Below, piece after piece: positions 1 to 64,000 of a stretch of DNA of 64,000 bases. Source of the DNA: Nitrospinaceae bacterium (GTDB lineage Bacteria > Nitrospinota > Nitrospinia > Nitrospinales > Nitrospinaceae); assembly GCA_965237905.1 (NCBI GenBank), contig OZ250172.1:1792001-1856000 (forward strand), in the 5' to 3' direction. Position numbers and translations under genes: made by a program. Below the pieces are notes generated by a model that was given only the letters and a program-made list of their open reading frames with translations, made no database searches and was not told where the DNA came from. The stretch's first letter is position 1. Each line of letters starts with the position of its first letter.

Positions 1-64
1 ATCGCTTACGGCGTAGGCGAATTCCGAGAATTTGGAATGATAGGATTTTTCTTTTAACGCTGAA

Positions 65-553
65 TTATTTGGAGTTCCAGGGTTTGCCGTCGATCAGCAA
101 ATCTTTAATCTGAGCTTTACCGTCGGTCATAACAGAAATGACGATACTTCCCTTTTTGGACCTCACATCTTTATCCAATTTCTCCGCTTGGTCTTCCGGG
201 ATATAAAACCGTTCGATCCCCGCTTTAAATTGGTTGCCCCTACAAGTCCCTTTAATTACGACTTCACAACTTTCCGGTTTGCTGTGCGAAAATTGTTTGG
301 GTTTGAGGCAGACGTATCCAGTTACAACTGCATGCGATCTTTTTTTGGGTGGCTGGCAAAGGTCTTTCACGCCGTAATCCACCCGATAAATTAGATAGTG
401 GCCGGAAAGGAGGTCCCTGGGATCATAGCCTTCAATAGGAAGAGTGACTTCCTGCCCATAAGTTACCCTATAGTGTTTGTATCCTGTTAAAAAACCCAGA
501 GCTACAATGGGGAACAGTAACGCACTAATCAAAATTATCTTAGGCCGGTTCAT
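65..553 (-). CDS. GDYXXLXY domain membrane-anchored protein
   Basis: N-terminal TM helix and motif YDPRDLLSGHYLIYR. The ATG at 553 overlaps the upstream stop (ATGA). Usual partner of DUF2157 genes. Confidence 0.8.
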   Translation of the reverse strand: MNRPKIILISALLFPIVALGFLTGYKHYRVTYGQEVTLPIEGYDPRDLLSGHYLIYRVDYGVKDLCQPPKKRSHAVVTGYVCLKPKQFSHSKPESCEVVIKGTCRGNQFKAGIERFYIPEDQAEKLDKDVRSKKGSIVISVMTDGKAQIKDLLIDGKPWNSK

Positions 554-1691
554 TTTAAAAGTCCCTCCGACCATGTGGCCATCTGCAAACGATATTTGTT
601 CCAGTAAACCACCATACCAATGATGAGACCCCCTGATAGAATCAATCCAAATCCCGTCACAGCAAGTCCGCCAAAAGCCTGAAAGTAAAGTATTAAAAAT
701 CGGACGCCGATGAGAAAAATTAAAAGCTGGAAGAGTTTTCGCCGTTTAAGACTGGCCAGGAAAATAGCCAGCAAACCCAAAATAATCAGGGTGCATAAGG
801 CGAATATGATTTCGCCGTCCTTAATGACATAAATCAGATGGAAGGGCAAGAAATAAAAAGCGAGGAAGATCATCAGGAGTATTTTCTGTGGATGGGTATA
901 TGCTGAATTTGACCAGATACCCAAAACTGCAGTGACGGCCAAAATATAATTTGGAAAGTAAGTCAGAAACCCTGATTCGGGTTGACCGTAACAGCCTGCA
1001 TAACCAATAAACCAGCCCTCGACAACAAACAGGGCCATAATGATTCCAATTAAAGCCCATACGGTGAAGGCTCGCGTCAGCCCAACTTCGCCCAGATATT
1101 TTCTGCTGAGCATGGCCAAAACGCCACTCAAAAGAGGAACAGCCATAAAAACGCCGGAATAATCTTTTTGATATAGGGGTTGAAAAGCTGGGCTGGTTAA
1201 TGCAGTGCAAATGAGTGCGATGAAAAAACCGGATACCCAAAGAAAGGGACCGAAAGATCTTTTGGATATGATTGGAATTCCCGCGGTGATCAGCGACCAA
1301 AGCATCAGGGCTTGATACAGTTTGCCACCCGTATGGTAGATTTGTGAAATCAAGCCGATGGATGCCAGGCAAAGAAACAGAAAACAAACCAGCAACACTT
1401 CGAACTGAATAGATTTTTTTTCTCCCAGGTATGATGGATTCCAATCGCTAAACCGATCAGCAACAGGAAATCGAGCCCCAGCTTAACGGCATCTGGAATG
1501 TCATCCCAATTGGCGGCGATGAGTGAAATGAACCCAATGCTGATGATGGTGGCGCCCAGAATCAGAAAACTGTACAGTACCCAGGAACTGCCGGGCGCAT
1601 TGGCTTCGTATTGACGAATTCCTTCCGCCTGTTCCCGGCTGATGATATTGTTCGACACCCAATCGTGGAGCCGCTTTTCGAGTCGTGACAT
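550..1691 (-). pseudogene. DUF2157 family membrane protein, frameshifted at an A8 run (ORFs 1350-1691 and 550-1398)
   Basis: 5' ORF has W...IISREQAEGI and LIAANWDDIP; 3' ORF has IGLISQIYH. One extra A at 1414-1421 joins them into 380 aa. Confidence 0.75.
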
Positions 1692-1833
1692 ATCAATAGG
1701 TTAAAGGATATCCGCCAAAACTAACATATAAATTTTATCACGGGTAAATGTAGGCGGGGCAGGCCTGGGATGAAAAAAGCGGGAGGCAGTGAATCCATTC
1801 CGGATTGCGGAAAACCTCTATTATTTGATCGGC

Positions 1834-2241
1834 TTAAAAAACTTCCGTGTTGAATACCTGGCAGGGATTACTTACCGTGTTGGAATCCCCGGAGACGGAG
1901 AACAGGGGAGCCGGGTACTGAAAGGCGCCGCTTTTCAAATCCTTCCCGGGCGAGTAAGACCAGTCGGGATCGGCGGCCAGTTTGGGGAATTTTTTTGTAA
2001 ACTCTTCGTGCTTAGGATAGCGGGCGTACTCCATACAAAAGTTGACAATATAAGCCCTTACGATCTTGGCCTCCTGCACCGTTACGGAATCCTTTTTGTA
2101 ACCCTTGGCCTGCTGAACCGTTGGAGAATGCTTGGACTGAGGCACCGTTTTGGAGTCCTTCATATACAAACTCACCCCCACACCCCCAAACAACAAGAGA
2201 CCCAAAACAATTGTAACGATTAGGCTTTTCTTCGATTTCAT
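1834..2241 (-). CDS. hypothetical protein with N-terminal membrane anchor
   Basis: MKSKKS followed by a hydrophobic helix; no recognised family. Confidence 0.55.
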   Translation of the reverse strand: MKSKKSLIVTIVLGLLLFGGVGVSLYMKDSKTVPQSKHSPTVQQAKGYKKDSVTVQEAKIVRAYIVNFCMEYARYPKHEEFTKKFPKLAADPDWSYSPGKDLKSGAFQYPAPLFSVSGDSNTVSNPCQVFNTEVF

Positions 2242-2366
2242 AGAATCAGTATAACAGGCAGGAAAACAAATTCGAGACAAGAGGCTCAACGAGTCGGCAA
2301 TTCAGCCTTTTACAATGGAAAAGAATGGCCTGGCGAAATCAGCTCTGGACCTTGTGCGGCTTCTGC

Positions 2367-2389
2367 CAAGCTCGCCCTCCGCGAAGGAG
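2367..2389. repeat. partial copy of the dispersed ~94-bp element (CAAGCTCGCCCTCCGCGAAGGAG)
   Basis: 22/23 identical to 4315-4337; lies 3 nt beyond the stop of the gene ending at 2393. Confidence 0.7.
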
Positions 2390-2392
2390 TTG

Positions 2393-2914
2393 TTACTCTG
2401 TCATCTTTTTTTGCCTTATCTTGGCGATAATCATATAACCAATGGCGACGCTGCATAAACCAAAAAGCCCAATGGCAGCATAGGCTATCAGAGGATTTTT
2501 CCCTTTAAGAAGAATCCAAATCCCCAGCCCAACGAAACCAAGGGATGTGAATTCAAGGATAATGAGGGTGGGAAGATTATGGGATTTCGCCGAATTCTTG
2601 TACGCTTCGGACACTCGCAGTTTTTCTTCGGTTTTCTGCAAGCCTTTGGTAAGTTTCTTGACTGTGAAACAATACCAGACAATAAAAACAGGCAACAGTA
2701 CAAGATTCAGCCAGGCCCCGACAGTCACTTGGATGATAACGATAGCGGGGATCATAATGATATATATTGTTTTGATCAATCCACGGATCTGGTCCTTCCG
2801 GTCTTCGGAATCAATGATGAACCCTGACCCAAAGATTCCCCACGGATAAAACAATGTGTTTCCCGATGCATCTTTCTTAAAAATTGCATCTGTCACGCCA
2901 TCAAAATAGCCCAT
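2393..2914 (-). CDS. hypothetical 4-TM membrane protein
   Basis: AAGGA upstream of ATG 2914; FYPWG motif; four hydrophobic segments. Confidence 0.7.
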   Translation of the reverse strand: MGYFDGVTDAIFKKDASGNTLFYPWGIFGSGFIIDSEDRKDQIRGLIKTIYIIMIPAIVIIQVTVGAWLNLVLLPVFIVWYCFTVKKLTKGLQKTEEKLRVSEAYKNSAKSHNLPTLIILEFTSLGFVGLGIWILLKGKNPLIAYAAIGLFGLCSVAIGYMIIAKIRQKKMTE

Positions 2915-2950
2915 ATTTTCCTTGAACAAGCGTTGCCCCGCCCACCACAT

Positions 2951-4210
2951 CTATTTGCTTTCAGACAATTTCCATAGGTTAGTGGATTCATTGAAGAAAA
3001 ACTGTCTCCAGTAGCGATCGTTGTCACTGTCATACTGACCAAAACAATCGTTTATCTGCGGCGCTCCGCCCAGCATTCTTAAAATCTCGATAAGGGAGCG
3101 CCATTCTTTGTTAAGCGACCGGGCTCTTCCCCCCTTCGGTCCATTGGATTTTTTTAGTCTGCGCCAATGTGTGGGAAGAGAACTGGCAGCTACCGAACCC
3201 CGTTCTATAGCTATAAAATGTTTTATTTGTAATTGATGGCTGCAATTGCGCCTCAATGCGTAAATATTTTTTTTGACTAGATATCCTCTATCTGCTATGT
3301 AGCGATTCTTATCTGCGCCGTATTGCAACAAAAGACGGACGGCCGATGCATCCTTCATATTGATCGCGAAAGCCAGTGGATCATGAACACCACCGCTTTC
3401 CTTATTGACATTGAAATGCCTGAGAAGCATTTCAAGGACTTGGTAGTTTTTAGATCGAATTGCGGTTAAAACGGAATTAAGAGTGACCGGTGAGCCCTTT
3501 TTAATGAGCGTCTCCACAATGAAGGGCTTTTCATCCCCCTTGATGACAACCTGATCATCCAAGTTTCTGGAAAGTTGATTGAGTACCTCTTGTTGAAGCT
3601 TCGGGTTTCCCTTAAGGCGTCCGGTTTCCGCTCTCAAATAAGAATAGGGAGAAACGCGATTGGATTCGCACAGTGGAGAGACTCCTTTGTCCATATATCG
3701 CTCGATCGATTTCAGATCGCCCGTCGCCACGGCGATTTTCAAATAGGAGCATTTCAGATTGCGATGAAAGCCGCTGGATTTTTCCACGACGGCAGTAAGG
3801 GTTTCGGCGTCGTGAAGGGATTCCGCGATGCTTAAAAACCTCCCGGTCTGGTATTTGTCGATACACCAGGAATCCATGAGATCCACATCCCGGCTTTTCT
3901 TGAATTCCGAGAGAACACGGTTGGCGCAAGAAGCTTTGATGTTTTGAAATGGTCCGTGATAAGCGATATAACCGCCAAAATAACCAATGTAAATTACCAG
4001 AAAGAGCATGGCTATGCGGGGATACTTTTTCTGAATCCACGCCACCACGATGCCGCAGACCAGACCCAGTAAAATCGCGGCGGGAAGGATGTACAGAGCC
4101 GCAAAACCCCCACCATCGGGCATCTGCCTTAACCAAATGTAAGACGCCCGCCAGGTAAGGGCACTCAAAGCCAGCGGGTAAACCAGATACCGGAATTTAA
4201 ATTTGCTCAT
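2951..4210 (-). CDS. membrane protein with ankyrin-like repeats
   Basis: Three N-terminal TM helices; ankyrin-like segments LKIAVATGDLKSIERYMDKG and DPLAFAINMKDASAVRLLLQYGADKN. Confidence 0.7.
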   Translation of the reverse strand: MSKFKFRYLVYPLALSALTWRASYIWLRQMPDGGGFAALYILPAAILLGLVCGIVVAWIQKKYPRIAMLFLVIYIGYFGGYIAYHGPFQNIKASCANRVLSEFKKSRDVDLMDSWCIDKYQTGRFLSIAESLHDAETLTAVVEKSSGFHRNLKCSYLKIAVATGDLKSIERYMDKGVSPLCESNRVSPYSYLRAETGRLKGNPKLQQEVLNQLSRNLDDQVVIKGDEKPFIVETLIKKGSPVTLNSVLTAIRSKNYQVLEMLLRHFNVNKESGGVHDPLAFAINMKDASAVRLLLQYGADKNRYIADRGYLVKKNIYALRRNCSHQLQIKHFIAIERGSVAASSLPTHWRRLKKSNGPKGGRARSLNKEWRSLIEILRMLGGAPQINDCFGQYDSDNDRYWRQFFFNESTNLWKLSESK

Positions 4211-4257
4211 ATTGGCAGTATAAAACCAGAGTGGAGAGAAGTACAGCGGCACGCCGG

Positions 4258-4452
4258 GTGGAGTGCCTCCACACGCAGTTTGAATGAAACTCAAGCAACT
4301 TTGCCCGTCGTGAGCAAGCTCGCCCTCCGCGTAGGAGGCGGAGAACCTCCGCAGGTAATATACACTTTAATGGCGGAGATAAAGGCTGGTTTGCTCAACC
4401 AAGTGTCAGCCAATTTCGCCCTCCGCGTAGGAGCTCGCCCTCTGCGGAAGAG
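4258..4452. repeat. degenerate array of the dispersed element abutting the tmRNA 3' end (units of about 80 and 96 bp plus a 20-bp end fragment)
   Basis: TCGCCCTCYGCG motif three times (ending 4337, 4433, 4452); hairpins GTGGA-GTGCC-TCCAC (4258) and GCGGA-GAACC-TCCGC (4338); 4318-4370 matches the 56.6-kb array unit at 43/53 without gaps. Confidence 0.7.
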
Positions 4453-4814
4453 TGGTGGAGGCGGGGGGAATCGAACCCCCGTCCGAAAGTCGTCAACGCA
4501 AAGCGTCTACATGCTTATTTCGCTCTTTGGGTCTCGTTCGAGCTACTCCAGCGAACAGGATTTCACCCGAACCAGTCTCTCAATCACCGCATACCCCCGA
4601 GACACTGGGTACGAAGCTCGTTCGCTAAAGTGACGTTCTTCTAAACCTCACGAACAAAAGAATAGAGAACGGTAACCAAGTAAAACGAGTTTACGCGGCT
4701 ACTGCATAGTCATAATCATTGGCGATTATGGTTTGTGCCGTTTTTTTACGGGCCAACGGCATCCCGTGCATGCAACTTTGATCTCAATACTCCCGTCGAA
4801 TCCAGATCGCCCCC
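4453..4814 (-). ncRNA. ssrA: tmRNA (one-piece), tag peptide ANDYDYAVAA*
   Basis: 5' GGGGGCGATCTGGATTCGAC; 3' GGGGGTTCGATTCCCCCCGCCTCCACCA; tag reading frame 4723-4691; 362 nt. Confidence 0.97.
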
Positions 4815-4850
4815 AAAATTGAGGTGTGTGAGGAGTGAGTTCCTATCTAT

Positions 4851-4879
4851 AATATAACATCCCCGCCAGGGAATTCCAA
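4851..4879 (-). promoter_or_regulatory. putative sigma70 promoter of ssrA
   Basis: TTGGAA-17 nt-TATATT with extended TG. Confidence 0.5.
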
Positions 4880-4997
4880 TGCCTATCAGCTTCGGGGGAA
4901 TCGTCTAAAGCGTTTAATCTAAAGGAGTTTCTCTATTCGTGGAGGGAGAGGGGGAAGAAACTTTTCAGTCGGGATGATATCTATAATTTTACCAAAA

Positions 4998-5354
4998 CTA
5001 CCATTGCCAAGTGTGGACGGGGGGATACAGAATGGTGGACTCCAGTTCATAGGTTTCACCCAGATGAGAATGAACCAACTCCAGCTTGATATCATTCGTA
5101 ATTTCATCCGGGAAAAATTCCACCAGCGTGTTGTAACAGACCAGCGCCTCATCATAGGCATTGAAGATTTGATGCCCGGGAGTGTTGAGGATTTCGACTG
5201 CATAATCCCGCCCCGCATCGTCCCATTGCCAGAGGCGCACTACGTAATGGCTGACGGACTGGAAAGTATCAGACAGAGGCAAGCCAGCTTTATAGCGGGC
5301 TTCATAAATATCCTGCGCCGTATGGACCTGTCCCTTAAAAGAATATTTGTACAT
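4998..5354 (-). CDS. hypothetical protein (paralogue of 5484-5840)
   Basis: G-rich RBS; aligns end to end with its neighbour (VRLWQWD, PGHQIF, IKLEL). Confidence 0.8.
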   Translation of the reverse strand: MYKYSFKGQVHTAQDIYEARYKAGLPLSDTFQSVSHYVVRLWQWDDAGRDYAVEILNTPGHQIFNAYDEALVCYNTLVEFFPDEITNDIKLELVHSHLGETYELESTILYPPVHTWQW

Positions 5355-5483
5355 GTGGTCCCCCCCTACGATGACCATCATCCGGTGGCCCGGAATGCAG
5401 ACTTAACGCATGGATAGTAATGAAAATGGATGGCAGGCGCAAGTGAAAAGACTCCTATCCATTAATCTTTTTAAAACAATGCG

Positions 5484-5840
5484 TTATGGCTCTCTTGCCA
5501 GCACGGGCGGAAATAGAATTTTCGAATACAAAGTGCTGATCTTTCCCCGGTGGTACTGAATCAACTCCAGTTTGATCTCCTCTGCGGCTTCCTCCGGATA
5601 ATCGGTTGCAAGAGCATTAAAACAAGTCAGCGCGTCATCATACTCTTTGAACACCTGATGTCCCGGTGCATCGAAAACCTCGATGGAGTGGTCTTTTTCC
5701 GTCTCGTCCCAATGCCAAATGCGAACGATGAAATGATCGATCGGGTTGATCCCCTCCGGCAGGACAAATTCCGTTTGCCACCTCGCCTCATGGAATCCAG
5801 GCGCAAAATGGATCCGGTTGTTATGTAAGAATTTATACAT
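5484..5840 (-). CDS. hypothetical protein (paralogue of 4998-5354)
   Basis: VRIWHWD, PGHQVF, IKLEL; both proteins are 118 aa. Confidence 0.8.
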   Translation of the reverse strand: MYKFLHNNRIHFAPGFHEARWQTEFVLPEGINPIDHFIVRIWHWDETEKDHSIEVFDAPGHQVFKEYDDALTCFNALATDYPEEAAEEIKLELIQYHRGKISTLYSKILFPPVLAREP

Positions 5841-6037
5841 TATTGATTCCCCCTTTCCACAGTTGTCGTCATAGAATTTTCCCCTAATCCTAATATAATT
5901 CTAAGACCGGATTACGGCACATTTTATTCCCCTTCAAAAATCAGGGTTTATCGTTTGCAAAGCATTTATGGTAAATTAGCCCTTCATTTACAGGCGAAAT
6001 AATAGCGAAGTGGTCAATCACCCAAACGGAGGTCATC

Positions 6038-6856
6038 ATGTTTTCAGGGCTTGATATCGAAAAAATGGTAACGATTTATGTGGTTCCCTGGTTCATCAAT
6101 ATCGCGTTGGCAATCGTCGTTTTTATTGTGGGGCGGTTAATCGCCAAAGGCCTGGTTAAGGTGCTTGAGCGGCTTCTTGTCAGAGCGAAAGTGGACTCTA
6201 TGCTGGTTGAGTTCATCGGATCGATTGCCAGTGCCGCGTTGTTTCTCTTTGTCATTATCGCCTCGCTGGATATGCTGGGCGTCAATACCACTTCACTGAT
6301 CGCCATGTTAGGCGCGGCGGGTTTGGCGGTGGGACTGGCGCTTCAGGGCTCGTTGCAGAACTTTGCCTCTGGTGTCCTGTTGATTATATTTCGCCCCTTC
6401 CAGGTAGGCAATTTTATTGAAGCGGGAGGAATCGCCGGCACGGTCGAAAAAATCACCATTTTCAACACCATCATGCTGACTCCGGATAACCGGGAAATCA
6501 TCGTCCCCAATGGTGCTGTTTACGGCGGAACCATCACCAATATATCGGCACGCGATACCCGGCGGATCGACATGGTATTTGGCATTGGTTATGGAGACGA
6601 CATTAAAAAAGCCAAAGATATTCTGATGAAAGCCATGGAGTCTGATGAGCGAATATTGAAGGACCCGGCACCTATGGTCGCCCTTGCGGAACTGGCGGAC
6701 AGCAGTGTGAATTTTGTGGTGCGGCCCTGGGTCAATGCCGCGGACTATTGGGCCGTCAAATTTGAGTTTACTGAAAAAATCAAATTAACCTTTGATGAAA
6801 ATGGCGTTTCCATTCCATTCCCGCAAATGGATGTCCATATGGATCAGGCGGCTTAA
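6038..6856 (+). CDS. mscS: small-conductance mechanosensitive channel
   Basis: GAAGLAVGLALQGSLQNFASG, RPFQVG and IPFPQ; GGAGG RBS. Confidence 0.95.
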   Translation: MFSGLDIEKMVTIYVVPWFINIALAIVVFIVGRLIAKGLVKVLERLLVRAKVDSMLVEFIGSIASAALFLFVIIASLDMLGVNTTSLIAMLGAAGLAVGLALQGSLQNFASGVLLIIFRPFQVGNFIEAGGIAGTVEKITIFNTIMLTPDNREIIVPNGAVYGGTITNISARDTRRIDMVFGIGYGDDIKKAKDILMKAMESDERILKDPAPMVALAELADSSVNFVVRPWVNAADYWAVKFEFTEKIKLTFDENGVSIPFPQMDVHMDQAA

Positions 6857-6877
6857 GGGGAATATTCGGTTTTCGGT

Positions 6878-7636
6878 TTAATGGATTTGTGATCGGTTTT
6901 CCAGCCAAGTGACGCCTTTGGATAAGAGGAGGGTCAGCAGCAGGTAGGTCAGGGCGATATAGGTGTAGGTCTCAAAGTAATTGAAGTGGCGTGTGGCGTA
7001 TTCGTTGGCCACGCGCAGAATATCCGAAATGGCCAGCACCGAGACCAGGCTGGTATCCTTCAGCATGCCCAGCGTCTGGTTGCCGACGGCGGGGACGATG
7101 GTCCGCATTGCCTGCGGCAGAATGATCTGGAACATGGCCTGGCGTTCGTTCATGCCCAAACTGCGTGCCGCTTCACCTTGCTCCTTCGCAATGGCCTCCA
7201 CTCCGGCGCGGATCACATCCGCCATGTAGGCGCCGTAGCAGAACCCGAATCCCAATACCGCTGCTGCCAGTTTGTGGATACTGAAAAATTCTCCCAGCGC
7301 GTAATAAATATAAAACAACAGGACCAGCAGGGGAATGCCGCGCAGAATTTCAGTATAAAGCGATGCGGTCACCAATACTGCTTTGTTGCGCGATAGTTTG
7401 GCGAGGCCCACCAGCAAGCCCACGGCAATCGCCGCCGTGCTTCCCATCAACGTCACGCCTAAGGTATAGGCGATTCCCATAGGCAGTAGTTTAAGTAGTG
7501 CCAGGTAGCCGCCTTCGATTTCCCGTTCCAGAAAAATTTCCTGCGCGGGCAGGTAGACCAGGAATACGAAGCTGAACACCACCGCCACGTTCCAGCCCCA
7601 ATGGGTCATTGCGTTGGTGTGAGCGGGTGTTTTCAT
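6878..7636 (-). CDS. polar amino-acid ABC transporter permease (HisM/GlnP type)
   Basis: YTEILRGIPLLV, EAARSLGM and LKDTSLVS. Confidence 0.92.
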   Translation of the reverse strand: MKTPAHTNAMTHWGWNVAVVFSFVFLVYLPAQEIFLEREIEGGYLALLKLLPMGIAYTLGVTLMGSTAAIAVGLLVGLAKLSRNKAVLVTASLYTEILRGIPLLVLLFYIYYALGEFFSIHKLAAAVLGFGFCYGAYMADVIRAGVEAIAKEQGEAARSLGMNERQAMFQIILPQAMRTIVPAVGNQTLGMLKDTSLVSVLAISDILRVANEYATRHFNYFETYTYIALTYLLLTLLLSKGVTWLENRSQIH

Positions 7637-7751
7637 GAATTATAGGTCGCCGGAGATACTTGCGTAAGTCCAGATTTCTGAGTTTGACTTCATTCCTCCT
7701 CCTCGGAGAGAGCTTTGCGGAAGTAACTGATTGTTCAATACAGTGGTCCAT

Positions 7752-7860
7752 CCCCTCCTCAGTCCTCCCCTTGGTAAGGGGAGGAGATATTAGGTCCAGC
7801 GTTACGCTGGCTCACCTTAATCCGTCACCCTGTGGGTGCTCCCCATGAGGGGAGAGGAGA
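7752..7860. repeat. composite REP-like palindromes inside the ABC operon
   Basis: TCCTCCCCTT-GGT-AAGGGGAGGA; GGTCCAGCGTTACGCTGG; CTCACCTTAATCC...CTCCCCATGAGGGGAGAGGAGA (inverse copy at 31560-31598). Confidence 0.7.
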
Positions 7861-7885
7861 ATATTAGCTCCGGGCCTTGCCCGGC

Positions 7886-8710
7886 TCATCCTGTCGGCGA
7901 TGTTTCGTTGGCAGAAGGAATCACCGCCGCCTGGCCGAGGTCCCATTGCTGATGCAATCGTTCCACCGTGCCATTGGCCAACAGGGTTTTCAGTGCCTTG
8001 TCGAGGGCTTGTAGTAAAGCCGGATTGTCCTTGCGTACGGCGATACCGTAATATTCGTTCGTCAGGATTTCTCCCACCATCTTGATTTTGTCGAACACCG
8101 GTTTGTCCTTGTTTTTGTAATACAACGTTCCGGTGCTCTCACCCAGCACCGCGTCGAGTTCTCCATTGATCAAATCCTGCACGGCGTGCCCATACGATTC
8201 ATAACCCACGTTGCGGATGGCGGGATGATCCTTCAGTAAAAAATAAGCGGTCGTCCCGCGTTGCGCACCCACTATCATATTTTTGTTTTGCAGGTCGTCC
8301 AGCGTAGCTACCCCTTGCGTTTTTCTGAGCACGACGATAGCCAGGCCGCTTTTCAGGTAAGGCGTGCTGAACCCCATTTTCTTTTGGCGCTCCTCCAGAA
8401 TAGTGATGGAGCTGATGGCGGCATCGTACTTTCCGGTGGTCAGTCCGCCCAAGAGACCCGCCCACTCCACGTTGACCATTTCCAGTTCGAGACCAGCCTC
8501 TTTGGCGATGGCTTCCATCAAGGCCCAGTCGAATCCGTCGATCTGATTCTGGTCGTTCATAAACGACATGGGAACCAGAGTGGCATCGGTTGCGACTCTT
8601 ATTTTTTTGGGAACGCTCCCGGAATCCGGACCGCAGGCTGGAAATAATCCTGGCAGAAGAATCAGGAATAATAAAAACAATACAATGGAATGTGGTTGGG
8701 TTCGAGACAT
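7886..8710 (-). CDS. amino-acid ABC transporter substrate-binding lipoprotein (family 3)
   Basis: Signal peptide ending in Cys (FPAC); GFD, YDAAISSITILEER and YGIAVRK. Confidence 0.92.
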   Translation of the reverse strand: MSRTQPHSIVLFLLFLILLPGLFPACGPDSGSVPKKIRVATDATLVPMSFMNDQNQIDGFDWALMEAIAKEAGLELEMVNVEWAGLLGGLTTGKYDAAISSITILEERQKKMGFSTPYLKSGLAIVVLRKTQGVATLDDLQNKNMIVGAQRGTTAYFLLKDHPAIRNVGYESYGHAVQDLINGELDAVLGESTGTLYYKNKDKPVFDKIKMVGEILTNEYYGIAVRKDNPALLQALDKALKTLLANGTVERLHQQWDLGQAAVIPSANETSPTG

Positions 8711-8725
8711 AAAATAGATTCCCGG

Positions 8726-9793
8726 TTATGGAGTGAACAAGTACACGTCCCGGTACGCGAAGGTCACCGACAGGGAATCCCCTTTTTCCCAGACTGCGCT
8801 TTCGCCATAGGGCACGTGCACATTCAAGATGCTTTCGTTTTTCAATCGTACCCGGTATTGGATACGGTTGCCGAAAAACAGTTTCTGTATCACTTCACCA
8901 TCGAGGCGGTTGATTTCTTCGCCGACTCCCCGGTCCTTCAGCAATAGACGTTCCGGCCGCAGGTAACAACTCAACTGAGTATTTTCAGCGTAGGTGATAT
9001 CGGATAAAGCGATCAAGGTTCCCGCTTCATGGAGTGAAAGCGTGACCTGATTCCCCGCTTGCTGGATAACGGTGCCTTCCAGCCGGTTGATTTCTCCCAG
9101 AAACGAGGCGGTGAAAGGGTCTGCCGGTTGATCGTAAAGCGCCTGCGGCGTACCCACCTGTAGAAGACTACCGCCTTCCAGAATGCTCATACGGTCAGCC
9201 AGGCTCATCGCCTCTTCCTGATCGTGGGTGACGAACAGGAACGTAATCCCGAAAGCGCGTTGCATGTCCATCAACTCCTCGCGCAGGTTCTGGCGCAGAC
9301 TTTCATCCAGCGAGGACAACGGTTCGTCCAATAAAAGCACTTTGGGTTTGTTGATGACAGCGCGTGCCAGCGCCACACGTTGGGATTCTCCGCCGCTCAG
9401 TTGACCCGGCCAGGCATAGCGCAATTCGGTGAGGCGGGTGACTTCCAGCAGGGCGTCGATCTGATTCGCGATTTCTGATTCTGGGATGCCCCGCACTCTG
9501 GGGCCGACGGCGATATTGTCGTAAACGTTCATGTGAGGAAACAACGCGTGCCGCTGAAAGATGAATCCCACCGGACGTTGCTCGACGGGAAGCGCGCCGA
9601 CCTCCTGTCCCTCAATAAAAATACGGCCACGGTCCGGTTGATCGAAACCGGCGATCATGCGGAGCAAAGTGGTTTTGCCGCATCCGCTTTGGCCCAGCAA
9701 AACGAATCGCTCGCCTTCTTCGATCGCCAGAGAACAATCCTCCAGCACTCTCTTCGGGCCAAACGATTTGGAGATGCCTTCCAGTCGAACCAT
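8726..9793 (-). CDS. ABC ATPase of PotA/MalK type with C-terminal TOBE-like domain
   Basis: GQSGCGKTT, LSGGESQR, LLDEP and VTHDQEEAMSLADR, plus a long C-terminal extension. Confidence 0.92.
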   Translation of the reverse strand: MVRLEGISKSFGPKRVLEDCSLAIEEGERFVLLGQSGCGKTTLLRMIAGFDQPDRGRIFIEGQEVGALPVEQRPVGFIFQRHALFPHMNVYDNIAVGPRVRGIPESEIANQIDALLEVTRLTELRYAWPGQLSGGESQRVALARAVINKPKVLLLDEPLSSLDESLRQNLREELMDMQRAFGITFLFVTHDQEEAMSLADRMSILEGGSLLQVGTPQALYDQPADPFTASFLGEINRLEGTVIQQAGNQVTLSLHEAGTLIALSDITYAENTQLSCYLRPERLLLKDRGVGEEINRLDGEVIQKLFFGNRIQYRVRLKNESILNVHVPYGESAVWEKGDSLSVTFAYRDVYLFTP

Positions 9794-9803
9794 AAGAATA
9801 CCG

Positions 9804-10556
9804 TCAATTGGCTTTCCAGGCCCAGAGCATGTCGACGGGACGGCGCTGGGTCCTGAACCCATGATGTTTGAAAAACTGTTCCATTGAATCCATATCGTGC
9901 TTCGGTTCCGGCCCTTTGTGAACTTCCATAGCGATTTGATCGATGCGTGACAGGATGTCTTCAGAGCAGTTATAGAAAATATCGTATTCCGCTCCTTCGC
10001 AATCCATTTTTAAAAAATCACACCGTTCCAATCCGTACGTCTCAAAAATATCCTGCAGGGTGACGCAGTTGACCCGGATTTCCTCACCTTCCTGTTTTCG
10101 GGTCATTGAGGCGCTGGTGGTGAAGGAATCACTGGGATCGAAGGTCAGGGTAATTTCTCCCGCTTTTCCAGCCACCGCGTTTTGGTGGGGATGAATGTCG
10201 TATTTTGCATTCAATTGGCGGTTCTGTTCCAGTTGCTTGAAATTTGCCGGGATGGGTTCGTAACTGAAAATGCGCGGGTGGTCGAATCTGGAGGCGGCGA
10301 ACAGGGAAAAGAACCCCGCATTGGCCCCGATATCGATCACAGATCCCCCTTTTGGGATACTTCTCTGGAGTCCATTGATGTAACACTCATCCATGAACAC
10401 TTCCTTGAAGGTTTGCAACAGGCGCCGGGGAACTTCGACCACTACGCCGGTGCGGGTGATGAAATGTATGGGATCCGGCCGGGTGAGCCCGAATTTGATG
10501 CCCAGATAAAGGCTCCAATTGGAAATATTCCGCATTAGATTAAGGTATCGTGTCAC
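9804..10556 (-). CDS. FkbM family methyltransferase
   Basis: IDIGANAG, SYEP and LKMDCEGAE; GTG start after GGAGG. Confidence 0.9.
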   Translation of the reverse strand: MTRYLNLMRNISNWSLYLGIKFGLTRPDPIHFITRTGVVVEVPRRLLQTFKEVFMDECYINGLQRSIPKGGSVIDIGANAGFFSLFAASRFDHPRIFSYEPIPANFKQLEQNRQLNAKYDIHPHQNAVAGKAGEITLTFDPSDSFTTSASMTRKQEGEEIRVNCVTLQDIFETYGLERCDFLKMDCEGAEYDIFYNCSEDILSRIDQIAMEVHKGPEPKHDMDSMEQFFKHHGFRTQRRPVDMLWAWKAN

Positions 10557-10696
10557 TGAACCTCCCACTTGAAATTGAAAATTGGATCCCCCTGGTACTC
10601 TCTCCGCCGGTTCCGGAGATCGGCAGAAAACATTATAAGCTGTGATTCAAAAAAAAGGGGTCTCCACGCTATTTTTTTCCAATTTTAGTTGAGTTT

Positions 10697-12835
10697 TTGA
10701 ACAATATTGGTGATGCTAGACTTGTGGGGAGTGCCCGCAAATTCAGGCTTTTTTCAAACATTTTCAGGATTTATATGATCTCTTTGATAAAACGGATTAA
10801 AGAGTTTGGAGTTCTGCTGTGTTTTTTCGGAGCTTTCAGCGGAATGATGTTCAAGGTATTTGCCCCTGCTCTTTCTTATGCGGGGAAGCCGCCGGGTGTG
10901 CCTGGCGACCTGACCCGGTTGACGCTTGAAGAGTTGATGGACATTCAAGTGACTTCGGTCTCTAAAGGTGAGGAGGATTTTTCCAAAGCCCCCTCCGCGA
11001 TTTTTGTGATCACCCAGGAAGATTTGCGCCGCTCCGGCGCCAACACTATTCCCGAAGCTCTGCGCATGGTGCCCGGCGTGCAGGTGTCCCAGATCGATTC
11101 CAGCACTTGGGCGATAACCGCTCGCGGTTTCAACTCCCGTTTTGCCAACAAGCTGTTGGTTCTGATCGACGGTCGTTCCGTGTATACCCATGTATTTGCC
11201 GGGGTATTCTGGGACGAGCAGGACATGGTGTTGGAAGATGTTGAACGTATCGAAGTGATCCGCGGACCTGGCGGTACCTTGTGGGGCGCCAACGCAGTGA
11301 ACGGCGTTATCAACATCATCACCAAGAATGCGCACAAAACCACCGGTGGTCAAGTCAGCGCCGGTGGAGGTAATTTGGACCGCTTCATCGGATCTATCCG
11401 GTATGGAGAAAAAATCGGCGACAACGCCGCGGTCCGGGTTTGGGGGAAATATTATAACCGCAACAACCTGGACGATTTGCAGGGCAACTCCGCGCCGGAT
11501 GAATTCGAAACGGGCCGCGGCGGCATGCGGTTGGACTGGGACGCTTCGGAATCGAATTCTTTCACCTTCCAGGGCGACGTGATGGTCGGCGAGTTCGCCG
11601 GTAAGACCTCCAACGCCGTCAACTCTCTGTCGCCTGTACCGACCACGACCGATATCGTGCAGGACTCGCAGGTCCGGACGGCTAATTTCATCACTCGATG
11701 GAAACACCGCTTTTCGGACACTTCTAATATGGACCTGCAGTTTTATTACAACCGTGACCATCGGGAAAGCCGGGTGTTGCAAGAACTGTTAGTTGATACT
11801 TATGATCTCGATTTTCAGCATCGCTTTCAATTGGGAGATCGGCATGAAATGCTGTGGGGGTTGGGGCACCGTTTTATTAAGGATTCGTTTGAAAACAGCA
11901 TCGGCATCAGCTATTTCCCGGACAGCAATCTCAACTATATTTCCAACGCGTTTGTGCAGGACAAAATTACCCTGATCCACGACCAGCTGTATCTCACCCT
12001 CGGTTCCAAATTTTCGATCAACAACTTTACTGGGTTTGAATTCCAACCCAACGCGCGCCTGGCGTGGACTCCCAACGACCGGCATACCGTGTGGGCGGCG
12101 GTTTCCCGCGCGGTACGTACCCCGTCCCGCTCCGGAGATTCAGGGCGTTTTAATGCCGCCACTACTATCCTGCCGGGCCCGACCCCTGCGGTGGTTGTGA
12201 TTCAGGGGCAAAAGGATTTTGAATCTGAAAATCTACTGGCCACTGAGCTGGGCTACCGTTTGCGTCCGCATGACAAATTATTCTTTGATGTAGCGGCGTT
12301 CGTGAATGTTTACCGGGATAGCCATAGCTTTGAAGTGGAAACCCCTTTTCCTAATCCCGCGGGATTTGTGGAAGTGCCTATCGTTTCCCGCAATCGCCTT
12401 GATGGAGAAACTTACGGTGTGGAGTTGGCGGCTACCTGGGATGTGGCGGACTGGTGGCGGTTGAACGGTGCTTTCACCTGGCTCCAGGTGGATTTACGAA
12501 AGGATCCGATCAGTACCGATCAAAATGTCGTGGGTTTCGAAGGCAACGATCCCGAGTTTCAATGGAACCTGCGTTCGCACATGGATCTGCCTTCGAATTG
12601 GGAATTCGATCAGACGTTGTATTACGTGGACGCCCTCAAGAGTCAGCAAGTGCGGAGCTATTTCCGGCTGGACCTGCGGGTGGGATGGCGTCCTACCCAA
12701 AATATCGAAGTCAGTATCGTTGGCCAGAATCTGCTGGATAGCCAGCATCAGGAATGGGGCGACGACCGCATTCAAACGAATGACCGCAATCTGGTAGAAC
12801 GTTCGGTTTTTGGCAAGTTGGTTTTAAAGTTTTAA
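10697..12835 (+). CDS. TonB-dependent receptor (type associated with YfiR); true start probably downstream
   Basis: LTLEELMDIQVTSVSK, RIEVIRGPGGTLWGANAVNGVINIIT and a C-terminal Phe. Confidence 0.92.
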   Translation: MNNIGDARLVGSARKFRLFSNIFRIYMISLIKRIKEFGVLLCFFGAFSGMMFKVFAPALSYAGKPPGVPGDLTRLTLEELMDIQVTSVSKGEEDFSKAPSAIFVITQEDLRRSGANTIPEALRMVPGVQVSQIDSSTWAITARGFNSRFANKLLVLIDGRSVYTHVFAGVFWDEQDMVLEDVERIEVIRGPGGTLWGANAVNGVINIITKNAHKTTGGQVSAGGGNLDRFIGSIRYGEKIGDNAAVRVWGKYYNRNNLDDLQGNSAPDEFETGRGGMRLDWDASESNSFTFQGDVMVGEFAGKTSNAVNSLSPVPTTTDIVQDSQVRTANFITRWKHRFSDTSNMDLQFYYNRDHRESRVLQELLVDTYDLDFQHRFQLGDRHEMLWGLGHRFIKDSFENSIGISYFPDSNLNYISNAFVQDKITLIHDQLYLTLGSKFSINNFTGFEFQPNARLAWTPNDRHTVWAAVSRAVRTPSRSGDSGRFNAATTILPGPTPAVVVIQGQKDFESENLLATELGYRLRPHDKLFFDVAAFVNVYRDSHSFEVETPFPNPAGFVEVPIVSRNRLDGETYGVELAATWDVADWWRLNGAFTWLQVDLRKDPISTDQNVVGFEGNDPEFQWNLRSHMDLPSNWEFDQTLYYVDALKSQQVRSYFRLDLRVGWRPTQNIEVSIVGQNLLDSQHQEWGDDRIQTNDRNLVERSVFGKLVLKF

Positions 12836-12845
12836 AGATAACCGT

Positions 12846-13571
12846 TTGTTGACATCAGAACCAATTGCCCCATCCGCGCTCTTTTCTAGCACTTCCGAGA
12901 ACTGGAATTTAACGAAAGGAGAAGCGGGTGCCGCGCAGTGTTTATGGAAAATTCACTTTACGTTTTTAATGGGACATTTTTTATTTAGGTGTGTTTTGAA
13001 GAATAGACTGCGGCGACATTTAATTGTGGTTGGGTTACTCCTCTGGGGTTGGTGCGCGCCACTAGCGAGCCAGGCTCTGGCGGTGGAGTCCGCCTATGCC
13101 GCCGCAGTGGAATATGAAGTCAAGGCGGCGTTCATTCATAATTTCACCCAATTCATTGATTGGCCCTCTGCAGTGTTTGAAGCAGAAGACTCCCCATTGC
13201 GGATCGGTATTCTAGGTAAGGGGCCCATTGATAATCCTTTGATGAATTTGAACGGGAAAAAAGTTCAGAAAAGGTCCTTGGAAGTTTCCAGGATTCGAAA
13301 CTTAAATACGGTTAGCCAGTACCATGTTATTTTTGTGAACCCTTCCGAAGATAGACGGGTGGGGTCCATTCTCCGCACTCTCAAGGGTACCGGTATCCTG
13401 ACCATCGGGGATATGGCAGGTTTTGCCGAGCGATGCGGAGTCATCAATTTTTACCTGAAGAGCGGCAAGGTTCGGTTTGAAATCAATATTGAAGCGTCCC
13501 AGCGGGAAAAACTGAAAATTAGCTCCAAATTACTGCATTTGGCCCGCATTGTAAATTCCCGATGTGGTTAA
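12846..13571 (+). CDS. YfiR family (DUF4154) periplasmic protein; start uncertain
   Basis: EYEVKAAFIHNFTQFIDWP and VRFEIN...LKISSKLL. Confidence 0.9.
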   Translation: MLTSEPIAPSALFSSTSENWNLTKGEAGAAQCLWKIHFTFLMGHFLFRCVLKNRLRRHLIVVGLLLWGWCAPLASQALAVESAYAAAVEYEVKAAFIHNFTQFIDWPSAVFEAEDSPLRIGILGKGPIDNPLMNLNGKKVQKRSLEVSRIRNLNTVSQYHVIFVNPSEDRRVGSILRTLKGTGILTIGDMAGFAERCGVINFYLKSGKVRFEINIEASQREKLKISSKLLHLARIVNSRCG

Positions 13572-13750
13572 TTTATGGGGATTTAGCTCACTCAAAAATT
13601 AAAGAATCCGATCCCCTCCCCGTTTCATCCCAAAGATGAGAGAGTATTTGACTTATCCCTACCGCCGGGGGTAGGCTTGAGTAATAAACCCTTGTTTTTC
13701 AGGTTTCGTAAAACGGGTATTTGAGGGTTCAGAGCCGAGAAGGAGAAATC

Positions 13751-14302
13751 ATGGTACAGACCGATAAAACTTACGACGATTCCAAACGTGTTGGGGAAAT
13801 GTTGGGGACTATGGAGGCCGCTCGTCTGTTTGCTTTGGACGCCCTGCAGACGTGCCGCTTTGTTTTCGAAAAGGGTTTGGTTTCCGCCTATGAAGCCACC
13901 CGGCAGGAGCTGAAGTTTTTATTCAAGCGGTTTACCGCGCTGGATTATGTATTTGGTAATCTCTGTTTGCTAGGATTGTTGTTGTGTTTTGCAGTATTCC
14001 TTTCAGGCTTTGGCCTTTTGGGATACCAGACCGTGGTTTGGTTGCAGGACGGTGTATGGAATGCCATGCCTCTCATGATGGTGTTCACTTTTCTTTTTGA
14101 TGGCACTGCGTTCGGCGCCTGGATGCAAAATCCGGATGCCTGGGTGGGTCTTCACCAGGTTATGGAGTGGCTCCTCATTAATATTCCCATTTCCCTGGTT
14201 TTGATTGTTGATGGACTGATCCTGTCCGCAGGAATGGTTGCCGTTATTGTTTTCGCGGTAATGGTTCGCAGATTCCAGTTCAAGCACAGAGAGCAGGGTT
14301 AA
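13751..14302 (+). CDS. hypothetical membrane protein
   Basis: AGGAG RBS; several TM segments; WLQDGVW...WVGLHQ. Confidence 0.7.
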   Translation: MVQTDKTYDDSKRVGEMLGTMEAARLFALDALQTCRFVFEKGLVSAYEATRQELKFLFKRFTALDYVFGNLCLLGLLLCFAVFLSGFGLLGYQTVVWLQDGVWNAMPLMMVFTFLFDGTAFGAWMQNPDAWVGLHQVMEWLLINIPISLVLIVDGLILSAGMVAVIVFAVMVRRFQFKHREQG

Positions 14303-14363
14303 ACCCCAAACCTGCTGCCAACGGATTCACCGGTTTTGCAAATGCGAGTCTCGCGCTTTTTAC

Positions 14364-16394
14364 TCAAGAACGAGGCATAGTCTTTAACGGGAAGGCGAGC
14401 ATACGGGTTGGAGTTGTTTGCAAATTAAATAACTGAATGAACGCGGCGAGGCACTGCGGATCATATTTGCCTGCCTTGGTTTTCTTTTGTAATTCCTTAA
14501 TGGCGGTTTGATAATTTAAAGCCACCTGATTCCTACTGTTGCTGGTCAGGACATCAAAATCGTTGGCGATACTCAATATGCGCGAACCCAGAGGAATTTC
14601 CCCTCCCTTTAATTTATCCGGATAACCCGACCCATCATAATGTTCGTGATGGCTCTTCACATAATTGTGGAGTATTGTCGAAGTGTACCCCAACTGTTTG
14701 ATCATCCGGGTGCTTTCTATTGAATGTTGGTGGACCAAGGCCTGCTCGTATTTGGACAAGGGCCGGTTGGTGCCCCGGATTTCGTGCGGGATAATGATCT
14801 TGCCCAAATCATGCAAATATCCGGCGATCAAAAGTTCTTCTTTTTCCCTGTGGGATAAACCCAGTTTTTCAGCCAGCGCGTATGAAAGAAGCGCCACTGT
14901 TTTGCCGTGACCCAGGGTGCCATCGACCGCCTCGGACGCATGAATCAGTTCCATCGGTAATTTGATATTGGCAGTGACCGAAGCATACTTGTCAAAGAAG
15001 TCCCGGGGAATTTTGTTGCGATCCATAAAAGGATCCTTTAGTCCGAGGACCCGGTAAATCGACACACGCTCCTTTTTCCCGCGGATAGCTATTTTTTCGT
15101 ACTCATCCTGCTTTTTCTCTGCCTCAACGTAGGCCTCGCGGGCTTCTACATGGTTCGGGTCGATTTTCAATATTTTTTGAAAAACTTCTATAGCGGCGCT
15201 GGCAGCCCGCTTTTTAAAGAAGGCTTGCCCCAGAGCGTACAGCATCTGCAGGTCGTTGGGATTTTGATTCAGAAGATCTTCGAGGGATCGAACTTCAGCT
15301 TCCACAATCTTGTCCGCTTCCCGTTTGCCATAAACGGAACGAATCCGGCTGACGTGAAAAAATTGCTGAACAATCATATAAGTATTGTGGTCGATGTACA
15401 CTTCGCCGGGCTCGCATAACTCTTCAAGGCGGGCGGCCAGGTTCGCGGTATTGCCGATACAGGAGTAACTTTTGCGCTTCGACCCCAAAAGACCCACCAC
15501 GGACGCCCCAGTGGCAATGCCCACCCGCATTTTCCATTGAGGATGGGTTTTCTGCATTCTTTCCTGCATGGTGAGGCCCGCCAGAACTGCCAGAACCGCA
15601 TGATTTTTATATTTAACAGGTGCTCCAAATTCCACCATGATCCCGTCGCCAATGTACTTGTCGATATGGCCGTAGCACTGGGTGATACAATCCTCCATTT
15701 CACCGAGATAAGCATTCAATTCGTTGATCACCTGTTCCGGCGGATTCTGCTCGGAATAAACGGTAAAGTCCTTGAGATCGGTAAACAAAACGGAGATCCG
15801 CCGTTTTTCGTTGCGCAGTTTGCCTTCGATCATCAACCGTGCTACTTTGGAGTCCATTACAGAGAATAAAGCTTCTTCCACACGGGTTTTTAAGGATTCG
15901 ACATTTCCCTGCGACCGCTCTAGTTCCTGAGTCCTTTCAGAAACCCTTGTTTCCAGTTGGGAGCTGTAATCATTCAACCGTTTGTTGCTGATATCCAACA
16001 GTTGTTTTTCCTGTGCCAGCTCTTCCCGCAGTTTGTCGGTGAAGCGGAGTTTTTCCTTCAACCCTCCGATAATCCATCCCGCTAGAATCAGGAATCCGGC
16101 CCAAATCGTGAGGTGGAAGTACAGGTGAAATTTTTCTTCAAGGGCGTAGTCGTAATAGTAGTTGTCCAAATCGGCCAGCACAAACACCCAGACCATGAGA
16201 ACGGTTAAAAACGCACCCAGCACCGCTGTGCGCCGTCCCAGGTAATAACCCGCGAGCATAATCGGGAGATAGTAAAAATTGAGGAATGCAATTTTGGAAT
16301 AAACGAAGAAATTGATCAGAACAACGCTGATCAAAATCGTGAATATGAAGTGACTTTCGAAATGGTCGAATACGTACCGCTTGAGCTTTTCCAT
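14364..16394 (-). CDS. membrane-bound class III nucleotide cyclase with TPR insert and C-terminal HD-GYP domain
   Basis: LFTDLKDFT, DKYIGDG and IGNTANLAARLE; TPR YALGQAFF...KIDPNH; HDLGK and HHEHYDGSGYP. Confidence 0.88.
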   Translation of the reverse strand: MEKLKRYVFDHFESHFIFTILISVVLINFFVYSKIAFLNFYYLPIMLAGYYLGRRTAVLGAFLTVLMVWVFVLADLDNYYYDYALEEKFHLYFHLTIWAGFLILAGWIIGGLKEKLRFTDKLREELAQEKQLLDISNKRLNDYSSQLETRVSERTQELERSQGNVESLKTRVEEALFSVMDSKVARLMIEGKLRNEKRRISVLFTDLKDFTVYSEQNPPEQVINELNAYLGEMEDCITQCYGHIDKYIGDGIMVEFGAPVKYKNHAVLAVLAGLTMQERMQKTHPQWKMRVGIATGASVVGLLGSKRKSYSCIGNTANLAARLEELCEPGEVYIDHNTYMIVQQFFHVSRIRSVYGKREADKIVEAEVRSLEDLLNQNPNDLQMLYALGQAFFKKRAASAAIEVFQKILKIDPNHVEAREAYVEAEKKQDEYEKIAIRGKKERVSIYRVLGLKDPFMDRNKIPRDFFDKYASVTANIKLPMELIHASEAVDGTLGHGKTVALLSYALAEKLGLSHREKEELLIAGYLHDLGKIIIPHEIRGTNRPLSKYEQALVHQHSIESTRMIKQLGYTSTILHNYVKSHHEHYDGSGYPDKLKGGEIPLGSRILSIANDFDVLTSNSRNQVALNYQTAIKELQKKTKAGKYDPQCLAAFIQLFNLQTTPTRMLAFPLKTMPRS

Positions 16395-16639
16395 TAATTC
16401 TTACCTCCCCCGGTAAGGATGCTTCAGGAAACTAAAGACGTGATTTCATTATTTTAAGGTAGTTCTCAAGTATACCCTAAATGGGTTTAAAGTACATTTA
16501 CAAATAATGTGTTTTTATTGGAGGCGAGTGATTACCCTCTGCAGAATAATCGTATAAGCCTATGTAACTTATGGATTTTCAGAGGTGCGGCCACCGTCGG
16601 GCAGGTTTGGAGGGGGGAAATAGGGTTCCTGAGTGGAGG

Positions 16640-16993
16640 TTATTTTTTTTGAGTGTCCGGGGCTGAATCTGGGTATTTTTTGAGCAGTTTTTTGAGCAGG
16701 CTTTGGGCAGCGGCATTGTTGGAGGTGCTTTGTTCCGTTTCAAACAGTGCCAGCGCTTTTTGAACATGGGCCAATGCCGGGCGCCCCTCGTTCAATTGAT
16801 CGTATACCAGGCCCAGATTGAAGTGGGTTGCGCCTTTATCCGGATTATGCTCCAGGGATTTTAGAAATTCGTCAACGGCCTCCCGATACCGTTTAAATTT
16901 TCGATGTTGCCAGGCATTTTTAAAATGGATTTCCGCAGGATCGGTCGGAGGGGGTTTGGACGTCAACCTGAGTTCAAATTCTCTGTCGCTCAT
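16640..16993 (-). CDS. small TPR protein
   Basis: AVDEFLKSLEHNPDKGATHFNLGLVY. Confidence 0.8.
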   Translation of the reverse strand: MSDREFELRLTSKPPPTDPAEIHFKNAWQHRKFKRYREAVDEFLKSLEHNPDKGATHFNLGLVYDQLNEGRPALAHVQKALALFETEQSTSNNAAAQSLLKKLLKKYPDSAPDTQKK

Positions 16994-17037
16994 AGCAGTC
17001 AATGGCTCAATTGAAAATGTGGATGGTAATCTTTACT

Positions 17038-17955
17038 TCAGGGAATAATATCTTCCGGTCGCAGTTTGAATTGCCGAATGATAAGTTCCTTGTTTTGCCG
17101 GGCCTTTCCCGCCCATTCGAGTTGACCGGCCTGTTGATACAAATCTTCCGCCCGTTGCATGTACTCCACAGCCTTCGGTCCCTGTTGCTTCTTGTAATAT
17201 ATCATGGCCAGGTTGAAATGCACGCCGGGGGCATCCGGTTTTAGCTCCAGCGCCCTTTCAGCGGAGAGTTGCGCCTTGTCCCATTGTTCGAGTTTGATGA
17301 AGGCCGAACTCAACCGGGTCCACACTCGTCCATTGTCTGAATCCAGACGCCCGGCCTGCTTGAGCGCAGGTAAGGCGCGCTCGGGGTCGTTTTCCTTTAA
17401 ATAAATCTCTCCTATGGTGAGATAGGCCAACGATTGATCCGGGTCCAGCTGAATGGCTTTCAAAGACGTTTCAAGGGCCGGTTTGTATTGTTTGAAAAAA
17501 AGACGGGAGGCCCCCAATACCGCATGATCCCTGGCCCTGCCGGAATCGAGCTTCACTGCCGCCTCGGATAATTCCAACGCACGCCGGTAATTCTCCATCT
17601 TGAAATGGACCCAGGCGCCGGTCGATACATACTCCGCGTTATCGGGATGCAGTTTGTACAGTGTTTGAATCACATCCAACGCACGCACCAGTTTGCCCTC
17701 CTTCACCAATTGATGAACGGCGACAACTTCCTTGCCCTTCTCTACCTGAATAGAATTTTCATAATCCGTGAACCAATAGATCCCGTGCTGGCTGATATAA
17801 TAGTAAGCGGGGCCTCCAATGAGCAGGACGGCGAGAATCACCAGGGCGCCCGCCCTGAGAAATTTGTTACGGGAAGGTTCCGGCGGCGGTTTGGACGAAG
17901 GGATGTCCTCGGGCTGGTAAATATCCTTGTATTTGTCGATTCCCGGGCGTGGCAT
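17038..17955 (-). CDS. membrane-anchored multi-TPR protein
   Basis: One TM helix, then repeated TPRs (KAIQLDPD, ALELKPD, HFNLAMIY). Confidence 0.85.
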   Translation of the reverse strand: MPRPGIDKYKDIYQPEDIPSSKPPPEPSRNKFLRAGALVILAVLLIGGPAYYYISQHGIYWFTDYENSIQVEKGKEVVAVHQLVKEGKLVRALDVIQTLYKLHPDNAEYVSTGAWVHFKMENYRRALELSEAAVKLDSGRARDHAVLGASRLFFKQYKPALETSLKAIQLDPDQSLAYLTIGEIYLKENDPERALPALKQAGRLDSDNGRVWTRLSSAFIKLEQWDKAQLSAERALELKPDAPGVHFNLAMIYYKKQQGPKAVEYMQRAEDLYQQAGQLEWAGKARQNKELIIRQFKLRPEDIIP

Positions 17956-18019
17956 GCCCACTCCAAAGTCGAACTATAGATACTTCTTCATTCTAGAAGT
18001 GGAATCAGCAATTGTAAAG

Positions 18020-18108
18020 CCAGGGTGACGCTGGACCTGAATTCTGAATTGTGCAGGGTGAGCATCGAGAGCCGTCATCGGTCAACCTGCTCCCCCTCCG
18101 GGCAGGAG
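18020..18108. repeat. diverged single copy of the ~94-bp element
   Basis: 18029-18108 aligns without gaps to 56614-56693 (CGCTRGACCTRAATTCTGAATTG...CCTCCGGGSAGGAG). Confidence 0.7.
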
Positions 18109-18130
18109 CGGCGCGATTGAAGCGTAATCT

Positions 18131-18550
18131 TCATTCTCCCGATAGGTGTAGAACCACCTGCCGGCGATGGGGAGCCGTCCGGTGCTCGAACAGGTAGATA
18201 TCCTGCCAGGTACCGAGGGTGAGACTCCCGTTGACCAGCGGTACGCAAATCTGCGTCTGGGTGAGGGCCGAACGGATGTGCGCTGGCATGTCATCGTCCC
18301 CTTCTGCGGAGTGCCGGTATTGCGGGTCACCGTCCGGCACCATCCGATTCAAAAACGCGTTCAGATCGGTCAGCACATCCGGGTCAGCATTCTCCTGAAT
18401 CACCAGCGAAGCCGAAGTGTGCCGGATGAACACCGTGAGCAGTCCCGTGGTCATCCCCTGCGCGTGCGCCCAGGAGACGATAGCATCATTGATGTTGTGC
18501 AGTCCCCGCGCCTTGGTTTTGATTGATATCTCGTGCGTCGCCTGTTTCAT
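18131..18550 (-). CDS. yjbQ: YjbQ / UPF0047 family protein
   Basis: HTSASLVIQENADPDV, EGDDDMPAHI and LGTWQ. Confidence 0.93.
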   Translation of the reverse strand: MKQATHEISIKTKARGLHNINDAIVSWAHAQGMTTGLLTVFIRHTSASLVIQENADPDVLTDLNAFLNRMVPDGDPQYRHSAEGDDDMPAHIRSALTQTQICVPLVNGSLTLGTWQDIYLFEHRTAPHRRQVVLHLSGE

Positions 18551-18740
18551 ACCTCACCCTTTGCGAAATTTATCCGATCATATATAGGAACGCGGACAAA
18601 ATCCAGCCATCCTCCGTAAAAAAGGTGGATAAATCCGGGAGGAAGGCCGAATTTAATATTACCTCTCTCATTCGGATTTGGTTTAGCATAGAGGTATGGG
18701 CATTGAGCTAATAGAGTACCGTTTTTTCTCGGGGTGATGT

Positions 18741-20165
18741 ATGAAAACAACCGTTTATCAGGAAAAAAGTTTTCGCGAAAACGTCAATCTCGTATTTGAT
18801 ATCGCGGCCGCCACCCTTGAAATCAACGATGGCTTGGCATACGTCCTTAAAGGAGCCTACAACGTTTACCAGGTTCGCTTCCCCGTCAAAATCAACGGCA
18901 AGGTCGAAAGTTTTATCGGCTGGCGCGCTGTCCACAGCGAGCATAAGCTCCCCACCAAAGGCGGCATTCGTTATTCTCCCCTGGTGACCCAGGATGAAGT
19001 GGAAGCCTTGGCCGCGCTCATGTCCTACAAATGCGCGTTGGTCGACGTCCCGTTCGGCGGAGCCAAGGGTGGGTTGGTGGTCGATCCCAAGAAATATGAC
19101 GATGCCGTCATGGAGCGCGTCACCCGGCGTTTTGCCTTTGAGTTGATCAAAAAAGATTACATCAATCCCGCCACCAGCGTGCCCGCGCCGGACATGGGCA
19201 CCGGTCCCCGCGAAATGGCCTGGATCGCCGACACTTACATGCAGCACCGCTCGGAAGACATCAACGGTCTCGGCTGTGTCACTGGTAAGCCCGTCAGCCT
19301 GGGGGGCATTCCCGGACGCACCGAAGCGACCGGGCGCGGTGTGGTTTATGGCATCCGCGAATTCTTCCGTCACCCGGAAGATACAAAGAAAGCCGGTTTC
19401 GAAGGCACGCTCGAAGGCAAAACTGTGATCATCCAGGGACTGGGCAACGTCGGCTACCACACTGCCAAAATTCTCGAATCTGAAGACGGCGCAAAAATCA
19501 TCGGCGTCATCGAACACGACGGCGCGTTGATGGACCGCAACGGCCTCAGCGTGGAAGAAGTAAACACCTATAATAAGAAACACGGCGGAGTGAAAGGCTA
19601 TCCCGACGCTCAGTATTTTGAGAATGGCGACGCGATTCTGGAAGAAGAATGCGATCTTCTGATACCGGCGGCGATGGAAGGGGTTATCCATATGGAAAAC
19701 GCCCCGCGTATCAAAGCGAAACTGATCGCCGAGGCAGCCAACGGACCCGTCACTTTCGGCGCCGACGCCATTTTAAGGCAAAAGGGTGTGGTGATGATTC
19801 CCGATATCTATCTCAACGCGGGCGGGGTGATCGTCTCGTATTTCGAATGGATCAAGAATCTGTCGCACATCCGCTTCGGCCGTCTTACCCGCCGCCATGA
19901 GGTCAGCCAGAACGATCTTCTGCTCAAGGCCATCGAATCCAACGGCCATAAAATCCCGACTGAACTTGCCGAGAAACTGTGTCATGGCCCGAACGAGTTG
20001 GATCTGGTCCGCTCCGGCCTGGACGACACCATGCGGACGGCCTTCCAGCAGATCCGCGACCGTTACTGGTCCCACGACAAAATTGAGTCCTACCGCATCG
20101 CCGCCATGGCCATCGCCATTGAAAAAATCGCCCTCAGCTTCCAGGAACGCGGCGTGTATCCTTAA
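18741..20165 (+). CDS. gdhA: glutamate dehydrogenase (Glu/Leu/Phe/Val dehydrogenase family)
   Basis: KGGIRY, PFGGAKGG, VPAPDMGT, QGLGNVG and EAANGP. Confidence 0.93.
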   Translation: MKTTVYQEKSFRENVNLVFDIAAATLEINDGLAYVLKGAYNVYQVRFPVKINGKVESFIGWRAVHSEHKLPTKGGIRYSPLVTQDEVEALAALMSYKCALVDVPFGGAKGGLVVDPKKYDDAVMERVTRRFAFELIKKDYINPATSVPAPDMGTGPREMAWIADTYMQHRSEDINGLGCVTGKPVSLGGIPGRTEATGRGVVYGIREFFRHPEDTKKAGFEGTLEGKTVIIQGLGNVGYHTAKILESEDGAKIIGVIEHDGALMDRNGLSVEEVNTYNKKHGGVKGYPDAQYFENGDAILEEECDLLIPAAMEGVIHMENAPRIKAKLIAEAANGPVTFGADAILRQKGVVMIPDIYLNAGGVIVSYFEWIKNLSHIRFGRLTRRHEVSQNDLLLKAIESNGHKIPTELAEKLCHGPNELDLVRSGLDDTMRTAFQQIRDRYWSHDKIESYRIAAMAIAIEKIALSFQERGVYP

Positions 20166-20268
20166 GCCTTGGGTAAGCACCATTTTCCTCCCCTCCAAAA
20201 AGCTTCAAGGCCCGGCTCAATAGTGATATAGTAACGTCAGAAACCCTTGTCCTATCCTCGAGTCGATC

Positions 20269-21363
20269 ATGTCCAGCCCAACCGGAAAAACATCGCAATA
20301 TGAAGCCAGCGGCGTCAGCCAGAGCGGCGCGGAATCCGCGCTGGACGGCATACTCAAACACATTCTGCCGACCCGCAAGTTCAGTGAACGCTATCCACTG
20401 AAAGCCGATATCGGTTACTTCGCCAACGTCATCGACCTGGGCAACGGCGAGGGCATCGCCTTCTGCACCGACGGCGTGGGCACCAAGGTGATCGTCGCGG
20501 AGTTGATGAACCAGTACGACACCCTTGGCATCGACTGCATCGCGATGAACGTCAATGATCTCATCTGCGTCGGCGCGCGGCCGGTGAGTATGGTGGACTA
20601 CATCGGCTGTTCGCACACCGACCCGAAAGTGTTCGAGGAATTGGGACGCGGCCTCGCCGAAGGGGCGAAACAGGCGCAGATCAGCATTTCCGGCGGGGAG
20701 ATTTCGCAGGTGAAAGAAATCATCAACGGCATCGATCTCATCGGCGCCGCCATCGGCCATGTGAAACTCGATCAAATCAATACCGGACAGAATATAAAAC
20801 CCGGCAACTTGATCCTGGGACTCGCCGCCAGTGGGGTGCATTCCAACGGCTTGACCCTGGCGCGTAAAGTTCTATTGGGCGAAACGTTGGAGGAGCAAAA
20901 GGAAAAGATTAACCAATATGAAGAATCGCTGGGCCGTACGCTCGGCGCGGAATTGCTGGAGCCGACAAAAATTTACGTCCAGCCGGTAATGAAAATGCTG
21001 GAGGCAGGCATCGATATCCGTGCCATGATTCACATCACAGGCGGCGGACTCACCAACCTCACCCGCGTGCAAACCAACAATATCCGTTTTGTGATCGACC
21101 CCCTACCTGACCTGCTACCCGTGTACGAGTTGATTCAGGAAGCGGGCGGGATCAGCGATGCGGAGATGTACGAAGTGTTCAACATGGGCACCGGCTTCTG
21201 CGTGATCGTCGACCACGCCAACGACGCCGATCAAGTTCACTCCATCTGCAAAGAATATGGCATCTCCTGCCACGGCATCGGCCAGGTGGAACCCTGGACC
21301 GGTAAAGAAGTGTTCATCCCCTCCAAAAACCTCAAAAGCTCCGGTTCGGGGTTTATCTCATAA
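20269..21363 (+). CDS. purM: phosphoribosylformylglycinamidine cyclo-ligase
   Basis: TDGVGTK, AMNVNDL, SGVHSNG, HITGGG and FNMG. Confidence 0.95.
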   Translation: MSSPTGKTSQYEASGVSQSGAESALDGILKHILPTRKFSERYPLKADIGYFANVIDLGNGEGIAFCTDGVGTKVIVAELMNQYDTLGIDCIAMNVNDLICVGARPVSMVDYIGCSHTDPKVFEELGRGLAEGAKQAQISISGGEISQVKEIINGIDLIGAAIGHVKLDQINTGQNIKPGNLILGLAASGVHSNGLTLARKVLLGETLEEQKEKINQYEESLGRTLGAELLEPTKIYVQPVMKMLEAGIDIRAMIHITGGGLTNLTRVQTNNIRFVIDPLPDLLPVYELIQEAGGISDAEMYEVFNMGTGFCVIVDHANDADQVHSICKEYGISCHGIGQVEPWTGKEVFIPSKNLKSSGSGFIS

Positions 21364-21446
21364 ATATTTTATTGCCCTGAATCCATCGAAGGATAACAGG
21401 GACGGCTCGTTCCGGCTTTGAAGGCCCTTATGAATTTTGGGGTCGA

Positions 21447-22667
21447 TCATTCGGGGTGAATGTCGGTGAATTCTGGAGGTTCCGTCGGGTTACTTCTTCT
21501 TTCTTTATTTTTTTCTGGAAGCATAATGATAAACGAGGTGCCTTTGCCAGGTTGGCTGACCACGTGAATGGATCCACCATGACGATCCACGATTTTTTTG
21601 CAGATGGCGAGTCCCATACCCGTGCCTTCAAATTGAGTGCCGCTACTGGTTCTTTCAAAGGGATGAAAGACCAGGTTGATCTGGTGGTCCTCAATGCCGA
21701 TGCCGTTGTCCTTGACTATGATTTCCCAGAACCCGTCACGCAACGGGCGGCTGGTGATCTCCACTACCGGTGAGACGCCTTTCTGATGATATTTGAGGGC
21801 GTTGCTGATCAAGTTTTGAACCATCTGTCGCATCTGTGTGGGGTCCGCTTCCAACGTTGGTAATTTTTTGTCGATTTTCAATTGGGCCTTCGAATGGGTG
21901 ATCCGGGCTTCCAGATCATCAATCACTTCCAGAGTCAGTGTGTGCAGGTTCACGGGCTGGAATGACTGGGCACTGGAAGAAACGCTGGCCAGTTTTAACA
22001 GAGCCTCAATAAAGCCCTGCATTCGACGTGCAGATTTTCGCAGGCGATCCAGGTAATCCCGGTTTTTGGTTTCCTCTTTAGGAACATGTTCTTCCAGCCG
22101 GTCGCCGAACATTACGATCTTGCGTAAAGGTTCCTGCAGATCATGCGAGGCGACGGCGGCAAAATCCATCAGCTCCTGGTTGCTTCGTTTTAACTCCTGG
22201 GTTCTTTCCTCGACCCGTTCTTCCAGACGGATGCTGTAGTTTCGCAACTGGCGGTTGGAGATGCTTAACAATTCGCGTTCGTGGTCCAGATCTTCACGGA
22301 GCCGTTCGGTGTGTTTCAACTCGAGCTGCAATTTTTCGGACAAGGTGCCGATCAGCCATGCCGCCAGGATCAGAAATCCTCCCCATACTGTAAGATTGAG
22401 GTTGGCCTGGAAGGAACTGCTGACGGTGTAATATTCCTTTTGGTCCGCCAGGATGAATATCCAGACGATAAGGATGGCAAAAAACGCACCCAGGACGGCA
22501 AACCGCTTGCCGATGTAGTATCCCGCCAGCACGATCAGAAGGTAAAAGAAATCCAGAAAGGCGATTTTGGTGTAGACAAAGTAATTGACGAAAATCGCTC
22601 CCGCCAATATGGAAAGGACAATGGCATCTTGGCCATGTTTCAGTAGATATTTTTTCAGAGAGTCCAC
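21447..22667 (-). CDS. membrane sensor histidine kinase (HisKA + HATPase)
   Basis: ASHDLQEPLRKI, NLISNALKY, DNGIGI and GTGMGLAIC; N-terminal TM module shared with two other genes. Confidence 0.92.
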   Translation of the reverse strand: MDSLKKYLLKHGQDAIVLSILAGAIFVNYFVYTKIAFLDFFYLLIVLAGYYIGKRFAVLGAFFAILIVWIFILADQKEYYTVSSSFQANLNLTVWGGFLILAAWLIGTLSEKLQLELKHTERLREDLDHERELLSISNRQLRNYSIRLEERVEERTQELKRSNQELMDFAAVASHDLQEPLRKIVMFGDRLEEHVPKEETKNRDYLDRLRKSARRMQGFIEALLKLASVSSSAQSFQPVNLHTLTLEVIDDLEARITHSKAQLKIDKKLPTLEADPTQMRQMVQNLISNALKYHQKGVSPVVEITSRPLRDGFWEIIVKDNGIGIEDHQINLVFHPFERTSSGTQFEGTGMGLAICKKIVDRHGGSIHVVSQPGKGTSFIIMLPEKNKERRSNPTEPPEFTDIHPE

Positions 22668-22889
22668 TTGATTACATTAGAATTGATTGTAAAAAATAGT
22701 ATAAGGTATAAGTCCCTAATAAGAATGACTTTTCAGGGTTTTTCAGGAATATATTGAATCAGCTTATACCTTAATTTGGGAGAGGGAATTGAAAGGAATT
22801 GAAAAATCAGCTTTTAGGGGGAAACTGGACGAGGAAGAGGGTGGCTCTTGTTATGGGCGTGGTTGGATCAGGGCCTGAGAGGATCCACT

Positions 22890-23360
22890 TCAGGTTCTTA
22901 AGACGCGCTTTAACTCTTCTTCCAATTGGAGGTTACGTTCATTCAAGCGTTGGTAGGATAATTCCAGTTCCTTGCGGAGCCGGTTGCTTTCTTCCAGCTC
23001 ATGCTTTCTCTTTTCCGATAGAGTACCGACCAGCCAGGCGGCCAAAATCAAAAACCCTCCCCACACGGTTAGATCCAGATGGGTATTCAATGGGTTGTCG
23101 GGCTCGAGATAAGGGTTTTCGTTCACCAATACAAAAGCCCAAACCATGATGATGGCAAAAAAAGCTCCTAGAATGGCCAGCCGCTTGCCCACGTAGTAAC
23201 CGCCCAGCACGATCAAAAGATAGAACACATCCAGGAAAGCGACTTTGGAATAGATGAAGTAATGAATTGCCGCCGCACTGAGTAACGTGAGGAGGATGAT
23301 AATATCTTCCCAGTGTTTTTCTGTGTGATTTTCAGATTCATCCGGGATGGGATTCGGCAT
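22890..23360 (-). CDS. membrane module plus coiled coil, no output domain
   Basis: Homologous to the N-termini of the kinase and the cyclase (KVAFLDVFYLLIVLGGYY, LTVWGGFLILAAWLVGTLSEK). Confidence 0.8.
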   Translation of the reverse strand: MPNPIPDESENHTEKHWEDIIILLTLLSAAAIHYFIYSKVAFLDVFYLLIVLGGYYVGKRLAILGAFFAIIMVWAFVLVNENPYLEPDNPLNTHLDLTVWGGFLILAAWLVGTLSEKRKHELEESNRLRKELELSYQRLNERNLQLEEELKRVLRT

Positions 23361-23480
23361 ATTCAGTCCACAATTAAAATTGATACGCTTTTTATTATTA
23401 TAAGCCAGCGCTTAAATTTTCTATAACATTTTTTGTAGGTCTTTGTTTCAAAAAAATTCGGTTCGGAAGAGAGAACAATT

Positions 23481-24839
23481 TTATTCAGTAGGAAAAAACT
23501 TGGCGAGGAAGACAATCGCCACGGCTACGGGGGCGATATATCGCACGACGAATTCCCAGTAGGCCGCCCAGTGGAATGTGGTTTCGTGTCGCTCGATTTC
23601 TTTGTGAGCTTCTTTGGTGCCCCACACCCAGCCGACAAAAATGGCGGTTAGCATTCCGCCTATGGGAAGCAGATAATTGGAAGCGAGATTGTCAACGTTG
23701 TCGAAGAAGTTCATGCCAAACAGTTTAAAATCCTTAAGCAGACCGGCCGACAATCCAGAGGGAATACCAATCACAAAAATCACCAGTCCCATTGTGAGGA
23801 CGGATTTTTTGCGCCCCCAACCTTTCTGGTCAATAAAATAAGCCACCACCACTTCCAGCAGGGAAATGGCCGAGGTCAACGCGGCAATGGCCAACAACGC
23901 GAAAAATATGATGGACACCACCCATCCGAAAGGCATGCCGGTGAACACAGCCGGGAGCACGCTGAACACCAGGCCGGGACCTTCGGTCGGTTCCAGCCCC
24001 ATGGCGAACACGGCGGGGAAGATCACCAGGCCCACCAACAGGGCGATCAGGGTATCGAATAAAACCACGTAGAGGGTCGCGGAAGTCAGGTTCTCTTTGG
24101 CGGGCAGGTAGCTTCCGTAAGTGATCATGGCACCCATGCCGAGACTGAGCGAGAAAAACGCCTGGCCCATTGCCAGCAAAACCGCATGGCCGCTCAGTTT
24201 GCTGAAGTCGGGATACAGGTAAAATTTGAGTCCTTCCATGGCACCGTCCAGCGTCAACGCCCGAATCATGAGAATCACCAGCATCACCACCAGTGTCGGC
24301 ATCAGAATATCGCAGGCTTTTTCGATACCGCCATGCACACCTTTGATGACAATGGCAATGGTTAACCCCATGAACACTGCATGGTAGAACATCACCTCAC
24401 CGGTGTTGGCGATGAAGCCTGCGAAGAATTTTCCCGCCTCGGCGGGGTCGGTGAACTGGTCCAGCGAATGCGTCAGGGCTTTGACCATGTAAGCGATCGT
24501 CCATCCCCCGACCACCCCGTAAAAAGACAGAATCAGGAAGCCCGCGAGCACTCCCATAAATCCGATCCCCACCCAGGGTGTGCTGGGCTTGAGTTGTCGG
24601 AAAGCGCCAACGGGATTGAGGCTGGTTTTGCGTCCAACGGTAAACTCGGCCAGCATGATGGGCAAGCCCACCACGGCGATGCAGATCAGATAAACCAGAA
24701 CAAACGCGCCACCGCCGTTTTGTCCGGTGATGTAGGGAAATCTCCAGATGTTGCCCAGGCCGACGGCGGAACCGGATGCGGCCATAATGAAACCCATTCG
24801 GGTGGCCCAGAGTCCTCGTTTGTGGTTCGGTTCAGTCAT
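23481..24839 (-). CDS. sodium-dependent transporter (NSS/SNF family)
   Basis: GSAVGLGNIWRFPY, NGGGAF and QAFFSLSLG. Confidence 0.95.
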   Translation of the reverse strand: MTEPNHKRGLWATRMGFIMAASGSAVGLGNIWRFPYITGQNGGGAFVLVYLICIAVVGLPIMLAEFTVGRKTSLNPVGAFRQLKPSTPWVGIGFMGVLAGFLILSFYGVVGGWTIAYMVKALTHSLDQFTDPAEAGKFFAGFIANTGEVMFYHAVFMGLTIAIVIKGVHGGIEKACDILMPTLVVMLVILMIRALTLDGAMEGLKFYLYPDFSKLSGHAVLLAMGQAFFSLSLGMGAMITYGSYLPAKENLTSATLYVVLFDTLIALLVGLVIFPAVFAMGLEPTEGPGLVFSVLPAVFTGMPFGWVVSIIFFALLAIAALTSAISLLEVVVAYFIDQKGWGRKKSVLTMGLVIFVIGIPSGLSAGLLKDFKLFGMNFFDNVDNLASNYLLPIGGMLTAIFVGWVWGTKEAHKEIERHETTFHWAAYWEFVVRYIAPVAVAIVFLAKFFPTE

Positions 24840-24926
24840 GGAGATTTAGTATACCGGCCTACGCGATTGGGGGCAAGATATTGAAAGATAGGTTATTCAG
24901 TGGGCAACCAGCGTGACGCTCGCCAG

Positions 24927-25021
24927 GCAACGCCCGGAGGAAATTTTATAGGGTGTCAGGGCCAAATTGAAGGGTGACTTTCGCCAGTAGAGGTTTTAAA
25001 TTACCTGCGGAGGTACTCCGC
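24927..25021 (-). repeat. inverted diverged copy of the ~94-bp element
   Basis: Minus strand reads GCGGAGTACCTCCGCAGGTAATTTAAAAC, with CCTCCGGG about 80 nt further on, as in the array unit. Confidence 0.6.
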
Positions 25022-25077
25022 TATAATCAAAACAGCCGAATGATTCATAGGCAGGAACTGCCGGAGGAAAAGTTGAC

Positions 25078-26910
25078 GTGAACCCGAAAGACCGTCTGAA
25101 AGAAATTCTCGAGCCCATACCCAAACTTCCCGGAATATATATCATGAAAGACGGGAAGGGGGAAATGCTTTATATCGGGAAGGCCAAGTCGCTGTTCCAT
25201 CGCGTGCGGTCGTATTTTTCCGATGCGGCGGACCAGGCCCCGCGCACGCGCATCTTCGTGCGTAAGGTAAAGGACATCAAGTTCCTCACCACGAAGACCG
25301 AGCAGGAAGCGCTCATCCTCGAAAGCAATTTCATCAAGAAGCACCAGCCGCGCTACAACGTCCTGTTGAAGGACGACAAGCATTATCCCTACATCCGCAT
25401 GACGACGCAGGAAACGTTTCCCCGCCTCGAAGTGGTGCGGCGCGTCAAAAAAGACGGCGCCACTTATTTTGGTCCGTACACCATGGTGCGGGAGGTGCGC
25501 GATACCATCCGCCTCATCTACAAAATTTTTCCGCTGAGACAGAGCAACGACGAACTGGACGGTAATCCCAAGCGCCGTCCCTGCCTCAATTACCAGATGA
25601 AGCGTTGTCTCGCACCGTGCGCCGGGCTGGTGTCGCCGGAGGACTACGCCAAGGTGGTCAACGATGTGGTGCTGTTTCTGAAAGGCAAGAACACCGAGCT
25701 GGTGAAGAGTCTGAAAGAAAAAATGAATGAGGCTTCCACCCATCAGCGTTACGAGGAAGCGGCGGTGTACCGCGACAAGGTTGAAGCGATCAAAACCGTG
25801 GTCGACAAACAGAAAATTATTTCCACGTCGCAGATCGATCAGGACGTCATCGCCTGTACCAGCGACCGCGGTTGGTCGATGGTGCAACTGCTCGCGGTGC
25901 GGGGCGGCAAGATGATCGCCGAGAAAATCTACAAGATGAAAAACCTCAATCAGGAAGACGACAGCGAAACGCTGGCGTCGTTCCTCAAGCAGTATTACGC
26001 CGACGAGCTGGCTCTGCCGTCGGAGATTCTCTTGTCTCATGTCATTGAAGATGCGGAATTGATCGAACAGTGGTTGACCGAAAAAAAGCAAGGCAAGGTG
26101 CATCTCGAAGTACCGCAGAAGGGTAAGAAGCGCGATCTCGTTAAAATGGCGGAGGAGAATGCGCGATTCGCCATGCGCACTGAGTTGGACAAGGAAGACG
26201 TGGCGACCCGGAGCCTGGAAGAACTGCAGGAAACGTTATCGCTCAAAAATTTTCCGCGCGTGATCGAAGGCTTCGATATCTCCAACATTTCCGGCACCAA
26301 CGCGGTGGGCTCGATGGTAGTTTTCGAGAATGCTAAATCTGCAAAGGAAAAATACCGCCGTTTCAAAATCAAGACGGTGGCGGGTATTGATGATTACGCG
26401 ATGATCACCGAAGTGATGATCCGCCGCTACGCCCGCCTGCTCGACGAAGGCAAGCCGTTACCCGATTTAATTTTGATCGACGGCGGCAAGGGGCATCTCA
26501 ATACCGGATATAAGGCGCTGGAGAGTCTGGAACTGGAAGGGCGGATCGATCTCGCCTGCATCGCCAAGGGCAAGTTTCGGAGCAATCTCGAAACCGACGA
26601 AGTCTTCCTGGCAGGGAAGAAAGACCCGGTGTGGTTCAAAGAGAATTCGCCGTCGCGGTTTCTGCTTCAGCGCGTGCGCGACGAGGCGCACCGGTTTGCC
26701 ATCGACTACCACCGCAAACTGAGAGGCAAGGGATCGCTGTCCTCCCCGCTGGAAGGCATCCCCGGCATCGGCAAAAAACGCCGGCTCATGCTGCTGAAAG
26801 AATTCGGCAGTATCGAGAACATCAAAAACGCCACACTGGAAGAATTGCAGAAACTCCCCGGCATTACAAAATCTATAGCAGAGAAAGTTATTAAATCAAT
26901 AAGCGTTTGA
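25078..26910 (+). CDS. uvrC: excinuclease ABC subunit C
   Basis: GIY-YIG, LLKDDKHYPY, FDISNISG, LIDGGKG, RDEAHRFA and HhH motifs. Confidence 0.97.
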   Translation: MNPKDRLKEILEPIPKLPGIYIMKDGKGEMLYIGKAKSLFHRVRSYFSDAADQAPRTRIFVRKVKDIKFLTTKTEQEALILESNFIKKHQPRYNVLLKDDKHYPYIRMTTQETFPRLEVVRRVKKDGATYFGPYTMVREVRDTIRLIYKIFPLRQSNDELDGNPKRRPCLNYQMKRCLAPCAGLVSPEDYAKVVNDVVLFLKGKNTELVKSLKEKMNEASTHQRYEEAAVYRDKVEAIKTVVDKQKIISTSQIDQDVIACTSDRGWSMVQLLAVRGGKMIAEKIYKMKNLNQEDDSETLASFLKQYYADELALPSEILLSHVIEDAELIEQWLTEKKQGKVHLEVPQKGKKRDLVKMAEENARFAMRTELDKEDVATRSLEELQETLSLKNFPRVIEGFDISNISGTNAVGSMVVFENAKSAKEKYRRFKIKTVAGIDDYAMITEVMIRRYARLLDEGKPLPDLILIDGGKGHLNTGYKALESLELEGRIDLACIAKGKFRSNLETDEVFLAGKKDPVWFKENSPSRFLLQRVRDEAHRFAIDYHRKLRGKGSLSSPLEGIPGIGKKRRLMLLKEFGSIENIKNATLEELQKLPGITKSIAEKVIKSISV

Positions 26911-27035
26911 ATTTAAAGGATTTAATAATGTTTAGCCCTATTTGACATTTTAATCTGGAAAGAAAATATTTGCAGGAGTATAAAGATAGGCAGTCCAAAT
27001 TATTCCCCGTATCCAATTTAATTAGGTGAACTCAA

Positions 27036-28205
27036 ATGGTAAATAAACCAAAGGCATCCCGAAAACCCAAAGCTGGACCCAAGAAAAGCCCAAAAGCTGC
27101 CCCTATATCAGCCTCAAGAAAATATTTAAGTCAAACGGATGTGCCTGGTGTCTCTTTAGAAAAAGCATTAAAAGTTTCACAGGCTTTAAATGACAATTTT
27201 GCGAAACATCCAACTAAACCCTTAATGATAGCTCAAGCTTTAGATATGTCTCCCACCTCGGGGCCCTTTAGGCAACTATGTGGTGCCGCTATAGCCTATG
27301 GTTTAACCGAAGGAGGCTATAATGCGGACCAAATTTCTCTAACTAACCTAGGCACTAGAATTGTTACTCCAACTGAAGAGGGTGATGATTTGATTGCTAA
27401 AAGGGAGGCCGTTCTAAAGCCGCGAGTTTTAAATGAATTTCTTAAACAATATGATGGTTCTCCTTTGCCAAAAGAAAATATTGCTTTAAATGTTTTAGAG
27501 GAATTTGGTGTTCCGAGAGATAAAACTGATAAAACATACCAATTAATTTTAGAAAGCGCCGAAGCAGTAAAAATAATTACTGAAATAAAGGGAAAGCAAT
27601 ATGTAAATTTAGAGTCTTCTGGAATTTCAACAGCTGAGGACGAGCAGGAAGAGCTTGCTGAAAGTGAAACCGCACAAACGCTTGAGAATCCTCCTGTAGA
27701 GGAAGTCATTAAGGATGAAAATGAAGAAACCATCTCTCAAGATAAACAAAAAAACTTAAAAAGAAAAAAACGAGTGTTTATTACCCATGGAAAGAAAAAG
27801 CATTTTATTGAACCAATTAAAAAGCTGTTAGATTTTGGTGAAATGGAACCCGTGGTTTCTACAGAAAAACAGTCCGTATCTCAACCTGTTCCCGATAAGG
27901 TAATCAATGATATGAGAAGTTGCGGAGCGGCCATAGTTCATGTTGATACGGATTCGATCGGAAAAAAAGAAGACGAAAAAATTAAAATTGTTAATTCCAA
28001 TGTTTTGATTGAGATCGGTGCCGCCATGGCTCTTTATGGTAAAAGATTTATTTTATTAGTAGAAGATGGTGTGGATTTGCCATCCAACCTTCAGGGACTA
28101 TACGAAGTAAGGTATGAAGGGGAAAATTTGGATAGTAATGCTACGATTAAATTACTCGAGGCAATTAAAGATATTAAAAATCATCCATTGCCAGAGGAAA
28201 AATAG
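27036..28205 (+). CDS. TIR-domain protein (CAP12/Pycsar-type TIR) with N-terminal helical, wHTH-like region
   Basis: VFITHG, NVLIEIG and LPSNLQG; clearly AT-richer than its flanks. Confidence 0.82.
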   Translation: MVNKPKASRKPKAGPKKSPKAAPISASRKYLSQTDVPGVSLEKALKVSQALNDNFAKHPTKPLMIAQALDMSPTSGPFRQLCGAAIAYGLTEGGYNADQISLTNLGTRIVTPTEEGDDLIAKREAVLKPRVLNEFLKQYDGSPLPKENIALNVLEEFGVPRDKTDKTYQLILESAEAVKIITEIKGKQYVNLESSGISTAEDEQEELAESETAQTLENPPVEEVIKDENEETISQDKQKNLKRKKRVFITHGKKKHFIEPIKKLLDFGEMEPVVSTEKQSVSQPVPDKVINDMRSCGAAIVHVDTDSIGKKEDEKIKIVNSNVLIEIGAAMALYGKRFILLVEDGVDLPSNLQGLYEVRYEGENLDSNATIKLLEAIKDIKNHPLPEEK

Positions 28206-28284
28206 AGGTTCAGGTTGATGGGAAGATATTTAAGCTCACAGCCAGAGACCCTTCCTACTTAGACACATCTAAAGTTTCTATTTT

Positions 28285-29925
28285 TTATTTACCCTTTTGC
28301 GCAACGAGGAGGTAGCGGGTGGAGGGGCAGGTATCGGCTTTGTCGCCGATGGGTTGGAGAGTCACGGCATCATAGATATCCACTTTGCCTTTGAACGCTT
28401 TTGCGAATTCCTGACGCAAACGCCACATCGGCGGCAGGAATCTCAAATGCTTGCCTTCGTTGGTGATCAGTAACCGGTCGTTGTTGCGGCTGACGTTCAA
28501 AATCTCGCTCTGCTGGAACGTTCGGTTGCCTTCCTCGATCAGCACTGGATTGCGCAGGGAGATAACGTTGCCCGTCTTCGACCGGATCACGTGCGGATAC
28601 GTCCGGATGTGGTCCGGTGTGATGAAGTCGCCGAAAAAGTATCCGCCGGGCTTGGTGATTTGCGCCGTGACCGCCAACGCCTCGTCCAACTGCTCCGGCG
28701 ACAAATACTGAAACACGTTCAGCCCGCAGTAAGTGACGTCCCAGGTCTGATCGCCCAATGCCAGTATGTCTTCCGCCTTGGCGGTGATGCGGCGCGACGC
28801 CACCTGCACCATCGCCTCCGATTTGTCGATACCCAACAGGCGATCGCCCGGCACCCCCAGCTGTTTGATTAAATATTCCTCCACAATACCGGTACCGCAA
28901 CCGATGGACAGAAACTTCACCTTGTCCCGTTCGATCTTATATTTTTCAAAAACGAATTTTAAATACTCAGCGATGAACTCATCGAGGCAGGGCTGGCCGA
29001 TGACGTCGTCGTACAACTCGGCGTAGGTGTAAAACGGATCGCCCTGGTCGTCGGGAAAGAGTAACGCCTTCTGCACCTTGGCGGCGGCGATGAGTTCGTT
29101 GCGCAGTAACCGCCAGTAGCCCATGTCCGTCATGTGGCCGGATTTCTGATCGACGTGCGGGAACAGATCGTTTACAAATCTCTGCCAGTTGGACGTGTCA
29201 CACAATTTCTGGACAAGCTCCTGGTCGCGTTGTTCCAGATCGGCGGGTAACTCCATGTGGCGTTGGACGCGGTCGATGCGGTTTTTCAGTTCGATGACGT
29301 TGCGGAGCCATGTCAGGTAATCGGGATGCGGTCCCGGCTCGCGGCGTTTGATCTGGTTCTCCGGCATGGCGAAGAACACCCCGCCGTCGGTGCGCTGTAT
29401 GGTGTTTTCTTCGAGGTCGAAAATACGCGCGTCCGCGGTGACGCCGCCTTTGGAGCGGCCGTAACAACCGTACATGTGAAAGCTCATGAAATTTGTGTTG
29501 GACGGATTGCCCAGCTGATGCACCAGTTGATTCCCCACCGACATCACCTCGCCCGGTTTCACCTCGGCACGCGACAGGGTGGTGATGTCGCCGTCCTGCA
29601 CCAGGAACACCGAGTGCTCCGCCGGACCGAACACCTGCACCGCGCCCCACTCGGTATAGCCGTGATCGTGAATGGCGGAAAAATCCCCCGGCGTCCACGA
29701 CATGACCATCATTTCGAAATAGCCGCCGTCAAAAACCAGTTTGCGTCCATAGCTGTCGCGGATGGGGTGTTCGAGTTCGGACCAGGGTTCCAGGTCCTCC
29801 GTCTGCAGGTTGGCCGAAAGCAGGAGTTCGCGCGCCTTACGCGGAGTGAGGTCCTTCGCCTCCTCCAGCATGCGGATCAAATCCTGGATGGCAAACGGCA
29901 AACGATGTTTGTTCATGGCCGCCAT
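28285..29925 (-). CDS. cysteine dioxygenase-like cupin fused to a class I SAM methyltransferase
   Basis: YGRKL, WTPGDFSAIHDH, VHQLGN and SFHMY; C-terminal SIGCGTG and GIDKSEAM. Confidence 0.8.
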   Translation of the reverse strand: MAAMNKHRLPFAIQDLIRMLEEAKDLTPRKARELLLSANLQTEDLEPWSELEHPIRDSYGRKLVFDGGYFEMMVMSWTPGDFSAIHDHGYTEWGAVQVFGPAEHSVFLVQDGDITTLSRAEVKPGEVMSVGNQLVHQLGNPSNTNFMSFHMYGCYGRSKGGVTADARIFDLEENTIQRTDGGVFFAMPENQIKRREPGPHPDYLTWLRNVIELKNRIDRVQRHMELPADLEQRDQELVQKLCDTSNWQRFVNDLFPHVDQKSGHMTDMGYWRLLRNELIAAAKVQKALLFPDDQGDPFYTYAELYDDVIGQPCLDEFIAEYLKFVFEKYKIERDKVKFLSIGCGTGIVEEYLIKQLGVPGDRLLGIDKSEAMVQVASRRITAKAEDILALGDQTWDVTYCGLNVFQYLSPEQLDEALAVTAQITKPGGYFFGDFITPDHIRTYPHVIRSKTGNVISLRNPVLIEEGNRTFQQSEILNVSRNNDRLLITNEGKHLRFLPPMWRLRQEFAKAFKGKVDIYDAVTLQPIGDKADTCPSTRYLLVAQKGK

Positions 29926-30076
29926 GATGTTCCTATGTTGAATGGAGGAATCGGATGTTCTTCGAAAAACGCTACCTTAATAATATAGAGCAGAAATTTT
30001 GAATTTTTGGGAGAAATTGTACTCTTAGATCAAAAACTTCAATGATTTTAAAGCTTTGCGGGAGGTTGGGCCAGAC

Positions 30077-31300
30077 TTATTTCATCTTGTACTTGTCGAC
30101 AAATTTAAAATTCTGCCGGTTGTGGACGGGGTAGACGGTGAACAGCGGCGTGTTGTACGGGACCACGGCGGTGTCGGTGCCGGGGTTGAGCGTCAGGTGG
30201 ATGTTGACGAAGTTGAAGCTGAGTCCCTCCTGCCAGGGTTCCTTGGTGGACTCGGCATAAGCCGGAATCTTGTCGGACGCGTGACTGCGGGTCATCAGGC
30301 CGGAGCCGCCCTGCAGGCCGTACTCGTACAAATCCGGTGCGCCGGTCACCAGCACGGAGACCTGCGCCGAGTCGAACCATACTTTAAAATTCGAGACGAT
30401 TTGAACGTATGTGCCAAGGGTTCCCAGCCGTTCCAGCACGGTTGCGGGATACGCGTATTCCGGCGGCACGTTCGGCTTGTCGCCCTGAAATTTGAAATCC
30501 TTCTCCTTCACGCGGGAGAACGATACGAACAAAATGTTGGGATCGTCCAAGGCTACGTCCAGCACCTGCCCGTCCTGATAGCTGATCAGCTTATCCATCT
30601 CGTAGGCCAGCGGGAACGAGTAACCAAACTTGGTGTAGAAGATACGCGAGCCCGCGTCCAGCGGGTCGTCCGGCTTTTTGCTGATCTTGAGGTCGAACGG
30701 CAGCATCATGTGGAACGCGTTGGTGCGCGAATTCATGAACGGCGCGCAGGCGCCGGGAAACTCGCGGTGCACGCTCTTGTTGTCCGGCTCGAACTTGCGC
30801 GGTCCGCCGGTGAAGTTCTGGGCAGTCTTGGCCTGTTTGGTGAGGCTGAATTTGTTCTGGTAATACTCCGAGGCGCGCTTCTGGGCGACGTCCAGAAAAT
30901 AGTCGGGGATATCGGTCTGGACGACGAGTTGCTGGACCTCCGTCGTGTCACTGCGCGGCGCAGGACGCATGGCGTCGTTGTAAATTGCCAATTCCGATTC
31001 GGTTTTCTTGATGTCGTAATCCAGTTGCCGCGAAAGATCCGTGTTCGAGTAGCGCGTCTGGGAGAGCAGGGCCTTGGTCTTCTGGAGCATCTCCAGTTTC
31101 TGGCTGAAGCGTTTCGGCTCGTCCGCCAACGATTGCACCGTCGCCATCAACAGGCCGAACTGTTCCTCCGGTTCGAGGCCGATGCCGCCCAAGTCGTTGT
31201 CCTTGATGAAGGCCAGGGCCATCGGGCCGAACGCCTCTTCCCCGCGGATGTTCAGGGTCAACAAATAATTGAGATAGGAACGCGCTTCTTTGAGATCCAA
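30077..31300 (-). CDS. hypothetical protein; C-terminal half resembles DUF6065/dUTPase-like beta proteins
   Basis: GGAGG RBS; CAPF...LPFDL and NTPLFTVYPV; GC3-biased codons favour this strand. Confidence 0.7.
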   Translation of the reverse strand: MDLKEARSYLNYLLTLNIRGEEAFGPMALAFIKDNDLGGIGLEPEEQFGLLMATVQSLADEPKRFSQKLEMLQKTKALLSQTRYSNTDLSRQLDYDIKKTESELAIYNDAMRPAPRSDTTEVQQLVVQTDIPDYFLDVAQKRASEYYQNKFSLTKQAKTAQNFTGGPRKFEPDNKSVHREFPGACAPFMNSRTNAFHMMLPFDLKISKKPDDPLDAGSRIFYTKFGYSFPLAYEMDKLISYQDGQVLDVALDDPNILFVSFSRVKEKDFKFQGDKPNVPPEYAYPATVLERLGTLGTYVQIVSNFKVWFDSAQVSVLVTGAPDLYEYGLQGGSGLMTRSHASDKIPAYAESTKEPWQEGLSFNFVNIHLTLNPGTDTAVVPYNTPLFTVYPVHNRQNFKFVDKYKMK

Positions 31301-31432
31301 AACGGCCTCCCGGGCCAGTTAACCATTTAAAATACAGGGTTTATGGGATGGAGCATTATGGACTTTCGTCTGCTGGAGTGCAAGATTTTTCTGATCCGAT
31401 GGGAGTGAAGCGGACAAGATGAAAAGATAGGA

Positions 31433-31664
31433 TTTACCGCAGAGGGCGCAGAGTCCGCAGAGAAATCTTTAAGCAGACAGGTCCTCCCAAACAGGTGATA
31501 ACCATCAACGTCTTGGAGGAACGAATAACGGGATGACAGGATGCACAGGATTTCAAAAATCTCCTCTCCCCTCATGGGGAGAGGATTAAGGTGAGGGGTG
31601 GAGTTTTGTAGTTGCTCGATTTATCGAGCATTTTTGAAGGGAGCCCTATAAATGAGGTAACTAC
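31433..31664. repeat. cluster of four different short repeat or palindrome types
   Basis: CGCAGAG x3; ACRGGAT x3; CTCTCCCC-TCAT-GGGGAGAG; GTAG...CTAC inverted doublet at 31608-31664. Confidence 0.7.
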
Positions 31665-31706
31665 AAATCAAGCCCTTATGTAAAGGTCTCGGTGAAAAGA
31701 GGTGGG

Positions 31707-32690
31707 TCATCTGAGTTCCTTAAATATGCGGATCAACTCGTCGAGGGCTTCGGAATCGGTCACACGGAACAACTGCTCGACCTGCTTGAGCAATTCGTCC
31801 CGGCTGGAAAAATTCAGTTCGATTTTGAACTGGTCGTTCTCGAAATTCTCCGGCGTGCGCAATTTGATTTTGCCGTCGAACTTCATTTGGTCGATGGCCC
31901 GGTAAACCTGCTTCTGGAGGTCGGTGAGCACCGGGTAGCGCCACAGGCGCAGTTGCTTATGCACAGCCTCGTATTTTTCGTTGATGGGCAGGTCGGCATT
32001 ATTCAGCGGCGTTTGGATTTCTTTTCTGTTCAAGATTTCATGCGGCGATGTGCTTTCTTTCACCGCCGTCTCGTCGGTCAACTCCAACAGCTCACGGCAT
32101 TTGTTGACGCCGGGGCGCAGTGTGTCCAGCAGGGTTTTGGCGGCGGCCCGGCTGTCTGCATCCCAGCGAAACAATATTGAAAACACCCGGAGCGGCAGGT
32201 TCAGGCCATGGATCAGGGCGCTCAGACTTTCGGAAAACGTGGCGCACTGGTTGAGATCCGCAAACAGTTTTTTACTGCGCTCCAGATCGAGGAGGGGCAG
32301 GTATTGCTTGATAATGTCCGCCTCCGGGATTCCGGCTTCCTTCAGTTTGTGGACGGTCCATCCTTTTTCGATGTCACTGTAGGTCCGATGCCCCCGGTTC
32401 TCCAAGAGGTTCTGTTTCAGCATCGCGGCGGGCGCGGGTGCATCTTCGAGTATCAAAGCAGGCACAGTCTCCAGCTTCAGCAGGCGCGCGCACTCGACGC
32501 GACGATGACCGCACACGATCTGGTAATGCTTGCCGTGGGGGGCCAGCAGAACCGGATGGGTGATCCCCAGTTCCCTAATGGAATGCACCAGCGTTTCGGG
32601 AGGCGGGTCCATGGAGAATTGCGTGAGGCTTTCCTCCCCGATGTCCGTCAACGGAATCCACTGGATTTGATTTTTGGATGTTGCGGTCAT
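31707..32690 (-). CDS. ParB/Sulfiredoxin N-terminal domain protein
   Basis: SIRELGITHPV, IVCGHRR and LLEN. Confidence 0.8.
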   Translation of the reverse strand: MTATSKNQIQWIPLTDIGEESLTQFSMDPPPETLVHSIRELGITHPVLLAPHGKHYQIVCGHRRVECARLLKLETVPALILEDAPAPAAMLKQNLLENRGHRTYSDIEKGWTVHKLKEAGIPEADIIKQYLPLLDLERSKKLFADLNQCATFSESLSALIHGLNLPLRVFSILFRWDADSRAAAKTLLDTLRPGVNKCRELLELTDETAVKESTSPHEILNRKEIQTPLNNADLPINEKYEAVHKQLRLWRYPVLTDLQKQVYRAIDQMKFDGKIKLRTPENFENDQFKIELNFSSRDELLKQVEQLFRVTDSEALDELIRIFKELR

Positions 32691-32767
32691 GAGAGTGTAT
32701 AGTTCAGGCGTTCAACGCTTTGGTTTTAGACAGGATCAGGGGACATCTTATGGTCTTTGGAAAAAAA

Positions 32768-33634
32768 ATGCTATTTAGAAAACTGGTCATTATTCTGGGA
32801 TGCGCGGTGTTTTTAACCGCCTGCGATCCGCCACCGCCGGAGGGGATGGTGCTGGTGCCTGCCGGGTATTTCCTTATGGGGACGGACGAGTTCGATGACG
32901 CAGGTCACGCGCTATCCCTCGGACTCGACAAACCCTGGTACGCCGACGAGTCGCCGCAGAGACGCCTGCACCTGCCCGATTTCTATATCGACAAATATGA
33001 AGTGACCAATCAGCAATATTACATTTTCACGCAGGCGACCGATCACAAGCCGCCGCGGTCCTGGCGCGGGCAGAAATATCCCGAGGGCTGGGAGAACCTG
33101 CCGGTCACCGACGTCACGTTTTTCGATGCCAACGCCTATGCCAAGTGGGCGGGCAAGCGCCTGCCCACAGAGCAGGAATGGGAGAAGGCCGCGCGCGGGC
33201 CCAATGATTTTCGGTATCCGTGGGGCACCGAGTTCGATTTTTCGAAAGCCAACCTCAGCCGGTCGCCGATGGCCAAAAGGGGTCAGGGACTCCAACCCGT
33301 CGGCTCATTTCCGCAGGGGGCCAGTCCGTATGGGGCGGAGGACATGATCGGCAACGTGTGGGAATGGGTGTGGGATTACTACCAGCCGTATCCCGGGAAC
33401 ATCTGGCAGGCCGAACATTATCGGGGCAAACGGGTGGTGGTGCGCGGCATGTCGTTTCTCGGCGTCGGCCATTTTCCAAAGAAGCAATACACCAAAGTGA
33501 TGGCGCTCAAATCGCGTGTCTCCTACCGGCAGAAAATGAAACCCATTGCACACGCCATCGACGTCGGCTTCCGCTGCGCCCAGGACAAACCCAGCCTGTA
33601 TCAACGGTGGTTCGAGAAAAAAGAAGGTAAGTGA
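32768..33634 (+). CDS. FGE-sulfatase (SUMF1/EgtB/PvdO family) lipoprotein
   Basis: Lipobox LTAC; YEVTN, RLPTEQEWEKAARG, GNVWEW and GFRC. Confidence 0.88.
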   Translation: MLFRKLVIILGCAVFLTACDPPPPEGMVLVPAGYFLMGTDEFDDAGHALSLGLDKPWYADESPQRRLHLPDFYIDKYEVTNQQYYIFTQATDHKPPRSWRGQKYPEGWENLPVTDVTFFDANAYAKWAGKRLPTEQEWEKAARGPNDFRYPWGTEFDFSKANLSRSPMAKRGQGLQPVGSFPQGASPYGAEDMIGNVWEWVWDYYQPYPGNIWQAEHYRGKRVVVRGMSFLGVGHFPKKQYTKVMALKSRVSYRQKMKPIAHAIDVGFRCAQDKPSLYQRWFEKKEGK

Positions 33635-33680
33635 ATTTGTTCTCGAGCGCTACGGGGTCCAGCGTCACGCAGGTGGAAGG

Positions 33681-34760
33681 TTATTTCCCTGTCAGTTTCA
33701 CTAGGTCAGGATGGAAATAGAAATGATTTTTCCCCATCCAGAAGTCCTTGAGCAATTGGGCATCTCTGAGTTCGGCCAAATGCCGGCTTGCGGTTTGATG
33801 ATGGATGCCTAGCGCACGCCCAAATTTAGCAGGATTCGTTACCAGATTGGAAAATAGGTGGTTCGTGACTTCCTCCGCTTTCATTTTGCTGTGGTTGTCT
33901 CTAATGGCTTTTTTTAGTTCCTTGTAGACGAGCATCATCTCAAGCAGTTTATGTTCTGTCTTAAGGGCTTGGAGTTCAAAACCCTCCAACATAAATAATA
34001 TAAAATGTTCCCAATTCCTGTTGCGGGTGACATCCAGTAAATTCTTATAATAATCTGAGCGGCGTTTGTTTAAAAATCCGCTGATGTAAAGTACGGGATG
34101 CTCTAGAAGCCCTTCTTGAACCAGTTGCAATACCAGAAGGATTCGGCCGGTTCTGCCGTTGCCATCCATGAAGGGGTGAATGGCTTCAAACTGATAGTGG
34201 GCCAGCGCGCACCGGATGAGAGGGTCAAGGGGAGGGGTCGCGTCTGTTGCGTTCACAAAGTTTTCCCAATTCTGTAACAGCTGGTTGATTTCTGTTGCTG
34301 GAGGGGGTGTATAAATGACTTCCTCTGTCCTTTGGTTCATGATGGCGTTCTGTTGTTTCCGGTAACCCGACGAACTGGGAATCAGTTTTTTGTGGATACC
34401 CTGGATCAACCGTGTAGATATGGAGTATTGCTTAAGGTTTGCCATCCCCCAATACATAGCTTCCCGGTATCTCAAAACTTCCTTATCGGGACCTTTGACC
34501 TCCGATTCTGGCAAAACCTGACCTTCCAAAACACTTTCCACCGTCGTGACAATGTCTTCGATACGGGAACTCTCCACAGATTCCTTGGTCATTGCCAATG
34601 ACATTAAAAGCATCGGATTGGGAACACTGGCGCAATATCCATTTAATTCTCCAGTTTGCCGACTTGCTTTAACCAAAGCTTTGAGGATGGAAGCGGTTTC
34701 AAGGTCCTCCCTGGGGGGCAGAGGGGGTACTTCAAAAGGTTCAGCTGAATTGTAGGGCAT
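33681..34760 (-). CDS. Fic family protein (N-terminal Fic_N, C-terminal wHTH-like)
   Basis: Canonical HPFMDGNGRTGR; inhibitory-type SSRIE motif. Confidence 0.92.
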   Translation of the reverse strand: MPYNSAEPFEVPPLPPREDLETASILKALVKASRQTGELNGYCASVPNPMLLMSLAMTKESVESSRIEDIVTTVESVLEGQVLPESEVKGPDKEVLRYREAMYWGMANLKQYSISTRLIQGIHKKLIPSSSGYRKQQNAIMNQRTEEVIYTPPPATEINQLLQNWENFVNATDATPPLDPLIRCALAHYQFEAIHPFMDGNGRTGRILLVLQLVQEGLLEHPVLYISGFLNKRRSDYYKNLLDVTRNRNWEHFILFMLEGFELQALKTEHKLLEMMLVYKELKKAIRDNHSKMKAEEVTNHLFSNLVTNPAKFGRALGIHHQTASRHLAELRDAQLLKDFWMGKNHFYFHPDLVKLTGK

Positions 34761-35003
34761 ATGATTACCTGAATGGAAAATTGCGATATTTGAAATTAAT
34801 ATATCGAAAAATATTAGATTTATCTACATATATATATTATATATCGAAAAAATTGATAAATTTCACTATATAATTGCGGTATAGTGAAATAAGGGCGTAA
34901 TTTGTAAACACAATATAACTATCTAATTTTAAAGGGGTATATCATTTAAGAGGAAAGGATTTCCCCAGCAAGCCGGGCTAGGCGGGGAATAAATGCAGGA
35001 AAT

Positions 35004-36164
35004 TCATTTTCCTGTGATTTTGTAGACCACGCCGAGGGAATCGTCGGACAGGTAGAGGTCGCCTGCGGGTGACAGTTGCACATCCACCGGGCGGCCCTGT
35101 TTACTGCCGTCGGGCAATAGCCAGCCGGTGATGAAGTCTTCGTGCGACTGGATTTCGCCTTTGCCGTTGAGGACGACGCGCACGACTTTGTACCCGGCGG
35201 GGACGGAGCGGTTCCACGATCCGTGAAAGGAAATGAACAGGCTATTATTGTATTTTTCAGGAAGGTTGCCCTTCTGATAAAACTCGAGGCCGAGGGGTGC
35301 CTGGTGAGCGGTGAAGGTATAAGCCGGAGGCTCGGTTTTGGTGCAGTCGTACTGGCCGCCGAAATCGGGGTCCGGGGTCCGGTTTTCCCAGCAGTACGGC
35401 CAGCCGTAATGTTTGCCCTGCTTGATGATATTGAGTTCTTCCCTGGGATGATCGTCCCCCAGCCAGTCGCGGCCGTTGTTGACGCCCCACAAATCGCCGG
35501 AATAAGGTGAGAACTCGATGCCCACCGAGTTGCGCAGTCCCGCCGCGAACAATTTTCCATTCTTACCATCAAGATCGTATTGCCAGACAGCGGCGCGAAG
35601 CGGGGTGTCCTCGAGGCACACATTGCAAGACGAGCCGATTGAGACGTACATCTTCTTGCTCTTTATTTTAATGGTGCGTGTGGAATGGCCGCCGCTGGGG
35701 ATGCCCCGAACCAGCACCTCGGGTTTTCCGTAAGTGAAGGGCTTGGCGGTGCGTTTGAGGCGGACCACCTGATCCTCCTCCGCCACGTACAGGTAGTAAC
35801 CGGAATCCAGTTGCGCGAACGCCAGGCCGTGCGGCACGTCGCGGTTATCGAGTATGGGAATGACGGCATCGGCTATGCCGTCTTGATTGTCATCGGGCAG
35901 GGCGACCACTGCGCCGTCGCGTGCCCGGCTCAGGAACAGGATGCCCTGATCGTCGAACGCCATGTGCCGGGCCTTGGGGACCTTGTCGGCGAACACGGTG
36001 AGGCGGACACCGTCCGGGACATTCAACTTCAAATCAGACGCATTCCCCGCCCAGCCGCAACCGGGCGCGATAAAAAGCATCCAAATCAACCAGACGCCCA
36101 CACCCCTTCGGGTGCGGACCGGGATGCTTCGGAAACTGGAATTTTGCAGGCGCTCAAGGTTCAT
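35004..36164 (-). CDS. PQQ-dependent sugar/sorbosone dehydrogenase family protein
   Basis: GSSCNVC, GLRN, YGWPYC, HGSWNR and GRPVD; GGAGG RBS. Confidence 0.9.
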   Translation of the reverse strand: MNLERLQNSSFRSIPVRTRRGVGVWLIWMLFIAPGCGWAGNASDLKLNVPDGVRLTVFADKVPKARHMAFDDQGILFLSRARDGAVVALPDDNQDGIADAVIPILDNRDVPHGLAFAQLDSGYYLYVAEEDQVVRLKRTAKPFTYGKPEVLVRGIPSGGHSTRTIKIKSKKMYVSIGSSCNVCLEDTPLRAAVWQYDLDGKNGKLFAAGLRNSVGIEFSPYSGDLWGVNNGRDWLGDDHPREELNIIKQGKHYGWPYCWENRTPDPDFGGQYDCTKTEPPAYTFTAHQAPLGLEFYQKGNLPEKYNNSLFISFHGSWNRSVPAGYKVVRVVLNGKGEIQSHEDFITGWLLPDGSKQGRPVDVQLSPAGDLYLSDDSLGVVYKITGK

Positions 36165-36355
36165 AGTGAATCCTCCCCGGTTTCGTGTTATTTCTTGAAG
36201 ATGCGGAGATGCATTCCCCCCGCATATTTTATATAATAGATGGCATGACGCGAGAATAATATTCCTACCCACATGCTCCTTACCCGTAAATCGTTGAATC
36301 CAAAGGTAAGAAAGCCCTCGTCGGCGGTGCGGTCGCGGGCCTGAATTGAAACCAG

Positions 36356-39300
36356 ATGAACTTTGAAGACGCTTTAAAAAATCATATTCTTATTTTGGAC
36401 GGCGCCATGGGCACCATGGTGCAGGCGCTGGACGTGACCGACGCCACCTTCGGCGGGTCGCTGTTCCGCATGCTGACGGATTTGCTCGTGTTCGCCCGGC
36501 CGGATGAATTGGAGGATATCCATTTTCAGTATCTGCAGGCGGGCGCGAACATTATCGAGACCAACACCTTCGGCGCGTCGCCTTTGCGCCTCAAGGAATT
36601 CGACTGGGCGAAGATCGACACCTCGGACATGCACACGGTTCCCGAAGGATTGACGCTGATGGGCGGCCACCTGGAAACCATCGCCCATCATCTGAACGTC
36701 GAAGGCTGTCGCCTGGCACGCAAGGCGGTGGAGCGTTACAAAAGCCTGCCGGAGTATGATGGGCGTCCCTTGTTCGTCGCCGGGTCCATCGGTCCGTCCA
36801 ACAATGTGTTGTCGAGCACTCAGGCCAATTTGCAGAAGACAACCTTCGATGTGATCGTCGACAACAACCGGGTGCAGGTGGAAGGGTTGATCGACGGCGG
36901 GGCGGACGTATTGTTGTTCGAAACCCAGCAGGACATTCTGGAACTCAAGGCCTCGATCATCGGCGCCAACCGTGCCTTCGATAAAAAAGGCAAGCGCTTG
37001 CCGATCATCGCGCAGGTAACGGTCGACACCTTCTCCAAAATGCAGATTTTCAATACCGATATTCACGCGGCGTATACCGCCGTCGCGGGCATGGGCATCA
37101 GCGTGTTCGGCATCAACTGCAACGTCGGTCCGGCGGAAATGGCAACCACGGTGAAGCATCTCAGCCATTTCTGCAAGCATCCCATATCGATCGTGCCCAA
37201 CGCCGGTCAGCCCGTCTCCGAAGACGGCGTTACCTGTTACAAGCTGGAGCCGGAAGCGATGGGCGAGATCATGGAGCCGTTCGTTAAAGAGTACGGCGTG
37301 TCCATCATAGGCGGTTGTTGCGGCACGCGGCCGGATCATATCCGGGTTCTGCGCGACAAGTTCAAGGACGCTAAACCTCTCCAGCGGGAAACCGATCCAC
37401 ATGTTTACATCTCCGGACCGCAGGAGGTCGCGGCGTTGGACAGTTCCGAGGGACTGGTCCGCATCGGCGAAATGCTCAATGTGCGCGGCAGTAAAAAAGT
37501 ACGCGACGCAGTGGAGACCGAGGACGGCGTGCGGATGGAGGTGCTGGAGGAAGTAGCGCATGCACAGGTCGACGATCTCGGCATTGAAGTCATCGACGTG
37601 TGCCTGGACAGCAATATCGTCGAGACTGAGAAAGTTCTGCCGGAAGTGATTCACGGCGTGACCAGCGATTTCAAAGGCGCGATGTGTATCGACTCGTTTT
37701 CGGTGGAGGCCCTGGAGAAGGGGCTGGAAGTTTACCCCGGACGGCCGATCGTCAATTCCATCAGCCTGGAAGAATACGCGCCCGGCGTGAGCAAGCTCGA
37801 TGCGGTGTTGAAGATGAGCCACGAACATCACCCGATTTACATCGCGCTGGTGAACGGACCGGAGGGTCCTGCCATCACCGCCGATGAAAAATACAATCTG
37901 GCGGCGGAGATCGTCAAACAGGCGGGAGAGAAATACGGGGTGACGCCCGATCAGATTTTGATCGACATCAACGCTTATCCCATCGGCAGTGAGTCGCAGG
38001 AAGGGATGAATTTCAGCAAAGAAGCGTTGGACAGTCTGCCGCGCATCAAGGCGATTCATCCGGATTTGAAAACCAGCATCGGCGTCGGCAACCTGACGGC
38101 GGGCCTCGGGCAGAAGCCATACATGCGGAAGGTGCTGACCAGTGTGTTCCTCGACGAGGCGCGGCAGAGAGGGCTGGACTGCGCCATTCTCAATCCCAAC
38201 CATTATGTTCCGGTGGAAAGCCTGCCGCCGGAGGATGTGGATTTGGGCCGCAAGATCATCCTCGATCACGACATGGATGCGTTCGAACGCCTCGAAGCGG
38301 TGGCGGTCAAAAAGAAAACCGGCGCCGTCGCCAAAAAACACAACTACGCCGACCTGTCGCTGGAAGAAAGCATCTGCCTCAAGATCATGGACGGTTACAA
38401 GGAGAAGACCGTCGGGACGCTGGAGAGAGACGGCTGGACCTATGAATACAAGGACCAGATCGTCCTGCAAGCCGCCGAGGCCCTGGACAAACACGAGCCG
38501 TTGGATTTCATCAGCAATTACTTGATGAAGTCCATGCGGGAGTTGGGCGATGGATTCGGACGCGGCGAAGTGAGCCTGCCGCATCTGCTCAAAAGCGCAG
38601 ACGTCATGCGCAACGTCATGGGGTTTCTGGAGGCGTGGATGCGCCACACCAGCGGCGTCGAGCCGGGCGCGGCCATCGACTACAAGGGCGTGGTGGTTAT
38701 CGGCACCGTCTATCAGGACGTGCACAGTATTGGCAAAGATCTCGCCAAAACACTGCTTGATAATTACGGGTACCGGACCATCGACCTCGGCGTGCAGGTG
38801 CCTCTGGAAAAATTTATCGAAACCGCCCGGGCGGAAAACGCCGATGCCATCGGCCTGAGCGCTCTGTTGGTGCAGACCTCGAATCATATGATCACCATCG
38901 CGCGCATGCTGAAGGAAGAGGACTACAGTATTCCTGTATTGATCGGCGGCGCACCCGTCAACGACCGTCACGCCGGGTATGTGGCGATGTTCGGGCAGGA
39001 CGACACCGGGCACATTTTATCCAACGTATTTTACTGCGAAAGCGGCATGGACGGCGTCAACACCATGAACGCGTTGATGGACCGTGGTCAACTGGAGGAA
39101 TTGCTGTCCGCCAACCGGGAAAAACTGAAGCGCAATTACGAACGTGCCAAGGGGATGGCGGAGAACAAGGAAAAACTGTTGGCGACCCTGGACCGCCGCA
39201 AGGTGAGTTTCAAAAAACACGAGGTGATGCAAAACGGTTACGGCGTTCACAAGGTGGAATTCAAGCTGGACAAGCTGAAGAACATGATCGATTCCAAAAG

Positions 39301-39982
39301 CCTGTTTTCCCTGAACTGGAAATTCGGAAAGCAGTCTTCGTGGAAAAAGAAAGGCATTACCTCAGAGCACTTGAAAAAGTTGCGGGAGGAATGGTTGAAG
39401 AAGGCCGATGCCCAACACTGGATCACTCCCAAGGCCCGGTTTGCGCTCTTGCCGGCGCAGTCGGAGGGGGACGAACTGATTATTTATAACCCGGAGAATC
39501 TTGAACAGGAGCTGGGCCGTATCCGGTGGACTGCGGTAGTTGGCAAAGGCAAAAACGGGACCAAGGACGTATTTTCCGTCGCGCAGTATTTTCATCCCAA
39601 AGCCTCCGGGATCATGGACGTTGTGGGCCTGCAGATCACCACGGCGGGCCGCAATATGGAGGAAGTGATTGCCGGGTTCAAGACCGAACATGACTCCGAG
39701 TCGGCTCTGTATCTGCAGGGGCTGGGTGATCGGGTGGCGGAGGATTTCGCCGAATATATCCACGGATTGATGGGTCAACGCACCGGCCGGAAAAAAGATC
39801 AATTGGGTCAGCGATACAGTCCGGGCTATCCCGCGCTGGTGGATTTGGCTAATAACAGAGTGATTTACGATCTATTGAAATCCGAGGACTTGGGGATTAC
39901 TTTGACCTCCGGCAACGAGTTCGATCCGCCCAGCACCACGGCGGCGGTGGTGTGTTTTCACCCGGACGCAGGCTATTTTTAA
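36356..39982 (+). CDS. metH: cobalamin-dependent methionine synthase
   Basis: LDGAMGT, GINC, GGCCGT, DVHSIGK (B12 motif) and RYSPGYP. Confidence 0.93.
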   Translation: MNFEDALKNHILILDGAMGTMVQALDVTDATFGGSLFRMLTDLLVFARPDELEDIHFQYLQAGANIIETNTFGASPLRLKEFDWAKIDTSDMHTVPEGLTLMGGHLETIAHHLNVEGCRLARKAVERYKSLPEYDGRPLFVAGSIGPSNNVLSSTQANLQKTTFDVIVDNNRVQVEGLIDGGADVLLFETQQDILELKASIIGANRAFDKKGKRLPIIAQVTVDTFSKMQIFNTDIHAAYTAVAGMGISVFGINCNVGPAEMATTVKHLSHFCKHPISIVPNAGQPVSEDGVTCYKLEPEAMGEIMEPFVKEYGVSIIGGCCGTRPDHIRVLRDKFKDAKPLQRETDPHVYISGPQEVAALDSSEGLVRIGEMLNVRGSKKVRDAVETEDGVRMEVLEEVAHAQVDDLGIEVIDVCLDSNIVETEKVLPEVIHGVTSDFKGAMCIDSFSVEALEKGLEVYPGRPIVNSISLEEYAPGVSKLDAVLKMSHEHHPIYIALVNGPEGPAITADEKYNLAAEIVKQAGEKYGVTPDQILIDINAYPIGSESQEGMNFSKEALDSLPRIKAIHPDLKTSIGVGNLTAGLGQKPYMRKVLTSVFLDEARQRGLDCAILNPNHYVPVESLPPEDVDLGRKIILDHDMDAFERLEAVAVKKKTGAVAKKHNYADLSLEESICLKIMDGYKEKTVGTLERDGWTYEYKDQIVLQAAEALDKHEPLDFISNYLMKSMRELGDGFGRGEVSLPHLLKSADVMRNVMGFLEAWMRHTSGVEPGAAIDYKGVVVIGTVYQDVHSIGKDLAKTLLDNYGYRTIDLGVQVPLEKFIETARAENADAIGLSALLVQTSNHMITIARMLKEEDYSIPVLIGGAPVNDRHAGYVAMFGQDDTGHILSNVFYCESGMDGVNTMNALMDRGQLEELLSANREKLKRNYERAKGMAENKEKLLATLDRRKVSFKKHEVMQNGYGVHKVEFKLDKLKNMIDSKSLFSLNWKFGKQSSWKKKGITSEHLKKLREEWLKKADAQHWITPKARFALLPAQSEGDELIIYNPENLEQELGRIRWTAVVGKGKNGTKDVFSVAQYFHPKASGIMDVVGLQITTAGRNMEEVIAGFKTEHDSESALYLQGLGDRVAEDFAEYIHGLMGQRTGRKKDQLGQRYSPGYPALVDLANNRVIYDLLKSEDLGITLTSGNEFDPPSTTAAVVCFHPDAGYF

Positions 39983-40176
39983 GCGAGGTTTTTTCAATTA
40001 AAAAATAAAAGTGGATTTTGCGTGTCAAAACTCGTTACCCTGATAATACCAAGCAAAACAGATGCTTAACGAGCCTCTGATATTAACGCCTATCAGGGCA
40101 AATTTTATTTTTTCGGATGGTATTGGAGTTTATAAAACAAGCAGTTGTTGTCGAGCTAAACCGTTCAAATAAAGGC

Positions 40177-40204
40177 TTGTAATATAGGTTCTGTTTGCTA
40201 GAAT
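40177..40204 (+). promoter_or_regulatory. putative sigma70 promoter of clpC
   Basis: TTGTAA-16 nt-TAGAAT with extended TG. Confidence 0.4.
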
Positions 40205-40326
40205 GATTAGTTGTGGAACCAGATTATATTTTGAACTTTTCGCCTCCCTGTGCTCGTAAGGCGCGGAGTTCATTGAAACAACAGGTTAGTCACCTTCTAT
40301 GCACCCTCTTATCGAAAGTTTAAATC

Positions 40327-42756
40327 ATGTTTAAGCGATTCACTGAAAGAGCGAGACGAGTTATTATCCTGGCGCGCGAAGAAGCAGAGCTTTACCGACA
40401 TGAGTACTTGGGCACCGAGCATATTCTGCAAGGGGTCATTAAAGATGGAGGGGGTATCGCGATTGCGCTTCTCCAGAAGTCCGGCGCTGACCTAAGTCAG
40501 ATCAAAGCCGAGCTTGAAAAGAACCTTCCCCGGAGTTCCAATTCCCTGGTGATCGGCGACATTCCCTTTACGTCGCGTGCTAAAAAGGTTCTGGAGTTTG
40601 CCGTAGAAGAAGCGCGTTCCCTGAATCATAACTACATCGGCACTGAGCATCTTCTCTTGGGTTTACTCAAGGAGAAGGAAGGCGTGGCGTGCCGGGTATT
40701 GAATAGTTTTGGAACTTATTTTGACGACGTCAAAGAGAAGCTCGTTGACATGTTCAAGGAGCCGACCGAATCGACACGTGAAACGGGCAAAACGCCGACG
40801 CTGGATGAATTCAGCCGTGACCTGACGGCGATGGCGGTGGCCGGCAAGCTGGATCCCATCATCGGCCGGAGCAAGGAAATCGAGCGGGTCATTCAGATTC
40901 TCAGCCGGCGGACGAAAAACAATCCGGTATTGATCGGCGAGCCTGGTGTGGGTAAAACCGCGATCGTTGAAGGCTTGGCCCAGTTGATCATCGAACGCGA
41001 AGTTCCCGACACACTGTTTGAAAAGCGGGTGGTTTCCCTCGATCTCGGATCATTGATCGCCGGGACCAAGTACCGCGGTCAGTTTGAAGCCCGTTTGAAG
41101 GGCATCATGAAAGAAATCATTCAGAATGAGAGCGTTATTCTGTTTATAGACGAATTGCATACGCTGGTTGGCGCGGGCGCGGCGGAAGGTTCCGTGGACG
41201 CTTCGAACATGCTGAAACCGGCATTGTCACGCGGTGAAATCCAGTGTATCGGTGCAACGACGTTGGAAGAATATCGTAAATACATTGAGAAGAACGGTGC
41301 GCTCGAAAGGCGGTTCCAGCCGGTTCTCGTCAACCCGCCGACGGTTGAAGAGACTATCGAAATTATTCGCGGATTGAAAGTACCTTACGAAGTGCACCAC
41401 AAAGCGAAAATCAGTGACGAGGCAATTATTACGGCTGTCCGGTTTGCCGACCGTTACATCAACGACCGGTTCCTGCCGGACAAGGCGATCGACGTGATCG
41501 ACGAAGCAGGTTCCCGCGTACGGTTACGAAAGTCTTCGCAGTCTCCTGAAATGAAGGAGATTCAGCGCGAAATCGATGCGTTGGTCCGCGAGAAGAAGAT
41601 CCGTATCGAAAATCAGGAGTTCGAAAAAGCGGTGGAGTTGCGCGACAACGAAGAAGAGTTGCGCTCTAAACTGGAAGGCGAAAAGGAAAAGTGGGATCAG
41701 GAAAACTCCATCAACGAACCGAGCGTCACCGAAGAGGATATCGCCGAGGTGGTATCCAGCATGACGGGGATTCCTCTGAACCGGATCGAAGAGAAAGAGT
41801 CTGCCCGCCTGCTCAATATGGCTGATGAATTGGGTCAGAAGATTGTCGGGCAGAAAGAGGCTGTGGAAGCGATCTCCAAGGCGATCCGCCGTTCCCGGTC
41901 CGGACTCAAGGATATGCGCCGTCCCATTGGGACCTTTATGTTCATGGGTCCGACAGGTGTCGGTAAAACCGAGTTGGCTGGAGCGCTGGCGGAATTCCTG
42001 TTTGGTCATCGCGATGCGCTGATCCGGCTGGATATGTCCGAATATATGGAAAAATTCAATGTTTCCCGGTTGACCGGAGCGCCTCCCGGCTATGTTGGGT
42101 ATGAAGAGGGCGGCCAGTTGACGGAAAAAGTGCGCCGCAAGCCGTACTCGGTGGTGCTGTTCGACGAAATTGAAAAGGCCAATCCCGATGTGTTCCATCT
42201 GTTGTTGCAGATCATGGACGATGGGCGCCTTACGGACAGCTATGGACGGAACATCGATTTCAAAAATACGGTGATCATCCTGACTTCCAATATCAGTTCC
42301 AAAGCGTTGGACAAGGGATCGTTGGGTTTCCACGACAACGACGCAGACATGAGTTTTGATAAAATGGAGAAGGATCTCAAGCAGGATCTCAGGAAATCCT
42401 TTAATCCGGAGTTTTTGAATCGGTTGAGCGAAATGATTGTGTTCAAGCCGTTGACGCTGGAGAACGTCACTGAAATTCTCGATATCCAGCTCAATCAACT
42501 CAACGAACAGTTGATTCAGCAAGGATTAACCCTGGATATGACGGATGAGGCCAAGAAGTGGCTGGCCGAAAAGGGGTACGACAAGAATTTCGGCGCCCGG
42601 CCGTTGAGACGAGCCATTCAGAAGCATCTGGAGGATGTTTTGTCCGATGAAATGCTGAAAGGCCGGTTCAAATCCGCTGGGGTAATTGAGGTCGGTTTGG
42701 TAGGCGAGGACCTCGTGTTTACGGAGAAATCCGGGGCGCTCAATCCAGTTCCCTAA
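40327..42756 (+). CDS. clpC: ATP-dependent Clp protease ATP-binding subunit ClpC
   Basis: Two Clp-N repeats, [11 protein letters not shown]-like M domain, GPTGVGKT and KGSLGF ClpP loop. Confidence 0.95.
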
Positions 42757-42814
42757 AGGCAAGGTTTTCCGGGTCATTCTTTAGTTATTTCCATTCGAAA
42801 AAGTATTAAGTTTT

Positions 42815-45202
42815 ATGGTATTGTTTGCCGTAAAGCTTAGTACTTTTTCTTTGTCCTCATTCACCAGCTTTCCTGGGAGAAACCCCCTGTTGGCTTCGTC
42901 ATCAATATGGGATTGGTGTGTTCCTGCGCCGTTTAGGCGTGGGTGGGCATTGCTGTGCCTTCTCTTCTTTCTCATGGGACTGTTAGGTTCGCCCCTCTAT
43001 GCCCAGGACGAAGGGACAACGATCAGCGCGATCAAAATCCAGGGTAACAACCGGGTCGATTCTTCCACTATTTTCTATTACATCAAAACGGAAGTGGGGA
43101 AACCTCTTTCTCGAGCCCTCATCCGAAAAGATATCGAACAAATCTATAGCCTCGGACAGTTTACTGATATCCAGGTGAATACCCGGCCCGGCAAAGATGG
43201 CGGCGTGGTAGTGGTCTTTGTGGTCAAGGAAATTCCTTCCGTGGGAGATGTCACCTTCGTCGGAAACGACACCCTGGACACTGCGGATTTAAGAGATGTG
43301 ATTTCCATCAAACGCGGAGTCACTTTCAAAGAACACCTCGTTAACGATACCATTCAGAAATTAACAGCCCATTATCATGAAAAAGCGTTTTTTCTGGTGC
43401 AGGTAAAAGTGGATACCGCTATCAATGCCAACGGTCTGGTAGACATCACCATCAATATTGCCGAAGAGGAAAAGATAAAGATTGATGAAATCCGGTTCAT
43501 CGGCAATAAGGCTTTCGATGATGGCGATCTGAAAGATGTCATGGAGACGGAGGAAACATGGTTGTTTTCATTCATCGATGAATCCGGAATTTACAAAAAG
43601 GATGTGCTGAAAGTGGATGTCCTGCGGCTGGAAGCTTTTTATCAGGACAACGGTTATATCCGGGTGCGTGTGCATAAACCCACGATTGAGGTGAATCGCG
43701 AGGATAAGGAAATTTATATTGAAATAAAAATTGAGGAGGGTCTGCAATATAAATTCGGCAAAATTACCGTTCAAGATGTTGAGGAATTCAGCGGACAGGA
43801 CCTTCTGGTGGATCTTAAATCCCAACCGGGGGCGGTATACAATATATCACTGCTTCGGGCAGACATACTCAATGTGACTGAAAAATTTTCGGAGAAGGGT
43901 TTTGCGTATGCCGATGTTAATCCCAAAGCCGCCATTGATGACCAAACGAGGACAGTCGACCTGAATGTTCAGATCGACCCAGGACGAAAGGTTTATGTTG
44001 GGAAGATCAATGTGATCGGTAACACCCGAACCCGGGACAACGTCGTTCGCCGGGAGTTTCGTTTCAAAGAAGGTGAATTATTCAACAGTAAAAAGTTGAA
44101 GCGAAGTAAACAACGGATCAATAATCTCGGTTTTTTTGAAAACGTTAAAATTGATACCCACCGCGGAGACACGCCGGAGGTGATTGATGTCGACGCGACG
44201 GTAACCGAAAGGCCGACCGGCTCTATTTCTTTCGGAGCCGGGTTCAGTTCGGTCGATAAGGTTATTTTCAATGCTTCGATCGCCCAGGATAATATATTTG
44301 GAACCGGCCGGAAGGCAAACCTTTCCGCCGATATTTCCGCGCGTAGAAGCAATTTCAGTATTCAATTGACCGAGCCCCGCATTTTCGACAGCGATGTTTC
44401 TGGCGGAGTTAGTCTTTTCAACAGCCGGTCCAATTTCTTCAGCTTCGATACCCGCTCCCAGGGGGGCGGGCTGAGCTTTGGCAAAAACCTTTCAGAAACC
44501 GATTGGGCCGGGTTGAATTACCGTTACTCCAGAGTAAAAGTCTCTGATGTCGTCAATCCCACGCAGACACTCAAGAATGAAACCCGCAACACCAGCCGGA
44601 TCGGGGCTACATTTATCAATGATTCCCGCGATAATTTCATAAACCCTACACAGGGTTGGAGGCATGTGGTACGATTGGAGTTCGCCGGAAGTATTCTGGG
44701 CGGGGCCGATTTTTACAAGACCGGGTACGAGATCACCTATTACCGCAAGTTGATTGGCAAGCTGGTGGGCGCCGTTCATGGAGACATCAAGTTCGCAGAA
44801 GGATACAACGACGAGGAATTGCCCTCGTTTGAAAGATATTTTATGGGCGGCGCCAATTCCCTGAGAGGATTTACCATTCGCCAAGTCGGCCCCTTGACCA
44901 ATTTGGCAGATCCTCTGGGAGGAGAACAATCGCTTTTATTGAATCTGGAACTCCAGTATCCTCTTACCGAGGGGTTCCGTTTGTTCGCGTTTTATGATCG
45001 GGGCAATGTATACGGGAGTGGGGACAATATTGCTTCCACCGATACCAGTTTCAACCTGAGCAAGATGCGTGAAAGTGTGGGTGGCGGAATACGATTTTTC
45101 AGTCCCTTCGGTCCCATTTCCCTGGCCTATGGTTTTAAGCTGGACCAAAGAACGGGAGAGTCTTCCGGGGAATTTCATTTTTCAGCAGGAAATGCTTTTT
45201 AA
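42815..45202 (+). CDS. bamA: outer membrane protein assembly factor (start uncertain)
   Basis: POTRA repeats, GNTRTRDNVVRRE, LRGF, SPFGP and a C-terminal Phe. Confidence 0.95.
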   Translation: MVLFAVKLSTFSLSSFTSFPGRNPLLASSSIWDWCVPAPFRRGWALLCLLFFLMGLLGSPLYAQDEGTTISAIKIQGNNRVDSSTIFYYIKTEVGKPLSRALIRKDIEQIYSLGQFTDIQVNTRPGKDGGVVVVFVVKEIPSVGDVTFVGNDTLDTADLRDVISIKRGVTFKEHLVNDTIQKLTAHYHEKAFFLVQVKVDTAINANGLVDITINIAEEEKIKIDEIRFIGNKAFDDGDLKDVMETEETWLFSFIDESGIYKKDVLKVDVLRLEAFYQDNGYIRVRVHKPTIEVNREDKEIYIEIKIEEGLQYKFGKITVQDVEEFSGQDLLVDLKSQPGAVYNISLLRADILNVTEKFSEKGFAYADVNPKAAIDDQTRTVDLNVQIDPGRKVYVGKINVIGNTRTRDNVVRREFRFKEGELFNSKKLKRSKQRINNLGFFENVKIDTHRGDTPEVIDVDATVTERPTGSISFGAGFSSVDKVIFNASIAQDNIFGTGRKANLSADISARRSNFSIQLTEPRIFDSDVSGGVSLFNSRSNFFSFDTRSQGGGLSFGKNLSETDWAGLNYRYSRVKVSDVVNPTQTLKNETRNTSRIGATFINDSRDNFINPTQGWRHVVRLEFAGSILGGADFYKTGYEITYYRKLIGKLVGAVHGDIKFAEGYNDEELPSFERYFMGGANSLRGFTIRQVGPLTNLADPLGGEQSLLLNLELQYPLTEGFRLFAFYDRGNVYGSGDNIASTDTSFNLSKMRESVGGGIRFFSPFGPISLAYGFKLDQRTGESSGEFHFSAGNAF

Positions 45203-45230
45203 AGGTTTAACTACATAATAATGAGGTGAC

Positions 45231-45779
45231 ATGTTTTCGTTAAAGAAAAACTTGAAGAAGTATCGTGTGCTGGGATGGGCAATCTTGCTTGCGATGTTTG
45301 GGCTGATTAGTGCTGTTGCCGAAGCCACCGCTGGGGATGTCAGAATTGGTTTTGTGGATATTCAAAAAGCTATTGTCGAGACCAAACAATTTAAGAAATC
45401 CCAAATGAAGTTTAGGGTGGAGCTCCAGAAGGAAAAAGGCATCATTGATGCGCGCAAGAAAAAGGTGGAAAGCATGCTTATTGAATTAAATAAGCAGGCC
45501 AATGTTCTCAATCCATCATTAAAAAAGAAGAAAGAGGAAAGCTTTCTAAGGGAAAAAAAAGATTTTGAGCGGTACGTTCAGGATCGCGAAGAGGAATTTG
45601 CACGTAAAGAAAAAATTGCGCTCGATAAGATCTCCAAAAAAATGCTTAAGGTGTTGAAGCAATTGGGCAAGCAAAAAAAATTGACGATGGTGCTCGAAAA
45701 GAAAGCAGTTTTTTACAGCGATTCCACCCTGGAGCTGACCAGTCTGGCGACTAAAACATACGACAAGTTGTATCCCTGA
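45231..45779 (+). CDS. skp: OmpH/Skp chaperone
   Basis: Signal peptide, RIGFVD, basic coiled coil; follows bamA. Confidence 0.88.
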   Translation: MFSLKKNLKKYRVLGWAILLAMFGLISAVAEATAGDVRIGFVDIQKAIVETKQFKKSQMKFRVELQKEKGIIDARKKKVESMLIELNKQANVLNPSLKKKKEESFLREKKDFERYVQDREEEFARKEKIALDKISKKMLKVLKQLGKQKKLTMVLEKKAVFYSDSTLELTSLATKTYDKLYP

Positions 45780-45857
45780 TTTCTTCCGGCAGGCTCAGAG
45801 CCGGCGCCAGGATATCTTTTCCCCGCAAACTACAAATTGATCTATTGAGGATTCTTA

Positions 45858-46289
45858 ATGTTAGACATTAATGAAATCAAAAAAATCATTCCTCATCGAT
45901 ATCCCTTTTTGCTGGTCGACAAAATAATTGAGTGCGATGATGATTCGCAGATTGTGGGCATTAAATCCGTCACCATGAATGAACCGTTTTTCCAGGGTCA
46001 TTTTCCCGAATTCCCGGTCATGCCCGGTGTCCTGATTGTTGAGGCGATGGCGCAAGTGGCCTGCATTTTGGCGATGCGTGTTCTCAAGAAAGAGGGACAT
46101 TCTTCCGTATTTTTTACAGGCATCGATGGTGTCAAATTCCGGAAACCCGTGGTTCCCGGAGATGTGCTTCGCCTGGAATTGACCAAGACCAAACAAAGGG
46201 GCGAACTGTTTCGTTTTGATGGAAAAGCCCTGGTGGAGGAACAGGTCGTCACTCAGGGAAGCCTTCAGGCGGTTCTTGGAAAAAGTTGA
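45858..46289 (+). CDS. fabZ: 3-hydroxyacyl-ACP dehydratase
   Basis: PHRYPFLLVD, FFQGHFP and MPGVLIVEAMAQ. Confidence 0.97.
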   Translation: MLDINEIKKIIPHRYPFLLVDKIIECDDDSQIVGIKSVTMNEPFFQGHFPEFPVMPGVLIVEAMAQVACILAMRVLKKEGHSSVFFTGIDGVKFRKPVVPGDVLRLELTKTKQRGELFRFDGKALVEEQVVTQGSLQAVLGKS

Positions 46290-46418
46290 AATCTCTCCCC
46301 TTACCCGTTTAAACTTGGTAAGTAAGGTCTTGTGGCATGGCTCGGTGCCAGCATTTGCCTTCCCCATTGTTGTACAAATGGATTCCAGAAATAATATTGC
46401 AGTCAGGTGGGTCTCCTT

Positions 46419-47189
46419 GTGAATATTTCAGAAAATGCCACCATTGACCCTTCTGCGGTCTTGGGGGACAATGTAACCATCGACCCCTACACCACCATCG
46501 GGGCGGGTGTTAAAATTGGGGAAGGAACCGTAGTGGGACCGAACGTCCTGATTGACAAAGGGACGGTGATTGGAAAAAACTGCAAGATCTATCACGGTGC
46601 CTCATTGGGGGGCGATCCCCAGATCGTCGGGTTTGAAGATGTTCCTTCATTCGTTCATATTGGGAACAATACCACCATTCGCGAATTTGTTACGATTCAA
46701 CGTTCCGGTGAGGAGAACGGCGTAACCAAAATCGGCGATCATTGCATGCTGATGAATTACGTGCACGTTGCGCATGATTGTGAAATTGGCAATCATGTGG
46801 TTGTGGTGAATTCGACCGGATTGTCCGGTCATATTGTGGTTGAAGATTACGCATTTATCTCGGGTTTTGTGGCCGTCCATCAATACGCCCGCATCGGTTC
46901 CCATTCCATGATTCAGGGAATGAGCGGGATCAGCCAGGATGTTTTGCCCTATGCTCTGGTGGGAGGCTGGCCGGCAAAACTGGTGAGCCTCAATTCGGTC
47001 GGCTTGCGGCGGCGCGACTTTGGCCCCAAGGTGCGAACGGCCATCAAAAATGCCTTTAAAATTCTCAAAAATCCCGAGCTGAATACCACTCAGGCCATTG
47101 AGAAAATTGAAGGCGAAATTGAAATGAGCGATGAAATCCGATACCTTACTGACTTTGTAAGGAATTCAAAGAGAGGATTCAGTAAATAA
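46419..47189 (+). CDS. lpxA: acyl-ACP--UDP-N-acetylglucosamine acyltransferase
   Basis: Hexapeptide repeats, IREFVTI, HVAHDC and LNSVGLRRR. Confidence 0.93.
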   Translation: MNISENATIDPSAVLGDNVTIDPYTTIGAGVKIGEGTVVGPNVLIDKGTVIGKNCKIYHGASLGGDPQIVGFEDVPSFVHIGNNTTIREFVTIQRSGEENGVTKIGDHCMLMNYVHVAHDCEIGNHVVVVNSTGLSGHIVVEDYAFISGFVAVHQYARIGSHSMIQGMSGISQDVLPYALVGGWPAKLVSLNSVGLRRRDFGPKVRTAIKNAFKILKNPELNTTQAIEKIEGEIEMSDEIRYLTDFVRNSKRGFSK

Positions 47190-48161
47190 ATGAGCCGGAT
47201 TAAAGCAGGAGTATTAGGCGTCGGTAAAATGGGCGAATACCATGTGGGTATTCTGTCCGAAAACCGCGATGTGGAATTGAAGGGTATTTCCGATGCCAGC
47301 GAAGAACGCGGCCGCGTGATCAGCGAGCGGTACGACGTTCCTTATTTTAAAGATTTCAACGAAATGCTAAAGCAGGTGGACGTGGCGGTGGTTGCGGTTC
47401 CCACCAAACTCCACTATCAAATCGGCATGGAAGTTCTGAATGCCGGCATCCACGTGCTGTTGGAAAAACCCTGCTCCGATAATCTGGAACATGCCCGCGA
47501 ATTGTTCAGTCTGGCCGATTCCAAAAACCTCATCTTGCATATCGGCCATGTCGAGCGGTTCAACGGAGCCGTTCAGGAACTCCACAAACTGGTGGATGAG
47601 CCCATTCTGGTCGAGTGCAAACGGATGGGACCTTTTGTCGAGCGCATGAAAGACGACAGTGTGGTTCTGGATACCATGATCCATGATATCGATATTATTC
47701 TGAATCTTATCGACTCGAAAGTGGCTCGGATCAATGTGATGGGCAGATCGATCTTTTCGGAAAAAGACGATGTGGTCAGTGTTCAGCTGGCATTTGAAAA
47801 CGGCTGTATCGCCATTATTCTCGCTAGTCGCGCCTCTCAAAACAAGGAACGCACCCTGTCCATTACCCAGAAGGATTCCTACGTCATTTTGGATTATACC
47901 GATCAGGAAATTTACGTCCATCGACAATCTTCATCGGATTACATGCTGACCAAGGATTCACTCCGCTACAAACAGGAATCCCTGATCGAGCGAATTTTTG
48001 TGCATAAGGACAACCCGCTGAAACTGGAAATCCAGCATTTTCTCGACTGTGTTAAAAACGGAACTCCACGGAAAGTGGCGGTCGATAATGAATTGTATTC
48101 CCTGGAAATTGCCTTGGGAATTGTCGAGCAATTCTACGAGCAAAACGGAATCCCCCATTAA
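47190..48161 (+). CDS. Gfo/Idh/MocA oxidoreductase, probable GnnA (UDP-GlcNAc 3-dehydrogenase)
   Basis: GVGKMG, LEKP, GHVERFN and DTMIHDID; located between lpxA and lpxI. Confidence 0.85.
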   Translation: MSRIKAGVLGVGKMGEYHVGILSENRDVELKGISDASEERGRVISERYDVPYFKDFNEMLKQVDVAVVAVPTKLHYQIGMEVLNAGIHVLLEKPCSDNLEHARELFSLADSKNLILHIGHVERFNGAVQELHKLVDEPILVECKRMGPFVERMKDDSVVLDTMIHDIDIILNLIDSKVARINVMGRSIFSEKDDVVSVQLAFENGCIAIILASRASQNKERTLSITQKDSYVILDYTDQEIYVHRQSSSDYMLTKDSLRYKQESLIERIFVHKDNPLKLEIQHFLDCVKNGTPRKVAVDNELYSLEIALGIVEQFYEQNGIPH

Positions 48162-48267
48162 GACAGAAGTGCGATGAACCCGTTCCACCCGTGCGGACCG
48201 GCAGACAAGAGCCGGGGTTGAACTCGCTGCACTCATTTAAGAATATCTTTCCTGGTAATTTCATTTT

Positions 48268-49083
48268 ATGAACACCCTGGCTGTGCAACGTATCGGCCTG
48301 ATTGCCGGGGCCGGAGAAATCCCCGTTTACTTCGCTAAGAAAGCCCATGAGGATGGGATTCGCATCGTGTCCGTCGCTTTCACCGATGAAATAGACGCCC
48401 GCCTGAAACCTTTCGTCGAAAAAAATTATTCTATCAGTCTCGCTAAAAGCGGAAAAATTTTAAAGACCCTGGAACAGGAAAATATCAAGGATATTTTGAT
48501 CATCGGCAAAGTGGAAAAGAAAATGATTTTCAAGCCCCAGCTGTTCGATCTGGAAACCCTCAAACTGATCCTATCGTTCCGGACCCACCAGGACAAAACT
48601 GTGATGTTGAAGATCATTGAAGAAATCGAGAGCCGGGGTTTTAAGGTGCTGGACCAGATGGAGTACATGAAAGAGCTCTATCCGGGGAAAGGGGTGTTGA
48701 CCCGCCGGCAACCCTCGGAAAAGGAAATGGCGGACATCGAGTTTGGTTTTCCCATCGCCCGCCACATGGCGGATCAGGAAATCGGGCAAACCATCGTGGT
48801 CAAGAATCAAACGGTCATTGCGGTGGAAGCGGTGGAAGGTACAGATCAGACCATTGAACGGGGATGTGACCTCGGCCAGGGAGGATGTGCGGTGATCAAG
48901 GTCAGCCGGACCAATCAGGATTACCGCTTCGACAGTCCCGGCATCGGACCCCGAACCCTGGAGCGAATGATCCAGGGCAAAGCATCGGTGGTGGCGGTAG
49001 AGGCCGGGAGAATCATGATCGTGGAACGCGACAAGGTGGTGGAGCAGGCCGACCGGGCAGGCATTTCCATCGTGTGCATCTGA
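48268..49083 (+). CDS. lpxI: UDP-2,3-diacylglucosamine pyrophosphatase LpxI
   Basis: GLIAGAG, IGQT, AVEAVEGTD and QDYRFD. Confidence 0.9.
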   Translation: MNTLAVQRIGLIAGAGEIPVYFAKKAHEDGIRIVSVAFTDEIDARLKPFVEKNYSISLAKSGKILKTLEQENIKDILIIGKVEKKMIFKPQLFDLETLKLILSFRTHQDKTVMLKIIEEIESRGFKVLDQMEYMKELYPGKGVLTRRQPSEKEMADIEFGFPIARHMADQEIGQTIVVKNQTVIAVEAVEGTDQTIERGCDLGQGGCAVIKVSRTNQDYRFDSPGIGPRTLERMIQGKASVVAVEAGRIMIVERDKVVEQADRAGISIVCI

Positions 49084-49126
49084 CTGGAGTATTCGTCCGA
49101 GCCCTAAGGAAACCTTTGCACAACTG

Positions 49127-49200
49127 TGTCACCCTGAGCTTGTCGAAGGGCGGCACGGTGTCATACTTCGACAGAGCCTGACGAAGGACTCAGCATGACA
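49127..49200. repeat. palindromic interspersed element
   Basis: TGTCACCCTGAGCTTGTCGAAG...CTTCGACA...CTCAGCATGACA. Confidence 0.7.
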
Positions 49201-49254
49201 CCGATTATATATACGCATCCGTTGAAAAAAATCTTTAGCCGTTGAGGAATCCCA

Positions 49255-50418
49255 TTGGTCAGTTCAGATTCGGATCAAATTCTGATCGTTGCCGGAGAAG
49301 CGTCCGGCGATCTGCATGGCGGCCATCTGGTACGAGCTCTGAAGGCCCAACATCCTCAACTTCAGTTCGAAGGCGTCGGCGGAAAACACATGCAGGAAGC
49401 CGGCGTGAGCACACTGTATGACATCAGCCGCATGGGGGGTATGGGCTTGTTCGAATTTGTGAACGGCCTGTGGCACCACCTAGAGATCTACCGCAGGCTA
49501 TCACGCGAAATCGCCAAGGGAAAATACCGCGCCGCCATTCTGATCAATTATCCTTTTTTCAATTTAAAACTCGCCAAAGTATGCAATCAATGGAATTGCC
49601 CGGCGCTGTTTTATATCAGCCCGCAGGTGTGGGCTTCACGCAAAGGCCGGGTGAAGACCATTCGCGAAACCGTGAGCAAAATGTACGTCATCCTGCCTTT
49701 TGAGGAAGCAATTTTCCGCGAAGCCCAGGTCGATGTCGAATACCTGGGCCACCCTTTTATCGATATTGTCCAGCCGCAGGTTTCCCGTGAAGGGGCGTTG
49801 AAGGAATTCGGATTAAACCCTGCCGTCAAAACCGTGGGTCTGCTTCCGGGAAGCCGCATGAGCGAGATCAATTACCTTCTGGATGATATGGTGGGAGCCG
49901 CCCGGATCATTCAAAAAGAATTGGAGCAATGCCAGTTCCTGCTACCGGTGGCGGATAGCATCGATCCCGAATTGATCCGGAAACGGCTGGGAGAAAATCC
50001 CCTGGGCATCCGGGTGCTGACCGAGAGGAATTATGATGTGATGAATTGCAGTGACGCGCTCATCATGGCTTCCGGTTCATCGACGCTGGAAGCGGGACTG
50101 TTCACCGTTCCCATGGTGATTATTTACAAGGTCCATCCTCTCACCTATTTCATCGCCCGATTTTTCACCCACATCACCCACTTTGGCCTGGTCAACATCG
50201 TGGCGGAAGAGGAAGTGGTGCCTGAATTGTTGAATGAACAGGTGACGCCGGAACGGATCGCCGCCGAAACTCTGAAGGTTTTAAAAGATCCGGACCAAGC
50301 TCGCGCGGTGAGGGAACGACTGCAGAAAGTCCGTGAATCTCTTGGGACACCAGGGGTGGTTACACGCATCGCACGCAGTATGGCGGGTTCCATGAATCTT
50401 TCTCCCGATTCACAATGA
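49255..50418 (+). CDS. lpxB: lipid-A-disaccharide synthase
   Basis: AGEASGDLHG, PQVWASR, ILPFE and LLPGSR. Confidence 0.95.
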   Translation: MVSSDSDQILIVAGEASGDLHGGHLVRALKAQHPQLQFEGVGGKHMQEAGVSTLYDISRMGGMGLFEFVNGLWHHLEIYRRLSREIAKGKYRAAILINYPFFNLKLAKVCNQWNCPALFYISPQVWASRKGRVKTIRETVSKMYVILPFEEAIFREAQVDVEYLGHPFIDIVQPQVSREGALKEFGLNPAVKTVGLLPGSRMSEINYLLDDMVGAARIIQKELEQCQFLLPVADSIDPELIRKRLGENPLGIRVLTERNYDVMNCSDALIMASGSSTLEAGLFTVPMVIIYKVHPLTYFIARFFTHITHFGLVNIVAEEEVVPELLNEQVTPERIAAETLKVLKDPDQARAVRERLQKVRESLGTPGVVTRIARSMAGSMNLSPDSQ

Positions 50419-51059
50419 GAGCTTTTCTGTTTAAATATATCCTGCCCCCCATTTTATGGCTGGTCATCCACCTTTGGTGCATGACTCTCAGAAAAAAAGT
50501 TTTAAATCCAGAAATAAATAATAAAATCCGGACCAAGCTTGGGAAAGGCGTTTTGACGTTATGGCATTCCCACCTGTTTTACCTTACGTATCATTTTCGG
50601 GGAATGCGCGACCTTCACATTTTGGTCAGCCCCAGTAAGGACGGAGACCTGATCGCCAATGTTGGAAAGATGTTTGGTTACAAAGTGGTTCGGGGATCTT
50701 CATACAAAAATACCGTACCTGGAACCCGCGAGTGCATTGGTCTTTTAAAACAAGATTTAAAAGTGGGACTTATCGCTGACGGTTCCCGCGGTCCCCGCCA
50801 CCAGGCCCAGGCGGGATCGGTGCAATTGGCGCGCATCACCGGCGCTCCGATATACACCTTGACCTATAGCGCCCACCCCAAATACGAGTTCTCCAGCTGG
50901 GACCGCTTTATCCTGCCTCTCCCATTTTCAAAAGTGACCCTCAATTTTGGTCCTTCCATGACCGTGTCGCCGGACGCGGACACGGCAACCATTCGACAAA
51001 AACAGGACGAGTTGACCGATCTCCTGAACCAAATCACGGAAGCATGTGAGCGGCCTTAA
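50415..51059 (+). CDS. DUF374 lysophospholipid acyltransferase family protein
   Basis: LWH, SPSKDG, VRGSS, DGSRGP and SWDRF. Confidence 0.9.
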   Translation: MRAFLFKYILPPILWLVIHLWCMTLRKKVLNPEINNKIRTKLGKGVLTLWHSHLFYLTYHFRGMRDLHILVSPSKDGDLIANVGKMFGYKVVRGSSYKNTVPGTRECIGLLKQDLKVGLIADGSRGPRHQAQAGSVQLARITGAPIYTLTYSAHPKYEFSSWDRFILPLPFSKVTLNFGPSMTVSPDADTATIRQKQDELTDLLNQITEACERP

Positions 51060-51060
51060 G

Positions 51061-51236
51061 TGCATATTTTTTAGTCATTCCCTCCCCTGATGTTTATTTA
51101 AGAAGCAGTATTTTTCCTGCCCTGTTTCAAAGTCTCATTTCTCCGCTTCCAAGAGCATCTTAAATATTTGATTTTAAATGAGATTTTGGCATCCGCCTTT
51201 TCAGGGTGGAGCCCTCTGAATGGCATGAAACTTGAA
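51061..51236 (+). promoter_or_regulatory. putative sigma54 promoter with IHF and NtrC-like sites upstream of glnB
   Basis: TGGCAT-GAAAC-TTGAA at 51221-51236; IHF match AATCAAATATTTA (minus strand, 51161-51173); 17-bp TGCATATTTTTTAGTCA at 51061. Confidence 0.55.
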
Positions 51237-51423
51237 ACTATTATAGAACCCGGTCCGGTGCTGGTCGCTTGAGATAAAAAATTTTGTGGTTCTTGAGCAG
51301 GAAATAAGTTAAGGTTCCTGCTTCATCATAAAAAATTCAGTAGAATGCGCCCTTTTCTGGATTGAATAGGGGCGGGGCTTCGGAGGGAGCCTGGAAACAA
51401 GCACCCAGGCAACAAATAATTAA

Positions 51424-51786
<363 letters not shown>

Positions 51787-51890
51787 AATATTTGATTTTT
51801 CGTATCGGATAAATTTTTTGTTTCTGAATATTTGAATTTATATTGGATTAATTTTTAAAAATTTTTTTTGTCGAGCGAGGAGCAAGCCTA

Positions 51891-53303
51891 ATGACACCGA
51901 AAGAGGTAATCGATTTTGCGAAGAAGAACAACACCGGGATGGTGGATCTGAAATTTATGGATCTCCTGGGAACGTGGCAGCATTTCACCGTTCCTATCAG
52001 CGAGTTGGAAGATCACATGTTTGAAGAAGGGTTGGGCTTTGACGGGTCCAGTATCCGCGGATGGCAAGCCATCAACGCCAGCGACATGCTGGTAATCCCC
52101 GATCCCATCACCGGGGTGATGGATCCTTTTACCAAAGTGCCGACTTTGAGCATGATCTGTAACATCGTGGATCCCATCACCAAGGAAAAGTACTCTCGCG
52201 ATCCCAGAAACATCGCGATGAAGGCGGAAGCCTATCTCCAATCGACGGGACTCGGTGACACGGTTTATTTCGGTCCTGAACCGGAATTCTTTGTGTTTGA
52301 TGATGTTCGCTACGAGTCGGATGTCAACCATGCCGCCTATTATGTAGACTCGCGCGAGGGCAACTGGAACACTGGGCGTGATGAAGGGCCCAATCTCGGT
52401 TACAAGCCACGCTATAAGGAAGGGTACTTCCCGGTTTCTCCCAGCGACAGCTTGAATGATATGCGAACCGAAATGACTATGTTGATGGAGCAGGTAGGCA
52501 TCCAGATGGAATGCCACCATCATGAAGTGGCTTCGGGCGGGCAGTGTGAAATCGACATGCGGTTCTCCCCTCTGGTGAAATGTGCCGACAATCTGATGTG
52601 GTACAAATACATCGTCAAGAACGTTGCGTACCGGTACAATAAAACCGCTACCTTTATGCCCAAACCTATTTTTGGAGATAACGGTTCAGGCATGCACGTT
52701 CATCAAAGTATTTGGAAAGGCGGCAAGCCGTTGTTTGCCGGTAACGGCTATGCCGGGTTCAGTGAAATGGGGATGCATTACATCGGCGGTATTCTGAAAC
52801 ACGCCCGGGCGTTGGCGGCTTTTGTCGCGCCGACCATGAACTCGTACAAGCGGTTGGTTCCCGGATTTGAGGCTCCCGTTAATCTGGCGTATTCCAGCCG
52901 GAACCGGAGCGCCGCGGTGAGGATTCCCATGTACTCCTCCAGCCCGAAAGCCAAGCGTCTGGAATGCCGATTTCCGGATCCTTCCTGCAACGGCTACCTT
53001 GCTTTCTCAGCCATGCTGATGGCAGGACTGGACGGCATCGAAAATAAAATCGATCCGGGTGAACCTTTGGATAAAGATATTTACGCTCTCGGGCCGGAAG
53101 AGCTGGCCAACATTCCACGGCTTCCCGGATCTCTGGACGAAGCGCTGAATTGTTTGGAAGAGGATCACCAGTTCCTGTTGAAAGGGGATGTATTCACTCA
53201 GGATGTGGTCGACCGCTGGATTTCCTACAAGCGGGAGAACGAAATCGACCAAATGCGATTGCGGCCCCATCCCTATGAGTTTCACCTGTACTACGACATT
53301 TAA
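51891..53303 (+). CDS. glnA: glutamine synthetase type I
   Basis: [25 protein letters not shown] and adenylylation-site motif DKDIY. Confidence 0.98.
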
Positions 53304-53355
53304 TGACAGCAGGGAATCTCCCGAGTTTAACGTTGTAAATATTTTTCAATTGATC

Positions 53356-53386
53356 AACCCCCTGGATTTTTCCAGGGGGTTTTTTT
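53356..53386 (+). terminator. rho-independent terminator after glnA
   Basis: AACCCCCTGGA-TTTT-TCCAGGGGGTT followed by a T run. Confidence 0.85.
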
Positions 53387-53430
53387 ATGTTAGATTGGCG
53401 AAAATGAGTCACCCTGAACAATGACCCCGA

Positions 53431-56400
53431 ATGAATGATTCAAATAAATTAGAATCGTGGCTGTTCAAAAACAAGCCCTGGAATGATGAGATTGAAGCCG
53501 CATTGGCCGAGGGCGGCTTTGAACAGCCGGGAAATGCCTGGCGGATTTTAATCGCGTTAAGCCGGCAGAGCGATTTCGTTAAATTGTATCCACAGTTTTT
53601 TTCTTCTTTTTTAAATGATTTGTCTCAATCGTACAACGCGGATATTGCGCTCAATAATTTTGAGCGGCTGACCCAGGAAATTCTGGACAAGGATCATCTG
53701 TATTCCCAATTGTCCGGCTCGCCCTTCCTGTTAAAAGCGCTGACCGTGCTCTTCTCCGGGAGCCAGATGTTGACCGACGCTCTTCTAAGCAATCCTTCTT
53801 ATGTGGATTGGTTGAGCGATCCGGATACCCTGACCAAACAGAAAACCCGGGATGTATTGTACCGTGATTTTTACGAGCTGGCGGGTACGCATGAGTTGAC
53901 CGATCAAACCCCGTCCCTCCTGAGAAAATTTAAAAAACGGGAATACATCCGACTGGGTTTGAGGGATTTGATGAGCCTGGTGAGTTTGCGCGAAAATGTC
54001 GAGGGCCTGTCGGACTTGGCCGATGTTTGCCTGCAGGTGGCTTACGAATATTCGATTAAAATCCTCAAAGAGAGATACGGCACGCCCATGTTTACCGACG
54101 CGGCCGACCAGATCCGCGAATCGGAATTTGCCATCCTGTCCATGGGCAAGCTGGGCGGACGGGAACTCAACTACAGCTCCGATATCGACTTGATCTACAT
54201 CTACACCTCCAGCGTGGGAGAGACCCAGACGGGCAACGGGCAGACCACCCTCAGCAATCATGAATTCCACACCAAGCTGGGACAATCGATTACCAAAACT
54301 CTCCACGACATCACCTCGGACGGCAATGTGTTTCGCGTCGATCTCGATCTCCGGCCGGATGGGAAAAGCGGGGATCTAGTCAACTCCCTGACCAGTTGCG
54401 AGACGTATTACGAGTCCTGGGGGCGCACCTGGGAGCGGCAGGCGCTCATTAAAGCGCGGGTTTCTGCCGGAAGCCAGGCTCTGGGCACGGAATTTTTAAC
54501 CATGATCCGGCCGTTTGTTTACCGCAGAAGCCTGGACTTCAACGCCATCGAGGAAGTCAAGTCGCTGAAAAAAAAAGTGGACCTTCATTTAAAACAGAAT
54601 CAATTGGAGAAGGGACACATCAAATTGGGTTTTGGCGGCATCCGGGAAGTGGAATTCATTGTACAGTCCTATCAATTGTTGTTCGGCGGCCGCGACCAGA
54701 GTTTGCGGGATCCCAATACCTCATCTTTGATAAAAAAATTGAGAGACCGCGAATTTCTGACGGATGAGGAATATGAAAAGCTCCGCGACGCCTACATCTT
54801 CCTGCGTAACTTGGAAAACCGGGTACAGATTTCTTTTGGCCTGCAAACCTATCACCTGCCGAAGGACGAAAAGAACCTCGCGATCCTGGCGAGAAAAATG
54901 GGATTTCAGGGGGACACCTATCCGGAATTGGTCGAGCAGTTGAACCAGGAGTTCGAGCGGCATACGCAATTTGTGGGAAATATGTACGCCAACCTCTTTT
55001 CCGAAGACGAAGATCAACAGGCGGCGGGTCATACCGCCCGGCAATGGGCCACCCAACGGGAGCTGGAGGGACGGTTTTCGGAAGATACCCTGAAAGCATA
55101 TCCTTTCAGGAATTCCAAACGTACCTTCAAATTTTTTAAAACGCTCCGTGATGGACCGGAGTTGTCTCACGCCAGCGAAAAAAGTATCCAAACCTTTTAT
55201 GCGGTTTTACCCACACTGCTGGACCTGTGCCGCAAGGTTCCCGACCCGGATGCCGCGGTGGATTATCTGGTGCGCTTTATCGAGGCCAGTCACGCCCGCG
55301 AAACCTATTTGACCATTTTTCATGACAATCATAAATTTCTGGAGATTCTTCTAATTCTGTTCGGCTCCAGCAAGGTGTTGTCCACTTTGCTGATCAAACA
55401 GCCGAACCTGATCGATGTCATTTCCAACCAGGAATCGCTGTATCTTTATAAAACTCCGGCGATGATGTTGGAGGAATTAAATGCCCGCCTATCGGCGGTT
55501 TCGGAACACTCCGAAAAAAATATCTGCCTCCGGCAATTCAAGCAGAGCGAGGAGCTTCGCATTGGATTAAGGTTCATGATTCATGAAACGGATGTACCGG
55601 GTACGCTGGCGGATTTGTCGCACTTGGCCGATATTTATCTGCAAACCGTTTATCAACTGGCGCGGGAGGAAATAGGGCAGCCTGAGGGTCACGTCAATCT
55701 GCCGGACAAATTTGCCATTATCGGACTGGGAAAACTGGGCGGACAGGAAATCAACTTCGGTTCGGACTTGGATCTGGTCTTCGTATATCAGGAAGACACT
55801 GCCGAAAAGGAAGCGTCGCATTCAGAAGATTTGATTTCCATTTATGTATCCCTCGCGCAGAAGATTTTTCAATTAACTTCCATGATGGCTCCGGTGCCTC
55901 CGCCCTACGAAATTGATACCGATTTGCGCCCCGAAGGAAGTCGGGGAGCGCTGGTGCTGTCCCTTCAAGGCTACGAGGATTATTTCAATACACGGGGAAA
56001 AATATGGGAGCAACAGGCCATGACGCGGGCCCGCTTCATCGCCGGGTCTCCTGAAGTGGGTAAAAAATTCATCCAACTGGCTCACAACTTCACCTACCGG
56101 TCCAAGCTGGAATACGGTTCGCTGATCGAAATTTCGCGCTTGCGGGATCGCATGGAAACGGAATTGGCGCAGGAGTCGAAGAAAGGAATCAATGTGAAAC
56201 TGGGGGCGGGCGGATTGGCGGATATCGAGTTCTCGGTTCAGGTCTTGCAGTTGATGCACGGTTACCGAAACCCAAAATTAAGAAATGGCAACACTTTCGA
56301 GAACATTCAATTGTTATCGAACTACGGCATACTGGATCATCGCCAGGCTACGAACCTGGGGAAGCACTATCATTTTTTGAGAAACGTGGAGTGCGCTCTG

Positions 56401-56595
56401 CGCTTGATGTCAGAACAATATTCCAGCCATTTGCCGAGGGATGAGCAGGAATTGGCCGTTCTGGCCAGGCTGTTGGGTTATTCGGGTTCCTCAGAAGAGG
56501 CTCAGGCATTTATGGAAGATTATAAAAAGACCACCCAGGACGTCAGAAATTTTTACAAAGCCAACCTGGATATCCTGCTCCGTACGTCTCTTTAG
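53431..56595 (+). CDS. glnE: glutamine synthetase adenylyltransferase/adenylyl-removing enzyme
   Basis: Two nucleotidyltransferase motifs (GKLGGRELNYSSDIDL and GKLGGQEINFGSDLDL), each followed by DLRPxG. Confidence 0.95.
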   Translation: MNDSNKLESWLFKNKPWNDEIEAALAEGGFEQPGNAWRILIALSRQSDFVKLYPQFFSSFLNDLSQSYNADIALNNFERLTQEILDKDHLYSQLSGSPFLLKALTVLFSGSQMLTDALLSNPSYVDWLSDPDTLTKQKTRDVLYRDFYELAGTHELTDQTPSLLRKFKKREYIRLGLRDLMSLVSLRENVEGLSDLADVCLQVAYEYSIKILKERYGTPMFTDAADQIRESEFAILSMGKLGGRELNYSSDIDLIYIYTSSVGETQTGNGQTTLSNHEFHTKLGQSITKTLHDITSDGNVFRVDLDLRPDGKSGDLVNSLTSCETYYESWGRTWERQALIKARVSAGSQALGTEFLTMIRPFVYRRSLDFNAIEEVKSLKKKVDLHLKQNQLEKGHIKLGFGGIREVEFIVQSYQLLFGGRDQSLRDPNTSSLIKKLRDREFLTDEEYEKLRDAYIFLRNLENRVQISFGLQTYHLPKDEKNLAILARKMGFQGDTYPELVEQLNQEFERHTQFVGNMYANLFSEDEDQQAAGHTARQWATQRELEGRFSEDTLKAYPFRNSKRTFKFFKTLRDGPELSHASEKSIQTFYAVLPTLLDLCRKVPDPDAAVDYLVRFIEASHARETYLTIFHDNHKFLEILLILFGSSKVLSTLLIKQPNLIDVISNQESLYLYKTPAMMLEELNARLSAVSEHSEKNICLRQFKQSEELRIGLRFMIHETDVPGTLADLSHLADIYLQTVYQLAREEIGQPEGHVNLPDKFAIIGLGKLGGQEINFGSDLDLVFVYQEDTAEKEASHSEDLISIYVSLAQKIFQLTSMMAPVPPPYEIDTDLRPEGSRGALVLSLQGYEDYFNTRGKIWEQQAMTRARFIAGSPEVGKKFIQLAHNFTYRSKLEYGSLIEISRLRDRMETELAQESKKGINVKLGAGGLADIEFSVQVLQLMHGYRNPKLRNGNTFENIQLLSNYGILDHRQATNLGKHYHFLRNVECALRLMSEQYSSHLPRDEQELAVLARLLGYSGSSEEAQAFMEDYKKTTQDVRNFYKANLDILLRTSL

Positions 56596-56631
56596 CAAAC
56601 AGATACGGCGGTCCGCTAGACCTAAATTCTG

Positions 56632-57070
56632 AATTGCGCTCAGAGATTCTCGGTTACCGTTACCGGTTAACCCGTTCCTCCTCCGGGGAGGAGGCGGCGA
56701 ACCGCCGCAGGTAATTAAAAACTTCAAATTGCGCTCAGAGATTCTCGGTTACCGTTACCGGTTAACCCGTTCCCCCTCCGGGGAGGAGGCGGCGAACCGC
56801 CGCAGGTAATTAAAACTTCAAATTGCGCTCAGAGATTCTCGGTTACCGTTACCGGTTAACCCGTCCCCCCTCCGGGGAGGAGGCGGCGAACCGCCGCAGG
56901 TAATTAAAACTTCAAATTGCGCTCAGGGATTCCCGGTTACCGTTACCGGTTAGCCAGTTCCCCCTCCGGGGAGGAGGCGGCGAACCGCCGCAGGTAATTA
57001 AAACTTCAAATTGCGCTCAGGGATTCTCGGTTACCGTTACCGGTTAGCCAGTTCCCCCTCCGGGGAGGAG
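56632..57070. repeat. tandem array of 4.7 near-identical 94-bp non-coding units
   Basis: Units start at 56632, 56727, 56821, 56915 and 57009; each full unit has hairpins CCYCCTC-CGGG-GAGGAGG and GCGGC-GAACC-GCCGC. Confidence 0.97.
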
Positions 57071-58657
57071 TCAGGCCAGAGTGGTTTTGTTTTTGGGAAC
57101 GGCGCTCAGTTTGTAGAGGATGCTGTCGATCAACGCCTGCCAGCTGGCTTCGATGATATCCTCGGAAACGCCGACGGTACCCCATTTGGAATCGTGGTCG
57201 CCAGATTCCACCAGCACGCGGATTTTCGCCGTGGTGCCGCTTTTCTCGTCGAGGATGCGGACCTTGTAGTCGAACAGGCTCACCTCTTCCAGTTCCGGAT
57301 AGAACTTGGTCAGCGCTTTGCGGATGGCTTTGTCGAGGGCGTTGACGGGACCGTGCCCTTCGGCGGCGGTCACCTCCTGCACTCCGTTGACGCGGATTTT
57401 CACCGAGGCCTCCGCGAGCGGCGCTTCGTCCTCCTGCCGTTTCTCTACGATCACGCGGAACCCGATAAACTCGAAATGCTGTTCCCGCTCGCCCATCGCG
57501 TCGCGCATCAGCAGTTCAAACGAGGCTTCGGCGCCTTCGTACTGGTAGCCGAGTTTTTCAGATTCCTTCAGCTGGTTCAGCACTTCCTGGATTTTGGGAT
57601 CCTTCGAGTCGATGTCCATGCCGAATTCCTTGGCTTTTTGAAGGATACTGCTTTTACCCGACAAGTCGGACACCAGGATGCGTGTCTGGTTACCCACGAT
57701 TGAAGGGTCGACGTGCTCATAGGTCTCGCGATTTTTCTGCATGGCGCTGACGTGGATGCCGCCCTTGTGCGCGAACGCGCTTTTCCCGACATAAGGTTGA
57801 TGGTTCCAGTGCGCCTTGTTGGCTAGCTCGTCCACGAATGCGGATAAATTTTTCAGTCCTGTCATTTGCTCGTTGGAGATGCAGTCCATTCCCATTTTCA
57901 ATTTCAGATTGGGAATGACGGAAACCAGATTGCAGTTGCCGCACCGCTCGCCGTAACCGTTGATGGTGCCCTGCACCTGTCCGGCACCGGCTTCGACTGC
58001 GGTCAAAGCGTTGGCAACGCCCATTTCAGAATCGTTGTGTGTATGAATGCCGAGCGGGGTCTTGCAGGCTTTGCGTACCTCTTCGAAAATGGTTTTGATT
58101 TCCCAGGGCATCGTGCCACCGTTGGTGTCGCACAGCACCAGCCAGTCGGCCCCCGCCGATTCGGCTTCTTTCAATACTTTGAGAGCGTATTCCGGGTTAT
58201 TCTTATAGCCGTCAAAAAAATGCTCGGCGTCGAACATTACTTCCTTGACATATTTTTTCAGGAAGGACAGGCTGTCGGATACCATGCGCAGATTTTCATC
58301 GAGATTGGTGGACAGGGCTTCGCTCACATGCATGTCCCAGCTCTTCCCGAAGATGGTGACCACCGGGGTTTCCGCTTCCAGCAGACGTTTCAGGTTCGGG
58401 TCATTTTCTGTCTTGTGTTTGGGCGAACGGGTACTGCCGAACGCAACCAGCTTTCCTTGCTGAAAGGATTCCTTTTTGATCTTCTCGAAAAATTCGATGT
58501 CCTTGGGATTCGATCCCGGCCAGCCGCCTTCGATGTAGTGGATGCCGTTATCGTCCAGCTTGTGAGCGATGCGGATTTTATCCTCTACGGTGAAGGCGAT
58601 TTCTTCCGCCTGAGAACCGTCTCGTAAGGTTGTGTCGTATATTTTAATCGTTTTCAT
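57071..58657 (-). CDS. cimA: citramalate synthase
   Basis: [32 protein letters not shown] and HKGGIH. Confidence 0.92.
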
Positions 58658-58678
58658 ATCAATAAACGTGTTTTCTAA

Positions 58679-59950
58679 TCAAGTTGTGGGCGAGGCGTCG
58701 GTGGCCGGTTGCGACACCCGCTCCGGTTCCTCGTCCAGTTTGAATTCGTCATGCAAGGCGCGCACGGCCTGCTCGGTGCTTTTTGTATCGATGATACAGG
58801 ACACGCGGATTTCCGACGTGCTGATCATCATGATATTAATGCCTTCGTTGAACAGCGTACTGAAAATTCGCGCCGCCACGCCGGAATGACTGCGCATGCC
58901 CGCGCCGACGACGGAGATTTTAGAAATCTTCGAATCGGATGAAACGCTTTCGGCTTGTACTTCCGTGCCTTTTTTCTCCATGATTGACATGGCTTCCTTC
59001 AAATTCGTGGTGTGCAGAGTGAACGAAATATCCGTATGGCCCTCGGCACTCACGTTTTGGATGATCATGTCCACCGAAATGGAAGTCTCCGCCAGCGCGT
59101 TAAAAATTTTGGCGGCGATGCCCGGTTGATCCGGCACACCCTTGATCGTGACTTTCGATTGATCCTTGTCGTACATCACTCCGGACACGACCGGCTGTTC
59201 CATATCGGAATTCTCCTGACACACCCGGGTCCCCTCATCCGCCTCATCGAAGGTGGAGCGGACCACAAGCGGCATATTAAAATTATTGGCAAACTCGACG
59301 CATCGAATCTGCAGTACCTTGGCGCCCAGGCTGGCCATTTCCAGCATCTCTTCAAAGGATACCATATTCAGTTTGCGGGCGTTGGGCACCATACGCGGGT
59401 CGGCGGTATAGACCCCTTTGACATCGGTATAAATTTCGCATAAATCGGCGCCCAATGCCACTGCCAAAGCCACAGCGGAGGTGTCGGACCCGCCCCGGCC
59501 GAGAGTAGTCACATCCCCCATATCGTTGACACCCTGGAACCCGGCGCAGACCACGACGTGATTTGTCTTGAGGATGTCGGTCGCACGGCTGGCATTGATT
59601 GTCTTGATCCGGGCGCGGGTGTGGGTATCGTCGGTGACCAGGCCCATTTGCCGACCCGTCAATGCCACCGCCGGACAGCCCATGCCGTGCAGGGCGATGG
59701 ACAACAGGGCGCTGGAGATGCGTTCGCCCGAGGACAACAGGAGGTCGGTCTCCCGCCGTTCCGGAAGATCGGACAACTCGTGTGCCATAGCCAACAGCTT
59801 GTCGGTCTCCCCCGCCATGGCGGAGACTACCACCAGCACGTCCTTGCCGGCATCGCGGCTTTTCTTGATCCGCCGGGCCACACCTCGGATTTTTTCCACT
59901 GAGGCGACGGAGGTGCCGCCGTATTTTTGTACGATCAGGTTGCTACTCAT
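58679..59950 (-). CDS. lysC: aspartate kinase
   Basis: [24 protein letters not shown] and two ACT domains. Confidence 0.96.
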
Positions 59951-61152
59951 AATTTTCCTTGCAGGTACGCTTCGATCAAAGCGGAACCGGATTTGAAATG
60001 CTCCGACCCGCTCAGCACCATCTCTTCGTTGAACCGTTCCACCTTGTCAGCCCCCTGAGCCGAAGGATAGGCCACGAAAGGAACGGGGTCTTTTGCATAC
60101 CGCATCAGGTTCACCGAGGTCATGTGGTTTTCCACCAACAGCAGGGTGACGTCTTTTTGTTGATCCACTGCATCCATCAGCGGGGCGACCACTTCGCGGT
60201 CGACATCTTCGATCGCTAATATTTTGTCGTCAATACTGCCAAGCAGTGAAGGAGTTTCCGCGGCGGCGACATGCAGAACCACTACGTCGTTATTCTCCAG
60301 TGCGTTCAAGGCGGCTGACACCTTGGCCTGGTAATCCGTATCGGGGAAACCGGTTGCGCCCGCAACCTCCGGCGTGTGCATCCCGGCGGCCTGGGCGATG
60401 CCTTTCATCAACAGGGAAGCGGTGATGACCGACGCCTGTTTTCCGAACCGGCCGGAAAATGCCGGTGGCCGATTCCGCTTGCCGTTACCGTTGCCCCAGA
60501 ACCAGACGCTGTTGACGACGTCCTCGCCGTTTTTGGCGCGCGCCTGGTTGAACGGATGATTGTGAAGAATAATCTGCGCCTGGTTCATCAGATAGACCAG
60601 TTTCCGGGACGCCTCACCCTGCGGCATGTGCTTGCGGATGCCCTCGCCCACCAACTCGTGCGGCGGCATCAGGCGGTCCGACAAAGCGGTATTCTTTATC
60701 ACCATCAGGTTGTGGTAGCCAGCCCCGGGATGAAACGTCACCTCGTCCGGAATCTGTTCCTGCAGAGCGCCCAACAGTAGTTGGCTATTATCTGTGGACA
60801 ACTGTCCGGCGGTAAAATCCTTAAGAATCATATCGTTGTGGCTGGATTGGAGCATGATGAAATCACAGCACAACGGCAGTTCATCGTCCTTCAGCTCCAC
60901 TCCCAGAGCCTCGGCCTCGAAACGCGCCGGGCCGAGGTTGTACTCCGCCGGGTCATAGCCCAGCAGGGAGAGATACGAAGTCCCGTTCTCCGCCGGCAGG
61001 TCCTCCGGTATCGTCTGGACCGACCCGCACCGGCCCTTGGCCGTCAACCGGTCCAGGTTCGGCGTGTCGGCCAATTGCAGGGGCGTCTGATTATCTTTTT
61101 CGGCAATAGGCTGATCGGTCAGCCCATTGCACAGTAGTACCATATATTTCAT
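59947..61152 (-). CDS. ApgM-type phosphoglycerate mutase homologue with degenerate active site
   Basis: Scaffold TPL..A.TPNLD, LLGYDP, WFWG and DPVPF retained; metal ligands and catalytic Ser substituted. Confidence 0.85.
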
Positions 61153-61299
61153 AGTCTTAGGATCGGCTCAGGTTTGTGAACGGGGTGCTTAATGAATTAT
61201 ATCGTAATTTGGATGGAATTCCATGACCAAAGGCTTGAAAAACCTCATATTTTTGAGAAGAGGCAGCAATAAGGCTCAACTTGTTAAAGGAGCAAAGCC

Positions 61300-62037
61300 T
61301 TAGTTCTGAAAAGACCAATCAAGGATATAGCTGAGTTGAGATAAAGGATAAAGACAGGGAAGAATTAAAAACCAGATCATCGCTCTGGTTTTCTTCAAAT
61401 CAAACAATCCGGTAACAGCACGGTAACTGACAACTATGGACCAAATTGGAAAAATAACAAAGACTGGTGTCCAAAGCCAGAATTGGCTCACGGTAAACGT
61501 CTCAGAATATAGAGGATAGATCAAGCTATCAATCAACCCTATCAACACGGTGGGTAGTGCCCAAGCCAAAGAAACATACAGATAAACAAGACGGGTTTTT
61601 GCATCATCTGTTTTTTGAGCGCCTGACCAAGAGACTCGTATGTCGTACCATAGGCCCCCTATGAAACAGGTAATTCCTCCAAAGACAAATCCTATACTTA
61701 TTACTAGAATCCAATAAAAAAACCAGCTTTCAAAAAAACTACCAATCAGGCCATATTCATCTATGGGATAGCTCTTAACAAAAAACTTGGCCAGTGAATG
61801 CAGTATATTTCCATCACCTTCTTCATCATCTTCTTCTGCGATATTGGTTTCCAGACAAAGAGCCATTCCAAATATGGTCACGGCTAATAAGAAACTGCTG
61901 TTTTTTTCAAAAGAAAGGTCAGAAGCAAAAAATTGGCGAGGATGTGTGTATAAATTTTTGAGATGATTGAGCCGAAAAGGAGATTCTCCTGTTTTTGCCT
62001 CTGGAAGAATTTCTTTAGTGGTGTCTGAAAGTTCCAC
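61300..62037 (-). CDS. Yip1-like membrane protein
   Basis: YTHPRQFF near the N-terminus; about five TM helices; AT-rich. Confidence 0.65.
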   Translation of the reverse strand: MELSDTTKEILPEAKTGESPFRLNHLKNLYTHPRQFFASDLSFEKNSSFLLAVTIFGMALCLETNIAEEDDEEGDGNILHSLAKFFVKSYPIDEYGLIGSFFESWFFYWILVISIGFVFGGITCFIGGLWYDIRVSWSGAQKTDDAKTRLVYLYVSLAWALPTVLIGLIDSLIYPLYSETFTVSQFWLWTPVFVIFPIWSIVVSYRAVTGLFDLKKTRAMIWFLILPCLYPLSQLSYILDWSFQN

Positions 62038-62119
62038 AGAAAATCCTATTTAGTTTAAGTGTTGCCTTCCGATTTAGATTTTATGGTAGATATATTCGGT
62101 AATCAATTGTTCTTGTCGC

Positions 62120-63427
62120 TCAACCAGTGTTCGTGATATCTGTTGGAGCTCCATCGGTGAAGGAGGCTGGGTGAGTGGCGGGCTGACTCGCCATATGCTG
62201 AGCGGCGATCCATCCGGTTGTCCAGGCATGTTGAAAGTTAAAGCCTCCTGTGACGCCGTCCACGTCCAATATTTCTCCTGCAAAATAAAGTCCCGGGCAC
62301 ACTTTGCTCTGCATGGTTTTGAAGTCTACTTCAGAAAGGGCGACTCCTCCGCATTCCACAAATTCGTCTTTATATCGATTCTGTCCCGAGATGTTCAGCG
62401 GTGAAGCTACCAGAGCATGGCAAATTTTGGAAAGTTCCTTTTTTGAGATTTTGGCCCACTGCTTGTCTCGATCAATAGAATATTTATCTAACAGATTCAG
62501 CCAGAAACGTTTAGGCAGGTTCTCGGGATAGATGTTTTTCAAATAACTTTTTGAATTTTCTTCCTTCAGGAGCTTCAATTGGTTTTCGACATCACTTGGT
62601 TTCTCCGTTCCCATCCAATTGACAATCAGAGTTCCGCTATATTTTGCTTGTTTCATTTCCCGCGCCGCCCAGGCGGAAAGTTTTAGAATGGCGGGACCAC
62701 TCAAGCCCCAGTGGGTGATCAGAACAGGACCTGTTTGCTTGAATATTTTTTTGCCGGCAAGCGCGAGCTTGAGTGTTGTATCTGAAAAACTCAAGCCTTG
62801 TAACCCTGAAATCAAAGAGTCCTTGATTTTAAAGCTGAATAAGGACGGAGCTAATTCTGAAATGGTATGTCCCAAAGATTCTGCAAGGCGGTAGCCGGAG
62901 GGAGCGCTTCCTGTCGTCACAAGAACTGCGTTTGCCGTAAACGATTCTTTATTGCGAATGTGCAGTTTCAGCTGGTGAGGCGCCAGGGGTTCAATCGCTT
63001 TTACAGTGCTATTCGGCATCAGTTTGATTTGAAATTGTTTTGCTAAACTAAGATAACAATCGACAATGGTTGCCGAGCTGTTGGTATCGGGAAACATTCG
63101 GCCATCCGCTTCCGTAACCAGCCGGACGCCCGCTTTTTTAAACCACTCTACGGTGTCTTTGGCCTGAAACTTTTGCATCGGGGAAAGCAGTTCGCGGGAT
63201 CCCCTTGGATAATTCTGGCAAAATAGTTTAACGTCAAAGCCATGATGAGTCACATTACAGCGACCCCCGCCTGAAATTTTGACTTTCTTCAAGTAGTGTC
63301 CCGATGATTCAAGAATTCGGATATCCAAGGACAAACCTTTTTGTTTGGCTAGCTGCGCCGCATTGATTGCCGAAAAAAATCCCGCAGCGCCCCCTCCAAT
63401 AATAGCGATAGATTTATTTGCACTCAT
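62120..63427 (-). CDS. HI0933/BaiN family flavoprotein
   Basis: IIGGGAAG, KISGGGRCNVT, THWGLSGP and GEILDVDGVTGGFN. Confidence 0.93.
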   Translation of the reverse strand: MSANKSIAIIGGGAAGFFSAINAAQLAKQKGLSLDIRILESSGHYLKKVKISGGGRCNVTHHGFDVKLFCQNYPRGSRELLSPMQKFQAKDTVEWFKKAGVRLVTEADGRMFPDTNSSATIVDCYLSLAKQFQIKLMPNSTVKAIEPLAPHQLKLHIRNKESFTANAVLVTTGSAPSGYRLAESLGHTISELAPSLFSFKIKDSLISGLQGLSFSDTTLKLALAGKKIFKQTGPVLITHWGLSGPAILKLSAWAAREMKQAKYSGTLIVNWMGTEKPSDVENQLKLLKEENSKSYLKNIYPENLPKRFWLNLLDKYSIDRDKQWAKISKKELSKICHALVASPLNISGQNRYKDEFVECGGVALSEVDFKTMQSKVCPGLYFAGEILDVDGVTGGFNFQHAWTTGWIAAQHMASQPATHPASFTDGAPTDITNTG

Positions 63428-63487
63428 TCCAGTTCCAAAGAGTATACATCTTCAGTATGATTTATAATTTTCAAGGGTTCAGAGTAG

Positions 63488-63514
63488 AAAAAAAGGTCAA
63501 GTCTCTTCTTGACC
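63488..63514 (-). terminator. rho-independent terminator
   Basis: GGTCAAG-AAGAGA-CTTGACC followed by T7 on the minus strand. Confidence 0.7.
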
Positions 63515-63527
63515 ATAACTATCTTTC

Positions 63528-64000
63528 CTACGAGTAAACCCGGTAATCGATGTGGGAAAAGATGTTGTCCTTCGATTCGATATCAGCCAGCCAGGTTTCG
63601 TTAATCTTACCTTTACGAATATCTTTATACAGGCGGGTGAAGCGGACGAGGTGATCTTTGGTGCGTTTCACGGCATAGTCGACCATTGTCTGGGCGTACA
63701 TGATGAACGCCCAATCGCTCGCCTGTGCCAATAACAATTCCCGCGCCGCCTGGTTGAGGGCGCGTTCCTTCAATCCGGATGCTTGCGGATACTTTTGCGC
63801 CAGCTCCACCATCCGTCCTGCCGCTTTATGCAGGTGGCGGTAGACCCAGTCGTTCTTGTTGCTCAACCAGTGTTCGTGATACCCGTTGTAGCCCCAGCTG
63901 GAGGCGGCCGGGGTGGCGCAGGGATTCCTCGGATGCCGTTTCAGATATTCGGCGGGTGTGATCAAAGTAACCACCTCCTGATCCAAAGCGACCTTGCGTA
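63528..64000 (-). CDS. GH57 1,4-alpha-glucan branching enzyme (DUF1957 C-terminus), truncated by the window edge
   Basis: SSWG, QAARELLLAQASDWAFI and DNIF. Confidence 0.9.
   Translation of the reverse strand, partial: RKVALDQEVVTLITPAEYLKRHPRNPCATPAASSWGYNGYHEHWLSNKNDWVYRHLHKAAGRMVELAQKYPQASGLKERALNQAARELLLAQASDWAFIMYAQTMVDYAVKRTKDHLVRFTRLYKDIRKGKINETWLADIESKDNIFSHIDYRVYS

Follow-up and report, generated by a model that had tools for sequence, protein, structure and literature searches.

The window, by which we mean the whole 64-kb stretch of DNA that was analysed, carries a dispersed hairpin repeat at the sites listed in Table 1, and among these sites are the 3' ends of the tmRNA gene and of an isopropylmalate/citramalate-synthase-family gene. 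The first-pass annotation had named homologues of an array at 56.6 kb at positions 4258-4452, 18029-18108, 24927-25021 and 2367-2389. All four sites and the array itself, in which 56632-57070 comprises 4.7 copies of a 94-bp unit, are present, but the list lacked the hairpins at 7796-7810, 7870-7884 and 33659-33673. The contacts with the tmRNA CCA (4452/4453) and with the stop codon at 57070/57071, as well as the distances of 3 and 22 nt from two other minus-strand stops, were found as described. The gene ending at 57071 had been labelled cimA; Pfam backs the isopropylmalate/citramalate synthase family but nothing narrower.

In the array beside the tmRNA gene, a hairpin at 4258-4272 is followed by a short-form linker, the hairpins 4325-4337 and 4338-4352, a second linker and the hairpins 4421-4433 and 4440-4452. 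The array at 56605..57070 begins with a degenerate hairpin and its last hairpin adjoins the stop. The hairpin 7870-7884 lies 1 nt from a stop at 7886, and a TATAAT hexamer directly follows the hairpin 25007-25021, 56 nt upstream of the uvrC start. Apart from the repeat, the ORF at 27036-28205, directly downstream of uvrC, has a CAP12/Pycsar-type TIR domain and is a possible anti-phage effector. A three-copy 148-nt direct repeat (16165-16312, 22438-22585 and 23116-23263; 67-74% identity) probably corresponds to paralogous membrane domains.

Table 1. Repeat copies and docked genes in the 64-kb window.
Feature	Position	Strand	Remarks
Degenerate copy	2340..2389		Intact terminal hairpin 2377-2389, 3 nt from minus-strand stop at 2393
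Two-unit array	4258..4452		Last hairpin adjoins tmRNA CCA
tmRNA gene	4453..4814	minus	RF00023, 201.8 bits; 3' CCA is the docking site
Two family hairpins, 7796-7810 and 7870-7884	7796..7884		Repeat of another family between them
Single full unit, type-A linker	18020..18108		Hairpin 18096-18108, 22 nt from minus-strand stop at 18131
Unit, type-B linker	24908..25021		Two imperfect hairpins 24908-24937 and hairpin 25007-25021
Lone imperfect family hairpin	33659..33673		7 nt from minus-strand stop at 33681
Tandem array, 4.7 x 94-bp units, 97% matches	56605..57070		Between convergent genes
Isopropylmalate/citramalate-synthase-family gene	57071..58657	minus	Pfam; stop codon is the docking site

Unit structure and hairpin types

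The unit measures about 95-100 nt and consists of a linker with a GC-rich mini-hairpin at either end, both of them facing outwards. The focal genome (G000) is a single contig of 3.09 Mb, and its gene coordinates were obtained with our own codon-model caller (2794 CDS, 85% coding), so a few gene ends may be wrong or missing. It contains 258 hairpins, mostly intergenic, of five interchangeable types. Four of these have a 6-bp stem and a 3-nt loop (CCAGCG/CGCTGG, CCGGGC/GCCCGG, GCGGMG/CKCCGC and CCGGCG/CGCCGG), and the fifth, H1, has a variable stem of 4-7 bp and a loop of 4-5 nt. The stem first read as 5 bp with a 5-nt loop is actually of the 6-bp, 3-nt kind (GCGGCG/CGCCGC, GCGGAG/CTCCGC, GTGGAG/CTCCAC). 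The base changes taken as compensatory do conserve the structure, but they are mostly swaps among discrete hairpin types and not stepwise changes.

The five hairpin sequences interchange on one linker, and the two ends of a unit carry different hairpins. Two long linker types, A and B, which look homologous, and one short form were distinguished; the spacing of linker A is nearly fixed (31 nt in 64 of 89 copies and 32-33 nt in another 19). Units are found in either orientation and are arranged in tandem, back to back or as mosaics, which are often intermixed with other repeat families. No long end-to-end hairpin was found across the unit.

Copy number, distribution and turnover

Iterated nhmmer searches (E<=1e-3) gave 95 core copies in the focal genome and none in the reversed genome, and about 160 clusters were counted once lone hairpins were included. 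The earlier view of a dispersed, structure-conserving and mobile-looking repeat is supported. By blastn, the long form was present in 10 of 10 genus relatives, with a weak match in one of 30 other genomes. The short form was found in 39 of 120 genomes of the phylum, all of them inside the order, and three of these showed bursts, with 17-39 copies each. Among the pattern matches listed for public genomes, 78 of 80 were titled Nitrospinaceae, Nitrospina, Nitrospinota or Nitrospirae/Nitrospirota. One exact pattern had no match in viral contigs, and no match was obtained in phage and plasmid collections.

In two high-copy genomes (20 regions plus the first-listed loci) the copies lie mostly inside or beside other palindromic repeats and not at stops, and docking is therefore no constant of the family. 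Units inserted in the centre or at the edge of other palindromic repeats were observed at L240-L247 of G052 and L228-L239 of G032. In low-copy genomes across the order, 7 of 30 first-listed short-form loci were at tRNA or tmRNA ends and 2 of 30 at a stop.

Within 50 kb of the origin beside dnaA, a region with about 4% of the intergenic DNA, 29 of the 95 cores were located. Origin clustering was rejected as a hallmark of the docking family, since control repeats are likewise enriched there. No bias between leading and lagging strands was detected (52:43, p=0.41). Phage head genes (portal-like, prohead protease and capsid) that carry family copies were observed 5-10 kb from dnaA (C1:1729961-1733454); they are possibly an old prophage or a gene-transfer-agent-like cluster.

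Turnover of the element was evident at orthologous sites. When 23 docked sites in relatives were matched by eye to the focal genome, a hairpin was seen at the same end in 15, a remnant in two and an empty end in five, and one site aligned poorly. At 8 of the 10 genes involved the hairpin was swapped while the junction stayed at the stop, and one gene end carried four different hairpins in four genomes. In addition, stubs of the previous hairpin were found between the stop and the current one, and copies of the tRNA or tmRNA end, variable in length (5-14 nt), between units. One family copy lies in frame in the linker region of dnaX, the clamp-loader tau/gamma gene (C1:1702826-1703034). In G002, a Y1 transposase element bounded by terminal inverted repeats (TIRs) is inserted in a family copy (L012:1360-1430), and the counterpart in the focal genome, at about 442.4 kb, is uninterrupted. 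No clean pair of empty and filled sites close enough to reveal a primary insertion was found.

Docking at gene 3' ends

The proposed tie to 3' ends held across the genome, as 37 of 190 outer hairpins were within 1 nt of the 3' end of a gene or RNA, compared with 0.53% of intergenic positions. Counting only hairpins that face a 3' end, 37 of 98 were docked, against about 1.1-1.7% expected. The distance was 0 in 27 cases, -1 in five and +1 in five, and no case was found at +2. Four other hairpin repeat classes of the same genome were docked in only 1 of 189 cases, palindromic control repeats being counted from both sides. In a motif-free scan, 30 hairpins started at stop offset 0, while the offsets from 2 to 40 had 2-16 starts (mean 7). 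The signal was seen again outside the focal genome, with 14 of 155 docked in loci of other genomes.

The docked stop codons (15 TAA, 12 TGA and 6 TAG) mirror the usage of the genome and, as a consequence, the element is usually not the source of the stop; in two exceptions, the final codons have given way to the hairpin, which provides it. Non-docked junctions followed TAA, TGA or TAG in 6 of 153 cases against a background of 4.9%. Docking tracks real stops and not the stop triplet. Core genes, such as gyrA, tRNAs and tmRNA, are among those docked. The idea that the element also abuts promoters or ribosome-binding sites was discarded, as counts out of 88 on the 5' side did not differ significantly from expectation (ribosome-binding site 3 against 1.4%, -35 box 6 against 5.1%, -10 box 5 against 3.7%). 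The docking is real.

RNA genes predicted by ARAGORN were docked more often (7 of 46) than coding sequences (33 of 2794; Fisher p=2e-6). These seven, four detected by patterns and three added by eye, are all four tRNA-Ser genes of the focal genome, the tmRNA, tRNA-Leu(cag) and tRNA-Ala(ggc). Inspection by eye of nine genomes of the genus showed that, in 30 of 30 tRNA-Ser gene-genome pairs recovered, family sequence begins no more than 3 nt from the CCA or discriminator, with a hairpin that usually differs from genome to genome; in five genomes of other genera, 2-3 of 17 tRNA-Ser genes were docked. Some tRNA junctions lie at the discriminator base and not after CCA. In eight genomes, the tmRNA was docked in five, 9 nt away from the element in one, next to a degenerate copy in one and empty in one (G005). 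The tRNA-Ser genes lie near the origin, where family copies are densest, but proximity alone is insufficient to account for their docking because only 3 of 97 coding sequences of the same region are docked.

Loss of the encoded CCA could not be attributed to the element, since tRNA-Ser genes without CCA also exist in genera poor in it. Two PolyA_pol-family nucleotidyltransferase genes (C1:2517328 and 2938235; open frames of 880 and 457 aa) would be compatible with post-transcriptional addition of CCA. The usual discriminator of serine tRNAs is G; in tRNA-Ser(cga) (C1:1707843-1707929) it is T in six of eight genomes of the genus and G in two. At L036 (G008), the first ~10 nt of tRNA-Ser(cga) are present twice with an element in between, a case of duplication at a tRNA 5' end.

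One explanation of docking, the main rival of the reading preferred below, is that the repeats spread as DNA and are selected at these positions at the RNA level, where the hairpin would protect mRNA 3' ends or mark the precursors of tRNA and tmRNA for processing or termination. The confinement of docking to 3' ends, the preference for RNA genes and the docking of all 30 serine tRNA genes recovered in the genus are in agreement with it. The short form 4258-4345 folds as RNA on the strand of the tmRNA transcript (z=-3.1), and some short forms terminate in a hairpin plus T-run. Moreover, a single long-range pair of linker A (-29/+4) covaries, being C-G in 112 and T-A in 29 of 154 sequences (Fisher p 8e-8 in the focal genome and 8e-14 in relatives). 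This covariation may come partly from shared descent, as the nearest neighbour is also T-A for 20 of the 29 T-A copies. REPs are also mostly near 3' ends and were proposed to act as RNA in the part of PMC3733652 used here.

However, five other copies or strands folded as RNA with z from -1.45 to +0.93, and the linker lacks a consensus fold and is no more stably folded than shuffled sequences, either as RNA or as DNA (mean z about 0). Stem mismatches (9 G-T against 11 A-C) did not show a G-U bias on the transcript strand. Orthologous ends manage without the element at 5 of the 23 sites compared and at the tmRNA of G005, and the other hairpin repeats of the genome are undocked. In contigs of four metatranscriptome runs, the tmRNA of mixed organisms was covered and the element almost not at all, which does not bear on expression or transcript ends either way. 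The loops were studied by a motif-free scan of the H1 ends, on which the claim rests because our first H1 pattern itself imposed G...A loops. The best stems close on G...A in 49 of 90 cases, and the 4-nt loops comprise 26 GNYA against 3 GNRA. Loops of this type fit DNA mini-hairpins better than RNA GNRA loops, according to the section of PMC13037366 on which we drew, and the stable motif is on the strand opposite the docked transcript; the loop evidence leans towards single-stranded DNA. Selection at the RNA level is on balance rather unlikely as the cause of docking. The idea of an RNA family in its own right was not sustained, given the linker without consensus fold, the stems without G-U bias and the copies lost or swapped between species.

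Known repeat systems, candidate movers and explanation

Rfam identified only the tmRNA in the window, besides sub-threshold P36 matches (19-27 bits against 36), and the family has no match there. It is nevertheless less unfamiliar than first thought, because it is built in the manner of REP dimers and BIMEs. Architecture and turnover were compared with those given in portions of PMC3733652, PMC3333891, PMC8266576 and PMC6006769. As in the REP dimers, REPINs and BIMEs of the first three, high-copy extragenic stem-loop palindromes that are short and GC-rich, with 6-bp stems and 3-nt loops, form inverted dimers tens of bases apart, with a linker. They gather in mosaic and tandem clusters, are lineage-restricted and mostly intergenic near 3' ends, have occasional in-frame copies in DNA-replication genes and are hit by other IS.

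However, the terminal GTAG of REPs is not conserved, as it was found at 1 inner and 2 outer feet of 258 hairpins (GYRG at 2 inner and 22 outer feet), and the equivalent position reads TTGG, TTTG, TTAC, TTAT, TTCC or TTAG. The order-wide short form has GTAG, but base-paired inside the terminal stem. Neither was a cognate RAYT flanked by the repeats found for the Nitrospinales family. REPs can outlast their RAYT. Whereas GTAG termini often supply a TAG stop in the part of PMC3733652 compared, most docked stops here belong to the gene itself and are not part of the repeat, and the excerpts of the REP literature compared describe no repeat placed exactly at tRNA-Ser and tmRNA 3' ends. The repeat works like a REP/BIME system but is not classed as one, because both the GTAG terminus and the cognate RAYT fail.

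Other repeats were also considered. CGTC repeats share the palindromic structure, the intergenic location near 3' ends and, in the portion of PMC3733652 used, the lack of a dedicated transposase, but the CGTC terminus is missing here (0 inner and 2 outer feet of 258). The TMECO, PIT and BoxC triplex repeats are alike in their purine/pyrimidine-rich hairpin ends, local instability and lack of a mobile gene, and TMECO is reported to cluster near the origin in E. coli K-12; unlike the present family, they do not tend to lie at a set distance from ORFs (PMC4666352, in part). A triplex-like control family of the focal genome was docked in 1 of 36 cases. The tRNA-linked repeats of E. coli, such as tyrT, are tandem units behind a tRNA gene with a short copy of the tRNA 3' end, whereas the Nitrospinales units are scattered across about 160 loci, most of which are at protein genes. 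The terminal inverted repeats, fixed target-site duplication and partner IS of a MITE were not found, since the end hairpins differ, duplications are variable or absent and there is no fixed trinucleotide outside the junctions. No description of the family was found in the open-access literature.

The linked HUH/RAYT, GIY-YIG or DUF559 nuclease that had been suggested was searched for and none was found. PF01797 (Y1_Tnp) had no match in the focal genome. Matches, all bounded by TIRs, were obtained in 3 of 20 family relatives, and others, either TIR-bounded or flanked by other repeats, in 2 of 5 further genomes; several of the relatives are incomplete. The Y1 genes of the relatives correspond to the TIR-bounded subclass described, in the part of the literature compared, as lacking REPs. 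A RAYT-like gene of the high-copy genome G032 (L227:1405-1941) is flanked by its own, unrelated palindromic repeats. The four matches of a six-frame HUH-motif scan of the focal genome were implausible, and Y2_Tnp gave none there but also none in control genomes, so that this negative is uninformative. Two DUF559 genes were rejected as partners because other repeat families flank them, and a stand-alone GIY-YIG gene was also rejected: a family hairpin lies upstream in the focal genome, but of the five relatives displayed a single one has a hairpin there, which is degenerate, and four have none nearby. Twelve genes have family members on either side, and these genes are mostly housekeeping or of unknown function. 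The ORFs in 114 loci of other genomes included no recurrent partner in what is a low-power test, the largest cluster comprising 5 loci. At least three other palindromic repeat families were observed, two of them flanking DUF559 genes (C1:2708215-2708613, C1:2957452-2957760, window 7839-7865 and 31555-31581); they are origin-enriched and undocked, and a GxxExxY-motif gene lies near 590.9 kb.

The position at gene 3' ends, the near-fixed length, the covarying pair with a bulge-like base and the G|Y junctions on one strand would also suit integron attC-like sites at the ends of gene cassettes. However, no integron integrase (TIGR02249) scored over the cut-off in the focal genome, although the controls likewise gave none, and the docking of core genes, the lack of a long end-to-end hairpin and the mosaics with both orientations and back-to-back units do not agree with attC. 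This reading is highly improbable and already largely refuted.

Insertion could instead be guided by an RNA boundary, through a transcription- or translation-coupled or RNA-templated step behind stops and tRNA or tmRNA ends. The spike at distance 0 that follows real stops and not the triplet, the short forms of low-copy genomes that are often first at RNA ends or a stop, and the end duplications of variable length are in favour. Nevertheless, no reverse transcriptase was found in the focal genome, many copies are far from 3' ends, inside dnaX or amid other palindromic repeats, and some junctions lie at the discriminator base. We regard such guidance as improbable. Equally doubtful is the wider proposal of a transposase-free repeat that would take its insertion point from RNA boundaries and not from DNA sequence, and which is now the 3' trailer of every serine tRNA of the genus.

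The reading that we prefer, at a probability of roughly 0.5, is that of mobile DNA that is non-autonomous and REP/REPIN-like; its junctions would be rebuilt again and again at the outer foot of a hairpin already in place, until selection halts them at the last essential base. From what was observed directly (architecture, copy number, base-exact docking and, at orthologous sites, the presence or absence of the element and the exchange of its hairpins) we infer that the units would move or recombine as single-stranded DNA. New ones would enter beside existing hairpins and so give mosaic and tandem arrays. For comparison, TnpA-REP cuts BIMEs as single strands and joins them again, with little site specificity, which leads to variability and tandem copies (PMC3333891). 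Junctions would be imprecise by a few bases, and events that cut into a gene would be purged unless the gene end was rebuilt; old, often-reworked sites would hence converge on distance 0. The docked state probably also spread among tRNA-Ser, tRNA-Ala and tmRNA by recombination between their acceptor ends, which are alike. The enzyme may belong to the repair or replication machinery of the host, or may be a transposase, either lost or merely visiting.

Against this rebuilding stand the failure to find a mover, the lack of replication-strand bias and the absence of 5' docking. Erosion to any boundary should give some docking at 5' sides, though promoter edges are fuzzy, and so sharp a distance spike is surprising for a random ratchet, unless it combines old sites with young ones. 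Slightly imprecise rebuilding, together with selection on gene ends and recombination between tRNA ends, has about an even chance of being the right account of distance 0, of which it is the most economical.

The family bears on how REP-like repeats spread, especially without a RAYT, and on why they gather at gene 3' ends. The signal is sharp and countable (distance 0 at genuine stops, and 30 of 30 serine tRNA ends with hairpins that keep changing), which makes a ratchet, RNA selection and targeted insertion separable. The family also rewrites protein C-termini and the DnaX linker in relatives of marine nitrite oxidisers.
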